Positions 1 to 64,000 of a stretch of 64,000 nucleotides of DNA are shown here, piece after piece. The translations under genes were made by a program, and so were the position numbers. The notes beneath the pieces were generated by a model. The model had not been told where the DNA came from. It searched no databases and saw only the letters and a list, made by a program, of their open reading frames with translations. The DNA is from Eledone cirrhosa (Eukaryota): positions 137,888,001-137,952,000 of the forward strand of contig OZ024741.1 of the NCBI GenBank assembly GCA_964016885.1. The letters run 5' to 3'. Each line of letters opens with the position of its first letter. The first letter of the stretch is position 1.

Positions 1-563
1 TTATTCAAAAATATTCCTACTAAAGGAATCATTTTCCTACACACACACACACACAATATATATATTCTCTTCATCTTAACATGCTAACCATACTCCCACA
101 CATAACATCCACCCCCATCCACACACATAACATCCACGCCCATCCACACACACACAACTCCCTCCCCCATTTATACTAATAGAATCACTTTCCTACACAC
201 ATATACACACAGACAAAATATATATATTCTCTCCATCTTAACATACTCCAACACACACTCACACACAAATAAACATACATATCTTTACTTTCTTTATTTC
301 AATAGAAAATCTGAATTCTGACACCCCAGTGAACCAGCCATATTCACTGAACCAGGCCAATTCTCCCATCCCATTTCTCTTGACCATTATCTTTTGCTTG
401 TCATAAAATTCTCTAAAAGGCTACAAAATACATTCCCAAATACCGGCGCGAAATTTAATGAACTTGTTCACGTGATAGTCATAATTTCATTTATAACCAA
501 TCGAATTATATTTGTTAATAAAAAGCCTTCGTGAGCCACTTTTTTTTCGATTTCACCTTTTTT

Positions 564-597
<34 letters not shown>

Positions 598-699
598 GAT
601 ACATACATACATATATATATATACATATATAAACGATATATATATATATATACATATATAAACGATACATACATCTCTCCCTCTCTCTGCCTATCTCTC

Positions 700-825
<126 letters not shown>

Positions 826-856
826 AACGATACATACATACATATATATATATATA

Positions 857-1066
857 GTGGTAGAACACTGGAAGGTGATATCCGTAGTGGCAGAGCACTC
901 AGTCCATGGGAAGAGTTAGGTAGAAGTGGTTACACAACAGTTAGTTCACCGGACCGAGAACAATTGTTTCACCTTAGCGGATCCTCAGCTCGTCTATTAC
1001 GAGCTGAGGAGCCGCTAAGGTGAAACAATTGTTCTCGGTCCGGTGAACTAACTGTTGTGTAACCAC

Positions 1067-1071
<5 letters not shown>
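857..1071. mobile_element. Non-autonomous PLE-type fold-back mini-element (family A) in (TA)n; inverted arms 921-993 / 999-1071
   Basis: Near-perfect ~73-bp inverted repeat with an extra ~64-nt tail on the left, (TA)n on both sides; related copies at ~17395-17512 and ~25783-26017. Confidence 0.8.
1000..1037 (+). ncRNA. Minimal type I hammerhead ribozyme (mirror copy at 955-992 on the minus strand)
   Basis: cgag-CTGAGGA-gcc(gctaa)ggt-GAAA-caattg-TT-ctcg: helix I cgag/ctcg, palindromic helix III, GUU triplet. Confidence 0.7.
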
Positions 1072-1108
<37 letters not shown>

Positions 1109-1111
<3 letters not shown>

Positions 1112-1915
1112 GAGTGCGACAAATGCAGCAAGTTCTACGTAGGTAGCACCACCAGACCACTTCACATAAGAATAAAAGAACACCTCAATACTAACTCTTC
1201 CTTATTTCTAGTGAAATGCAAAAACATTGACAAAAACATAACAGTTAGCATAGAAACTAAGGAAAGAAACCTCGGCAATCTTAGAATTAAGGAAGCACTG
1301 ATTATAGACAAAACACAACCACCAATCAACAATAGACTAGAACTCAACACCCAATTTATAACTTGATAGAGCACCTAGCCCCACACTTACACCCTTCTCT
1401 CACACACACGCACACGCACACGCACGCACACACACACACACGCACACGATTACACCTCCACTTATTATCTCTCACACACACACATACACACACAAAGACC
1501 AGTTTTAACATGATAGAGCATCTAGCCCCCACATTTACGTATAGACATATCTTCTCACACTCACACGCACACACACACACGCATACTTACGCCTTCACGT
1601 ATTCTCCGACACACTTAAACATACATGTACAAAACCCCTTTTAAAGGGAGACTACTCTTTATCCACCTAACCTTCACTCTTTGACATTAGAGATAGAAAG
1701 GAATCTGTATACCATTTCCTGTCAGCATGACTTGGCAAGCTATTTAGAACACTGGATTAACCACTTTACTTCCCTCCGAAAAAGATATATTATCTCGAAA
1801 ATTAAGGATATTTAAATAAATTTAAGGTAAAAGACTAATTGTCAACAATATCTTTTGCATTTGCATTTATATTCTATATCCATACCTCCATTGTCTTGGC
1901 CTTACAACTACAAAC

Positions 1916-1917
<2 letters not shown>
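1109..1917 (+). mobile_element. 5'-truncated Penelope-like element: GIY-YIG endonuclease C-terminus (1109-1366) plus 3' non-coding region
   Basis: ECDKCSKFYVGSTTRPLHIRIKEH...LRIKEALII...PPINN matches the PLE GIY-YIG pattern (YxG, R, E, N); flanked by (TA)n. Confidence 0.8.
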
Positions 1918-1979
<62 letters not shown>

Positions 1980-1981
<2 letters not shown>

Positions 1982-2432
1982 TTTTTTAATTTGTTTTGCA
2001 AGTTTTCTTATCTGAAATCGTGTGCTGAAACATATATTGTTATATTTGGGAGGGTTATGTTGCCAATAAAAAAACACACGCGCCTGTTGGTTTTCCCTTC
2101 AATTTATTATAAATGTCACGCTGGTTGGTTCAATAACCGGAAGGTTGTTTATATATTGTCAAACTCTTTCGTCACACATTCTGTGTGCCTCCTTTGTTCT
2201 GTCCTACATCATCTTCTTTTTGTGTGTTGTGTGCTTAGCGCATGCGTTACATCCTGCTGTGGTTGTGTCTGTTTTTTCTGTTATTTATTTATGTGTTTAT
2301 TTACTTGCCACTAGTTGGCTGTTTGTTCTATCTGTGTGTGTATGTGTGATTTGTTTTGTTAGTTTGGGATTTGTGTGTGTGTCTGTATGTCTTACTTTTG
2401 TCCTTAATTACTAGTTGTGATGTTCCTATCCC
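1980..2432 (-). mobile_element. 3' pLTR fragment of PLE family 2
   Basis: Diverged copy of 6803-7285 (gggagggttatgttgccaataa, tctttcgtcacacatt, agttgtgatgttcctat). Confidence 0.75.
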
Positions 2433-2559
2433 ACACGCACACATATATATATATATATATATATGATGGCTGGAGCTCGATTTCGAATAATGCCATCGCT
2501 TGATACATAAACATAAGAATCACGGACGTGGCTTTTAAGTCCTGCTATGGACTAAAATG

Positions 2560-2830
<271 letters not shown>

Positions 2831-2877
2831 TATATGTATATATATATATGTATATATATGTATATGTATATATAATA

Positions 2878-2930
<53 letters not shown>

Positions 2931-3006
2931 GCATACATATAGACTTGTATAGTGTGAAGGTAGGTTGTGAAGCTTAGTGAAATAGTTCTCCCATCTCGGT
3001 CTGCGT

Positions 3007-3328
3007 CAGGGCCGGACTTAATGGGGGAAAAGGGGGCAGTTTCCTCAGGCCCCCTGTAGTGGGAGGGCCGGCTACAAAGAGAGTCGTACAGTTTATTAGT
3101 GTCTTCACTTGGGCTCTTCAGTTTTAGGATGGTTAGAATATTTTAATTTAATACCTGTAGGTATAACTCTTTATTTCCAATTCCTTGCGTCAAGAAAACG
3201 TTGATATGTAGAATTGGGACGTTTGCTGTGTATTCTAATTGTTTGTGTAGGAGAGGCCCTCGAAACCTGAGGTGACTCGGGGCCCACAAACCTAAAGTGC
3301 CCCACCCCAAGGTCTAAATCCTACCGTT
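3007..3328. mobile_element. Degenerate MITE-like non-autonomous DNA transposon
   Basis: Begins cagggccggacttaa with a degraded inverted end (ctaaatcctaccgttg) and GC-rich ggcccc subterminal motifs. Confidence 0.4.
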
Positions 3329-3437
3329 GTTTGCATTAGTTGCATCTATATGTAGTTATATATATATACATATATATATATGTGTGTGTGTATGTGTGTT
3401 TGTGTGTATGTATGTATGTATGTGTGTGTGTGTGTGC

Positions 3438-3533
<96 letters not shown>

Positions 3534-4210
3534 GTGTGTGTGTGTGTGTGTATAGCTGCACAATCGAAAGTTAATGACTGAATATATGTAGATTATTCAT
3601 GGGTTGCAAGGTAATGAATCGCTTTGTTGCATCTCGAATGGTTTTTGCTTGTATAAACTCATCCAGTCGACCAAACGCTAGATGGGATTTCCAAGTTATG
3701 TCATTAAAATTGTTTTTTTTTTTATTGCAAATTTATGCTAAATTCGGCTAATAAACGAATTCTTTTCTATTCAAATTTACGCATATATATATATAGTTTC
3801 GTATCGTTGATTCTCCTACAGATATTGCAGGAACGAGCAATATTTGCTCGAGCCGGTTTTGGTTGAATAGCACATCATTTAGACCTTACGTGACCAACAT
3901 TTGATATCCTGTGGTAAGTGAATATGGCTGTAACAGAAGCATTTCTTTGGCATTATCGTGTGTATGTATGTCTGCGTGTTTATCTGTGTGTGTTTGACAT
4001 TGAATGATTTCTGTGTTTGCAGGAATCCCTATAGATGCACCTTACGTGAATCGGTTTTATTAAACTTTATATTACTCAGATTTGAAAAATTGTCACGTCA
4101 TTCTAATGGACTTCCGAAATTAAATATTATTTGATTATTCCTTTTAAGGTCTTTAGTGCCCACTTTAATACTAATAAATTCCTAAATCCACATATTTAAA
4201 AACCTGAACG

Positions 4211-4275
<65 letters not shown>

Positions 4276-4277
<2 letters not shown>

Positions 4278-4890
4278 TGGCTGCCAACTCGTTTTCCAGT
4301 ACGGCCACTACTTTATATCCATGTAGGAGAACTCCTACCGATGCGCTGAACGAGTGTAACTTTTTAGTCCAGCCAGCTACTTGAATACTCTGGTACAAAC
4401 ACTACACTTGTGACAAATATTGACACATAGTGCTGGGCCCATGATACGATGTGATGACAAGTGCAGAGAGATCTCCAGATATAAAGCAATGCCTGTGCTG
4501 TGAAGCTTTTATAGTGAGCAAAGGCACTGCACAAAGCCAGTCCCACTCTCTTAACCAAGATGATATTTACCAAAAAGAAGAACAAGTCAACATCATTGGA
4601 TACCATGAGAGTTGCAGGTGTTATATCAGAGTTTTCCTTCTCCTAGAATTCTGCCTTGACAAAGGCTAAGGTGTCATCTCTCCCGGTGATTTTGGATGGC
4701 CATTGACTCTTAAGAGCTCCTTTGCCCTTTGACAGGTTTTGTTTTTAGTCCTGCAGGATGTCCAAAGTCACCCTCCTCACCAAGAAACCTTGGTGGGGTT
4801 GCCAGTTTAGTCGCCAACGACCCGACCATGAGACAGGTTGTACTGGGATACATGTTACCAGTAGCACCAACTGGTGACCTGACATGTTGG
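4276..4890 (-). mobile_element. RTE-clade LINE 5' region (degenerate)
   Basis: Minus strand carries tctaggagaaggaaaactctga, a motif typical of RTE 5' UTRs and also seen at ~9875; (TA)n on both sides. Confidence 0.55.
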
Positions 4891-6007
4891 TATATATATA
4901 TATATATATATATACCAACATACATGTATAGATAGATATTTATATATATTCGTACATATCTGAAATACTTGCATGCACCCAAAATCATGAACACACACAC
5001 ACACACACACATACCCCCCCCCCACCAACACCACCACACACACACATAAACAATAATGTTGCACAATGAAAAGAGTTAACAAAACAATAATACGAATTTC
5101 CCACCAATCATCCATTAATAAATTGACTGCTGGTAAAAAGCAAGCTCAATAACCTGTCATTAGAGATTAAGGTCAAGACATACACATCATGGTTTATGTG
5201 TATATCGTGTTTTCGCCTATGGCCGTTCGTTTGATACACCCAGACTATATACTAACATAAAATGGTATGTATTTGTTAGAATAAATAAATATTCCGTATT
5301 AATACATACAAGATGCAAAACAATGCTGCTGATAAAGAACAAAGCTTTTGCTTAACGCAACGCCTCATTTATTTGACTGGAACATACAGTATCCATTCAA
5401 GCGTAGTTGCATAGTTCTCTGACTTATGGCTATGTTTTACGGAGAAGATATATGCGTTAGATTATTAGATACGCGAATAACTGCAGTAGTAGCAGCAGCA
5501 GAAACTATGTCTTGCGGTGAATGGTTTAGTTTTAGTTTCAATCGCTATATCATGCATGAATGAAGCAATTTAATTCCAGTGCATTCGATAGTGTTAAAGC
5601 TAATGCTAAACACAACCAACACTATTACTGCGTACAGGCTGTTCCGTTCATCGTACAACTGGAATAACTGTTGTTGCAACCCACGTAGGGCCAGTTAATG
5701 CTATACACTCATTGTCAATAAAAGTTTTACATACACAGTAATAAGAAAATAAATCTATTGTGGGGTAGGGCATACATACATACATCACAAACGTGTGTGT
5801 GTATGTGTGTTAATATTTATAATTATATTTTCACTGCCAAATGTGACGCAAGTGTGAATGTCAATTTACATTGTATTATAAGAATACGTACACACACATA
5901 CGTACACATATATATATATATATAAATATATATATATATAAATATATATATATATAAATATATATATATATAAATATATATATATATAAATATATATATA
6001 TATAAAT

Positions 6008-6092
<85 letters not shown>

Positions 6093-6579
6093 AAGAGAGA
6101 GAGAGAAAGAGAGAGAGAGAAAGAGAGAGAGAGAAAGACATATATATATATAAATTAAAGTAACAAATATATAGGACATATGAACAAAAGCATCCGACGT
6201 TCTCTTCAGCCACATCCAGATAATGCACTTTCGTGCCTGATGGTGGTATTGCATGATATTGTGTCCAGGCCGGATGATGGCTGAGAATAAGGTGCTGCAC
6301 AGACGAATATGAGAAAACAACAAACAGACAGGGACAACAAATGTATCTTTCAATTAGTACAGAGTGCATTGCAGGCAAATTGTGCCGATGGTAACTTCGG
6401 AAGGAAAGTAATTTTGCGATTCATAAAAAAGAGGAGAGGGAACGTGTGCGAGTGTAAGACAGTGATTCGGGGCTTGTAAATAAACAATTAGTTAATCAAA
6501 GAAGGAGCGCGTAGCTTTTAAGAAGTGATAAATAACAAAGTTGGAGGCGAAAAAACATCGGAATATATATATATATATT

Positions 6580-6771
6580 ACGAAGGAAATGTGGTAAGGA
6601 ACCAGGTGGACCATAACGCACCAAAGTACTCAATACTTAGGGTAGTAGAGTGGCTAATAGGAACCAGTAAGACCCCGACGGCTGAGCTCAAGCCGCTTCG
6701 ACGGCTAAATTTTAGTCCAGAATTAGCCGTCGAAACGGCTTGAGCTCAGCCGTCGGGGTCTTACTGGTTCC

Positions 6772-6774
<3 letters not shown>
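6580..6774. mobile_element. Fold-back mini-element family B in (TA)n
   Basis: Inverted arms ~6657-6708 / 6723-6774 plus a ~77-nt tail; near-identical copies at 15451-15686 and 31799-31991; contains the 3' half of a hammerhead (GAAA-cggc..gccg-TC). Confidence 0.85.
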
Positions 6775-6802
<28 letters not shown>

Positions 6803-7253
6803 TTCGTTTCTGAATTTGTTTAGCAAGATTCTTTATCTGAAAACGAGTGTTGAAACCGATATTCTTATGCTTTGGGAGGGTCATCTTGCCAATAAGAAAC
6901 ACACGCACCATAAGCTTTCACTCCAATTTATTATAAATTAAAGTATAAATTTAAGAATTTATAAATTTCTGGTTGGTTGGTTGGTTCCACAACCAGACGA
7001 TTGTTCATATATTCTCAAAGTTCTTTCGTCACACATTATGTGACCTCTTCAGTGACTGGGATTTTTTTCTTTGTTTTTGTGCCTCTCCTTTGTTCTGTCC
7101 TATGCCAGTTTGTTATTGTGTGTGTTGTGTGCTTTGTTTGCGCATGTGTTACATCCAGGTGTCTGTGTGTGTTTATATTCGTTTATTTATTTGTTTGTTT
7201 ACATGTTACTGGTGGTTGTTTGTTCTATGTGCGTGTGTGTTTTCATTTTGTCC

Positions 7254-8830
7254 TTACTTGTAAGTTGTGATGTTGCTATTCCATTCATGTTTTCTATTTA
7301 ATTTTGGTTGGAGTTCATTTATGTTTATTGCCTCTGTGATTTGTCTAAACATTGCGTCTTTTCTGTGTGTAGATTCTATTTTTATTTCTATGTTCTCTAA
7401 TTTACCCTTATGTTTTATTTTAGCATGTTGGTGGAGTACAGATGATTTTTTACTATCTTGAAGCTCTCGCCAGTGTTCATTTATCCGTTCTCCTATACTA
7501 TGAGCTGTCTCACCTATGTACACTATATTCTTATCTCTACATTGTCCTTCAGTACATCTGATGCTATATACTACATTTCTAGTTTTACAGTTAATACGGG
7601 GCTTAGTTTACAGATTATACATTTCTTATCTATACAGGGAGGTCTTTGAAAAGGGTATGTATTGTTAATAAGTGTTGTTATGGAGGTACCTGGTCTTTCT
7701 ACTATCTTAATATTGAGTTTATGTTTATCTAGGGCCCTTCTAAATTTGTAAGCTAATTCACCTCTAGGGGTTGTATTGATGAACATTACACTTTGGTATT
7801 TATTGCTATCATACCATGAGTTTATTCTATTAACCTTGTTCCTAGTTCTTTCTATTCTATTCCAAAAGTTGCTCCTATACAAGGGTCAGGTCCGATTTGT
7901 ATCATTATTTACCATTTTTTTCCATTTGGTTCTGGCTCCTCTATATACTCTAATTTTATCTCTCTGATTGTAACCAGAGAACTGCATACGGTGGATGAAG
8001 TGTTCTATGTGTCTCTCTAGTTCTTTGGGGTTGCACATGCGGGACACGTTTCTCATCACCCGTACCAAATCCGCAATCAGTATGTTGATTTTGGTGTGGT
8101 CCGAAACAGCTGAGTTTCGGTGGATATTTGGAAGTCATGCGTTTGGCATAATGGGAATGGAGGATTTGTTTTTTGTTATTAATGCTTTCTAACCAGAGCT
8201 CTGTGTCTAGTACAGGTAATCGATGGTTGGGGTGTTTGCTTGGGTAGTCTATAGTAACTCTAATACTCTGGTGGATGATGTTAGCTATTTGCTGGATGCT
8301 TTCCGTTGTGTTTTTCTCTAATTCCTGACTGTTCTCTAGTGGGGGTGTTTTTACTACGATGTTTATATCATCAACGTAGCGGGAGTACATTATCAGGGTT
8401 AAGAGGTTGCTGTCTTCTAATTGTTCTTTAAGTGTAAGTCTATTGTCCCACCATACCATGAATAGGTTAGCTATGTCACCTGCAATGCTATCACCAATGG
8501 CTGCTCCCTCCTCTTGGGCATATGTTTTTCCATTAAATTTGAACATATATTCCTTAAGGGTTAATTTTATACTGGCCCCCACGCACGTGCAATCATTTTC
8601 TTTAGTTCATCATCGTTTTCGGGGGTCCGTATGGCTCTGGTCCACCCGTTCCATCTATCTGTGTGGGGTTTCTTGGCCATTGAGGTAATGGTAGGTGGTC
8701 TGCCTCTTGCTGGTCTTGTAGAGCACAGGTTGCTAAGGTCATATGTATCTAGATAATCATTACTATAGGTAAGTTTAAGTAGGAGTCCCAGCTCACTGGT
8801 ATCAATCCCACGGAATTCAACATTGCTGTC
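7254..8830 (-). pseudogene. PLE RT plus GIY-YIG polyprotein, fragmented by frameshifts
   Basis: Collinear ORF pieces 7956-8582, 7886-8068, 7571-7882 and 7254-7523. Confidence 0.88.
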
Positions 8831-8851
8831 TCACTGATCATTTCTACGCAT

Positions 8852-9266
8852 TAGCAATACATACCCTTTTCAAAGACCTCCTTGTATAGATAAGAAATGT
8901 ATAATCTGTAAACTAAGCCCCCATATTAACTGTAAAACTAGAAATGTAGTATATAGCATAATATGTACTGAAGGACAATGTAGAGATAAGAATATAGTGT
9001 ACATAGGTGAGACAGCTCATAGTATAGGAGAATGGATAAATGAACACTGGAGAGAGCTTCAAGATAGTAAAGAATCATCTGTACTCCACCAACATGCTAA
9101 AATAAAACATAAGGGTAAATTAGAGAACATAGAAATAAAAATAGAATCTACACACAGAAAAGACGCAATGTTTAGACAAATCACAGAGGCAATAAACATA
9201 AATGAACTCCAACCAAAATTAAATAGAAAACATGAATGGAATAGCAACATCACAACTTACAATTAA
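8852..9266 (+). pseudogene. Inverted copy of the PLE Zn-knuckle linker and GIY-YIG endonuclease
   Basis: Open frame NTYPFQRPPCIDKKCIICKLSPHINCKTRNVVYSIICTEGQCRDKNIVYIGET...; catalytic-region R replaced by W (GEWINEH). Confidence 0.85.
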
Positions 9267-9656
9267 GGACAAAATGAAAACACACACACGCATAGAACAG
9301 ACAACCAACCTGTAACATGTAAATAAACAAATAAATAAACAAATATAAACACACACAGACACCCGAATGTAACACATGCGCAAACTAAGCACACAACACA
9401 CACAAAAACAAAATGGCGTAGAACAGAACAAAGGAGAGGCACAAAAACAAAGAAAAGAATCCCCAATCACTGAAAAGGTCACAGAATGTGTGACGAAAGA
9501 ACTTTGAGAATATATGAACAATCGTCTAGTTGTGGAACCAACCAACCAACCAGAAATTTATAAATTCTTAAATTTATAAATTTAATTTATAATAAATTGG
9601 TGTGAAAGCAGCTGGTGCGTGTGTTTCTTATTGGCAACATGACCCTCCCAAAGCAT

Positions 9657-10560
<904 letters not shown>

Positions 10561-11364
10561 GCAATTACTTTGATGCAATATATTTTAAAAGATTAGAAAA
10601 ATGATATCTCTTAAAGTCATAGAAGGGAACAGCAATTAAAGTAAAGCAACGAATACATAAAATTAAACTAGTACTTAATTTTATTTTAAAAGATACTTAT
10701 AGGTGAATGGTATTGTCATTAGATTGTGGAATGAACATTGAATGAAACGGGGGAAAATTCAACTCTATATGAAATATTTAGGCATAATTTAGAGGTAACG
10801 GTACTTGGTCTCAAAGAGTTTAGTGATCAACATTTAATATTACCAACGATGATTTACACATACATTTTCAGTATTCTGCTTCTTAGTAAAATATATTATT
10901 TCCGATTGAAAATTCCTTGTAGGGAAAAACACTTTAATTATTTTATATAAGCCGTTTTACAATGATGGGAGGTTTTCTTCATAGCACTTGTTAATTATGC
11001 AATATTGAAGTTGCTTATTATATATTTTAGAAAGTGGGTTGAGCAGAAATCGATAAGTGTATTTTACTTGTGCGGTGTGTTTCTCTCTGTGAAAAGTAAA
11101 TCTGAACATTGGCAATCGTTTGTCATAATAGCATCATTAATAAAAACATTTTTTTGGCCTCAAAATAGGAAATTCAGAATAGTGTCACAGAATTTTCCCT
11201 TTTTTAAACGATGACATAATATTTAAGAATTACTAAGCCCCATCTCTGCAAATTATTTATTGCATAGCTATTGTGATAAAAGAATTAGCGTGACATTTAA
11301 TTCTAAACAAAAAGTGTGTTACTTATATTTTATCTACGTTTCTACTGTATATTAAATGTCTGTA

Positions 11365-11650
11365 TGGATTGGCAGTATCAGGAGAGGGTCGGACACCATG
11401 CTTTGCAGCATAGGGTTACGGCCCTTTACGGTCTGAATTCAAATCCCACCGAGGTTAACTTTGCTTTTCATCCTTTCGGTGTCGATAAAATAAAGTACCA
11501 GTAATGCACTGGGTTAATTGCTGGCCTTGTGCCAAAGGTATAAACAATTATATTTACAGGGTCGATAACATAACGTACCAGTAACGCACTGGGATCGATT
11601 TAATCGACTCCCCCTCTAAAATTGTTGGCATTGTGCCTATCAGAAACCAC
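11365..11650 (+). mobile_element. tRNA-derived SINE (MetaSINE-like) plus a partial second 3' half
   Basis: A box tggcagtatcagg, B-box-like aattcaaatcc, core ctttcatcctttcgg.gtcgataaaataaagtacc. Confidence 0.85.
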
Positions 11651-12956
11651 TTTATTTACATTGTCATTCTCTAGAAGAGGTGAACGTTTGTATGTTTCTT
11701 TATCTTAAAGCAGTGGAAATGTATAGTCTAGGTATATGTAGATACGTAGAGCGGCTTCCATCTATTATTATGGCGCTAGTTTTATTTTATTGTATCTTGT
11801 GTGGTATATTCTGATACATGATCAGAAAGTATTCGATATTGTCTCAGAATGTATTCGATATTGGTGAGATTTCTATATTATAGGAATGGTGAATATTACA
11901 TTTGTGATGGGGACTGTATTGCGAATAGTATATCATCTTTAGCTGCATATATCTCAGAGGTTTTAATTATATCTGAAGCATATATTTTGCAAAACTGTTA
12001 GCCATGTAAAGTCCTATATTAATGGCTGTTTTTTTGCCTACCAGTATGGGTATAAACACTATTTTGATGCCCTAACAAGCTTTATTAGTGTCGGTTTTCT
12101 CAACATAGACATTGTGTTGTATGTTAAATATTTATATATGCGTATGTATTTAACAGGTCATGAATAATATAAACTTCATCTTTTCAACGGTTGGGGTGGA
12201 ACGAACTATTTTATCAGTTTTCAATATGCTAAATGCATCCTGTTACATACAGTGTGTTCCAGCTTTGACGCAATATGTGCAGCAATTATAAGGATCATTA
12301 TGACTTTATGATATTATCCATTGTCGCTATCTTGAAAAACTTGAACATCAATGTTTTCAAAGGGAATTAACTCGACATATTATGAGGAAATTTTCGTAAA
12401 TATGTGCTTTGAATATAATTTATGGGCAACTTTTTCATTTTAATGTGTTGATTTACGCGTATAAAATTTGAGATGAGATTCGTTATTTGGTGTGCTTCAT
12501 ATAGTATTCTCCAGATATCAGTCAACAGCCTGAATTTAATATTTTTCAGTCATGAATATAAATCATATCATAAATATACATTCTATAATATGTAATATCT
12601 ATTTGAAGTTTTTGTTGTATAAGAGATAAGAGTGAAGGACATGCAATGTTTCCATAAATATTTTAAAGATAAATGCAGTCTTTTGTTCAATGATTAAGTG
12701 ATTATTACATACAAATGAGGAGAGAAATGGCCATCGTCAACCGAATATTACAAAAATTAAACAATATTTAAGAAAGTCCTATTAATTTCATATTTTAATG
12801 GCGATTCTACACTCTACTCAGAGGTTGGGTTATTAATACGTCTTCAGAGCGTTAATAGCGTTACTAATTTCAACATACGGCCTTGGATTTTAAGGGAAAA
12901 TGAAAGACAATTTCGTCGATACTAATACACAATTGTTACTTAACTTTATCGAAGGA

Positions 12957-13319
12957 CTAGCAGATTTACCCGGCGTTGCCCGGGGTTTGAAATACAACAA
13001 AGAATAAACAAGAAACAAACGATAATATTAGTGATTTATTTTCAAATGAATCTGATGTTTATATTTCTGTCAATAAAGTTGGTTATCTCCCTTTTTTATA
13101 AGGATTGTCAATAAAGTTTTTGCTACCGATAATTTTGATATCAATTTTTATTGCTCAACGTGGGTCGATTTGAAAAATGTTTGTGATGTGACCATCTTAG
13201 CGACGTGTAACGTGCACAGAAAATTTGGTCAAATTCGGTTGGTAATTGTAAAAGCCTTAACTATCCAAATTTGTACACAGACACACACACACACACATCC
13301 TCGCTTTTATATATATAGA
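12957..13319 (-). mobile_element. Non-autonomous Helitron nested in a SINE
   Basis: Minus strand starts TCtatatatataaaag and ends with a cccgg-gcaacg-ccggg hairpin followed by CTAG then T; it splits a minus-strand SINE (about 12840-12956 and 13320-13440). Confidence 0.8.
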
Positions 13320-13756
13320 AGATGAAAGGATGAAAGATAATGTTGACTCCGGCGGAATTTGACCTCAGAACGTAAACTAGCGTGACTAAATACTGCAAGG
13401 CATTTTGTCCGACGTTCTAACGATTCTGTCAATGCGCCAACTATTTTTAGTGCGTTAATAACATCACCAAAATTAAATACCTTTATGCAAATATCATTAA
13501 ATAAGGTTTTAGGTTCTATAGAAATAATCACTTTCACTGACGTAGAGTCTATAGGAGTAACATTTTAAGTTCTGAACTGAAATCAGAATACATTCGACCT
13601 AGTCTAAAATATGGGTATATATCTGGCTATGATCTGGCAGGGGTTTAGGAGAGTCGTTAGAATGTCAGATAGGATGATTTGTTGCTTTCGTTTAGGTTCT
13701 CTGCGCTCCGAGTTCACATTGAGCTGGTGTTAAATACACATAAACACGCACTCACG

Positions 13757-13787
<31 letters not shown>

Positions 13788-13889
13788 AATAAATAAATAT
13801 ATATATATATATATATATATTATGAAGAGAGAAGAAACATTTAGATATAATTAGTAATAAAATGTATCATACCTAAACTGTTCCTAAAT

Positions 13890-13977
13890 TCCTCGACTAC
13901 GTAGTTTCGTGGCATAAACAAAAACAATATATCAAAGATATAGAGTCCTTGCGAGGTCTGCCGACTTATCAAGAGGA
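13890..13977 (-). ncRNA. Type I hammerhead ribozyme, U3-A8 variant (copy 1)
   Basis: tcctc-TTGATAA-gtcggca...tgccac-GAAA-ctacgtag-TC-gagga. Confidence 0.8.
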
Positions 13978-14480
13978 TACCTCATTTTACTAGTCTCAAG
14001 AACGCGTCTACACGACGTGAGAAAGAATCCCAAAAGGCGGAGGGGGAGATAGTCACGCGATATAACGGTCGAGAAACAGAGCTAAGCCTCTTATAACCAC
14101 GAAGAAAATACCACGGAGGCGGAGGGGGTATTCATATCGAGGCCGTAGAAGAGGTAGTGAAGAAGGCGAGAAGTATGAGTAATGGAAGCTTTCCAGTTGT
14201 CCCCACACCTCAAAGATTGCTCGACCAGAGGGAGTTATTAATATATTTAGAAACACACAGATACATGCGGACGCACACATATATACATGAACGCATCCGC
14301 ACCCAACTGTGAGTTAAGGGTGCCAACTTCACCGATGTTGCTCAATGAATGACTGGGACAGACCAATTCAGTTTGAACTAGACTGAACCAGTATCAGAGT
14401 TAAAAATACATTATGAAGAGAGAAGAAACATTTAGATATAATTAGTAATAAAATGTATCATACCTAAACTGTTCCTAAAT

Positions 14481-14568
14481 TCCTCGACTACGTAGTTTCG
14501 TGGCATAAACAAAAACAATATATCAAAGATATAGAGTCCTTGCGAGGTCTGCCGACTTATCAAGAGGA
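14481..14568 (-). ncRNA. Type I hammerhead ribozyme, U3-A8 variant (copy 2)
   Basis: Same sequence as 13890-13977. Confidence 0.8.
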
Positions 14569-14604
14569 TACCTCATTTTACTAGTCTCAAGAACGCGTCT
14601 ACAC

Positions 14605-14654
<50 letters not shown>

Positions 14655-14940
14655 CGGAATTCCTTCCTTGCTCACATTTCGACTAGGTTTGATGGTCTTT
14701 ATTCTCTCTCGTTCACGATTTCACCGAACATATATTCATGGAAATCTGGGACTTGACTCTTTCTTCCTCACTTTTCGTTGCATTACCATCTTTGTTTGTT
14801 TACAGTCTCGCTCGTTCCCCTTATTTACGTGTCCCAACGAGTTTCTTTAGCCGTTGCTCGCACCAACCGGAGGTATATGGTCTTTAAAGCGATGAAATAC
14901 CAATGAAGGTTGCAAGATAACTGATGAAGGACTAACTTTA

Positions 14941-14981
<41 letters not shown>

Positions 14982-14984
<3 letters not shown>

Positions 14985-15420
14985 AAAGTTTTATTTAAGA
15001 TTGTTGGGTTACAACGAGTAAATATTTTATAACTGATATAAAAGCACTGAACAGTTTCTGGAGTAGGTTTACGATATTAAACAAATGGAAACTATATTTA
15101 TAAAACCATATTTATTTCGTTATATATATTTCTGGGATATCATATTAAAAATATGGTATGCCTTCCTCAGACAAAATACAATACATAAGCTGTTTTATAA
15201 ATAATTATTGACATACCTTATAATAATGCAACTTCCAAATCAACTTTTTAAATGGAAGTTGCATTATTATAAGGTATATCAATAATTATTTATAAAACAG
15301 CTTATGTATTGTATTTTGTCTGAGGAAGGCATACCATATTTTTAATATGATATCCCAGAAATATATATAACGAAATAAATATGGTTTTATAAATATAGTT
15401 TCCATTTGTTTAATATCGTA
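14982..15420. mobile_element. Fold-back mini-element family C; arms 15070-15237 / 15253-15420
   Basis: ~168-bp inverted repeat plus an ~88-nt tail, in (TA)n; related copy at 38469-39582. Confidence 0.85.
15312..15377 (+). ncRNA. Minimal hammerhead ribozyme (mirror at ~15113-15178, minus strand)
   Basis: tattttgt-CTGAGGA-(helix II)-GAAA-tatata-TA-acgaaata. Confidence 0.7.
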
Positions 15421-15450
15421 TATATATTTATATATATATATATATATATA

Positions 15451-15683
15451 TAGGAACGAGTAGGACCCCGACGGCTGAGCTCAAGCCGTTTCGACGGCTA
15501 ATTCTGGACTAAAAAAAAAGGTTTCTGGACTAAAAAAAAATTTTTTAGTCCAGAATTAGCCGTCGAAACGGCTTGAGCTCAGCCGTCGGGGTCCTACTCG
15601 TTCCTATTACCCACTCTACTACCCTAAGTATTGAGTACTTTGGTGCGTTATGGTCCATCTGGTTCCTTACCACATTTCCTTCG

Positions 15684-15686
<3 letters not shown>
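15451..15686. mobile_element. Fold-back mini-element family B (copy 2)
   Basis: Homologous to 6580-6774 in the opposite orientation; (TA)n flanks. Confidence 0.85.
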
Positions 15687-15717
<31 letters not shown>

Positions 15718-15723
<6 letters not shown>

Positions 15724-16070
15724 GACGTAAAATAAGAAAATTTAAAAAAAAATTAAAAATTAACTTACTTACTAAAATTTAGTGACCGCGCATTGCCTGG
15801 AGACTTAGCTGAGAATAGACTCCCTGATGACGTAATGAATTCTGGATGGTTATATTACGTAACTATCTTTATCCCATTACAGAAACTAATTAGTTGGAGT
15901 GAAATTTTAGTAAGTAAGTTAATTTTTAATTTTTTTTTTAATTTTCTTATTTTACGTCTTTCATAATTGTTCTGCATCCTCCTGCATTGAACCACCTAGG
16001 TACTATGACATAACTTATGTATTTGCTAGCATTAGTGTACATTTGTACGCATATGTTGGTAGATATACTA
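15718..16070 (+). mobile_element. Mini-element family H with inverted ends (15718-15780 / 15903-15964) and a hammerhead
   Basis: Inverted arms plus tail; related copies at 46020-46244 and 28185-28345. Confidence 0.8.
15819..15900 (+). ncRNA. Type I hammerhead ribozyme
   Basis: actcc-CTGATGA-c-gtaatg...cattac-a-GAAA-ctaattag-TT-ggagt. Confidence 0.8.
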
Positions 16071-17394
16071 ATTCTCTCTCTATATATAGATATATAGATA
16101 TATATTTATTTATTTATTTTAAATAATATTTAAAGAAAAAAACATTCTGTTGTTTCCACAAAAGCTTGAAATAGGAAAGCACAGAAAAACTTTATATACC
16201 TATAAGAATATTATACTTTATACAAATATTTGAAAAAATCTGTGGTTGAAAAAATATTAAATTTTAATTTGTCGAGCTGACGGACACAAATACAAACATA
16301 ATCGATCAAAAGTAAATGATATAAGGACATATTTCAATGAAATATTTTGAGTAAATATTGACAAGAAATTATAGTACAGAATTTTAAATCACCACAAAGA
16401 TTATTGTTATTTTATTCCACTACATTTTTAATGGTGATCGAGTAAATGTTTCTAATAGAAATATAATGAGAAATAAATGAAGAAACTACTGGAGTGTACA
16501 ATTGGTTTCACTGTCCTAATGATAAAAATAACATAATGAGCAGAAAATGCAGCATCGAAGGAAGAAGATGTTTTAGTTTGGTGTGTGTGTTTTTATGTGT
16601 GCCTGCGCGCGTGTGATTGCGTGTGTAAGTGTTTGAGATATAATAGATGGAGAAAATATAATGAACACTTATGAAAAGTGCTAATGTTTTGAAATGTTCC
16701 TGCCATATTTCGTATTAACGTCTATATTTATGACCATTACATATTGATGTTGTTCTTATTGTTTCATGTGATACAAACATATTTATACTTCATATATTTA
16801 CATTCAATTGGTTGTGATCTGTAGTTTTCAACACACTCTCCCATATATAGGAAACACACGCGACATTCATGTTCGTTTATATTTTACTGCAGATACACAC
16901 ACACACAAACTCGTCACCTCATAATAAAGTGGAACCCTCTACTTAACCAAATGTTTATACACACTCACACATACACACACACATACACAAACACACATAA
17001 CTACACAGTCGCCCCCCCCCCCCACACACACACACACACACCCACATATATTTATATATATATAGGTTATTACACCTATTTCAAGATACTATAAGGGATA
17101 GGTATACCGGAACTATGATTACGTATTTATTTATGGTTGTTTACGCGGCAATCATGGTTTCTAATGTAAGCAAAATTCGGCTTTAAAACCATTTAAAGGT
17201 ATTCTCCATTACTTTTAATTTTGATGGAAATATGTGGCATGTTTTAAGGCTTTATAATAAAATTGATTAAATTTATATTCACATTTAGCGCAATCTTCCA
17301 ACATATATATTTGCAGATATACGACAATATTATACTTCTGCTGCTTAAAGCACAAATTAAAATGTGCAAATTTACTGAGATATATTATCATATT

Positions 17395-17512
17395 ACGAGC
17401 TGAGGATGCGCTAAGGTTAAACAATTGTTCTCGGTATGGTGAACTAACTGTTGTGTAACCACTTGTACCGAACTCGTCCCACGGATATTATTACCTTCCA
17501 ATGTTCTACCAC
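17395..17512 (+). mobile_element. Family A mini-element, single arm, degenerate hammerhead
   Basis: cgagctgaggatgcgctaaggttaaacaattgttctcgg...gttctaccac followed by (TA)n. Confidence 0.7.
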
Positions 17513-17521
17513 TATATATAC

Positions 17522-18013
<492 letters not shown>

Positions 18014-18619
18014 GTATGTATATATATATTGCATTAAAACATATGGTTATCATGTTTGAGGAAATCTCAAGTATGCGCCCTATCACCTGTAGAATAAGCT
18101 CAAACAAAGATTCTAAGGAATAAATCCGAGGATTTATTATAATATATTCATTGACATATATATATCAAATGACATACATGCATAAAATAACATATCAAAC
18201 TTTAAAATTCTGTAGAGAATGTAAGAACACGTAGCTCCGTAAGGTAACATTAAAATTTAACAGAAAAACTTCAAATATAGATGCCTTGCAAAACCTAGTT
18301 ATCTTCCTTCATATGTATCCCTCCTTCGTATATATCCCTCTATAGTTATGAAATACATTTCACCTAATATAAAGTTTAGTTCATTGATCAATCAGGATCA
18401 TCAGCGAAGGAAATCGATCTATCTGAAATACAGAGCAGAGACTAAGAGGAAAAGCGCATAATGTTTGCAAAAATCCAACGCTCCTTTTTGCTGTCTCAGT
18501 AACGTGGAAGGGTATATGAACAACCAGAAATAGCAGCCAAACTTTTCAACAGTGTAAAAGCTCTACTAAAAAATATCTTTAGGTGCATAATTATATTAAC
18601 TTCAAAAATATAGAAGTCA

Positions 18620-19890
18620 TAATAATTAAATAATAATGATGAAATTATTGTGTACAGTGCTCAGGTGTACTACAACTCGTCAAAGGTGCATGTATAGTAC
18701 ATAGAATAATACACGAATGTCAGGGAAGTGAATAGTGTATGAGTCATGTTTATACATGTGTGCGTGTGTATTGAGGGGGAATAATAGGTGTATCGTTGGC
18801 GAATCTCAGGAAGCATAGTGGTGTTAAAGGATGCAGTGTCTCAGCAGCTAATAACTGATGCAGGTAGTTTGCTCCATGCTTCAGCAACTCTGAGCGTGAA
18901 AAAATGTTTCCGAAAGTCATAGGAGCTATATTGTTTTCTAACTTTGTGGGCATGCCCACGTGTGTTACATCCATGGAAATCAAAAAGGTACTCAGGGTTG
19001 TTGATGGGAAGATGGTTAATAATTTTGTGGGTGTTTACCAAGTCAGTTGCCAGACATCGGAGCTTCAATGTATCCATGCCCAGGGAAGTAAGGCGTTCAG
19101 AGTATGGTGGATGGCTGATGCAGGGTATTTGCTTGGTTGCATGTCTCTGAACAGTTTCCAGGCGGTCAATGTTCTGAGCAAGATATGGATTTCAGACTGG
19201 TGATGCAAATTCTAAGTGTGGCTGCACCATATCTATATACAGCTTTAAATAGATAGCTGGAGAGTGGCTGAAAAAGGTCTTGCTAAGTGATGCTAAGACA
19301 CCCTCGGCCTTCTTGCCAATTTTAGAGACGTGCTTCATCCAACGCAAATCGCTGCTGACTCTAATGCCCAGGTACCGTTCACAAGAAAACTTCTTGATAT
19401 TAGTGTTGTGGAGGGAGTATGTGGACGCTGGGTTTTTACTCCCAAAATGCATGGTGGTACACTTGTACACATCTAGCTTGAGTTGCCAGTCTGTGATCCA
19501 TTGTTACATTGTGTCCAGGTCTGATTGCAGGAAAGATCTATAGTGCTCAGGATCTGTCCTTTTTATCTCAAGGTACAGCTAGATGTCATCTGCACATTTC
19601 AGTACAGTGGCATACTTTAAGTTGGCCTCTATGTCATTAATATATGCCACAAAGGGGGTGAAGAACAGATCATTGTGGTACACCAGATGACATTTCATAT
19701 GGTGAGGAATGCTGTTCTAGAACCGTGACTACCTCTCTTCGACTGAGAATGAAGGACTTCAAACAGTTAAAAAGATCATCCTTTACACCCATTGCAGAGA
19801 GTTCTGCCATAAGTCTTTTGTGAGGCACAGAATTGAAAACTTTAGCAAAGTCAAGGTAAACAACACCCACCCATGAGCCGCCATCATTGA
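18620..19890 (-). mobile_element. 5'-truncated CR1/L2-group LINE (degenerate RT)
   Basis: VVYLDFAKVFNSVPHKRL, SGVPQ, KCTTMHFG, YLGIRVSSDLRW, VQPHLEFASPV, NTRGH; AT-rich simple-repeat tail. Confidence 0.88.
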
Positions 19891-20038
19891 TCCGGGTGAT
19901 GACTTCAAGAAAATCTCAAATATGTGCCCTATTACCTGATAGGGTGCATATTTGAGTAAAATAAGCTCAAAAACGTTTTTAAGGAATAAATCCAAGCTTT
20001 TATTATAAAATAATGATTGACATATATTTTTTCACTTA

Positions 20039-20579
20039 AATTTAATATGTAATATTGCTTCTCTGATTGATATTTTATTTATATATTTTATCCATTCTTT
20101 TAGATGTTTAAGTATTAGAGACTAATTTAATTATATTTAAGCTCCTGATTTGTTTAGCTGTCAGACGGTATTTTGGCTGTTATTTCTAGCGGTATTATAA
20201 GTCTGTTACGTAGTCCTAATAATAATAGACATGTATTCATGTAATGTATCAATTACACAACGTGTTTTTGTTGAGCATGCTAGATCGGCAACTGGTATGT
20301 AGATTATCATGATAAATATGGTCTCTTTAAATATAAGAATATTAACCTCATGAATTCGGGAATTTTTCAAATATTGGTCTTTTCCAAGAAATAAACCATG
20401 GTAGGGAGGTAGATATATAAGTGAGATAGACTAAACTATCTTTGGTCTGTTTGGCTTATACTGCCATAAATAGAGTCTTTTTCACAATTTAATATGTAAT
20501 ATTCTTTCTCTGATTGATATTTTATCTATATATCCATTCATTTAGATGTTTAAATATTAGAGACTAATTTGATTATATA
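20039..20579. repeat. Diverged ~95-bp direct repeat pair (20039-20137, 20487-20579)
   Basis: aatttaatatgtaatatt..tctctgattgatatttta..tattagagactaattt occurs twice. Confidence 0.7.
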
Positions 20580-21377
20580 TACAGCGGTTATCTGTCACTG
20601 AGGTCTCCCTGACCGATTGATAACTCCATATTTCTTTGTCTATATTTTGCAGTAATCCAAGAACTGATTACTTAACCTTTTATGTAAATAACACCTAAAG
20701 ACGTCGCCATTTGCCCCGCATTATGACCTGCTGACGTGAGATTGTTGGCCATAAAAATACATATCGTGATTTTGCAACATTAAAAGATGATTTGGAATTC
20801 GGCCTTATTTTTCATTGATATATACTACAGGTGAAGTCATTCTTTTCCTTTTTTTCAAATATATATATATACATATTATGAAACATAATTTTGGTATGCT
20901 TATACACATTTTTTCTTGTAACTTTGATTTTGTCCCTAATTGTGTATGATTGACGATATATCTAATCGATTTCCACGTGCTATTAGAAATAGTGGGTAAA
21001 TATTCTATGGCTGTTGATCGCGGATAGATAGCGATCGTTTATTTATCTATTATTTCTTCATAGGTGCCTTTTAATCTTATAGCCCTGTTTAATTGTTTTT
21101 TTGTGTGGTTGATTATGCTGAATGGGAGAGGAAATAATGTATATATTTTATCAAATGATTCTATGGACATACTTTATCGTACATATATATATATATATCT
21201 TATACATATATATATGTGCGTGTGTGTGAGCATATATATAATAGTTCCTTTGTTCTTTTTCACTAATATTTCTGCTCTGCGTATACGCATAGAGCTTAAC
21301 TAGCTACCGTCACATATTTGGTGGGTCAGACGTGATCATCGCGATTCACATACGACCTACCATACATCTTACTTATA

Positions 21378-21413
<36 letters not shown>

Positions 21414-21738
21414 TGTATGTATGTATGTATGTATGTATGTATGTATGTGTGTGAGTGAGTGTGTGTGTGTATGTGTCCGTGTGTTTATGTGTGTGTGTGT
21501 GTGTGTGTATGTGTGTGTGTGCCTGTATCTGTGTGTGTGATATGAATAAAGTTGAAAAAACCAAAATCCTGAGAGGGTTCCACATTTCATCTTTTATTTC
21601 TCATTCCATCTTCTCATGAAAGACTAAATCGAGCGTTAAACTAATATAATTCTTCATTGTATTGTGTTGTACAGTTTGTTGATTCCGTTTATTACTATCC
21701 GAACGTACTTCTCTCACTCTCCTTCTCTCTCTCTCTTC

Positions 21739-21812
<74 letters not shown>

Positions 21813-21870
21813 ACACACGCACACACACATATATATATATATACACACATACACACACGCACACACACAC

Positions 21871-21918
<48 letters not shown>

Positions 21919-22255
21919 ATGTGTGTGTGTGTAAGCGTGTGTGTGTGTGTCTAATATATATATATATATATATATCAAGCACCTGTGAAGGGATATGAAA
22001 TATTCATAATCTATGTTTCAGAAAACCATTATATTTTAATGAATCTATTAACATTAAATCTCTCTAGAGACACAATCATATTCATTTCACTCGTAAATGA
22101 CAATACAGGTGACATTTTATTTTGTATTTTCTATTAAATATCACATCTGGATATATGTGATGATAAAAAAAATCCTATCATAGTCTGTCTAACGGTTCTC
22201 TTGAAGTAAATGCCCAACTTATGTATGAGTACGAAAGCAGTAACATTATTTTCGT

Positions 22256-22650
22256 GTGGTGGATTGGCAGTATCGGTAGAAGGTCCGACGCCATGCTTTG
22301 CAGAAAAGAGTTACAGCCCTTTATGGTCTGAGTTCAAATTATCGTCGAGGTTAACTTTGCCTTTCATCCTTACGGGGTCGATAAAATAATGAACCAGTAA
22401 TATACTGGGTAATTGCTGGCCTTGTGCCAAAAGTAGAAACTATTATCCTTGTATATAGCGGTTGATAGGCAGTATCTGTAGAGGGTCGGACACTATGCTT
22501 TGGATCATTGAGTTACGGCCCTTTATGGTCTGAGTTCAAATGGCGCCAAGGTTAACTTTGCCTTTCATCCTTATGGGGTCGATAAAATAAAGTACCAGTT
22601 ATACACTGGGGTAATTGCTGGCCTTGTGCCAAAAGTAGAAACAATTATTT
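22256..22650 (+). mobile_element. Dimeric MetaSINE-like SINE
   Basis: Two tandem units, each with A and B boxes, joined by ttatccttgtatatagcgg. Confidence 0.88.
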
Positions 22651-23067
22651 TCGTATGAAGGAAGAGATATTAGATAATTATCAATGTAGGTAAGTAATAT
22701 ATATATAGAGTATTATGATCAAACAGTGAATAATTTACTTCTGTTGGTTTCATTGTTTTTGGCTGACTTCTTTTTACACTTGACGTTTTCGTTTAGTCTG
22801 ATAACGGCAATGGTAATGATGTTGCTCCGGTTGATAATGACGATGGTGATACTAGATAGGACTATATGAGATATTAATTTTGCTAGGGTCTGTAACTAAA
22901 ATATGATTTTCATATACCTATTTAGGTATTCCTTCTCAGTTGCTAATAATTTATCGAGTAATTATGATGATAAGTGAATTGACAGGAAATATATATCTAA
23001 CATTTATCAAGGTTTGGCTGCCATCTTTCGACGTTGTATATAATTGGAGGTCTCAAGTGTGTCTTAG

Positions 23068-23405
23068 AAGGCTCATGGCATAGTGGTTAGAGCGTCAGAC
23101 TTACAATCGCGAGGTTGTGAGTTCGCTTCTCGGACCGGTCTTTGCATTATTTTCTTGAGCAAGACACTTTATTTCACGTTGTTCCAGTTTACTCAACTGC
23201 AGAAATGAGTTGCGACGTCATTGGTGCCAAGCTGTATCGGCATTTGCCTTTCCCTTGGACAACATCAGTGGCGTGGAGAGGCTGGTATACATGGGCAACT
23301 ACTGGTCATCCATAAACAAACCTTGTGAGGACCTCGGCGGGGAACATTCTAGGTGAAAATCCCATGGTCATCCGTGACCGAAGCGGGGGGGGGGGTCATT
23401 ACCCT
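23068..23405 (+). mobile_element. tRNA-derived SINE, second family
   Basis: A box tggcatagtgg, B box gagttcgcttc, core ttgagcaagacactttatttcacgttg; degraded relatives at ~24200-24390(-), 29990-30220(-), 32400-32630(-), 51003-51280(+), 51480-51670(-). Confidence 0.8.
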
Positions 23406-23598
23406 AGTGTGTCTTAAAAGGTTATTAAAGCGTCTTACTCAAGAATACAACACGCCACCCGATCCAGAAATTGAACAGCAAACGACCTTATCTTGAATCT
23501 TATGTCCTAACCACAAGGGAACGTAACTTTCCGAATTATAGACAGAATAATTTACAGAATTTAATTGAATCTTTCTAGGTTCCAATTCAGAGAGTAAA

Positions 23599-23634
<36 letters not shown>

Positions 23635-23815
23635 TTAAACTAATATATTTCTTCCATGAACTGTGTCGTTTCTTTTGTTATTTTGTTATTTTCTGTGTGG
23701 TACTTTTGCACACACACACACATACACACAAAAACACCCGACACACACACACACACACACACACTTATATGTATATATATATATATATTATGTTATACAT
23801 ATTATATATATTATC

Positions 23816-23910
23816 ATTTTGCCTTTCATCCTTATGGGGTCGATAAAATAAAGTACCAGTAATGTCTTGAATAATTGCTGGCCTTGTGCCAAAAGTAGAA
23901 ACAATTATTA
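23816..23910 (+). mobile_element. MetaSINE-like 3' fragment
   Basis: tttgcctttcatccttatggggtcgataaaataaagtacc...gccttgtgccaaaagtagaaac. Confidence 0.8.
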
Positions 23911-24018
23911 TACATAATATAATTACACATACACACACGCACGCTCTCTCTCTAACTCACTCTCTCCATCTCTCTCTCCCTCTTTCTCTCTCTCACACAC
24001 ACACACATATGCACATAT

Positions 24019-24052
<34 letters not shown>

Positions 24053-24406
24053 GTATGCAGGTATCCGCTAAAATGTACTTACTTTAAATATTAATCTTAT
24101 TTCTAACTTAATATACAATGCATTTATTGTCATTTAAATAATGTGTATATTATTTGCGACACACTGTATATGTGTGTGTGTTTATATATATATCGACAGT
24201 CGATCGATTTTCGGCAAATCGGACCGAGGAAACAATGTTTCCGTTGGTCTTTCCAATTGCTAATACTATCTGTCGGTCACAAATCCAGGTAGAAGGACCA
24301 ACATGAAATAAAGTGTCTTGCTCAAGAACATAACGCATCACCTGGTCCAGGAATCGAACTCACAATTTCACAATTACGAAGGTGAGTGGCTGATTGGTTA
24401 GAGAAT

Positions 24407-24472
<66 letters not shown>

Positions 24473-24856
24473 TATATATATACACATATATATATACCCT
24501 CCACACACCCAAACACACACATATATACAGGTGAAGAAAAAATTAGGTATGTTTTATCTATTTACTTTTCATATTTATAATTGTTATATAGCTCTGATTG
24601 ATTGATTATTTTTTTTATTCTTTCTGTCCAACTCGCCAAACGTGTAGCGTTAACCTCCAATCTGAGACCGTTAGGCCACGTGATAATTCTCCCTACTTGA
24701 AGCGGTCAGTTCAAAAATTCGTCCTTTCATTGAGGGGTATCTTGAAAAGCTGATAGCCTCACGGCCCTGGTACACTTTACTTGCGCTCTGTTCAGTTGAG
24801 ACTTTGAGGAAAAATTATGTATATTTCCGCTACTCTCTCCCCTCTCTCTCCCTCTT

Positions 24857-24887
<31 letters not shown>

Positions 24888-24967
24888 GTGGATATATATA
24901 TATATATAAATTATGTATATATATATGTATATATATATATACGTATATATATATATATATATACACG

Positions 24968-25037
<70 letters not shown>

Positions 25038-25060
25038 CACATATATATATATATACATAT

Positions 25061-25100
<40 letters not shown>

Positions 25101-25569
25101 TTATTAAAATAACAAATTAAAGTTTAATCAAAGAATCGCTGCTTTCACTCTTAACGGGATCTTTTACGTATATAGTTATATACATACATAAAGCAATATT
25201 TTTTCATTGTTTTACTTACATTTTAGAATGATGATTATTCAATTTTAATGAAGAGAGCTTAAATTTACACTCGATAAATCACCAATTTAGAATCTAAATT
25301 GATAAACAAAACACTAATTTCGTTTCATAAAGCAAAGGCAGCGTTTTGCTTTTGTTGTCTCTTTTTTCTGTTTCAAATTGAAAGATAAATAAATTAAAAC
25401 TTCTAATCTCCTCCATCGTTTATTATATTAGAAATTAACAGCAGAACACGCTTAGTAAACATTAGCATTTTATATTCTTAAAATATTCATGTTTCATCTA
25501 AATCTTTCACGTTGATTTTCACTTGTACATCTACTGGACAAGGAAACCATGGCGACATTTAAACACCAG

Positions 25570-25740
25570 TTGGATTGGCAGTATTGGTAGAGGGTCGGAC
25601 GCCATGCTTTAACGTATAGAGTTACGGCCCTTGCCTTTCTGAGTTCAAGGTTAACTTTGCCTTTCATCCTTACGGAGTCGATAAAATAAAGTACCAGTAA
25701 TGCACTGAGTAATTGTTGGCCTTGTGCCTAACGTAGAAAC

Positions 25741-25746
<6 letters not shown>
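25570..25746 (+). mobile_element. MetaSINE-like SINE
   Basis: Same head, core and tail as 11365. Confidence 0.85.
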
Positions 25747-25782
<36 letters not shown>

Positions 25783-25784
<2 letters not shown>

Positions 25785-26012
25785 CAGTAGAACACTGGAG
25801 GGTTATATCCGTAGTAGTAGAGCATTCAGTACATGGGACGAGTTTGCTAGAAGTAGTTCCACAGCAGTTAGTTCACCATACCGAGAACAAATGTTTCATC
25901 TTATGCGGGTCTTCAGCTCGGTCTGAGTGGAGTTGTACGGCTTCTTTCGAGCTCAAGAGCGCATGAGGTGAAACATTTGTTCTCGGTATGGTGAACTAAC
26001 TGTTATGGAACT

Positions 26013-26017
<5 letters not shown>
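25783..26017. mobile_element. Family A fold-back mini-element (diverged copy) with a hammerhead at ~25880-25921 on the minus strand
   Basis: Minus strand ccgag-CTGAAGA-...-GAAA-catttg-TT-ctcgg; inverted arms; microsatellite flanks. Confidence 0.75.
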
Positions 26018-26106
<89 letters not shown>

Positions 26107-26109
26107 ATG

Positions 26110-26181
<72 letters not shown>

Positions 26182-26182
26182 C

Positions 26183-26221
<39 letters not shown>

Positions 26222-26235
26222 ATATATACATATAC

Positions 26236-27102
26236 GTGCAACGAATTTGTCCTCACTATAAGGACGAAGGAAACTGAAGTGATGATGCAATGTACTGACT
26301 CTACCCCAGTCATTCAAATAGAGTCATGAACCCAATTCTGTTGAACGTTTTCGATATCCGGGATCTACAATAACCTCGAACCTTTCTGTTGGACCACATA
26401 CTGATTGAAGTATTGTGAGGGCCACCGGGACCATGTCCAAACTTCCCTAAAGGGTGTGTTCAAACAAAATCTTGACTGAGAACACCATGATGCAGGTGTC
26501 CAGGGGCTGCATTCTAAGTCCCCTACTCTACTTCAGTGAAACATAGATACACATGTTCCGCCCAAGTGAGGAGACTAAATAGTTTCCAGACACATTCTTA
26601 GAATCCAAAATACCGAATTGCTTGAGCCTCCAGACTTACCAATTGTCTTTGACCTTCTGAGCCATCACCATCTTCGCTATCTCAGCTATGTTTACCGATT
26701 GGCTTACAAACACACCTATAAAGACCTGCTGCACGGCAAACTATCAGTGAGATCTAGGTCTGTAGGCCATATGCGACAGACGTTTAATGTTGCAGTCAAA
26801 CGAGACCTGAAAATAGCAGTGATCAGTCCTGGGGAAGTGTTTTGGATTCATGTGGATCCTGGAAATGCACCATTCAGAGACGGGCAAAACTAGCAGAGAA
26901 AAACATATTGAGTCACCGAGGAGAAAAAGAAACACACACAAGTCAGGTTCTGTAAAGCAAATAGAATCTGCCTATAGATGTCCCTCATGTAGTAGAGATT
27001 GCTACTCCAGCATGGGCCTACACAACCACAGAAGGGATTGAAACACCCAGTAGTAACTATATTCCCGGTACAGCCATCGTCTCTCGAGACGGAAGGAGGT
27101 CA
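26236..27102 (+). mobile_element. 5'-truncated RTE (BovB-like) LINE
   Basis: KETEVM, LLYFSET, LRYLSYVYRL..KDLLHGKL..RSVG..KRDLK, C2H2 motif CPSCSRDCYSSMGLHNH; 3' end ccatcgtctctcgagacggaagg. Confidence 0.85.
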
Positions 27103-27113
27103 AATATATATAT

Positions 27114-28189
<1,076 letters not shown>

Positions 28190-28367
28190 GTAAGTAAGTT
28201 AATTTTATAATTTTCTTATCTTACGTCTCTTATATTATTGTTCTGCAACCCCATGCATTGAACCACAATGTTATTAAGACAAAAGCTATATATTTGCTGG
28301 CATCGATATGCATTTGTATGTATATATATGTTACTAGATATAAATTCTTTATTATATATATATATAT

Positions 28368-28589
28368 AGTAATAATAATAAATTTGAAGACTAAAATCCA
28401 AAGAGGGCTCGATAAGGATAAATATATATCAAATATATAAGAACCCTAGAACAAGAATTTATTAAAATAACAGATTAAAATTTAAGCAAAGAATTGCTGC
28501 TTTCCCCCTTAACGGGATCTTCTGAAGATCCCGTTAAGGGTGAAAGCAGCGATTCTTTTCTTAAACTTTAATCTGTTATTTTAATAAAT
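28368..28589. mobile_element. Fold-back mini-element family E; arms 28457-28522 / 28524-28589
   Basis: Palindrome centred on tcttc-t-gaaga; related copies at 25099-25165, 54403-54565 and 54982-55962. Confidence 0.85.
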
Positions 28590-28634
28590 ATATATATAAA
28601 TCTCTCTCTATATATATAAATAAATATATATATA

Positions 28635-28636
<2 letters not shown>

Positions 28637-28685
<49 letters not shown>

Positions 28686-29255
28686 GTTTAACGTCCATCT
28701 TCCACGCTTGCATGGGTTTGGACGGGAGTTTTCCCACTTGAGGCAAGATTGGTTGTCCTGCTCGTATAGGACTGTCTGGCGGGTTTTCTACGGCTGGATG
28801 CCCTTCCTAACACCAACCACGTTTACAGTGTAGACTGGGAGGTTTTTACCGTGTTACCTACACGGCCACATTACAGCATGGACTGTGTGTTTTTTTTATC
28901 GTGACACCTACACGTCTGGCGGGTTTCTACGGCTGGGTGCCCTTCCCAACACCAACCACGTTTACAGTGTGTACTGGGAGGTTTTTACCGTCTTACCTAC
29001 ATGGCCACATTACAGCGTGGACTGTGTGTTTTTTTGTCGTGACACCTACACGACCTCATTTGTTTCGGACTGGATGTTGTGGTACCAACATAACTTCACA
29101 TTTAAGGGGGTGGTGTGGATGGGTTGGGGGTAGTGGGACAGGGGTGTATTTTGTTAGAGGTGCCTACTGACTGTAGGTTTCTCTTTGTACTTAGGCAAGG
29201 CGGGTCTTCTGCATAACTGTGTAGCGTCAAAGATCTCGGTCCAATGACATTGTCT
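28637..29255 (-). mobile_element. RTE-related non-autonomous retroposon with a (GAT)n tail and an internal ~139-bp tandem duplication
   Basis: Minus-strand end ...atggacgttaaacgatgatgat; motif ggttggtgttaggaagggcatccagccgtagaaa duplicated (28774-28912, 28914-29050). Confidence 0.7.
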
Positions 29256-30504
29256 TATATATATTTATATATATATATATATGGGCGATTGGTCAAGCTG
29301 TTCAATTTACATTCACGAATGTCTTTGATGGATCCAACAACATAGTCACCAGCTGTTCGTACCATTAATTCGAACGTAAATCCTAGGCACCCGATGCTCC
29401 GTTAAGTGTAGCTAACCAATATGATAAATATGCAAGTGTACATTTTAATCTTTGATTACGTGGGTTAAACTGAGTAAACAGTTAACTCGCATTGTTGAAC
29501 CCTACGCTAATTAATTTCATGCAAGTAGTATGTATGTATCAACCCATAACTCTAGGTGGGAACACGGCCAATTTCGTCCAGAGAAAGATATAGAGTAAGA
29601 GTGTGCGTGTGTGTGTGTGTGAGCGTGTGTGTGCGTGTGTGTATACATGTGTGTGTGTGTATGTGAGAGAGAAAGAAGGGAGAGAGAGAGTATGTGTGTA
29701 TGAGAAAGAGAAGGGAGAGAGAGTGTGTGTGTATGAGAGAGAGGATGTAATAGAGTGCCATGAATGAAGAATCGCGCTCAGGTGGACAAGCGGTAAATAA
29801 AATATGAGAAATTATTTATTTATTCTTTGTCTAAATTGATTGAACTGTTTGCATGCAGTTGTGCATGATGTGAATAAACCACCATGTTGTTTATTGAGTT
29901 GTTTATTGGCTCTGGTACTTGTTAGCATTAGAGGAAGTGCTTAAATGTCAGGAGCAAATATGTTATCTTTTCAGTTCAAAGGCAAAACCAATATGTGAAA
30001 TCATGGAAGGCGAATTTACATCCATCCATCTCGACACCTCTAACTGAAAGTTCTAGCCGATACAGCTCAGCACCAATGTCACATCTAATGTTTGCTTCAA
30101 ATTGCGTGCACTTACAATGAAATATTATTTTTTATTGAAGACCACAACGCACCATTTTTTCTAGGAATCACGGTATCACGGTACTAAATCCAGCAGGTTA
30201 ACTGCTAGACCACACCAGTGCATTGCCATATAGTCGGGAGAAAACATTTCTCTCGAGGAAATCAATTAAACATTTCTGAATTGACGCATCCCCATTTTAA
30301 ATGAAAAAAAAAGAAATACTTCGACTTAAATCTATTTGGTGTAACTATGGCCCATCCTCCCACGACGTTCCTCAATATTTACACCCTGTTTCATGGGTAA
30401 GGTTTCTGTCATTATTTATTTATTATATGGTTTTTCATTTTAGTTAATTTCTATGTGAATATTTGAGTACACAAACCCACAGAGAGGTACATGTACGTAA
30501 AATC

Positions 30505-30535
<31 letters not shown>

Positions 30536-30537
30536 TG

Positions 30538-31665
30538 GGATAACAAATTGTCGTTATAGGTAATCCAGTTAGAGCTTATGAATAGTATTGTGGATAGTTT
30601 TAACGTACAGCGTTGTTTGACTCAACAAGAGGTTTCCTTAGGTAGCGAGTTTTTGAGTTAATCTTGGAGTAAAAATAGTGAAAGAGTGAAGAATAACATG
30701 GTCAACATTACAAAAAGGATTTTATTTACAGTATTAACAATTGTTTCATTGATTAAGTTGTCTAAAAATTGCTAATTACTTGAAGTTGTGTCACTTCATT
30801 TTAAATACAATGCATGCTTAACCAAACATCAGAAAAGCTGTTTAAAATTATACACGGCGTTTGTAATATAATAGCGAAATTCAAATTACAACATCAATAA
30901 TAAAGAAAGAAAAAAAGAGAAAGAAAAAGAAAGAAGAGAGACGAAAAAAGAAAAAAAGAAAAAAAGAAAAAAAGAAAAAAAGAAAAAAAGAAAAAAAGAA
31001 AAAAAAGAAAAAAAAAGAAAAAAGAAAAAAGAAAAAAGAAAAAAGAAAAAAGAAAAAAGAAAAAAGAAAAAAGAAAAAAGAAAAAAGAAAAAAGAAAAAA
31101 GAAAAAAGAAAAAAAGAATAAATAAATAAATAAATAAATAAATAATAATAAATAAGTTATAATGAAGATGATAAAAAATAAATAAAATAAAATTTATATG
31201 TGTGCGAAGAGAAGTGAACATAATATGATTGTTGAAAATAGTTGTGGTGTTGGTGGTTAAAATATAAAGATGTGATGGTATAAACATGAAAATATTAAAT
31301 ATATACATATATGTATTGGTTAAATTAATAAATTAATAAATTAATAAATTAATAAATTGGAAGTTATTTTAGAAGTGAAGAGAATACGATAAGATATAAT
31401 GTAAGAGGTGAAATATATTTAGGGAAAGAGAATGAAAGAGAGACAAGTTAGGAGGTTATGATGTTGATTCATTGATTAGTTGATTTATTAACAGTTAATA
31501 ATAACAATAATGGGTTATTATAATAGAATCAGTTCAATTTTGCTGTTAAGCAGCATTTTGTCATATTTTAAAATATGGAGCAACTCCTTATTGCAAAGTC
31601 CGCAGTGGGACATTCCATTTCTGTAGGCCTTTGCCGTGACAATTTAGACCAGCTAATCCAGTATT
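30538..31665 (-). mobile_element. 3' end of another Hydra-type PLE (endonuclease C-terminus, pLTR and degenerate hammerhead)
   Basis: Minus strand 31521-31665 gives [40 protein letters not shown] (one frameshift), aligning with the end of the 57577 ORF; hammerhead-like motif at 30729-30840. Confidence 0.7.
30900..31155. repeat. (GAAAAAA)n / (AAAT)n low-complexity repeat
   Basis: Seen directly. Confidence 0.9.
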
Positions 31666-31724
31666 GTATATTTATATACATATGTGTGTGTATGTATGTG
31701 TCTCTGTGTGTTTGTGTGTGTATG

Positions 31725-31798
<74 letters not shown>

Positions 31799-31799
<1 letters not shown>

Positions 31800-31991
31800 C
31801 GAAGGAAATGTGGTAAGGAACCAGGTGGACCATAACGCACCAAAGTACTCAATACTTAGGGTAGTAAAGTGGGTAATAGGAACAAGTAAGACCCCGACGG
31901 CTGAGCTCAAGCCGTTTCGACGGCTAATTCAGTCCAGAATTAGCCGTCGAAACGGCTTGAGCTCAGCCGTCGGGGTCTTACTTGTTCCTAT
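31799..31991. mobile_element. Fold-back mini-element family B (copy 3)
   Basis: Homologous to 6580-6774; hairpin centre gacggctaattc-agtcca-gaattagccgtc. Confidence 0.85.
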
Positions 31992-32907
31992 ATATATATA
32001 TATATATATATATATAAGTGTGTGTGTGTGCAGAAGCCAGAGTATTTACAATTCACTGGATAAGGATGATTATTGACAAATGCCAAACGTCTAATAATCC
32101 AAACAGAAGCACTATAATGTACTAACATTAACCAGGAAATGACACGGAATAGCAGATTAGTTCTGTTTACTGCCGTAGAGGAGTGTATTCAAATAGAAAC
32201 AACATAGTACACCTATGTCAACGAAGTCCTGTCCATGAATAGCAGATTGATTTTCTTCTGTTTATTCTATAACCTTCAAGCATTGAAGATAGAAAGCTGC
32301 GTGCGTGTGTGTGTGTTTATAAATAAAGAAATGTATATGTTTGTATAAACATAAAATTATAAATTTATATCGCTCGCTCGCTTTGATCGATCGACAAGAT
32401 AACACACATCATTCGCTTGCTGAGTGGGGTGGATTTCATTAAATCGGACCAAGGAAACATTGGTCTTTCCACTGCTAATACTATCTACCGGACGCACCTC
32501 CTGGCAGAAGGAGCAACGTGAAAAAAGTGTCTTCCTTAAGGACACAACGCATCACTCGGTCCGAGAATTGAACTCGCAATCTCACGATTACGAATCCAAC
32601 TCTTCAACCACTGAACCACGCGCCTTCATAAATTTATATGCAAACTAAATATGATAGAAATAATTTGACGCTATCGAGCAGGAATTGACCGAAGCATCTA
32701 TTGTACTTGACAATGGTAGAGAATTACTATTTGAAAATAACCCGATATATTTTAACATCAAATTTAACGCATGCAATTAAGTTACTGCTATTGTCATATC
32801 ACATAACGATCAGCAGAATGTAAGCAATCGTTAATTTACCAGCCGATACCTGGTATGCAACTTGTGAATCATTCAACTCTCGCAGATATTACCGTCAAGT
32901 TTGGTCG

Positions 32908-33292
32908 ATGTTGAATTGGCAGTATCGGTAGGGGGTTGAACGCCATGCTTTCTAGCATAGTTACGTCACTTTACGAGTTCATATCCCGTCGAAGTTAACT
33001 TTTCCTTTCATCCTTACGGGGTCGATGAAATAAAGTACCAGTAATGTACTGGGTATTTGCTGGCCTTGTGCCAAAGGTAGAAACAATTATTATCCTTGTA
33101 TATAGCGGTGGATAGGCAGTATCGGTAGAGGGTCGGAAACTATGCTTTGGATCATAGAGTTACGGCCCTTTATATCTGACTTCAAATCCCACCGAGGCTA
33201 ACTTTGCCTTTCATCCTTACGGGGTCGATAAAATAAAGTACCAGCAATGCACTGGGATAATTGCTGGCCTTGTGCCAAAAGTAGAAACAATT
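32908..33292 (+). mobile_element. Dimeric MetaSINE-like SINE (copy 2)
   Basis: Same linker and second-unit diagnostic bases as 22256-22650. Confidence 0.88.
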
Positions 33293-34932
33293 AGTATCAT
33301 TGTATATAGATATGTTAGTTAAGTTGATCATACAAAACTTAGCACTTGTTAAATTTTGATAAATTTTACGTCCATGTAACATATTGTTGCATGACATTTT
33401 AAATATCCTTCTCTTTCTTTCTCGCCTAGTTTATCCTCATACACTTCGTGTTTGTTCTCACTTCTTTTGCTTACTTTCAAGAAGGACTTTTATACACATG
33501 CGTAGCAACTTCCACCACCGTGCGCTGACGGCATCGAGTAGATAAACTCAGTCCGGCTCATTCTATAGCCCATCATATATTTATTTAGCTAGGTATTTCA
33601 TTTCGTATTAATGTTCATGATATGACTTGGGTTCCTTTCATTAAAACAGCCATGATGCATTCTGTGCTATACAATTTCGTAGGTAACTAGATATCCTACA
33701 TACGTGGGAGCTGTAAATTTTAATTTATCAAGTCAATATGTATTATTCAATAAGTATTAGTGGTTTTCTAGTGTACAACATTTTATCTTCAAAGGAAAAA
33801 CGGTCTGAACAATGTTTACGTTTGCAAAGTATATTCACTTTAACATCCAATGTTTTATATTTTATGTATTACATATCTAGCTATTTCTTCACACGAAACT
33901 AAAGTATTTTGCTGATGATTTATTAGCAAAACAACATTTAATAACATGTTTATGTCGCTACTCATGAGGCTAATAAAATATTTATCCAACTAACTTTAGG
34001 ATGATTTTGAAACGTAGAGATAGAGAAGTAAAGTTACTTTAAAAGAAAACGCACCATCACATTTCGTTTATCCCCTTACAGCATAGGAAGGCTTTTAAGA
34101 AATAAATAAGAAATATACGGAACTGTCAATAAATAGAATTCAGTTATACCAACAGATGATTGCAAATGCATGAAGTATCATCTCTGGGGTTTTAAGAAAC
34201 TTTCTTACAAGAGAAAATGGTATTGGCTCCGCGTAAAACTTATTCAGTTTCTTATAGTTTAGAATGATCAAATCATTGTGCTGTCGCACGCAAGCAAATA
34301 GTAGGGGGGGGGGGGCGATAAATATCAGAATAATTGGAAGGATTTTGGTTGCTAACACGTACTGGATTCGCTTAAATATGTTTAACTGTGTTTAAACAAT
34401 TATCTCAGTTAACATTAGACAATTTGCCCGATGAGAAGAAGGTAAAGAGTGGGCTCTAATTAGAGGAATGACTTGTTAGATGTATCAGCCAAGTCTCTAT
34501 CACATTAAACGCCTGCCATTAAAAAAGCAAAAGACATATACTGTAGACAATATAGTATTTAGAATAGGAAACAACAGATTACTCATGGAAAGATCACCTT
34601 TCCTAAAATTTCGGCCCATTCAACACTGACGAATGGATTTTCAAGATGATTATCTTATATATAGTAATTCTTTCATTCTTTCATGAAGTATCTAAACATG
34701 AATTTGTCCAGCGATAATCAATTTAAATTCCTTGGTTAGTAAACGTCAATTGATTTTTTTTCTTTTCTTTTATAATCGGTGAAAAGCTGCATCTATGGTG
34801 TTAGGTTCCCAACCGATGAATCACAGTTTCACTGCATATCAGAAAGTTTTCTTAGTTTTTTGTGTTGCTATCTATATCTCCCTATTTATCTAAATATAAT
34901 ATGCATACTATCACGCACGCACACACACACAG

Positions 34933-34977
<45 letters not shown>

Positions 34978-36842
34978 AACAACCATAGACACAGAGACAC
35001 ATACATTCACACACATATACATATATATATATACAACGTATGCTCATGTCTTTTCTGTCCGACACGTATGATGTACCTCTGTAGCTATATATTTTTACAT
35101 ATATCCTCAACGCTTAATAAGTTTTTATTGACTGGGTTTGTTTTATCTTGTACTTTGAAGGCGTAGATTATTCAAATTAATGTTTAGACGAAGCTCTCCA
35201 GGGATATAGGAATAACAAGGCTAAGTTAATTCTCTTATAACATTTTCAGTCTTGCATGTTAGGAGCTGAAGGACTATTATTAATAGATTACGGTGGGGAG
35301 AGGTTTCTGTATAGGAATATTTAATACTGAGACTATGATAGAAAGCACATTAGATGTGAATGTTGGAGGAGGCGCTGAAGACATATTAGGGCTTAGAACA
35401 ATATATTACACACATAAACTTTGATCGTTCTGCAACTCATTTCTTCAACAGGGTAGTAAACGCCAGTACATACCAGATTGATGAACGTTCCAAACTTAAT
35501 ATATATTCTACTAAAATCTTCCATTTGTTTAGCTAATATAAATCATAGCTGCTGCTGATAATGTTGGTAATATTCCTCTTATTTAAGCCCAAGAGATAAA
35601 TAAAATTAGCGTTTTCATATACCATTTAGTATCTTCATTGCATGTTCTTAGATATGACACATATACAAGAGAGCTAAATATAATATTACAAATTGTTTAC
35701 TAATCCTTACACTACAACACATATTTACACATTGGTTAGGATGGTGTTATTAGATTCCTCCTCATAGAACCGACCCACGACCATGCTTTTCAGGTATCAA
35801 CGTCTCGTGTTATCACCTTTATTTAGTTTTGTTCAAATACTTCCAATATCCAGTATGGCTTTCACTATTCTGAGATCGATAAAATATGAGTTATTCAAGT
35901 ATGTGACCGATATGATTGACTATACACATGTCTCCAAAATGTGTGGTGTTGTATTGATTTAAGAAACACTGTCTGTTATTTAGTAGAAATGTATGTTAGA
36001 TTCCGAGATACAAACATTGTTTTCCCTCAAGGCAGTATTCGCGTTACCATTAACGCCATCTAAACAGTCGAAAGGGTACAGAGCTCCAAAAGTCGTATTA
36101 TTGAACTTTAAAAATATTACAGTTTTATACAAATCTGTAGGCTTGAGTATAGAGCCAAAGAAGCAAAGAGGGGATCATATGGTCTTATGACCAATCACGT
36201 AATGTGACATTGAGGAATGAGAAGTGCGAAATGGAAAATGCAGTCTTAGTAATATTCTTAGCAATATCACAGCAAGAAGTGCCTAATCCCAGATTCGTTA
36301 CCTTAAATAGTAAATTGAAATTATTTCATATTGGAAACTGGGGATCATAACCGTGCTAATCTAAATTATTGTTTTGTAGATTACCATGAACTTGGGAATT
36401 CGTACGTAACAAAGAAAACTTGATTGTCATCTTCACAATTTTACCAAAACTAGAATGATGAACGTAGTATTCAATATCTAAACCAGTGATTCGAATCACT
36501 GTTACACTTTTTCTCACCAACAATCTAATTTCTTCACATCATATACTTCATATTTGCGTATTCATTCTTGCTCTGTTACTATGCCTTATTTATTTTTCTC
36601 TTTCACTTCTGCTTTTGTAAATACGTTTTGAAAGGTAGAATTGCATAATAATGCCTTAAGAAATGGGAACTCTTGCTGCCAATCTTGTGTCGTACATGGA
36701 GCGGTAAAACACAGTGAATACACTAGGGATATAACTAACATAACAATAGAACAATAATATATAAACTGAAAACACAGTCACACACACAACGCACAAACAA
36801 ATACGCACACGCACATCTATACCAATAGATGTAGATACGTTT

Positions 36843-36930
<88 letters not shown>

Positions 36931-36997
36931 ATATATATATATACATATATACACATATATATATATGTATGTGTGTGTTTGTCTATATGTATGTGTA

Positions 36998-37033
<36 letters not shown>

Positions 37034-37523
37034 AGTGGGGGTGTCTCTGTGTGTGTGTTTGTCTATATGTATGTATATGTATATAAATATATATATGTAG
37101 ACACACGTAAACAGACCTATGCATCCTCCTTACACACGTACACATATACATTCGATTCCCATTAATAGGAAAAATCCCTCCAATCCTTCGATCTCAGAAA
37201 AATAATTACTTTCATATGAAGGAAAACATCTTTATGTCCAATAGATGCAAAAAACGTTCCATTCTTGCCGCCTTAACTATTGTTCCAGTATTTTCTATTC
37301 ATGAAAATATTTGCACTGGAAAATAATTGAGAAAGGCCATTCTTTTCATTATCTTCCTAAATAATTTTCACTGGTTGGAAAGAAAACGTTTTAGAGGAAC
37401 ACAATACAACTTAGTTATTTGAAATACTTCAGATGACAGAGAAAAAATGTTAAGTTTTTTCGAAGGTAAACAATTATATACCTATACAAACACACGCACA
37501 CGCGCATGCGTGCGTGCATACAG

Positions 37524-37595
<72 letters not shown>

Positions 37596-37651
37596 TGAAA
37601 CAAAATGAAAACGAAATTTCATTTCTCACTCTTAGTATGGCACTTACTTAA

Positions 37652-38188
37652 ATGTAAGTATGCATGTATACGTACATACACATATGTATACAGACGTACA
37701 GTAGCATGCACATATATATATATATATATACATATATATACATACATATGCATACATGTACACATACATATATGCACGTATCAGTTTAGCGGCGCTTATT
37801 ATAACGTCGCTTTGTTCGTTTGTAAACAAACTGAACAGCCTGAATTTATGCCATACGGTGTTAAGGCAACCACGTCACCTTTTTGTTCAACACTGACACA
37901 GGAACGATGTACTAGTTTCAAGCTTGTTAGCTATCATCAGCACCGTTTACCCATCTGCCAGATAGTTGAACGTTCGAAAGTATATACTTTCCTTATGAAA
38001 ATTAACGGCTGAGCATCCTAATTTACATATTGAGTGAGTTAAAAAGGTGACGTGGTTGCCTTAACACCGTATGGCATAAATTCAGGCTGTTCAGTTTGTT
38101 TACAAACGAACAAAGCGACGTTATAATAAGCGCCGCTAAACTGATACGTGCATATATGTATGTGTACCTGTATGCATATGTATGTATA

Positions 38189-38222
<34 letters not shown>

Positions 38223-38274
38223 CATGCTACTGTACGTCTGTATACATATGTGTATGTACGTATACATGCATACT

Positions 38275-38279
<5 letters not shown>
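37652..38279. repeat. Long inverted duplication, arms 37652-37884 / 38041-38279
   Basis: Near-perfect ~235-bp arms that include an internal microsatellite; 156-bp spacer; right arm ends in (TA)n. Confidence 0.9.
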
Positions 38280-38308
<29 letters not shown>

Positions 38309-38468
38309 AACCCACACATAAATATGTTGCACGATGGTAGAAAAATCATGGAAATATCGTTATACGCATACATATAACGATATTTCCATGATTTTTCAAC
38401 TGAGAAGAATCCGTCTGTCACGATGAGGAATTGCACCTTCAAATCCCTCAATATATATATATATATAT

Positions 38469-39578
38469 ACGATATTAACAAATGGAAACTATATTTATAA
38501 AACCATATTTATTTCATTATACATATTTCAAGGATACCAAGTTAAATTATGTTATGCCTTCATCAGACAAAATACAATATATATCAGTTTTACAAATAAG
38601 CATTCACGTACCCTTTCAAAATGCGACCATTACTTTTGGAGGACATCAGGATAGTGGTTTGTTTATATTATTTTAGTAAGTCGTAGTGTTAAGGATAAGT
38701 ACAAAAGACGGAGAGAGAAAAGCGTGGAGAAAAGAAAGGGAGAGATAAATAAAGAAAAAGAGGAAAGAAAAGAAGAAAAAAAGAAGAAAAAAATAAGAAA
38801 ACAGAGGAAAGCAACAGAGAGATATCAAACCACCAGACAGAGAGAAACAACTCAAGAGAGAGATAAGAGATAGAGAGAGGGGGAGAGAGCGAAAACCTTA
38901 AGTCATGTCATATTAAGTTGAGTTAACAATTGAGATGAAATGAATAAATAAAATTAGAAATATTAATATTCATGAATGGAATATACGTATATAATATGAG
39001 AAATTAATCATTGTTTAATTATGATTAGATATTTAGTTTAAAAATTGAGATCAATATACTAAAAATTGGAATTTAAACATCACAAAATGTATCTTGCTAG
39101 AGAAATTACCTATTGCACAGCACGTATATATAGGCAAAGATACATAAATATATATATACACATACATTCAGAAAATACACATTATATCTACTCCCGCATA
39201 TAATATATACATACAGAGCATAAGTGATTTTTTTTTTTTTTAATTACTGCTATACATTCCTTGTGTTATTAAATAAAAATTCCCAGTATATATATAAATA
39301 TATAGGATTAACTTTCATGCATTTATGGCTGTTAAAATTATGCATATCTGCAATCAATGCTTATTTGTAAAACTGATATATAGTGTATTTTGTCTGATGA
39401 AGGCATACCATAATTTCACTTGGTATCCTTGAAATATGTATAATGAAATAAATATGGTTTTATAAATATAGTTTCCATTTGTTAATATCGTATATCTACT
39501 CCAAATACTTGTCGAGTGCTTTATATCAGTTATAAAAAATATTTACTTGTTGTATCCCAACAATTTAAATAGAACTTT

Positions 39579-39582
<4 letters not shown>
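38469..39582. mobile_element. Family C element with inverted arms (38469-38604 / 39356-39492) and a ~750-bp spacer
   Basis: Homology to 14982-15420; (TA)n flanks. Confidence 0.82.
39386..39450 (+). ncRNA. Minimal hammerhead ribozyme (mirror at ~38511-38575, minus strand)
   Basis: tattttgt-CTGATGA-aggcatacca...tggtatcctt-GAAA-tatgta-TA-atgaaata. Confidence 0.75.
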
Positions 39583-39612
<30 letters not shown>

Positions 39613-39803
39613 GTGTATACTTAAAAAAATAAATACACACACACACACATACCTATATATATATATGTGTATATATGAATATATGTATAGTATATTTGGC
39701 AATATACTGTATGCTTAATTAAACACATTTTGAAGACCTTTGCGCTATTATTTTAAAGTAGTGACTATGTCACTTACTTCTTTTTTCAACAAACAAAGGG
39801 AGA

Positions 39804-39849
39804 TAAGCTGACAGATCTGTTTCACACTGTTGGTGCTCATCAGAGCTTA
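39804..39849 (-). ncRNA. Canonical minimal type I hammerhead ribozyme (family D, element ~39676-39920)
   Basis: taagct-CTGATGA-gcac(caaca)gtgt-GAAA-cagatctg-TC-agctta. Confidence 0.88.
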
Positions 39850-42800
39850 GCACTCGTCGATGTTTGTTGAAAATTATGGAGGCTGGGTTCTTATATAATT
39901 CCAGTAATAATCAGAATCTGATATATATATATATATATGAGTGTATATATGTGTGTGTGTGTGTTTACGGATTAGAAAGAGCTGTCATTAATGGGTGCCT
40001 TTGCTATATCATATGTTAAACTCGATGAGGGATTTGTTTGTCTTTGTAGAGGGATATAAGGGCGCATACTTTCCAGGTGAGGAGAAAAATGTGACAAGCA
40101 ATTCCTTGGTGAGGATAAAAACTAAAACTTGGAGGGACACTTTTAAAAATGTTGTCCTTAATACTTTATATCCCAAATAGAAAATCATCATGGCAGTTGG
40201 GTCAGATATACTTTGTGTCTAGATACTAATAAATCCAAGTTAATAAAAAGCAGCTTATCATGCTGATCTAATGTTAGTTATTTGCGAACACATCCACAGA
40301 ACCATGGATATTCAAGTGTTCATTGCACAGTGCATATGAAGGCTGGAAGCCTGTTTTGTTAATTCGGCCAGGATTGCAGCTTCTTAAGAAGGATTGTATC
40401 TGAAGACATCTGACATACTCCTAAACACAATCTTAATATTATATAGGAACAAGATTCGTGGTCGATGACTGTTTTTTTTTTTTCGAAAGTTTCTTGCCAT
40501 TTTCTTTCTGAAGTCATTCTACGATGGTGTATATAATTTCGAAATAGCAGTTTGAGAGAAAATAATTATAGTTCAGCTACTCAATGCTGAATCTGTCTGG
40601 ACATATTTACCAAAGACAAAGAAGTAAAAGTTTTGTAACATAGTGTAATCAAATCTCTATATTAGTTGTACTACTCTCTTCTTAGAGAAGGTGTAGCTAA
40701 GTAGTTAGAGTGTTCAGCTAACCTTTCATCACGTTAATTCTTCGTGAGGACTACATTATGGCTACATGTGTCTGTGAATTCCCTTTCCATTATCGTATGA
40801 ATTTCATGAGAGGAGGTTGTTTCCTAGTTCGAAAATCTGGAACATTCACCGTCTAGATGTCCAACACTCACTTAAGTCATTTGAGTTGAGATCTTGTATT
40901 GTAACTGAAATATTTAGAAAGAGGGGTAGTTATGTTCCCCATTTAGAAGACTACGCAACAGTTACATCAACTTTCATTTATTTCTTGATATTATCTTTTC
41001 CTATTACTTCTCTTCAAGTTTCATTACCCTTGGAAACTAAAGCAGTTCCCTTACATCTATATTATTGTACGAAATATGATCCCAATTGCTGAGCACATAA
41101 CTTACTCCCTCCACCCAGAAAAACACCAATCTATAACGTAAAATTGAGAAAACGAATGCTCTAATATTAAGAAAAAGCAAACAGCAATATTTAGCGGGGT
41201 ATTTCAAGAAAAGGTTTCATTTGCACGCGATATCTTCAACTATACTAATGATTGTTTCCCGTTGTAAGTCAATATTTCATTTAACGGATAGTCTTCAAAT
41301 GGCCGTCACGTTTGTAACCACATTAAAGATAAATATGCATATATATGTTGATCTGTTGAATTAATAGCGAAAATTTCATTCGTATGATTGTTCCATTTAA
41401 AATACTATAAATAATTCTTTCTGAAATAACTCATCAACAAATCACTTTCACAATCCAGTTGAGAATATCTCGCATATGATTTCGTGTGAGTTCTAAAAAT
41501 AACTGATATTTCCAACTAAATTATATTTCGTAATTAGTCTGTTAAGATGACAATTAAATATATAGGATATTTTCATTGAAACAGTTTATGACTTCAAGCA
41601 AGTTAATTTACTTGGAAGTTTTATTATTGGAAATAAACTGCATTAAATAAGGTTTATGAGAAGAATGTAAAAGATAATCTTATCAAAAGGTAGAGATTTA
41701 AATTTTCTCTCTATACATGTATACAATATTGCATTATGCCTTGAAATATTATTTAATGAAATAATTGCACCTTTCAGGAAGTGTGATTTATTTAAATAGT
41801 TACTAAGAAATGAAATTCTTTTATGTAGAAACATGCATAATAGATTGATTTTCAGTTGAAAGATTTTAAGTAATATGATATAAAGCCTTAACGGCTATTC
41901 TTCATCTTGACACGGAACACTTTATATTCAACATGAATGACGAATGCATAAGGCTTCGTTGAATGAGTCAAGCTGATGAAAGAATTCTACGGATATTAGA
42001 ATTGTGGAATGATATAAATATATCATCAGCTAAGAATGACGTTGGTTTTATTGTGTTTTAGTCAATATTCATCAACAGAAACTTCCTACAAATCAACGAA
42101 TACGTACGGGTAAATATCATGAAAATATCTCGCTTATAAATGAATTCTCAATGATTATCGGCCAGTGAAATTGGTTACTCGAGCGTAAGTGGTAGTTAAT
42201 TATACATAAATTCAACACAAGAAACCACACACATATATCGGCTAATTTTTATTACAGTTAACATATCAGAAAATATAAATCTACATAGGTCAATGCAATG
42301 AAAGAATGTTTCTCGAGTCATCATTATGTCACGTGCTGCCGCTGCAAAGATGTGTGGCTTAGTGTTGAAGATGCTGGACACCCTACAATTAGATTGTTCG
42401 TTCAATTTGTTGATGTATTGTGCTAGACGCTTCATATCAGGATGCGTTTCATGATGAGACATTAAAATACCCAAGACACTTCCAATAAAATGAATTACTG
42501 ACAAAGAAGGTATGTATGCTCTCCTAACTTAATAACTGAAAAAAAAGTATTTTAAAGACATTATAATTGAGTGGAAAAAAGAATCTTTTTCAAAAGGAGA
42601 ACGACGACAGTTTTGCCACTAAAAAAAATGATGAATGTGAACTATCAGTTTGATTGATTTTGTATGATTAAAATGACTTCCATGATGCCGTCGATTTAGT
42701 AAAATACACGTTCTAAGATCATTTCACATGCCAAACAAGTATAACTGTGGCTAAAATGACATTTAAACTGTAATTCATTCCGTTTTGTCACCCAGTCTGA

Positions 42801-44855
42801 GATCCACTCACTAAGTACCAGTCTCATAAGGAATATATATACATTGAAATAGTTTGTAAATTTAATGATAACTCACCATACTCCATTCAAGTTGGATTTG
42901 AAGTTGTCACCCTCGGCTTTGTGCACAAAAATTACCATTAGCTCCAATTAATTATTCTAGTCATTACGTGAGAAATTCTAATCAATTTTTGCTTACTACG
43001 TTGTTATTTGAACTATATTTGTAATATATATTTGTAATATTCTATATTTGTAATATTCTGCAAGCAGAAGAATATTATTTTTGTTGTAGATAACTTGCTG
43101 ATCACATGCTGTGCCTAATGATCATTGCTGTTGACAAAAGAAAGTACTTGTAGGCTGGTCAGCACTAGATACATGTGTTGTTTAAAATATATCACATTCT
43201 GTGAATAAAATCATGAAAGGTAACGGTTATTTACATGGCGAATCACTAATTCACTGGTGATATATGGAAGTGTGTCTGATATTTTGGCAGAAGATACTCG
43301 CACAAAACAGTTTTACGCGACAACACAGTTTGTTTTCTTTTGTTGAAGATGCTTAGGCCGATATATAGCTACCGAACATTAACATACACATTCAAACATT
43401 GAATATTAAATACTCACGCGTACCAGCTACATATATTCACTCAACTACCAATACAGCAATAGACACACGCCAGTGCATGACAGCCAATCACACTTGCATA
43501 TAGTTATGTATATATGACTGGAAAAGGAAATGTCATATAATTTTTATCCAATTATTCAGGGACTGAAATTGCTTCTGTCTCTGGTTTATCCTCTGTACGG
43601 ATATCTGTCTGTTTCTATAGTTTTGTCAACATTTGTCAGCCTAACATAAATAGATTCTGCGACAATATATAGCACGACTTTTATATACTTGTCGATATAT
43701 CAGCTGCTATCTTAGCAAACACATTGTGTTAATATCAGAAGAAATCTATCATGGATGTTTATCTCTGAACATTTCAACAACTCGTCCATCATTCTACTTC
43801 CCGTGAGACTTACTAATAAAATAACCATTTATTGAATTGTAGCACTTCAAGTTTAAACTCAATGGGAAAAGGAAAAAGGAAAAGGACAGCGATGGCCGTT
43901 CATTATTGTTTTTCTTTTTGTCTCACTATCAGATTTTCCAACGTTTCATAAAGTGTGTAATTGCTTTCTGCGATAAGTAAATTAAACATATATTCTTTCG
44001 GACACACCCGAACATAGCACATACATACATACACGCGCACATACATACATACATACATACATACATACATACATACATACATACATACATACATACATAC
44101 ATACATACATACATACATACAATGCGTTTGAATAGTTTAAAACAGAAATAAAACGCTGAAATATTTCACGGAAAATTACACTGTTGTTATCGGTAATATA
44201 AGATGATATATATCTTGAGCTTCCAGTTTCATTGGCTAAACAATTCAATTTCTGTTATAAAAGTAAATTTATTTATTCTTTTTATTCTTTTCTGTTTCAT
44301 AGATCTGTACATGCGTTCTAATTTGCAATTTAAAACCATCCACCTAACTTTATTCAATTATCTCTAGATGGATTTTGTGATAGGAAATAAAAATAAAGGT
44401 AAGTGAAAATAATCTAGCAAAATACATTAGACAAATATATTCAGTTCTTGGCGATTATATTATTTACTTCATCGTTTTCAATACAGATATCGCTGTGCTT
44501 TTATGGATATAAACGTTACAAAAGCCGAAGATAGATACGAACGAAAGTGTCACTTTCTATAGCAATTATTGTAAAAGTCAGGCTGACAATTTTTATTGAT
44601 TATGTTGTCATAGAGTGTCTTGATCTCAGAATACTATGGGTACTTCGTTAGGTCGATTGTAGAAATATGAGATTTATAAACAAATCTATATGCCTGGGCA
44701 TGCCTGTGGAGTTACAGTCATCGCTTCACAATTAGATTATCCTGGGTTCAGTCATGCTACGAATCATCTTGGGTAAAATTCTACAGCGTTGGATTGAAGA
44801 GAACAATGCCTCGTGAATGGGTTTTAGTAGACGGAAACTACAGAAGTCCGTTATA

Positions 44856-44914
<59 letters not shown>

Positions 44915-44918
44915 ATGT

Positions 44919-45380
44919 ATTAAAATTTCGTATTTCTAAAGAAATACGGTATTTTTATGGATAAAAATTTAGAAAGCCGTAGCTATGCAAAACACCGGGA
45001 TTATCGCTCTCTGGTGGCAAGGGGGACAATCGTTAATGCATTTCTAACTTAACTGGATCTGATCAGGACGATCCCTCCCACGCTTGCGACTGCTGGACTG
45101 GAAAGCAGGCGAGAATATAGGGTTTTCTCGTCTGTGTAAATGAGGTGATTAATCTCATTTGCATATGAAGCTGCATAAGTTGGCTCAACTTATAATAGCA
45201 TAGAATTAGGAATTAGCTTCGTGCATAGCTGTATACAGTTATGTATTGAGATTTCATATTTCTAGGAAAATACGGTGTTTATAGATATACATTTAGAAAT
45301 CCGTATCTATGCAAAACACCGGGGCTATATGAAATTTCAATACATATCTGTATACAGCTATGCACGAAGCTAATTCCTAC
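44919..45380. mobile_element. Mini-element family F: direct repeats (44919-44998, 45243-45322) plus an inverted end (45206-45258 / 45327-45379)
   Basis: Both repeat types visible; microsatellite flanks; no clear ribozyme. Confidence 0.65.
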
Positions 45381-45417
<37 letters not shown>

Positions 45418-45442
45418 GACTAGAAGAATTATATATATACAC

Positions 45443-45485
<43 letters not shown>

Positions 45486-45494
45486 CACACAAAC

Positions 45495-45527
<33 letters not shown>

Positions 45528-45536
45528 ATGTGTGTG

Positions 45537-45579
<43 letters not shown>

Positions 45580-45582
<3 letters not shown>

Positions 45583-45833
45583 GTATAATAAACAATACAA
45601 TATAATTACCTCATTACCAGATGTTTCCCGAATAAGATGAATACAAGAAACGTCCGCATTCGTTCATCAGACAATTGAACGCGGACGTTCTGTGTATTCG
45701 CCTTATTCGGGAAACCTCTGGTAATGAGGTAATTATATTGTATTCTTTATTATACATTAAATTTAGCTCTGTAACTTACATAGAGCACTCTTCACTCCTA
45801 TGACTTTTTCAATTTTCAACGGAAACTTCAATA

Positions 45834-45836
<3 letters not shown>
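45580..45836. mobile_element. Fold-back mini-element family G; arms ~45580-45657 / 45681-45759
   Basis: Inverted repeat plus tail in (TA)n; minus strand CTGATGA-acgaat...attcgg-GAAA-catctgGTA hammerhead-like motif at ~45611-45675. Confidence 0.78.
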
Positions 45837-45913
<77 letters not shown>

Positions 45914-45920
45914 CAAGAGG

Positions 45921-45961
<41 letters not shown>

Positions 45962-45974
45962 CACACACACACAC

Positions 45975-46010
<36 letters not shown>

Positions 46011-46110
46011 TAGGAATTCAGTCCACGCTTTGCTATTTTCTATCCACTGAATTATTTTTGAATAAGTTTCCAGAGTCCACGCTTTGCCTGGATACTTAGC
46101 TGAGAATAGT

Positions 46111-46190
46111 CTTCCCTGACGGCGAAATGATTCTCAACATTTTCTTCGGAAAGTATATTTATTCCATTTCAGAAACTAATTAGTTGGGAG
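46111..46190 (+). ncRNA. Family H hammerhead with an A9G substitution
   Basis: cttcc-CTGACGG-c-gaaatg...catttc-a-GAAA-ctaattag-TT-gggag. Confidence 0.6.
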
Positions 46191-46236
46191 TGAAATTTTA
46201 GTAAGTAAGTTAATTTTATAATTTTCTTATTTTACG

Positions 46237-46329
<93 letters not shown>

Positions 46330-46375
46330 TATATTAAGTGACAAGAGGAATTGCAACTTTTTGTAAACGTTATTA

Positions 46376-46462
46376 CATATTACAATGTGTTTCTATATCG
46401 ACCACCTTGGATTTGATCATGTTATCAGATCCCGAAACTAAATCCACACTTCTTCAGATATG
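46376..46462 (-). ncRNA. Type I hammerhead ribozyme in a (TA)n-embedded pLTR-like fragment (~46335-46670)
   Basis: catat-CTGAAGA-(long helix II with ggattt/aaatcc)-GAAA-cacattg-TA-atatg. Confidence 0.68.
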
Positions 46463-46677
46463 AGAGTTTAGGTAAAATGACATTTTTTTCTTAATATAAT
46501 TTTTGCTTGCTATGTTCTAGAAATAGTAATGTTCTTTATTATTATACCTAAATAATATTTTGAATAAATAAATAGTGCTCTCCATATTACATATTTTAGC
46601 CAGTATAAAGCATAATTAAGGTGATTTATGGTATAATATGATTGGGATAAACTTTATTTTAATCCACTTTTATAATG

Positions 46678-46747
<70 letters not shown>

Positions 46748-47854
46748 TATGTACACCACACTCACACGTACACCCAACCCATCCCACACACACAGTCACA
46801 CAGACACATACACACGCACATATATTCGTATATATATGGTATAAATCGAAGTGGGAATCACAGTAGAGGTGTTACCGATCGTATTGTTTAAGGCGGTCGA
46901 AAACACTCGATGTTGCGAAAAGTTAATACATTTTCATCCAGAGTAAGCACAAGATAAGAAAGTGTGATACCATGAATAAATTGACCAGACGTATGTGGCC
47001 ATAGTTAGTAACCACAGCAACGCAAAATAAAAAAAAAGTTATGAGACAGACATCTCGAATAGATAAGAATCGATAGAAATCTTTGATAGGTTTCTGGGAC
47101 CTCACCATAAATTGTAACTGCACATATATATTATCTAGCGGTGGAACTGGATATCCTTTCCTCAGCAGGTATTCGTTTATTATTATCCGACGTAGTTCTG
47201 CCACGATTCGATTATATATTTATATATACGCATCCTCACACACACACTCACACGTACAGACAGACAGATAGACACACACACACACATACACCCCCCCCCC
47301 ACACACACACACATACACAAGCACACACATATATAAACAATGTTGTTTTGGAGATAGAGATGGACCGCAATTCTATTAGAATTCATAGAATAGGATGGAA
47401 GAAAAGGAAAAGAAAAGTGACGGAAGAACAGAAAAAGAAAAGAAGCAGCGAGAAGAAGGAAAGAGCGTGGGACAGAGAGAGAAAAGAGAAAACTATAGCC
47501 GCTCTTAGAGTTGAAGAGGTCAAATGGTGTTTAAGTGATCTTGTCTCGTTCATTTTTTCCTTTATTTCTTTCTCCCTTTCACATCTGGGGCTCAACACGC
47601 TTCAAGCCACTGATTTCTGTTAGTTGAGGTAATTTTCACCCGTCACTGTCATTGACGGTATTTTACTATTTTAACAGCTATACTTGCGTTGAACTTTTCT
47701 CATTATTCTATGAATATATGTATGAATATTTACATACACACGCACACAAACACACGCATACGCATTCATACACACACAACCACACTCTCAGGTACACAAT
47801 ACTCACACATGTACACACACATACTCACACACACGCATACATACACAAACACAG

Positions 47855-47915
<61 letters not shown>

Positions 47916-47926
47916 TAAATATATAT

Positions 47927-48560
47927 AGTGAAAACTTTGACGGGAATAAAAACAGAAAGGTAGTACAAATAAAGATTTATTAGGTTCACGCTCTTGAGAG
48001 TGGGGGTGGGTGGGTGACATTTCAGGCATAACACCTTCATCAGGAGAAAATTGCGTAGGAAGAGAGTTCCGAGGGTGTGTGGGGGAGTGGTGGAGAGACA
48101 TTTAGTAAAAAGTGGGGGAGAGAAAAGGGAGGAAAAAAGGTGGAAGGGGTACAAATAAAAATAAAAATAAACATAAAGATAAACAAGTGCTGGAAAGGTG
48201 TGAGGTGTGTATGAGGAGGGGGGAGGGAGGCGGGGGCTCACAGCGGGGAGGGCTGAAGGTGGTATTTGTGTATGTGTGTAGGTGTACGTGTGTGTGTGTG
48301 CGTATATATGTGAATGTGAGAGTTGGGGGAAGAACGAGGTTCCATGTTCAGGTAAAGGTTTGTGTGTGAGTTGGGGTGTAGGTCGGTGTGTGCGTGCGTG
48401 TGGATAGAGAGGGATCAGACGGTTGGAGAAATGGCGTGTCGATACCGGAGGCAAAGTGTGTATATGTGGGGGTACGAACGTGTTTTTTTGGTGTTTATAC
48501 GTGGTGTGGATGTAGGTGGCGTGGTTCGAAAGAAAATGTCAGTGTATGTCCGTGAGTAAG
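47927..48560 (-). mobile_element. pLTR-like 3' fragment with a hammerhead core at 48015-48048
   Basis: Minus strand CTGATGA-agg(tgttatg)cct-GAAA; aataaa then (TA)n at its 3' end. Confidence 0.5.
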
Positions 48561-50223
48561 TTCTCATCATGTACTCTCGTTACGTAGACGACATCAATAT
48601 AGTAATAAGGACATCCTCACAAGAGAGTACTAACAAGTTTGATTTAGAACGTATCACAATGGAAAGCATCCAGCAGATAGCTAATTTCATACACCAGAGT
48701 ATAACTGTAACTATCGACTACCCTTCCAAACATCCTAACAATAGATTACCTGTATTAGACACGGAACTCTGGATTAACACTATAGACGAGAGAGCCCAAA
48801 TTCTCCACTCACACTATGCTAAACCCATGGCCTCCAAATACCTGATACTCAAAAACTCAGCAATGTCCAGTAGTGCTAAGTTTAATATTTTGATCGCAGA
48901 CTTGGTACGAGTGATGAAGAACGTGTGCCGCATGTGCGACCCAAAAGAAATGGAAAGACACATCCAACACTTCATCAACTGCATGCAGTTGTCTGGCTAC
49001 AACCAAAGAGACAGAATCAGAGTATACGAAGGAGCCACGGAGAAGTATAAGACCTTCATAGAACTGGACATGAAAGGGATTTGCCCATTATACAGGAGCA
49101 AATCATGGAATAGCTTAGATAGGACTAGACATAATATAGGGAAAGCCACCTCATGGTACGACAACCAGAGTGTCATGTCTGTTGACGCTACCTCTGGAGG
49201 GAAATTAGCTAACCAGTGTAGAAAGGCCCTGTGAAAGACCCACTTAAAGATTAAGGTGGTAGAAAAGCCAGGAACCACCATAAAATCCCTGATCAGCAAA
49301 ACCTACCCTTTTAAGCAAACCCACTGTACTAATTGAAAATGTATTATATATAAAGTAAACCCCCGGATAAAGTGTAAAACTAGAAACGTAGTCTATAGCA
49401 TAAGATGTACAGAGGGTACTTGCAGAAACATAACAACAACATACATAGGCGAGACAGCTCGTAGCATAGGTGAAAGGATAGACCAACACTGGGGGGAACT
49501 AAAAGGATGAAAAAACGGTTCCGTACTATACGAACATGCCAGACAAAAAAAAACACGACGGTAACATAGACAACATAGAAATTAGAATAATATCTAAACA
49601 TAGAAATGACCCAGCAGATAGGCAAATCTGAGGGGCCAGCGAAATAGAACTTAGAAGGCCAAGGCTAAACAGAATAAAATGAAAGGAATAACAACACCCA
49701 AACAAACAACACTGACCTAAGAGAAGTATAAATGAATAAATAAATACATACACAAGCACAATAACAACAAACACATATAAACACACACTAGTAAACTAAG
49801 ATAGAATACAATAACCAATACGCAGTCACCCAAACACGAACACACATCAAACAAAACACTATACACACACGCAAACGCATGCGCAGAGAAGACAAAAAAA
49901 TAATAATAAATAAATAAATAAATAAATAAATAAACAGACTAAATAAAGATGGCGTAGCCATACAATACAACGGGAAGAAACATAATATCACCACTGACAA
50001 TGTTGCAGATGTGCAACGAAAGAACATATAACGAAAGACTATATATATGTGTTTGTGTCTATATTGTATCTGTATTTTTGACCGTTGGTCGGTTAGTGTC
50101 AACATTGAGGATCAAAAAAATTAAATTAACCGATATAAAAGACACTGAAGCGAAAACCAACCAAACAGTGAGTGTGTTCTGTTATTAATTCTGGCAATAT
50201 TATTACACAAATATGACCCTCCC

Positions 50224-50227
<4 letters not shown>
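48561..50227 (+). mobile_element. 5'-truncated PLE, family 2 subfamily (RT C-half, degenerate GIY-YIG, pLTR)
   Basis: ORF 48569-49234 YSRYVDD..LPVLDTELW..LIADLVRVM..MQLSGY, then VVYSIRC..YIGETARSIGER; ends gaccctccc plus (TA)n like 9664. Confidence 0.9.
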
Positions 50228-50272
<45 letters not shown>

Positions 50273-51292
50273 CTCTGTATATATGTATATATGTATATAT
50301 GTATATATGTATATCATATATGCACTTGTGGAGCAGCACGTCTAATATAACTGTATTAGTGTTGAGTCCAGGATTGGTACGCTTTATATACCAGGATGAA
50401 CTGGATATTTCAACAATCACAAAACTGGAAAATGTGCATTGTTATAAAATAATAATTTGCATAAGAGAGAACCTATATTTCATGTTGATTACTGGTACGC
50501 GGAAAAGGCTAAATCGAAAAAGTTTTTCTTAAATGTTTTAATTCTAGTATATAAATATATGAAATTTCTGCATGTAAAAATGAAACAAGATTAAATTTAT
50601 GTGTAACATTGGACAAAACACTCGTTACAGAAAACGTTCGGCTATAAAACTAGGAAATTGTGATTAGAAAGTGAACTTCTTATTGCAGCAACATGACTGA
50701 GATGGGAAATGCATTGTATGTTATGTACTGGAATATATGTAAATATAAAAGCACGCGTGACTTATTCTGGTTGATATACATTTTATGCATAATGCACCCC
50801 TGACTGATTAGGACACTGTTTGTATTAATGTATCGATAACTTGATGGGCGGATGGATATTAATGGGTTTGAGAGAAAGCTGTATAAAAGGGCGAATAACT
50901 TAAATCAAACTGTCCAGAATCAGGGATAGAGGTTATAACCCTGCAGGAAACTATCTGATAAATTTATAACACTAACTCTTTTCTCATATATTTTGCTCAA
51001 GTGAAGGCACGTGGCTAAATGGTACGTAGGCTCGGTAAGATCATGGGATCGAAAGCCGTACCGAGCAGCGTATTACGTAATTCATCAAGGCACTGAATTT
51101 CACGTTACTTTAGTCAACTCACCGGATAAATAGAGTTGGGGGAGGCACTGATTCCAATCTATATAGGCCTTTGCATCTCCTTTGAACAATAGCAGTGGCT
51201 TGGAGGGGGAAGACTTGAATGTAGAAGCGACTGCCGACCTTTTACACAAACATTGCCTTGGCAAATCCATTAGCAGTCATACAACCTTTGGG

Positions 51293-51413
<121 letters not shown>

Positions 51414-52928
51414 CTCTCCCTCTCTCTCTCTCTCTTCTGACAACGAGTACTCCACTATTTCAAATGACTGGATAGCCTGTTCGCGAAATTACCCTTCAAA
51501 TGGCTGAGCATATAGATATGCGCAAATTTAACGTATTCTTTGGGGAGACATAGCATGTAAAATGTTGGACAAGGCGAAATAAAGTGTCTTGCACAAAACG
51601 TGTCACCAGGAATCAGTATTACAGCCTTTCGAACGTGTGTCGAACACTCTAACCATTAAACTTCATACTTTCATATAATTTATTAAATACCATTAAAGAT
51701 AAGGTCAAAGTATCAATGCTAATAATCTCAGCCTTTGTGTAGCTGCGTTTAAAGGAAAGAATAAAAACTAATTTTCTGACAGAATATTCTTCGAAACACT
51801 AAAGGGAAGATATATAAAGGAAACTCAGGAGCAAACAGCCATAAACCTAACCAGTGAAGTATTTACATCTCAGTTTCAGGGAGATTTCTAAATTTACGTA
51901 TTATTCAAAATGGCGAAACGCCATTTTACTAATCGAAAATGCTTGTATTGTAATAGTCGAGGTGTAAGCTTTCAAATACAAAATGACCTTCCATTTTGTT
52001 TTGATGATTCAGGACATTAAACGTCAACGGAAACTTTGTTTCCCTAAGACATTGGATGTGTATTATATTCCACTATTAATTTGATATATTATATTACAAT
52101 CCAAAGAATGATAAAGGCTTTATCTTATGTATACTGCAAATTCTGTAAATAGATTGAGTGTCAGAAAATAAACAATATTCTTTGCAACATTAACCTATCT
52201 ACGCACACCGTTTATGGCTGAACGTTAAAAAGGTCGCCATCTTAGCTATTTACATAAAATACTTAGTAGTTTCGATTTACTTAGAAAGTCTAATATATGA
52301 TGTGTGTTTATCATTCGTTATCAGAAGAGCAATAACATCTATTTCAAATTGAATGCGTTGCATTGTTTTAATACACAAACACACACACACGCACACACGC
52401 ACACATACACTTACACACTTACACACATGCACACACACACCCGTACTCCCTCACACACGCATGCGCACACAAACATACATACACACATATATACACATAT
52501 ATACACACCCATATATATATATGCACATTGATACCTCTGGAATATGGTTGTATGTATGTGTATGTATGGCAGGGAGAGAGAGAAAGAAATAGAATGAGAC
52601 CAAGAAAGGATAGAAAAGATGCAGTACCAGAAAAACACTTATGTATCCTCCAAAATCTTCTCGTCTCTCTCCCAATTCTACACCATTATAACACTCATAC
52701 TTTCTACATATCGTTTCATGAAGCATTAGTGTCTCAATCAACCGGCTGTTTCTTTTATTTTGCACTTCTACTCTAATAAAACCTTTAATCTCTCTACATT
52801 ATTTTATACAAAAACCCAGTGTATTCCCATGTTCGATGTTAGGTGTTTTATGTGTAATAGTTCCAGATGTTTCGCGGTATCTGATCCAGCTCTCTGCGTA
52901 ATGATGTCACATTTGGCAAAGAGCATCA

Positions 52929-53122
52929 ATAATTGTTTGAATTTTTGCCACAAAGCCAGCAATTATACCAGTGCATTACTGGTGCTTTATTTTATCGACC
53001 CCGTAAGGATGAAAGGCAAAGTTAACCTCGGCGGGATTTGAACTCAGACCGTAAAGGGACGTACATCTATGCTGCAAAGCATAGCGTCCGATCCTCTACC
53101 GATACTGCCAATCCACCACCCT
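52929..53122 (-). mobile_element. MetaSINE-like SINE
   Basis: Full head, core and tail on the minus strand. Confidence 0.88.
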
Positions 53123-54064
53123 TAGAATATCAATAATGGAAATACAATAGAAACATAAGTGCTTTGATCAGATCTAACGATCGGTTTCTTTACCTTTTCT
53201 TCTCAAGATATAAATGAGTTATGAATTTAATTAAAACTTATCTTCATCTCCTCGTGCAACAACGTATGTACGAAATCTCCAGCCGAAACCAACGTATCTC
53301 TTTATAATATCTGTTTCATTTCACGTATATCTTCCAGTGTCCTATCTAAGAGTCCGTAATGGCGTTGAGAAAGGTTTTCTTATATTCTCTCATTGAGACC
53401 GTATCAGATTCGAAAACAAAATCTAATATATTTAGACATTATCTTGGTTTCAAAGTCAAGAATATAATTATCATTGATATGAAACAGGTTTCTCTGAATT
53501 CAGTATTACCTTGTATTAACTTCATTCATTAAGTTCAATGTGATATATTAGCCATTATCAAAATTATAAAGTTAGTTTATTTACATGAAATTATACAACT
53601 GACATCAATAAGTCCCGAAACGATATAATGCAACCAATTATGGTTGATGAGTTGAATGTTAATATCAAGAATATGTTCTAGTGTAAGACAAAAAGAGAAA
53701 TTCATGAGACTTAATCATTCGTTATTTCTTTTATCAAATTTATCTAAACCAGAAATAAGGCGGTGAAGTGAAAGTCGTTAGGGCTTTGGATAGATTGTTT
53801 CAGTGTATTCTTCCTGGCTCTCCGCCTTCTGAGTTCGAATTTTCCCTAGGTGAACTTTGCCTTTCATGTCGTTAATATAACATCCATATATGAACGTGAT
53901 TCTTCGTTTAACTCTCTTTCCCATTTATCCATCACTGTCAATATCTCTCTCCCTCTATCCATCTTCCCTCTTCCAACCATCTCTTTGCATCCATCTCTCT
54001 ACATCCATCTCTGTACACCCGTGTCTCTACGTCCGTCTCCTTCCCTCTTTCACACTTTCTCCTT

Positions 54065-55962
<1,898 letters not shown>

Positions 55963-56135
55963 AAATAAATATATATATATATATATATATAGATTTTGAG
56001 TTTATGTTGGTTGTATACCAACACCTCAGTATGCAGGCTGGAGCACTCGACGAAGTGCGCAGGTTGGTTTGGTTATTCCGGAGTAGTGTAAAATAAAGTT
56101 AAATAAAAGTCAAATGATTAAAATTTAGCTTCGTT

Positions 56136-56190
56136 ACTGCTATATATATTTCAGTGACAGCCATCTTTGGCTGTGACCTCTTCAGGCAGT
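56136..56190 (-). ncRNA. Minimal hammerhead in the 3' pLTR
   Basis: actgc-CTGAAGA-ggtcacagcca(aaga)tggctgtcact-GAAA-tatata-TA-gcagt. Confidence 0.85.
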
Positions 56191-56927
56191 TTGAATTAGT
56201 ATGGTATAGACAAGTACATATGTTGTTTAGGTGTATAATATTGTCAATACTCTGATATGCCCAGTTCCTTGTTGGGTTGTTAATTCACTGAGGAACTGGA
56301 GTCATATGAATTCAAACAAACGAATTTCAGTGTCAAAGGTCCCCTTCTCCTCTCATTGGTCAGTTATTAGAACATTCCTCATTCTAAGTGTTGTTATTGT
56401 TGGAGTTAGCTTAAAAATTGATAAAATAGTAGAAGGGACAAGGTGTTAAAGGAACAAAATAACAAAAAAGGTGTCAAACTTCCCATTGGTCAGTTCTGAA
56501 AGCATTCCTCAGTCAGAAGTCTATAGAATTCTTTCTGCGGTGAGGCTCCCTGTAGTGTTTTCGCCTGCTATTGTTCAGTACATTTGACCTCCACCATTAT
56601 TTTGGTACTGTTGTTGGTGTAGTGGTCAGCTTATATCTTGCTGCTGCTAACAATTTAGCACTATCCAGTTTGTGTTTTTTTTTTTTTTTTCCTTCATCCC
56701 GCCCGCCACCATCGTAGTGGTGGGGGGGGGGGGGGTTCTTCCATGTATATGAAGAAATATAAGGCAGTAAATGAAGAAAACAGAAAATAAATAAATAATA
56801 TAATAAAATAATTAATATAATTTGTGTAATTTGAAAATAAATAAATAAATAGAGAATAAAGAATAAAGAATAAATGAGAGATTGGTGAAAAAGTAATGAA
56901 AATGCATATGGAGAAGTGAGAAATAAT

Positions 56928-57118
56928 TGTTTCTACTTTAGGCACAAGGCCAGCAATTACCCAGTGCATTACTGGTACTTTATTTTATCGACCCCGTAAG
57001 GATGAAAGGCAAAGTCAACCTCGGCGGGATTTGAACTCAGATCGTAAAGGGACGTAACTATGCTGGAAAGCATGGCGTCCGATCCTCTACCGATACTGCC
57101 AATCCACCGTCCTAAGGG
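56928..57118 (-). mobile_element. MetaSINE-like SINE inserted in the 3' pLTR with a 15-bp target-site duplication
   Basis: gaagtgagaaataat at 56913-56927 and 57119-57133; empty site in the other pLTR near 61227-61241. Confidence 0.92.
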
Positions 57119-57576
57119 GAAGTGAGAAATAATGTAGTATGAAGTGTCAGAATATGTTGGATAGATTGGTATGAGACAAGATGTTAAGATGAGATATTCA
57201 AACTCAATGTGTTTGTGTTATAATCTATCTCAACTTAAAATAAATATAAGGTGATACAGTGAAGAGGGCAGAAAACAAATAACAAATTAATAAAGAGAAA
57301 TCAAGATTTAAGATTGGAACTTGAAAGTCAGAAATCTGGTAAATTATAAGTGTTTGTGTTATAGATGTTGGCCAAATTATTATGGCTGTGTCCGATTATA
57401 TCTCTGGGCTATCATGGTGTCTGCTCCGCCTGGGTTGTTCCCTGTGGCTTGTGGGGAGTTGACAACCTAGGGTGTTGTTATTGCCCATATAGCTTGAGGG
57501 AGGTCTGGCCGAGAGGTGTTTTCATGTTCTGTAGAAGTCCCTATAGCTTGAAGGTAGTACACACCTTCTTGTGTTA

Positions 57577-60247
57577 CTACTGTCCATATATCTTGAGAAA
57601 GGTCCCGGCTCTAAGGTGTCTGCATGTCCCGAAGAAGTCGGTTCTGAGGTTTATCAGGCCGCTTCCACCTCTTAGTATCTCGACGGTCTTGTACAGGCAT
57701 AGTTTGCATATGCAAGATCCCCCTTTATCGGGTGGTACTTTCCTGATTATGTACCAGGCCAGCGAGTATGGGGTCCTGTCCAGCTTAAGCTTCCAGATCA
57801 GGTCGGAGAGAACTGTGCTTTTCCTTTTGGCCTCCTTCTTGAATGAATGGCGACGGTTGTACCAGCGGTCCTTAAAGCTCGTTGATGTGGATCCTATATA
57901 GAGGTGTTCGGAGTTGGGGGTTTTAACCCTACAACCGTACACAAGGTTCTTCTCGAGACATTCATTACCAAGGGGGCATGATTCGGGGTTTCTGCAGTTG
58001 CAGAGGGTGGTCGGCCTCTGCCTGCCTAGATTAGGGTTCTCATTATGTGTTACATGTTGGTCCTCCCCCATGCTCGGTGAGGGGTCCTTGGGTCTGTTTG
58101 TGTTTCTTGGGTGGGCTCTGGGTCCCTCCTTCCCTCCTTTCACATGGTTCTGCTGAGTGTTTGTATTGCCATCTTCTGGTTGTGTGTGGTTTTTAAGCCT
58201 ACTTCTGTTGATGCTAGCTATGTGTTGGGCCAAATTTCTCGTGGTGGAATACGAAAGCTTCACAGTGTGTCTGTTGAAGATCCTGTGGTATCTGTGGTCA
58301 CTCGGGAAGCATTTGTCAAGTGCTCCAAAGAATAATCGGGCCAAGCTTTTCTTTAGGGCCGCTGAGTAGGGTGGGTTGTACCACGTGATTTGTCGGTGTC
58401 TCCTCCTATATGTGTGGGTCGGGGGCTTCGTGATTTGTTGGAGATTTGTTGGGTTGCTGGTGGTTTCCGCACTGTTGCTTCCCTTTTGGGCTCTATACTT
58501 TTTGTTATCTTCGCGGCCCGGATTTGTGGGGTGGTTGTTGTCAACCCCGGGAGATCCATCGTGGGGTGGTCGCCCCCCCCCACGTGTCCTGCGGTTGGGA
58601 TCGTCCGTCCTGGGGTAGTTAGCGTCACGCCTGAGACTGCTACTCATATTGTGCTCCATCTCGTGGTCAAGCGCACTAGTCCCCACCGCCCGTGTGGTGG
58701 TGTCTGGTATATGGTGCCTATTTGATTCTGCTCTGCCTGTATTGTTAGGGTTTGCCCTTCCCCCTCTGGCAACGCGGTTGTGGGTGTCTGTTGGGCTATC
58801 CATCTCCCGGCTTTTCGGACTATAAGTTATATTTTGTCCATGTGCCGCCTTCTTTAGAGCTGCGTTGTAATATTCCGCGTGGTTGTTGAATATTTCCTTA
58901 CTTGCGGGCAGGCTGGAGATCCTGTCCGAGACACTGTTCACCACTGCCTTGGTTATGGATCTAGGGTGGTTTGATTTGGCGTTAACATATACGAGTTTCT
59001 CGTTGGGCTTGTGGTAGGGGTAGTATTGCTCGGTGTTCAGGTTTAGGGTGGTGTCTAGGAAGTTAACTACCTTCCTATTTGGGTCTATTTCTATGCTGAG
59101 CCCCTGGTTCTTAAAGAAATGGCGAATACGCCTCCTCATACCCTCGAACATATTGGTCCTGTGATCATGTACTGTGAATAGAGCATCGTCACGATATAAT
59201 CCGCCGCCCAGGTAGGGGATTTCATCATTCATCTGCTTCAGCAAGTAGAGCCCAACCAGGTCCGTTACCTGCGCTGAGTCGCTGGAGCCCATCGTGATGT
59301 CAAAGTTATTTGGCCAATCACTCCTGGTCCAAAGGTCTCCATCGAAGCGGATTAAGGTCTTTCTTGCGGCGTGGATGATGCTCACCTCCTCTCGGGTTAG
59401 GTCCGTATTGGACATCGCTAAAAATAGGGCCTTATTAAGTACTATGGGTGAGATTGAGGAGTAGTAGCTTGCGATGTCCAGTTGTATAAAGCTGGTCCTA
59501 CTTTTCTCATGCAGTATTTTGAACCATTCTATTACTTCTCTCGTGCATGACCATTGCTGTAATTTGGTTTTCTTCCGAAGCTTGGGCAAAATCCTATCCA
59601 GTATTCTTTTACTGACGATCCCTAGGTCAGATCTGGAGGGGGGCTATTAGTCTGACAGGGAGGTCGGACTCAAAGTTTGACTTGTGGTCTTTAAGGGTAA
59701 CCCGCGGCTCCCTTGGTTGGTATGGGGCCGTCCTGTCCTCTATGCCGATTCTGGATATAATCCTGTAAGCTGTGGCATTGATCTCATCCAGGGTAAATCC
59801 AGGTGTTTTTTTGTAGCACTTCCTCAGTTCCCTGAGGATTAGCTTATTGTACAGTTCAGTGTTCATGTTGTAGAGGTTGTTTGTTTTGTCAGCATGGACA
59901 AGTATTCCAGTTGTCCCTTTAAGTTCTGTAATCCGGTTTCTCAGGTGTCTGAGGTACTCCTGACTTCTAGTTGGGTTTCCGGAGAATTTGAGGTTGGATA
60001 TGATGTTAATCATCTCGTTTTCAAACTCCCCCATTAGTCTGTTGTGGGGGGGATTTCTCCTTGATTGAAAAAGGTACTCCATGTTTTCTGTGTTGGTAGT
60101 TTTCTGCGTTCCTCTTTCGAAGTGGAACGCCTTCCATCTCATCCTACGGATGAGGGAGTCCGTACTCTTGATGAGATCACTGGTGTATTCTCGTTTATCA
60201 GGTAGGGGGATGTCCTTCAGTGACGCTAAGGTTGCCAGTTTATCCAT
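57577..60247 (-). CDS. PLE reverse transcriptase-GIY-YIG polyprotein (~889 aa after correcting one frameshift at 59638-59643)
   Basis: RRMRWKAF; QLDIASYYSSI; TMGSSDSA; LYRDD; NFLD; WYNPPYS; CNCRNPESCPLGNEC; LVYGC...YIGST...FKDR; CKLC. Confidence 0.9.
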
Positions 60248-60445
60248 AGTGACTTATGTCCGCTACTGTTTGAAGCGCTCAACCCGTGTGGGAGCTAGAT
60301 AGATTTTGAGTTTATGTTGGTTGTATACCAACACCTCAGTATGCAGGCTGGAGCACTCGACGAAGTGCACAGGTTGGTTTGGTTACTCCGGAGTAGTGTA
60401 AAATAAAGTTAAATAAAAGTCAAATGATTAAAATTTAGCTTCGTT

Positions 60446-60500
60446 ACTGCTATATATATTTCAGTGACAGCCATCTTTGGCTGTGACCTCTTCAGGCAGT
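60446..60500 (-). ncRNA. Minimal hammerhead in the 5' pLTR
   Basis: Identical to 56136-56190, about 200 nt upstream of the ORF ATG. Confidence 0.85.
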
Positions 60501-61760
60501 TTGAATTAGTATGGTATAGACAAGTACATATGTTGTTTAGGTGTATAATATTGTCAATACTCTGATATGCCCAGTTCCTTGTTGGGTTGTTAATTCACTG
60601 AGGAACTGGAGTCATATGAATTCAAACAAACGAATTTCAGTGTCAAAGGTCCCCTTCTCCTCTCATTGGTCAGTTATTAGAACATTCCTCATTCTAAGTG
60701 TTGTTATTGTTGGAGTTAGCTTAAAAATTGATAAAATAGTAGAAGGGACAAGGTGTTAAAGGAACAAAATAACAAAAAAGGTGTCAAACTTCCCATTGGT
60801 CAGTTCTGAAAGCATTCCTCAGTCAGAAGTCTATAGAATTCTTTCTGGGGTGAGGCTCCCTGTAGTGTTTTCGCCTGCTATTGTTCAGTACATTTGACCT
60901 CCACCATTATTTTGGTACTGTTGTTGGTGTAGTGGTCAGCTTATATCTTGCTGCTGCTAACAATTTAGCAGTATCCAGTTTGTGTTTTTTTTTTTTTTTC
61001 CTTCATCCCGCCCGCCACCATCGTAGTGGTGGTGGTGCTGGTGGTGGGGTTCTTCCATGTATATGAAGAAATATAAGGCAATAAATGAAGAAAACAGAAA
61101 ATAAATAAATAATATAATAAAATAATTAATATAATTTGTGTAATTTGAAAATAAATAAATAAATAGAGGATAAAGAATAAAGAATAAATGAGAGATTGGT
61201 GAAAAAGTAATGAAAATGCATATGGAAAAGTGAGAAATAATGTAGGATGAAGTGTGTGTGTGTGTGCTATAACCAATCTCGAGGTCAGAATATGTTGGAT
61301 AGATTGGTATGAGACAAGATGTTAAGATGAGATATTCAAACTCAATGTGTTTGTGTTATAATCTATGTCAACTTAAAATAAATATAAGGTGATACAGTGA
61401 AGAGGGCAGAAAACAAATAACAAATTAATAAAGAGAAATCAAGATTTAAGATTGGAACTTGAAAGTCAGAAATCTGGTAAATTATAAGTGTTTGTGTTAT
61501 AGATGTTGGCCAAATTATTATGACTGTGTCCGATTATATCTCTGGGCTATCATGGTGTCTGCTCCGCCTGGGTTGTTCCCTGTGGCTTGTGGAGAGTTCA
61601 CAACCTAGGGTGTTGTTATTGCCCATATAGCTTGAGGGAGGTCTGGCCGAGAGGTGTTTTCATGTTCTGTAGAAGTCCCTATAGCTTGAGGGGAGTTCAC
61701 ATCTTCTTGTGTTGCTACTGTCCATATATCTTGAGAAAGGATGGATATACATATATATAT

Positions 61761-61841
<81 letters not shown>

Positions 61842-61859
61842 CATATACATATATATATA

Positions 61860-61898
<39 letters not shown>

Positions 61899-61921
61899 AT
61901 ATATATATATATCCATATAAA

Positions 61922-62092
<171 letters not shown>

Positions 62093-62108
62093 ATATATAT
62101 ATATATAT

Positions 62109-62162
<54 letters not shown>

Positions 62163-62527
62163 GATTGACTGAATACACATCGTTTTTCGTTAAAAAGATG
62201 TTTTCCATTCCTTCCTCTTCTTACGTTTATATTTCTACTTCATCTTTTATATCTGATTATATCTTGTGATGAAGGACTAGTGCCCGAAATGAGAAGACTA
62301 TTTTCCTACCATAGCACGCAACACACTAATATATTTCTTCCTTGTACTGTGTTGTTTGCTTTGTTGTTTCCGTGTACTTTTTTCATATATATATATATCT
62401 ATACACATGAATAAAAGTCGACCCTTCCATTATGAAATGCATTGGATCACAGGAGACCGGTTAAAATGATATGTGGATGATTAAGAATTTTGCTTAACAA
62501 CAGTGATGTCTAGAGTTTGAGCCCGCT

Positions 62528-62714
62528 AGTGAATTGGCAGTACCGGTAGAGGGTTGGACGCCATGCTTTCTAGCATAGTTACTTCCCTTTACGGTCTGAG
62601 TTTAAATCCCGTCGAGGTTAACTTTACCTTTCATCCTTATGGGGTCGATAAAATAAAGTACCAGTAATGTACTGGGTAATTGCTGTCCTTGTGCCCAAAG
62701 TAGAAACAATTATT
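62528..62714 (+). mobile_element. MetaSINE-like SINE
   Basis: Same head, core and tail as the other copies. Confidence 0.85.
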
Positions 62715-62716
62715 CT

Positions 62717-63000
62717 CCAAGGGATTTATAATAGCCACGGGTTGTATCAACGTAGTCACAGGATTTCCAATAGCCACGGTTCGTATCATGGTCAAGGGAT
62801 TTACAATAACCGCTACTTTGTAACATTGCCAAGGTTTTAAAATAGACATTAGTTCGTAACATGGTCAAGAGATTTACGATATCCCCTACTTCGTTCGCTG
62901 GTCAAGAGATTTACAATAGCCACTACTTCGTATATTGGTCAACAGATTTACAATAAACACTACATCATATCATGGTCAAGTGATAGACAATAGCCATGGG
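62717..63000. repeat. 37-bp minisatellite, about 7-8 diverged units
   Basis: Unit ggtcaagagatttacaatagccactacttcgtatcat starting at 62790, 62827, 62863, 62900, 62937 and 62974. Confidence 0.85.
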
Positions 63001-63890
63001 TCAACTTTAGATTTGCGAGTATAATTCGATTGACAGAGACAGTTCCCTATAGGATGAACTGTAAATGTTCAGCCTTGTCACATATGTATTGTGCCACAGT
63101 GATTCCATTAAAGAATCAACTTCAGGGTACACATATTAGTGAATTACTTAACTTCTTATATGTGAATTCCCGAGTTGGACTTTCCATTATAAGAACGACT
63201 GAATTTTCATCGTCAAAACAGATAACAGTGGATCTTTCTTGAGGAAGGAGTCTCATGGGGTGAATTGGTTCATTCTGCTGAGCTGCACTACAGCTGACGT
63301 GTACCACAAAGCCAAGAGTGTATAGAGGGCTTCCTCCCTGTTTCCTTTTCATTTATTCATAGATTCTTTATTTTTCACATATTTTCTTGTTTATAGCCAT
63401 CAATCAGGAAACGTATTTCAATCCCCAGAAAGGGCAAACAACATTTTCTATTCACCACGTGTTTTAGAAATGGTGGTATTAATATTAAATTCAAAAAATA
63501 ACGAAAAAAACATAATCTGAACTTTTCAGTCTAGAAGTATTTTACCATCAAAAGAGAATTGGTTTTTATCTGAGGGTCGATAGTTTATTTGTTTTAATCT
63601 AAAATGTTATGCTTCATATGATAGAAGTTATCTCGCGTGGAGTCTATATTAGTTCGTACATCTTCTTTAAGTCTTTTCTAAATAGCGAGGCTTTAGGAGT
63701 CATTAGACCGAATAATTTATCGTATATAACCTAAACTAAGGAACGTAAGTTTATCTAGCCTCATGGGGAGAATATTATTTTTGTTTGTTCATATTACTTT
63801 CCAGGATTATAATCTTACCGTGTAACAGTCTAATGAATCAGCTTTACTTTTTTTTATTTTGAACCTCTGGGACAGTATTATGCAGTTTTC

Positions 63891-64000
<110 letters not shown>

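Follow-up and report, generated by a model that had tools for sequence, protein, structure and literature searches.

Metazoan non-LTR retrozymes are portrayed, in the accessible text of their descriptions, as non-coding tandem units with one type I hammerhead each, low GC content, thousands of copies, a structured predicted circle and co-occurrence with PLEs (PMC7229834; bioRxiv 10.64898/2026.07.22.740005). A 591-nt repeat in the genome of Eledone cirrhosa shares these features, but its unit compares with published lengths of 150–450 bp (PMC7229834) and 51–972 bp (bioRxiv 10.64898/2026.07.22.740005), and it differs in having a U3-A8 core and, as in PLEs, a short helix I with a long helix II. 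Its copies lie dispersed as insertions into (TA)n, with two fixed ends and with inversions; the words 'inverted', 'microsatellite' and 'truncat' do not occur in the main text of PMC7229834. EN+ PLEs carry a signature of partial tandems, an inverted 5' copy, a one-sided tail and a preference for (TA)n (PMC8557442), together with 5' truncation (PMC8557442; PMC11167929) and two internal RT start sites (PMC11167929). The 591-nt repeat resembles them in these points, as far as the accessible portions of both papers go, but has no ORF and a tail of ~171–176 nt, compared with the published 30–40 bp. Hammerheads of Schistosoma Cercyon PLEs (PMC4209133, as far as its text is accessible) are alike in the U3-A8 core, short helix I, palindromic helix III and predicted dimer; they are heterogeneous and mostly single, whereas those described here are near-identical and tandem, with a 10-nt helix III palindrome. 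Non-autonomous Chlamys elements such as MRC1 are likewise of PLE type and form multicopy head-to-tail insertions. Unlike the 591-nt repeat, they generally match the 3' end of the autonomous partner and belong to a clade that, in the accessible text, is without canonical hammerheads (PMC8557442). Plant LTR retrozymes, with two hammerheads flanking a non-coding spacer, correspond to the picture drawn in the preliminary description of the locus. They possess type III hammerheads, true LTRs of ~350 bp, PBS/PPT and a 4-bp TSD (PMC4918200), whereas the hammerhead analyzed here is of type I and the repeat length is not fixed but varies with truncation.

Two questions are treated as open in the available parts of PMC8557442, PMC7229834, PMC4209133 and bioRxiv 2026.07.22.740005: by what route PLEs come to form tandem and inverted insertions, and whether RT really uses the circles of retrozymes as templates. 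A circular template giving multi-unit cDNA is put forward as a hypothesis (PMC7229834; PMC4209133; PMC4918200; bioRxiv 10.64898/2026.07.22.740005), and editing is named in the accessible text of those retrozyme papers (including PMC7229834) merely as a possible cause of RNA heterogeneity. In the openly accessible literature, we found neither a description of the 591-nt family nor any study in which editing marks served to demonstrate a single template. The retrozyme class and the U3-A8 core variant are already known; what is new is the evidence on the template. With a probability of about 0.68, we consider that the 591-nt repeat spreads as a Penelope-mobilised retrozyme, whose hammerhead-cut monomer would be closed to an RNA circle.

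Within the window, by which we mean the whole analyzed stretch of 64,000 nt, the insertion and its surroundings comprise the following features.

13821..14607, minus strand: retrozyme insertion, a 5'-truncated 1.33-mer of the 591-nt unit (partial unit 14607-14412 and full unit 14411-13821)
14481..14568, minus strand: hammerhead 1, type I (U3 14563, A8 14558; predicted cut after C17 14486; activity predicted)
13890..13977, minus strand: hammerhead 2 (U3 13972, A8 13967; predicted cut after C17 13895; activity predicted)
13895..14485, minus strand: predicted 591-nt monomer or circular RNA (longest ATG ORF 75 aa)
13819..13821, minus strand: site A, fixed 3' end ..CUUCAUA(AUG), 74 nt 3' of the cut; end of the window copy
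~14409-14412, minus strand: internal occurrence of site A in the window copy
14236..14241, minus strand: site B, second fixed 3' end ..CUAAAUAUAU, ~171-176 nt 3' of site A; end of other copies
14087..14093, minus strand: UAAGAGG, predicted to compete for U3-U4-G5 and the 5' strand of helix I, possibly as an off-state helix
Overlapping 14087..14093, minus strand: TATA-like TATAAGAG; a promoter role is a guess
13758..13820, no strand: (TA)n target tract at the 3' end, interrupted by ATAA
14608..14651, no strand: (TA)n tract at the 5' truncation junction

The locus had been described as a cassette with two identical 196-bp repeats. Identity and spacing of the repeats are real: in a self-comparison, 13819-14016 equals 14410-14607 exactly over 198 bp at an offset of 591, and other offsets gave at most 6 bp. 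The 198 bp consist of 196 bp of the element and 2 bp common with the TA flank. The notion of a cassette had to be given up, since 196 bp merely marks the 5' truncation of the window copy: the repeats are a truncated extra unit, not terminal repeats, and their length varies with truncation. The C17 positions on the minus strand, 14486 and 13895, delimit a monomer from 14485 to 13895, in agreement with the 591-nt product predicted earlier from cuts between 14486/14485 and 13895/13894.

Both copies contain, on the minus strand, a 5-bp helix I (UCCUC/GAGGA), the core UUGAUAA and a helix II with G10.1-C11.1, followed by GAAA, the palindromic helix III ACUACGUAGU (10 nt) and GUC. The proposed U3-A8 hammerhead is thereby present in both window copies, but its novelty was overrated, as the accessible text of two papers holds natural precedents: covariation of C3-G8 to U3-A8 in natural hammerheads, with in vitro activity cited (PMC3088659), and U3-A8 in ~1,300 Schistosoma PLE hammerheads (PMC4209133). 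Helix II (57 nt) had been called branched; it folds unbranched, as a single long stem with internal loops. An Rfam scan of 10000-18000 detected no hammerhead at E<=5 and only sub-threshold miRNA-type matches; spurious matches of this type originate from two near-perfect palindromes adjoining TA tracts (window 15159-15331 and 15460-15595) that may be short inverted PLE-type ends or MITEs. In genome searches, a C3-G8 core spaced 30-60 nt from an identical helix III gave no match, and a U3-A8 version with a shorter helix II gave seven, all inside the retrozyme family; those inspected were point variants or had a helix II deletion and did not represent a dead-ribozyme lineage. A bacterial promoter scan of the DNA was irrelevant, with matches at chance level. 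Every tandem unit carries a type I hammerhead with an intact core (2 changes in 213-224 unit readings per position). Since the hammerhead motif itself had served to pick part of the sample, we do not regard this conservation as proving selection. U3-A8 cores recur in the host genome in a second, unrelated short repeat family (L035:2477, L101:2354, L122:4244, L128:58, L150), in which a minimal hammerhead with a 4-bp helix II and a CCGG palindrome occurs in inverted pairs within (TA)n and with two 3' ends. Further C3-G8 hammerhead-like motifs were seen in other repeats (L117:1403 (+), L116:767 (-)).

In the folding models, helix III has +1.5 kcal/mol as a hairpin, compared with -12.9 kcal/mol for two paired copies, and the 787-nt RNA reached -227.8 kcal/mol as a double hammerhead, -217.6 with two monomeric hammerheads and -236.2 when unconstrained. 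The double hammerhead is 10 kcal/mol better than two monomers but not the minimum fold, and cleavage as a dimer through the palindromic helix III is plausible on these models. The circular monomer is predicted to be highly self-paired (-173.5 kcal/mol, z -6.2 against 60 shuffles). Forcing the active hammerhead costs ~+8 kcal/mol in the circle and in the 787-nt RNA; in the modelled monomer circle the ribozyme would be switched off, which would suit a stable circle. One helix I pair varied among nine subfamily units from older subfamilies (U-A 7, U-G 1, C-G 1); this is one pair in one lineage, and the covarying base also covaries with the competing upstream helix. For the UAAGAGG competing helix, single-sequence folding favours a local hairpin instead. 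Across the alignment, RNAalifold detected double changes in 6/172 pairs.

The exact core-plus-helix-III pattern has 7,110 matches in the 3.0-Gb host genome and none for the reversed control, and is therefore far beyond chance. The genome search for further copies proposed earlier thus returned tandem units of ~591 nt in large number. We examined 84 insertions, namely all 51 covered by the first 100 listed of the 7,110 matches and 33 from the best matches of a further search; two pairs among them are likely duplicates (L055/L058 and L018/L025). The 51 insertions cover 53 Mb of contig 1, or ~1 per Mb, which would extrapolate to ~3,000 insertions genome-wide if the density is uniform. Within insertions, units of 591-598 nt follow one another head to tail, in arms of up to 6.9 units. 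The 5' ends are scattered (137 ends), and the 3' ends fall at two constant internal positions, site A and site B. Site A terminates 17 of the 31 single-arm insertions and site B 13, and one ends at another position. The 53 inverted insertions combine both sites, one per end, in 47 cases and use a single site for both ends in 2; the remaining 4 are cut or unclear. (TA)4 lies within 30 nt of 130/136 3' ends, compared with 208/2,133 window tiles, and subfamilies down to 79% identity keep the same architecture. Upstream of the unit, the 84 insertions show another unit or a scattered truncation point; in none do they continue into a PLE ORF, a continuation that, if found in the other copies, would according to the preliminary description have made the window copy a unique deletion product. 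The RT plus GIY-YIG ORF of autonomous PLEs is absent from the element. The fixed 3' ends, one-sided tail, 5' truncation, inverted copy and (TA)n target of PLE-mobilised elements are all present, so that the earlier assignment to a young, non-coding, high-copy retrozyme (longest ORF 75 aa) with PLE-type insertion anatomy holds. At the level of sequence, the element is a non-LTR retrozyme, and mobilisation of the PLE type is highly probable. Independent retrozyme insertions of differing ages were found stacked at one TA-rich site (L187, L190).

The host genome offers several PLE families. PLE-A is an intact family with an ORF of ~1,210 aa, an Asn-rich insert and a C3-G8 minimal hammerhead. It shows the same insertion pattern as the retrozyme, with two 3' ends ~60 nt apart (tail ~60 nt). 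An RT fragment of PLE-A lies at window 48560-49234, and the genome contains 19,750 first-look candidates. PLE-B, for which intact ORFs of ~890 aa exist elsewhere and 36,840 first-look candidates were counted, is near-complete at window 57577-60253, with YRDD and a C-terminal endonuclease, and we take it to be Hydra-like; such clade names were given by eye from published descriptions and motifs. In the comparison for kinship to a PLE pLTR, neither PLE-A nor PLE-B showed DNA similarity to the 591-nt unit; these are two families in a genome with more. A Hydra-like fragment (L186) abuts a retrozyme and was rejected as a partner, being old, degenerate and in opposite orientation. Loose ends in public contigs consisted only of TA junctions at sites A and B, with no recurring partner junction among the matches listed. 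Pfam analysis of five window ORFs gave one weak RVT_1 match. The window further holds an older inverted PLE insertion at 7000-9560, whose arms (7213-7601 and 8919-9307) are 97% identical. Traces of RT and endonuclease persist in it, and a degenerate motif resembling a hammerhead lies close to either end.

Evidence on the template comes from sequence variants, which were scored against the column majority and separated into all-unit variants, present in every unit covering the site, and single-unit variants, present in one. For the spectrum, 56 young insertions were used, with 28 of the 84 left out as older subfamilies. On the ribozyme strand, the 44 all-unit sites included 22 A>G and 5 T>C changes (p 6e-6 for the 133 A and 212 T present; 17 and 5 once L104 is excluded). 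The 71 single-unit sites included 3 A>G, 9 T>C, 16 C>T and 11 G>A, and the A>G shares of 22/44 and 3/71 differ with a Fisher p of 1e-8. Partial-array variants amounted to 5 cases in this set and 4 in a replicate analysis. In a control with four PLE-A loci, the same test yielded 3 A>G of 23 (p 0.003). The replicate set (27/31 loci kept by the identity filter) repeated the excess, with A>G shares of 9/16 and 6/43, but with all A>G at previously seen sites and three new sites that are not A>G; a middle-aged subfamily was borderline (8/18 vs 6/34, p 0.052). A 5' G neighbour was found at 1/22 A>G sites and 27/112 other A's (p 0.028), and a 3' G neighbour at 9/22 and 16/112, respectively. According to the accessible text of PMC5625713, 5' G depletion is a universal ADAR preference and 3' G is vertebrate-type, while invertebrate hyper-editing prefers a 3' A, unlike the 3' G seen here. 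Within the monomer fold, the degree of pairing at A>G sites (0.63) does not exceed that of the remaining A's (0.60). Exons of an ADAR2-type deaminase are present in the host genome (L224, C6:13644405-13646174), as are two further deaminase loci on C1 and C25. RNA editing is quite likely the source of the A>G excess; transcription-coupled DNA mutation was rejected because the single-unit variants lack such a bias.

The variants are moreover shared within insertions and, in part, private to them. Inverted arms agree in 275/278 comparisons over 13 sites, where 214 would be expected by chance. At unit position 33 (UAG), G is present in 25/55 insertions, whatever their background, and the four-gamete test finds this position incompatible with 9/15 other sites, as would suit a recurrent event; its arms nonetheless agree in 21/21 cases. 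L104 has eight A>G relative to the window unit in every unit covering them, and a 33-nt stretch with four of these has 7 genome matches, all in L104 (4 and 3 by orientation). The haplotype of L042 has 4 matches in one insertion and both orientations, and the triple A>G of L138 has 2, its own two units. All three A>G haplotypes tested, which were chosen for being private in the sample, are private genome-wide, as counted in a single assembly from which parent arrays could be missing. A single edited monomer read repeatedly is the simplest explanation, since RT errors would vary per pass and editing of a multimer per unit, and one monomer per insertion is quite likely. Arm agreement by itself points to a common source and not to a circle, because PLE-A arms share variants as well. 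Since no indel accompanies the passage through the cut site in 213 units (a substitution does in 8), a covalent circle is favoured over template jumps and is the probable template. A closed contig of unit length + 30 in two sequencing runs of unspecified kind was not used as support, because tandem DNA yields the same. The circle of the preliminary description has thus gained independent genomic support from the A>G split, arm agreement and private haplotypes, and it is still a predicted molecule.

Taking these observations together, an RNA spanning two hammerheads would be cut, probably as a helix III dimer, and ligated, and the structured RNA may be A-to-I edited by ADAR, as spectrum and context suggest. 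To judge from the insertion ends, a PLE protein would nick (TA)n and prime cDNA at internal sites A and B, often at one site per DNA strand, and RT could then travel 0.1-7 times round one molecule. The insertions themselves are tandem, truncated at the 5' end and often inverted; their units share variants and show the ribozyme-strand A>G excess. The insertion record is likely to constitute genomic evidence for rolling-circle RT of single edited RNAs from two priming sites; for the full chain, in which insertions would be genomic recordings of single ADAR-edited, ribozyme-made circles made by rolling-circle RT from two PLE RT sites, we consider the odds to be even. Two findings in the accessible text of published work count against a cleaved circle: insertion by PAc in vitro was unaffected by hammerhead mutants (PMC11167929), and 8/9 Xenopus retrozyme dimers showed no cleavage (bioRxiv 2026.07.22.740005). 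If the hammerhead is dispensable, the templates could have been linear, namely long transcripts that read through homogeneous parent arrays and were either uncleaved or cleaved on the 5' side only, with the A>G variants as inherited lineage marks. PAc does insert unprocessed RNA in vitro with RT starts at two internal sites, according to the available text of PMC11167929, four copies (L202, L207, L208, L211) run through intact cut sites before ending precisely at another, and the A>G sites of the replicate set are shared ones. Such a multimeric template is nevertheless unlikely: it requires identical parents of 5-8 units with private haplotypes, none of which is in the assembly, and it offers no route to regenerate long arrays. 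Stochastic editing should furthermore differ among units, but single-unit A>G is rare.

A cleaved but linear monomer would account equally well for the private shared edits, provided that RT jumped intramolecularly from the 5' end of the one edited molecule to its own 3' end. Truncations exactly at the cut site, of which 11 copies exist genome-wide (15 matches, 4 of them point changes) compared with 4 copies at a control position (10 matches, of which 5 are CpG changes and 1 is a deletion), lend this weak support (one-sided p 0.06); along with the covarying helix I pair, they bear indirectly on self-cleavage. Site A lies 74 nt from the 5' end and a jump would therefore be needed for nearly every arm, which, together with the indel-free crossings and the location of just 2/137 sampled 5' ends within 6 nt of the cut, makes a linear monomer quite unlikely. 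Growth or homogenisation at the DNA level after a short insertion, by unequal exchange or gene conversion and with the element as a satellite from a PLE end, is very improbable as a general explanation. A satellite model is discussed in the accessible text of bioRxiv 2026.07.22.740005, and adjacent units share changes in L107, L236 and L203, but this leaves unexplained the agreement of inverted arms, the A/B end rule and the strand-specific A>G excess confined to all-unit variants, and partial cases are few (5 compared with 44 all-unit sites). Partial sharing of variants in seven loci (L022, L107, L130, L144, L203, L221, L236), including L022 with variants that differ between arms, does indicate some DNA-level copying between units or mixed templates. 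The five-unit array L236 (host genome C23:26866064-26869148), in which two neighbouring units carry C17U and 4/5 units a different change, shows a sign of copying between units after insertion.

Under the circle reading, RNA edits act as natural molecular barcodes which tie the repeats and both arms of an insertion to one template, a test that is portable to any genome with young retrozymes. If the reading is correct, rolling-circle RT would explain the tandem and inverted structures of PLEs, and somatic-type RNA edits written to the germline would supply most of the new heritable variation of the family, so that A-to-I editing would here act back on inherited DNA. The 591-nt unit, compact and with its priming sites defined, also lends itself as a substrate to in vitro studies of reverse transcription by PLEs. 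Elsewhere in the window, a tandem duplication of ~578 bp at 54086-55150 derives from AT-rich repeat ends and TA tracts, and part of it recurs, inverted, beside other insertions (L145).
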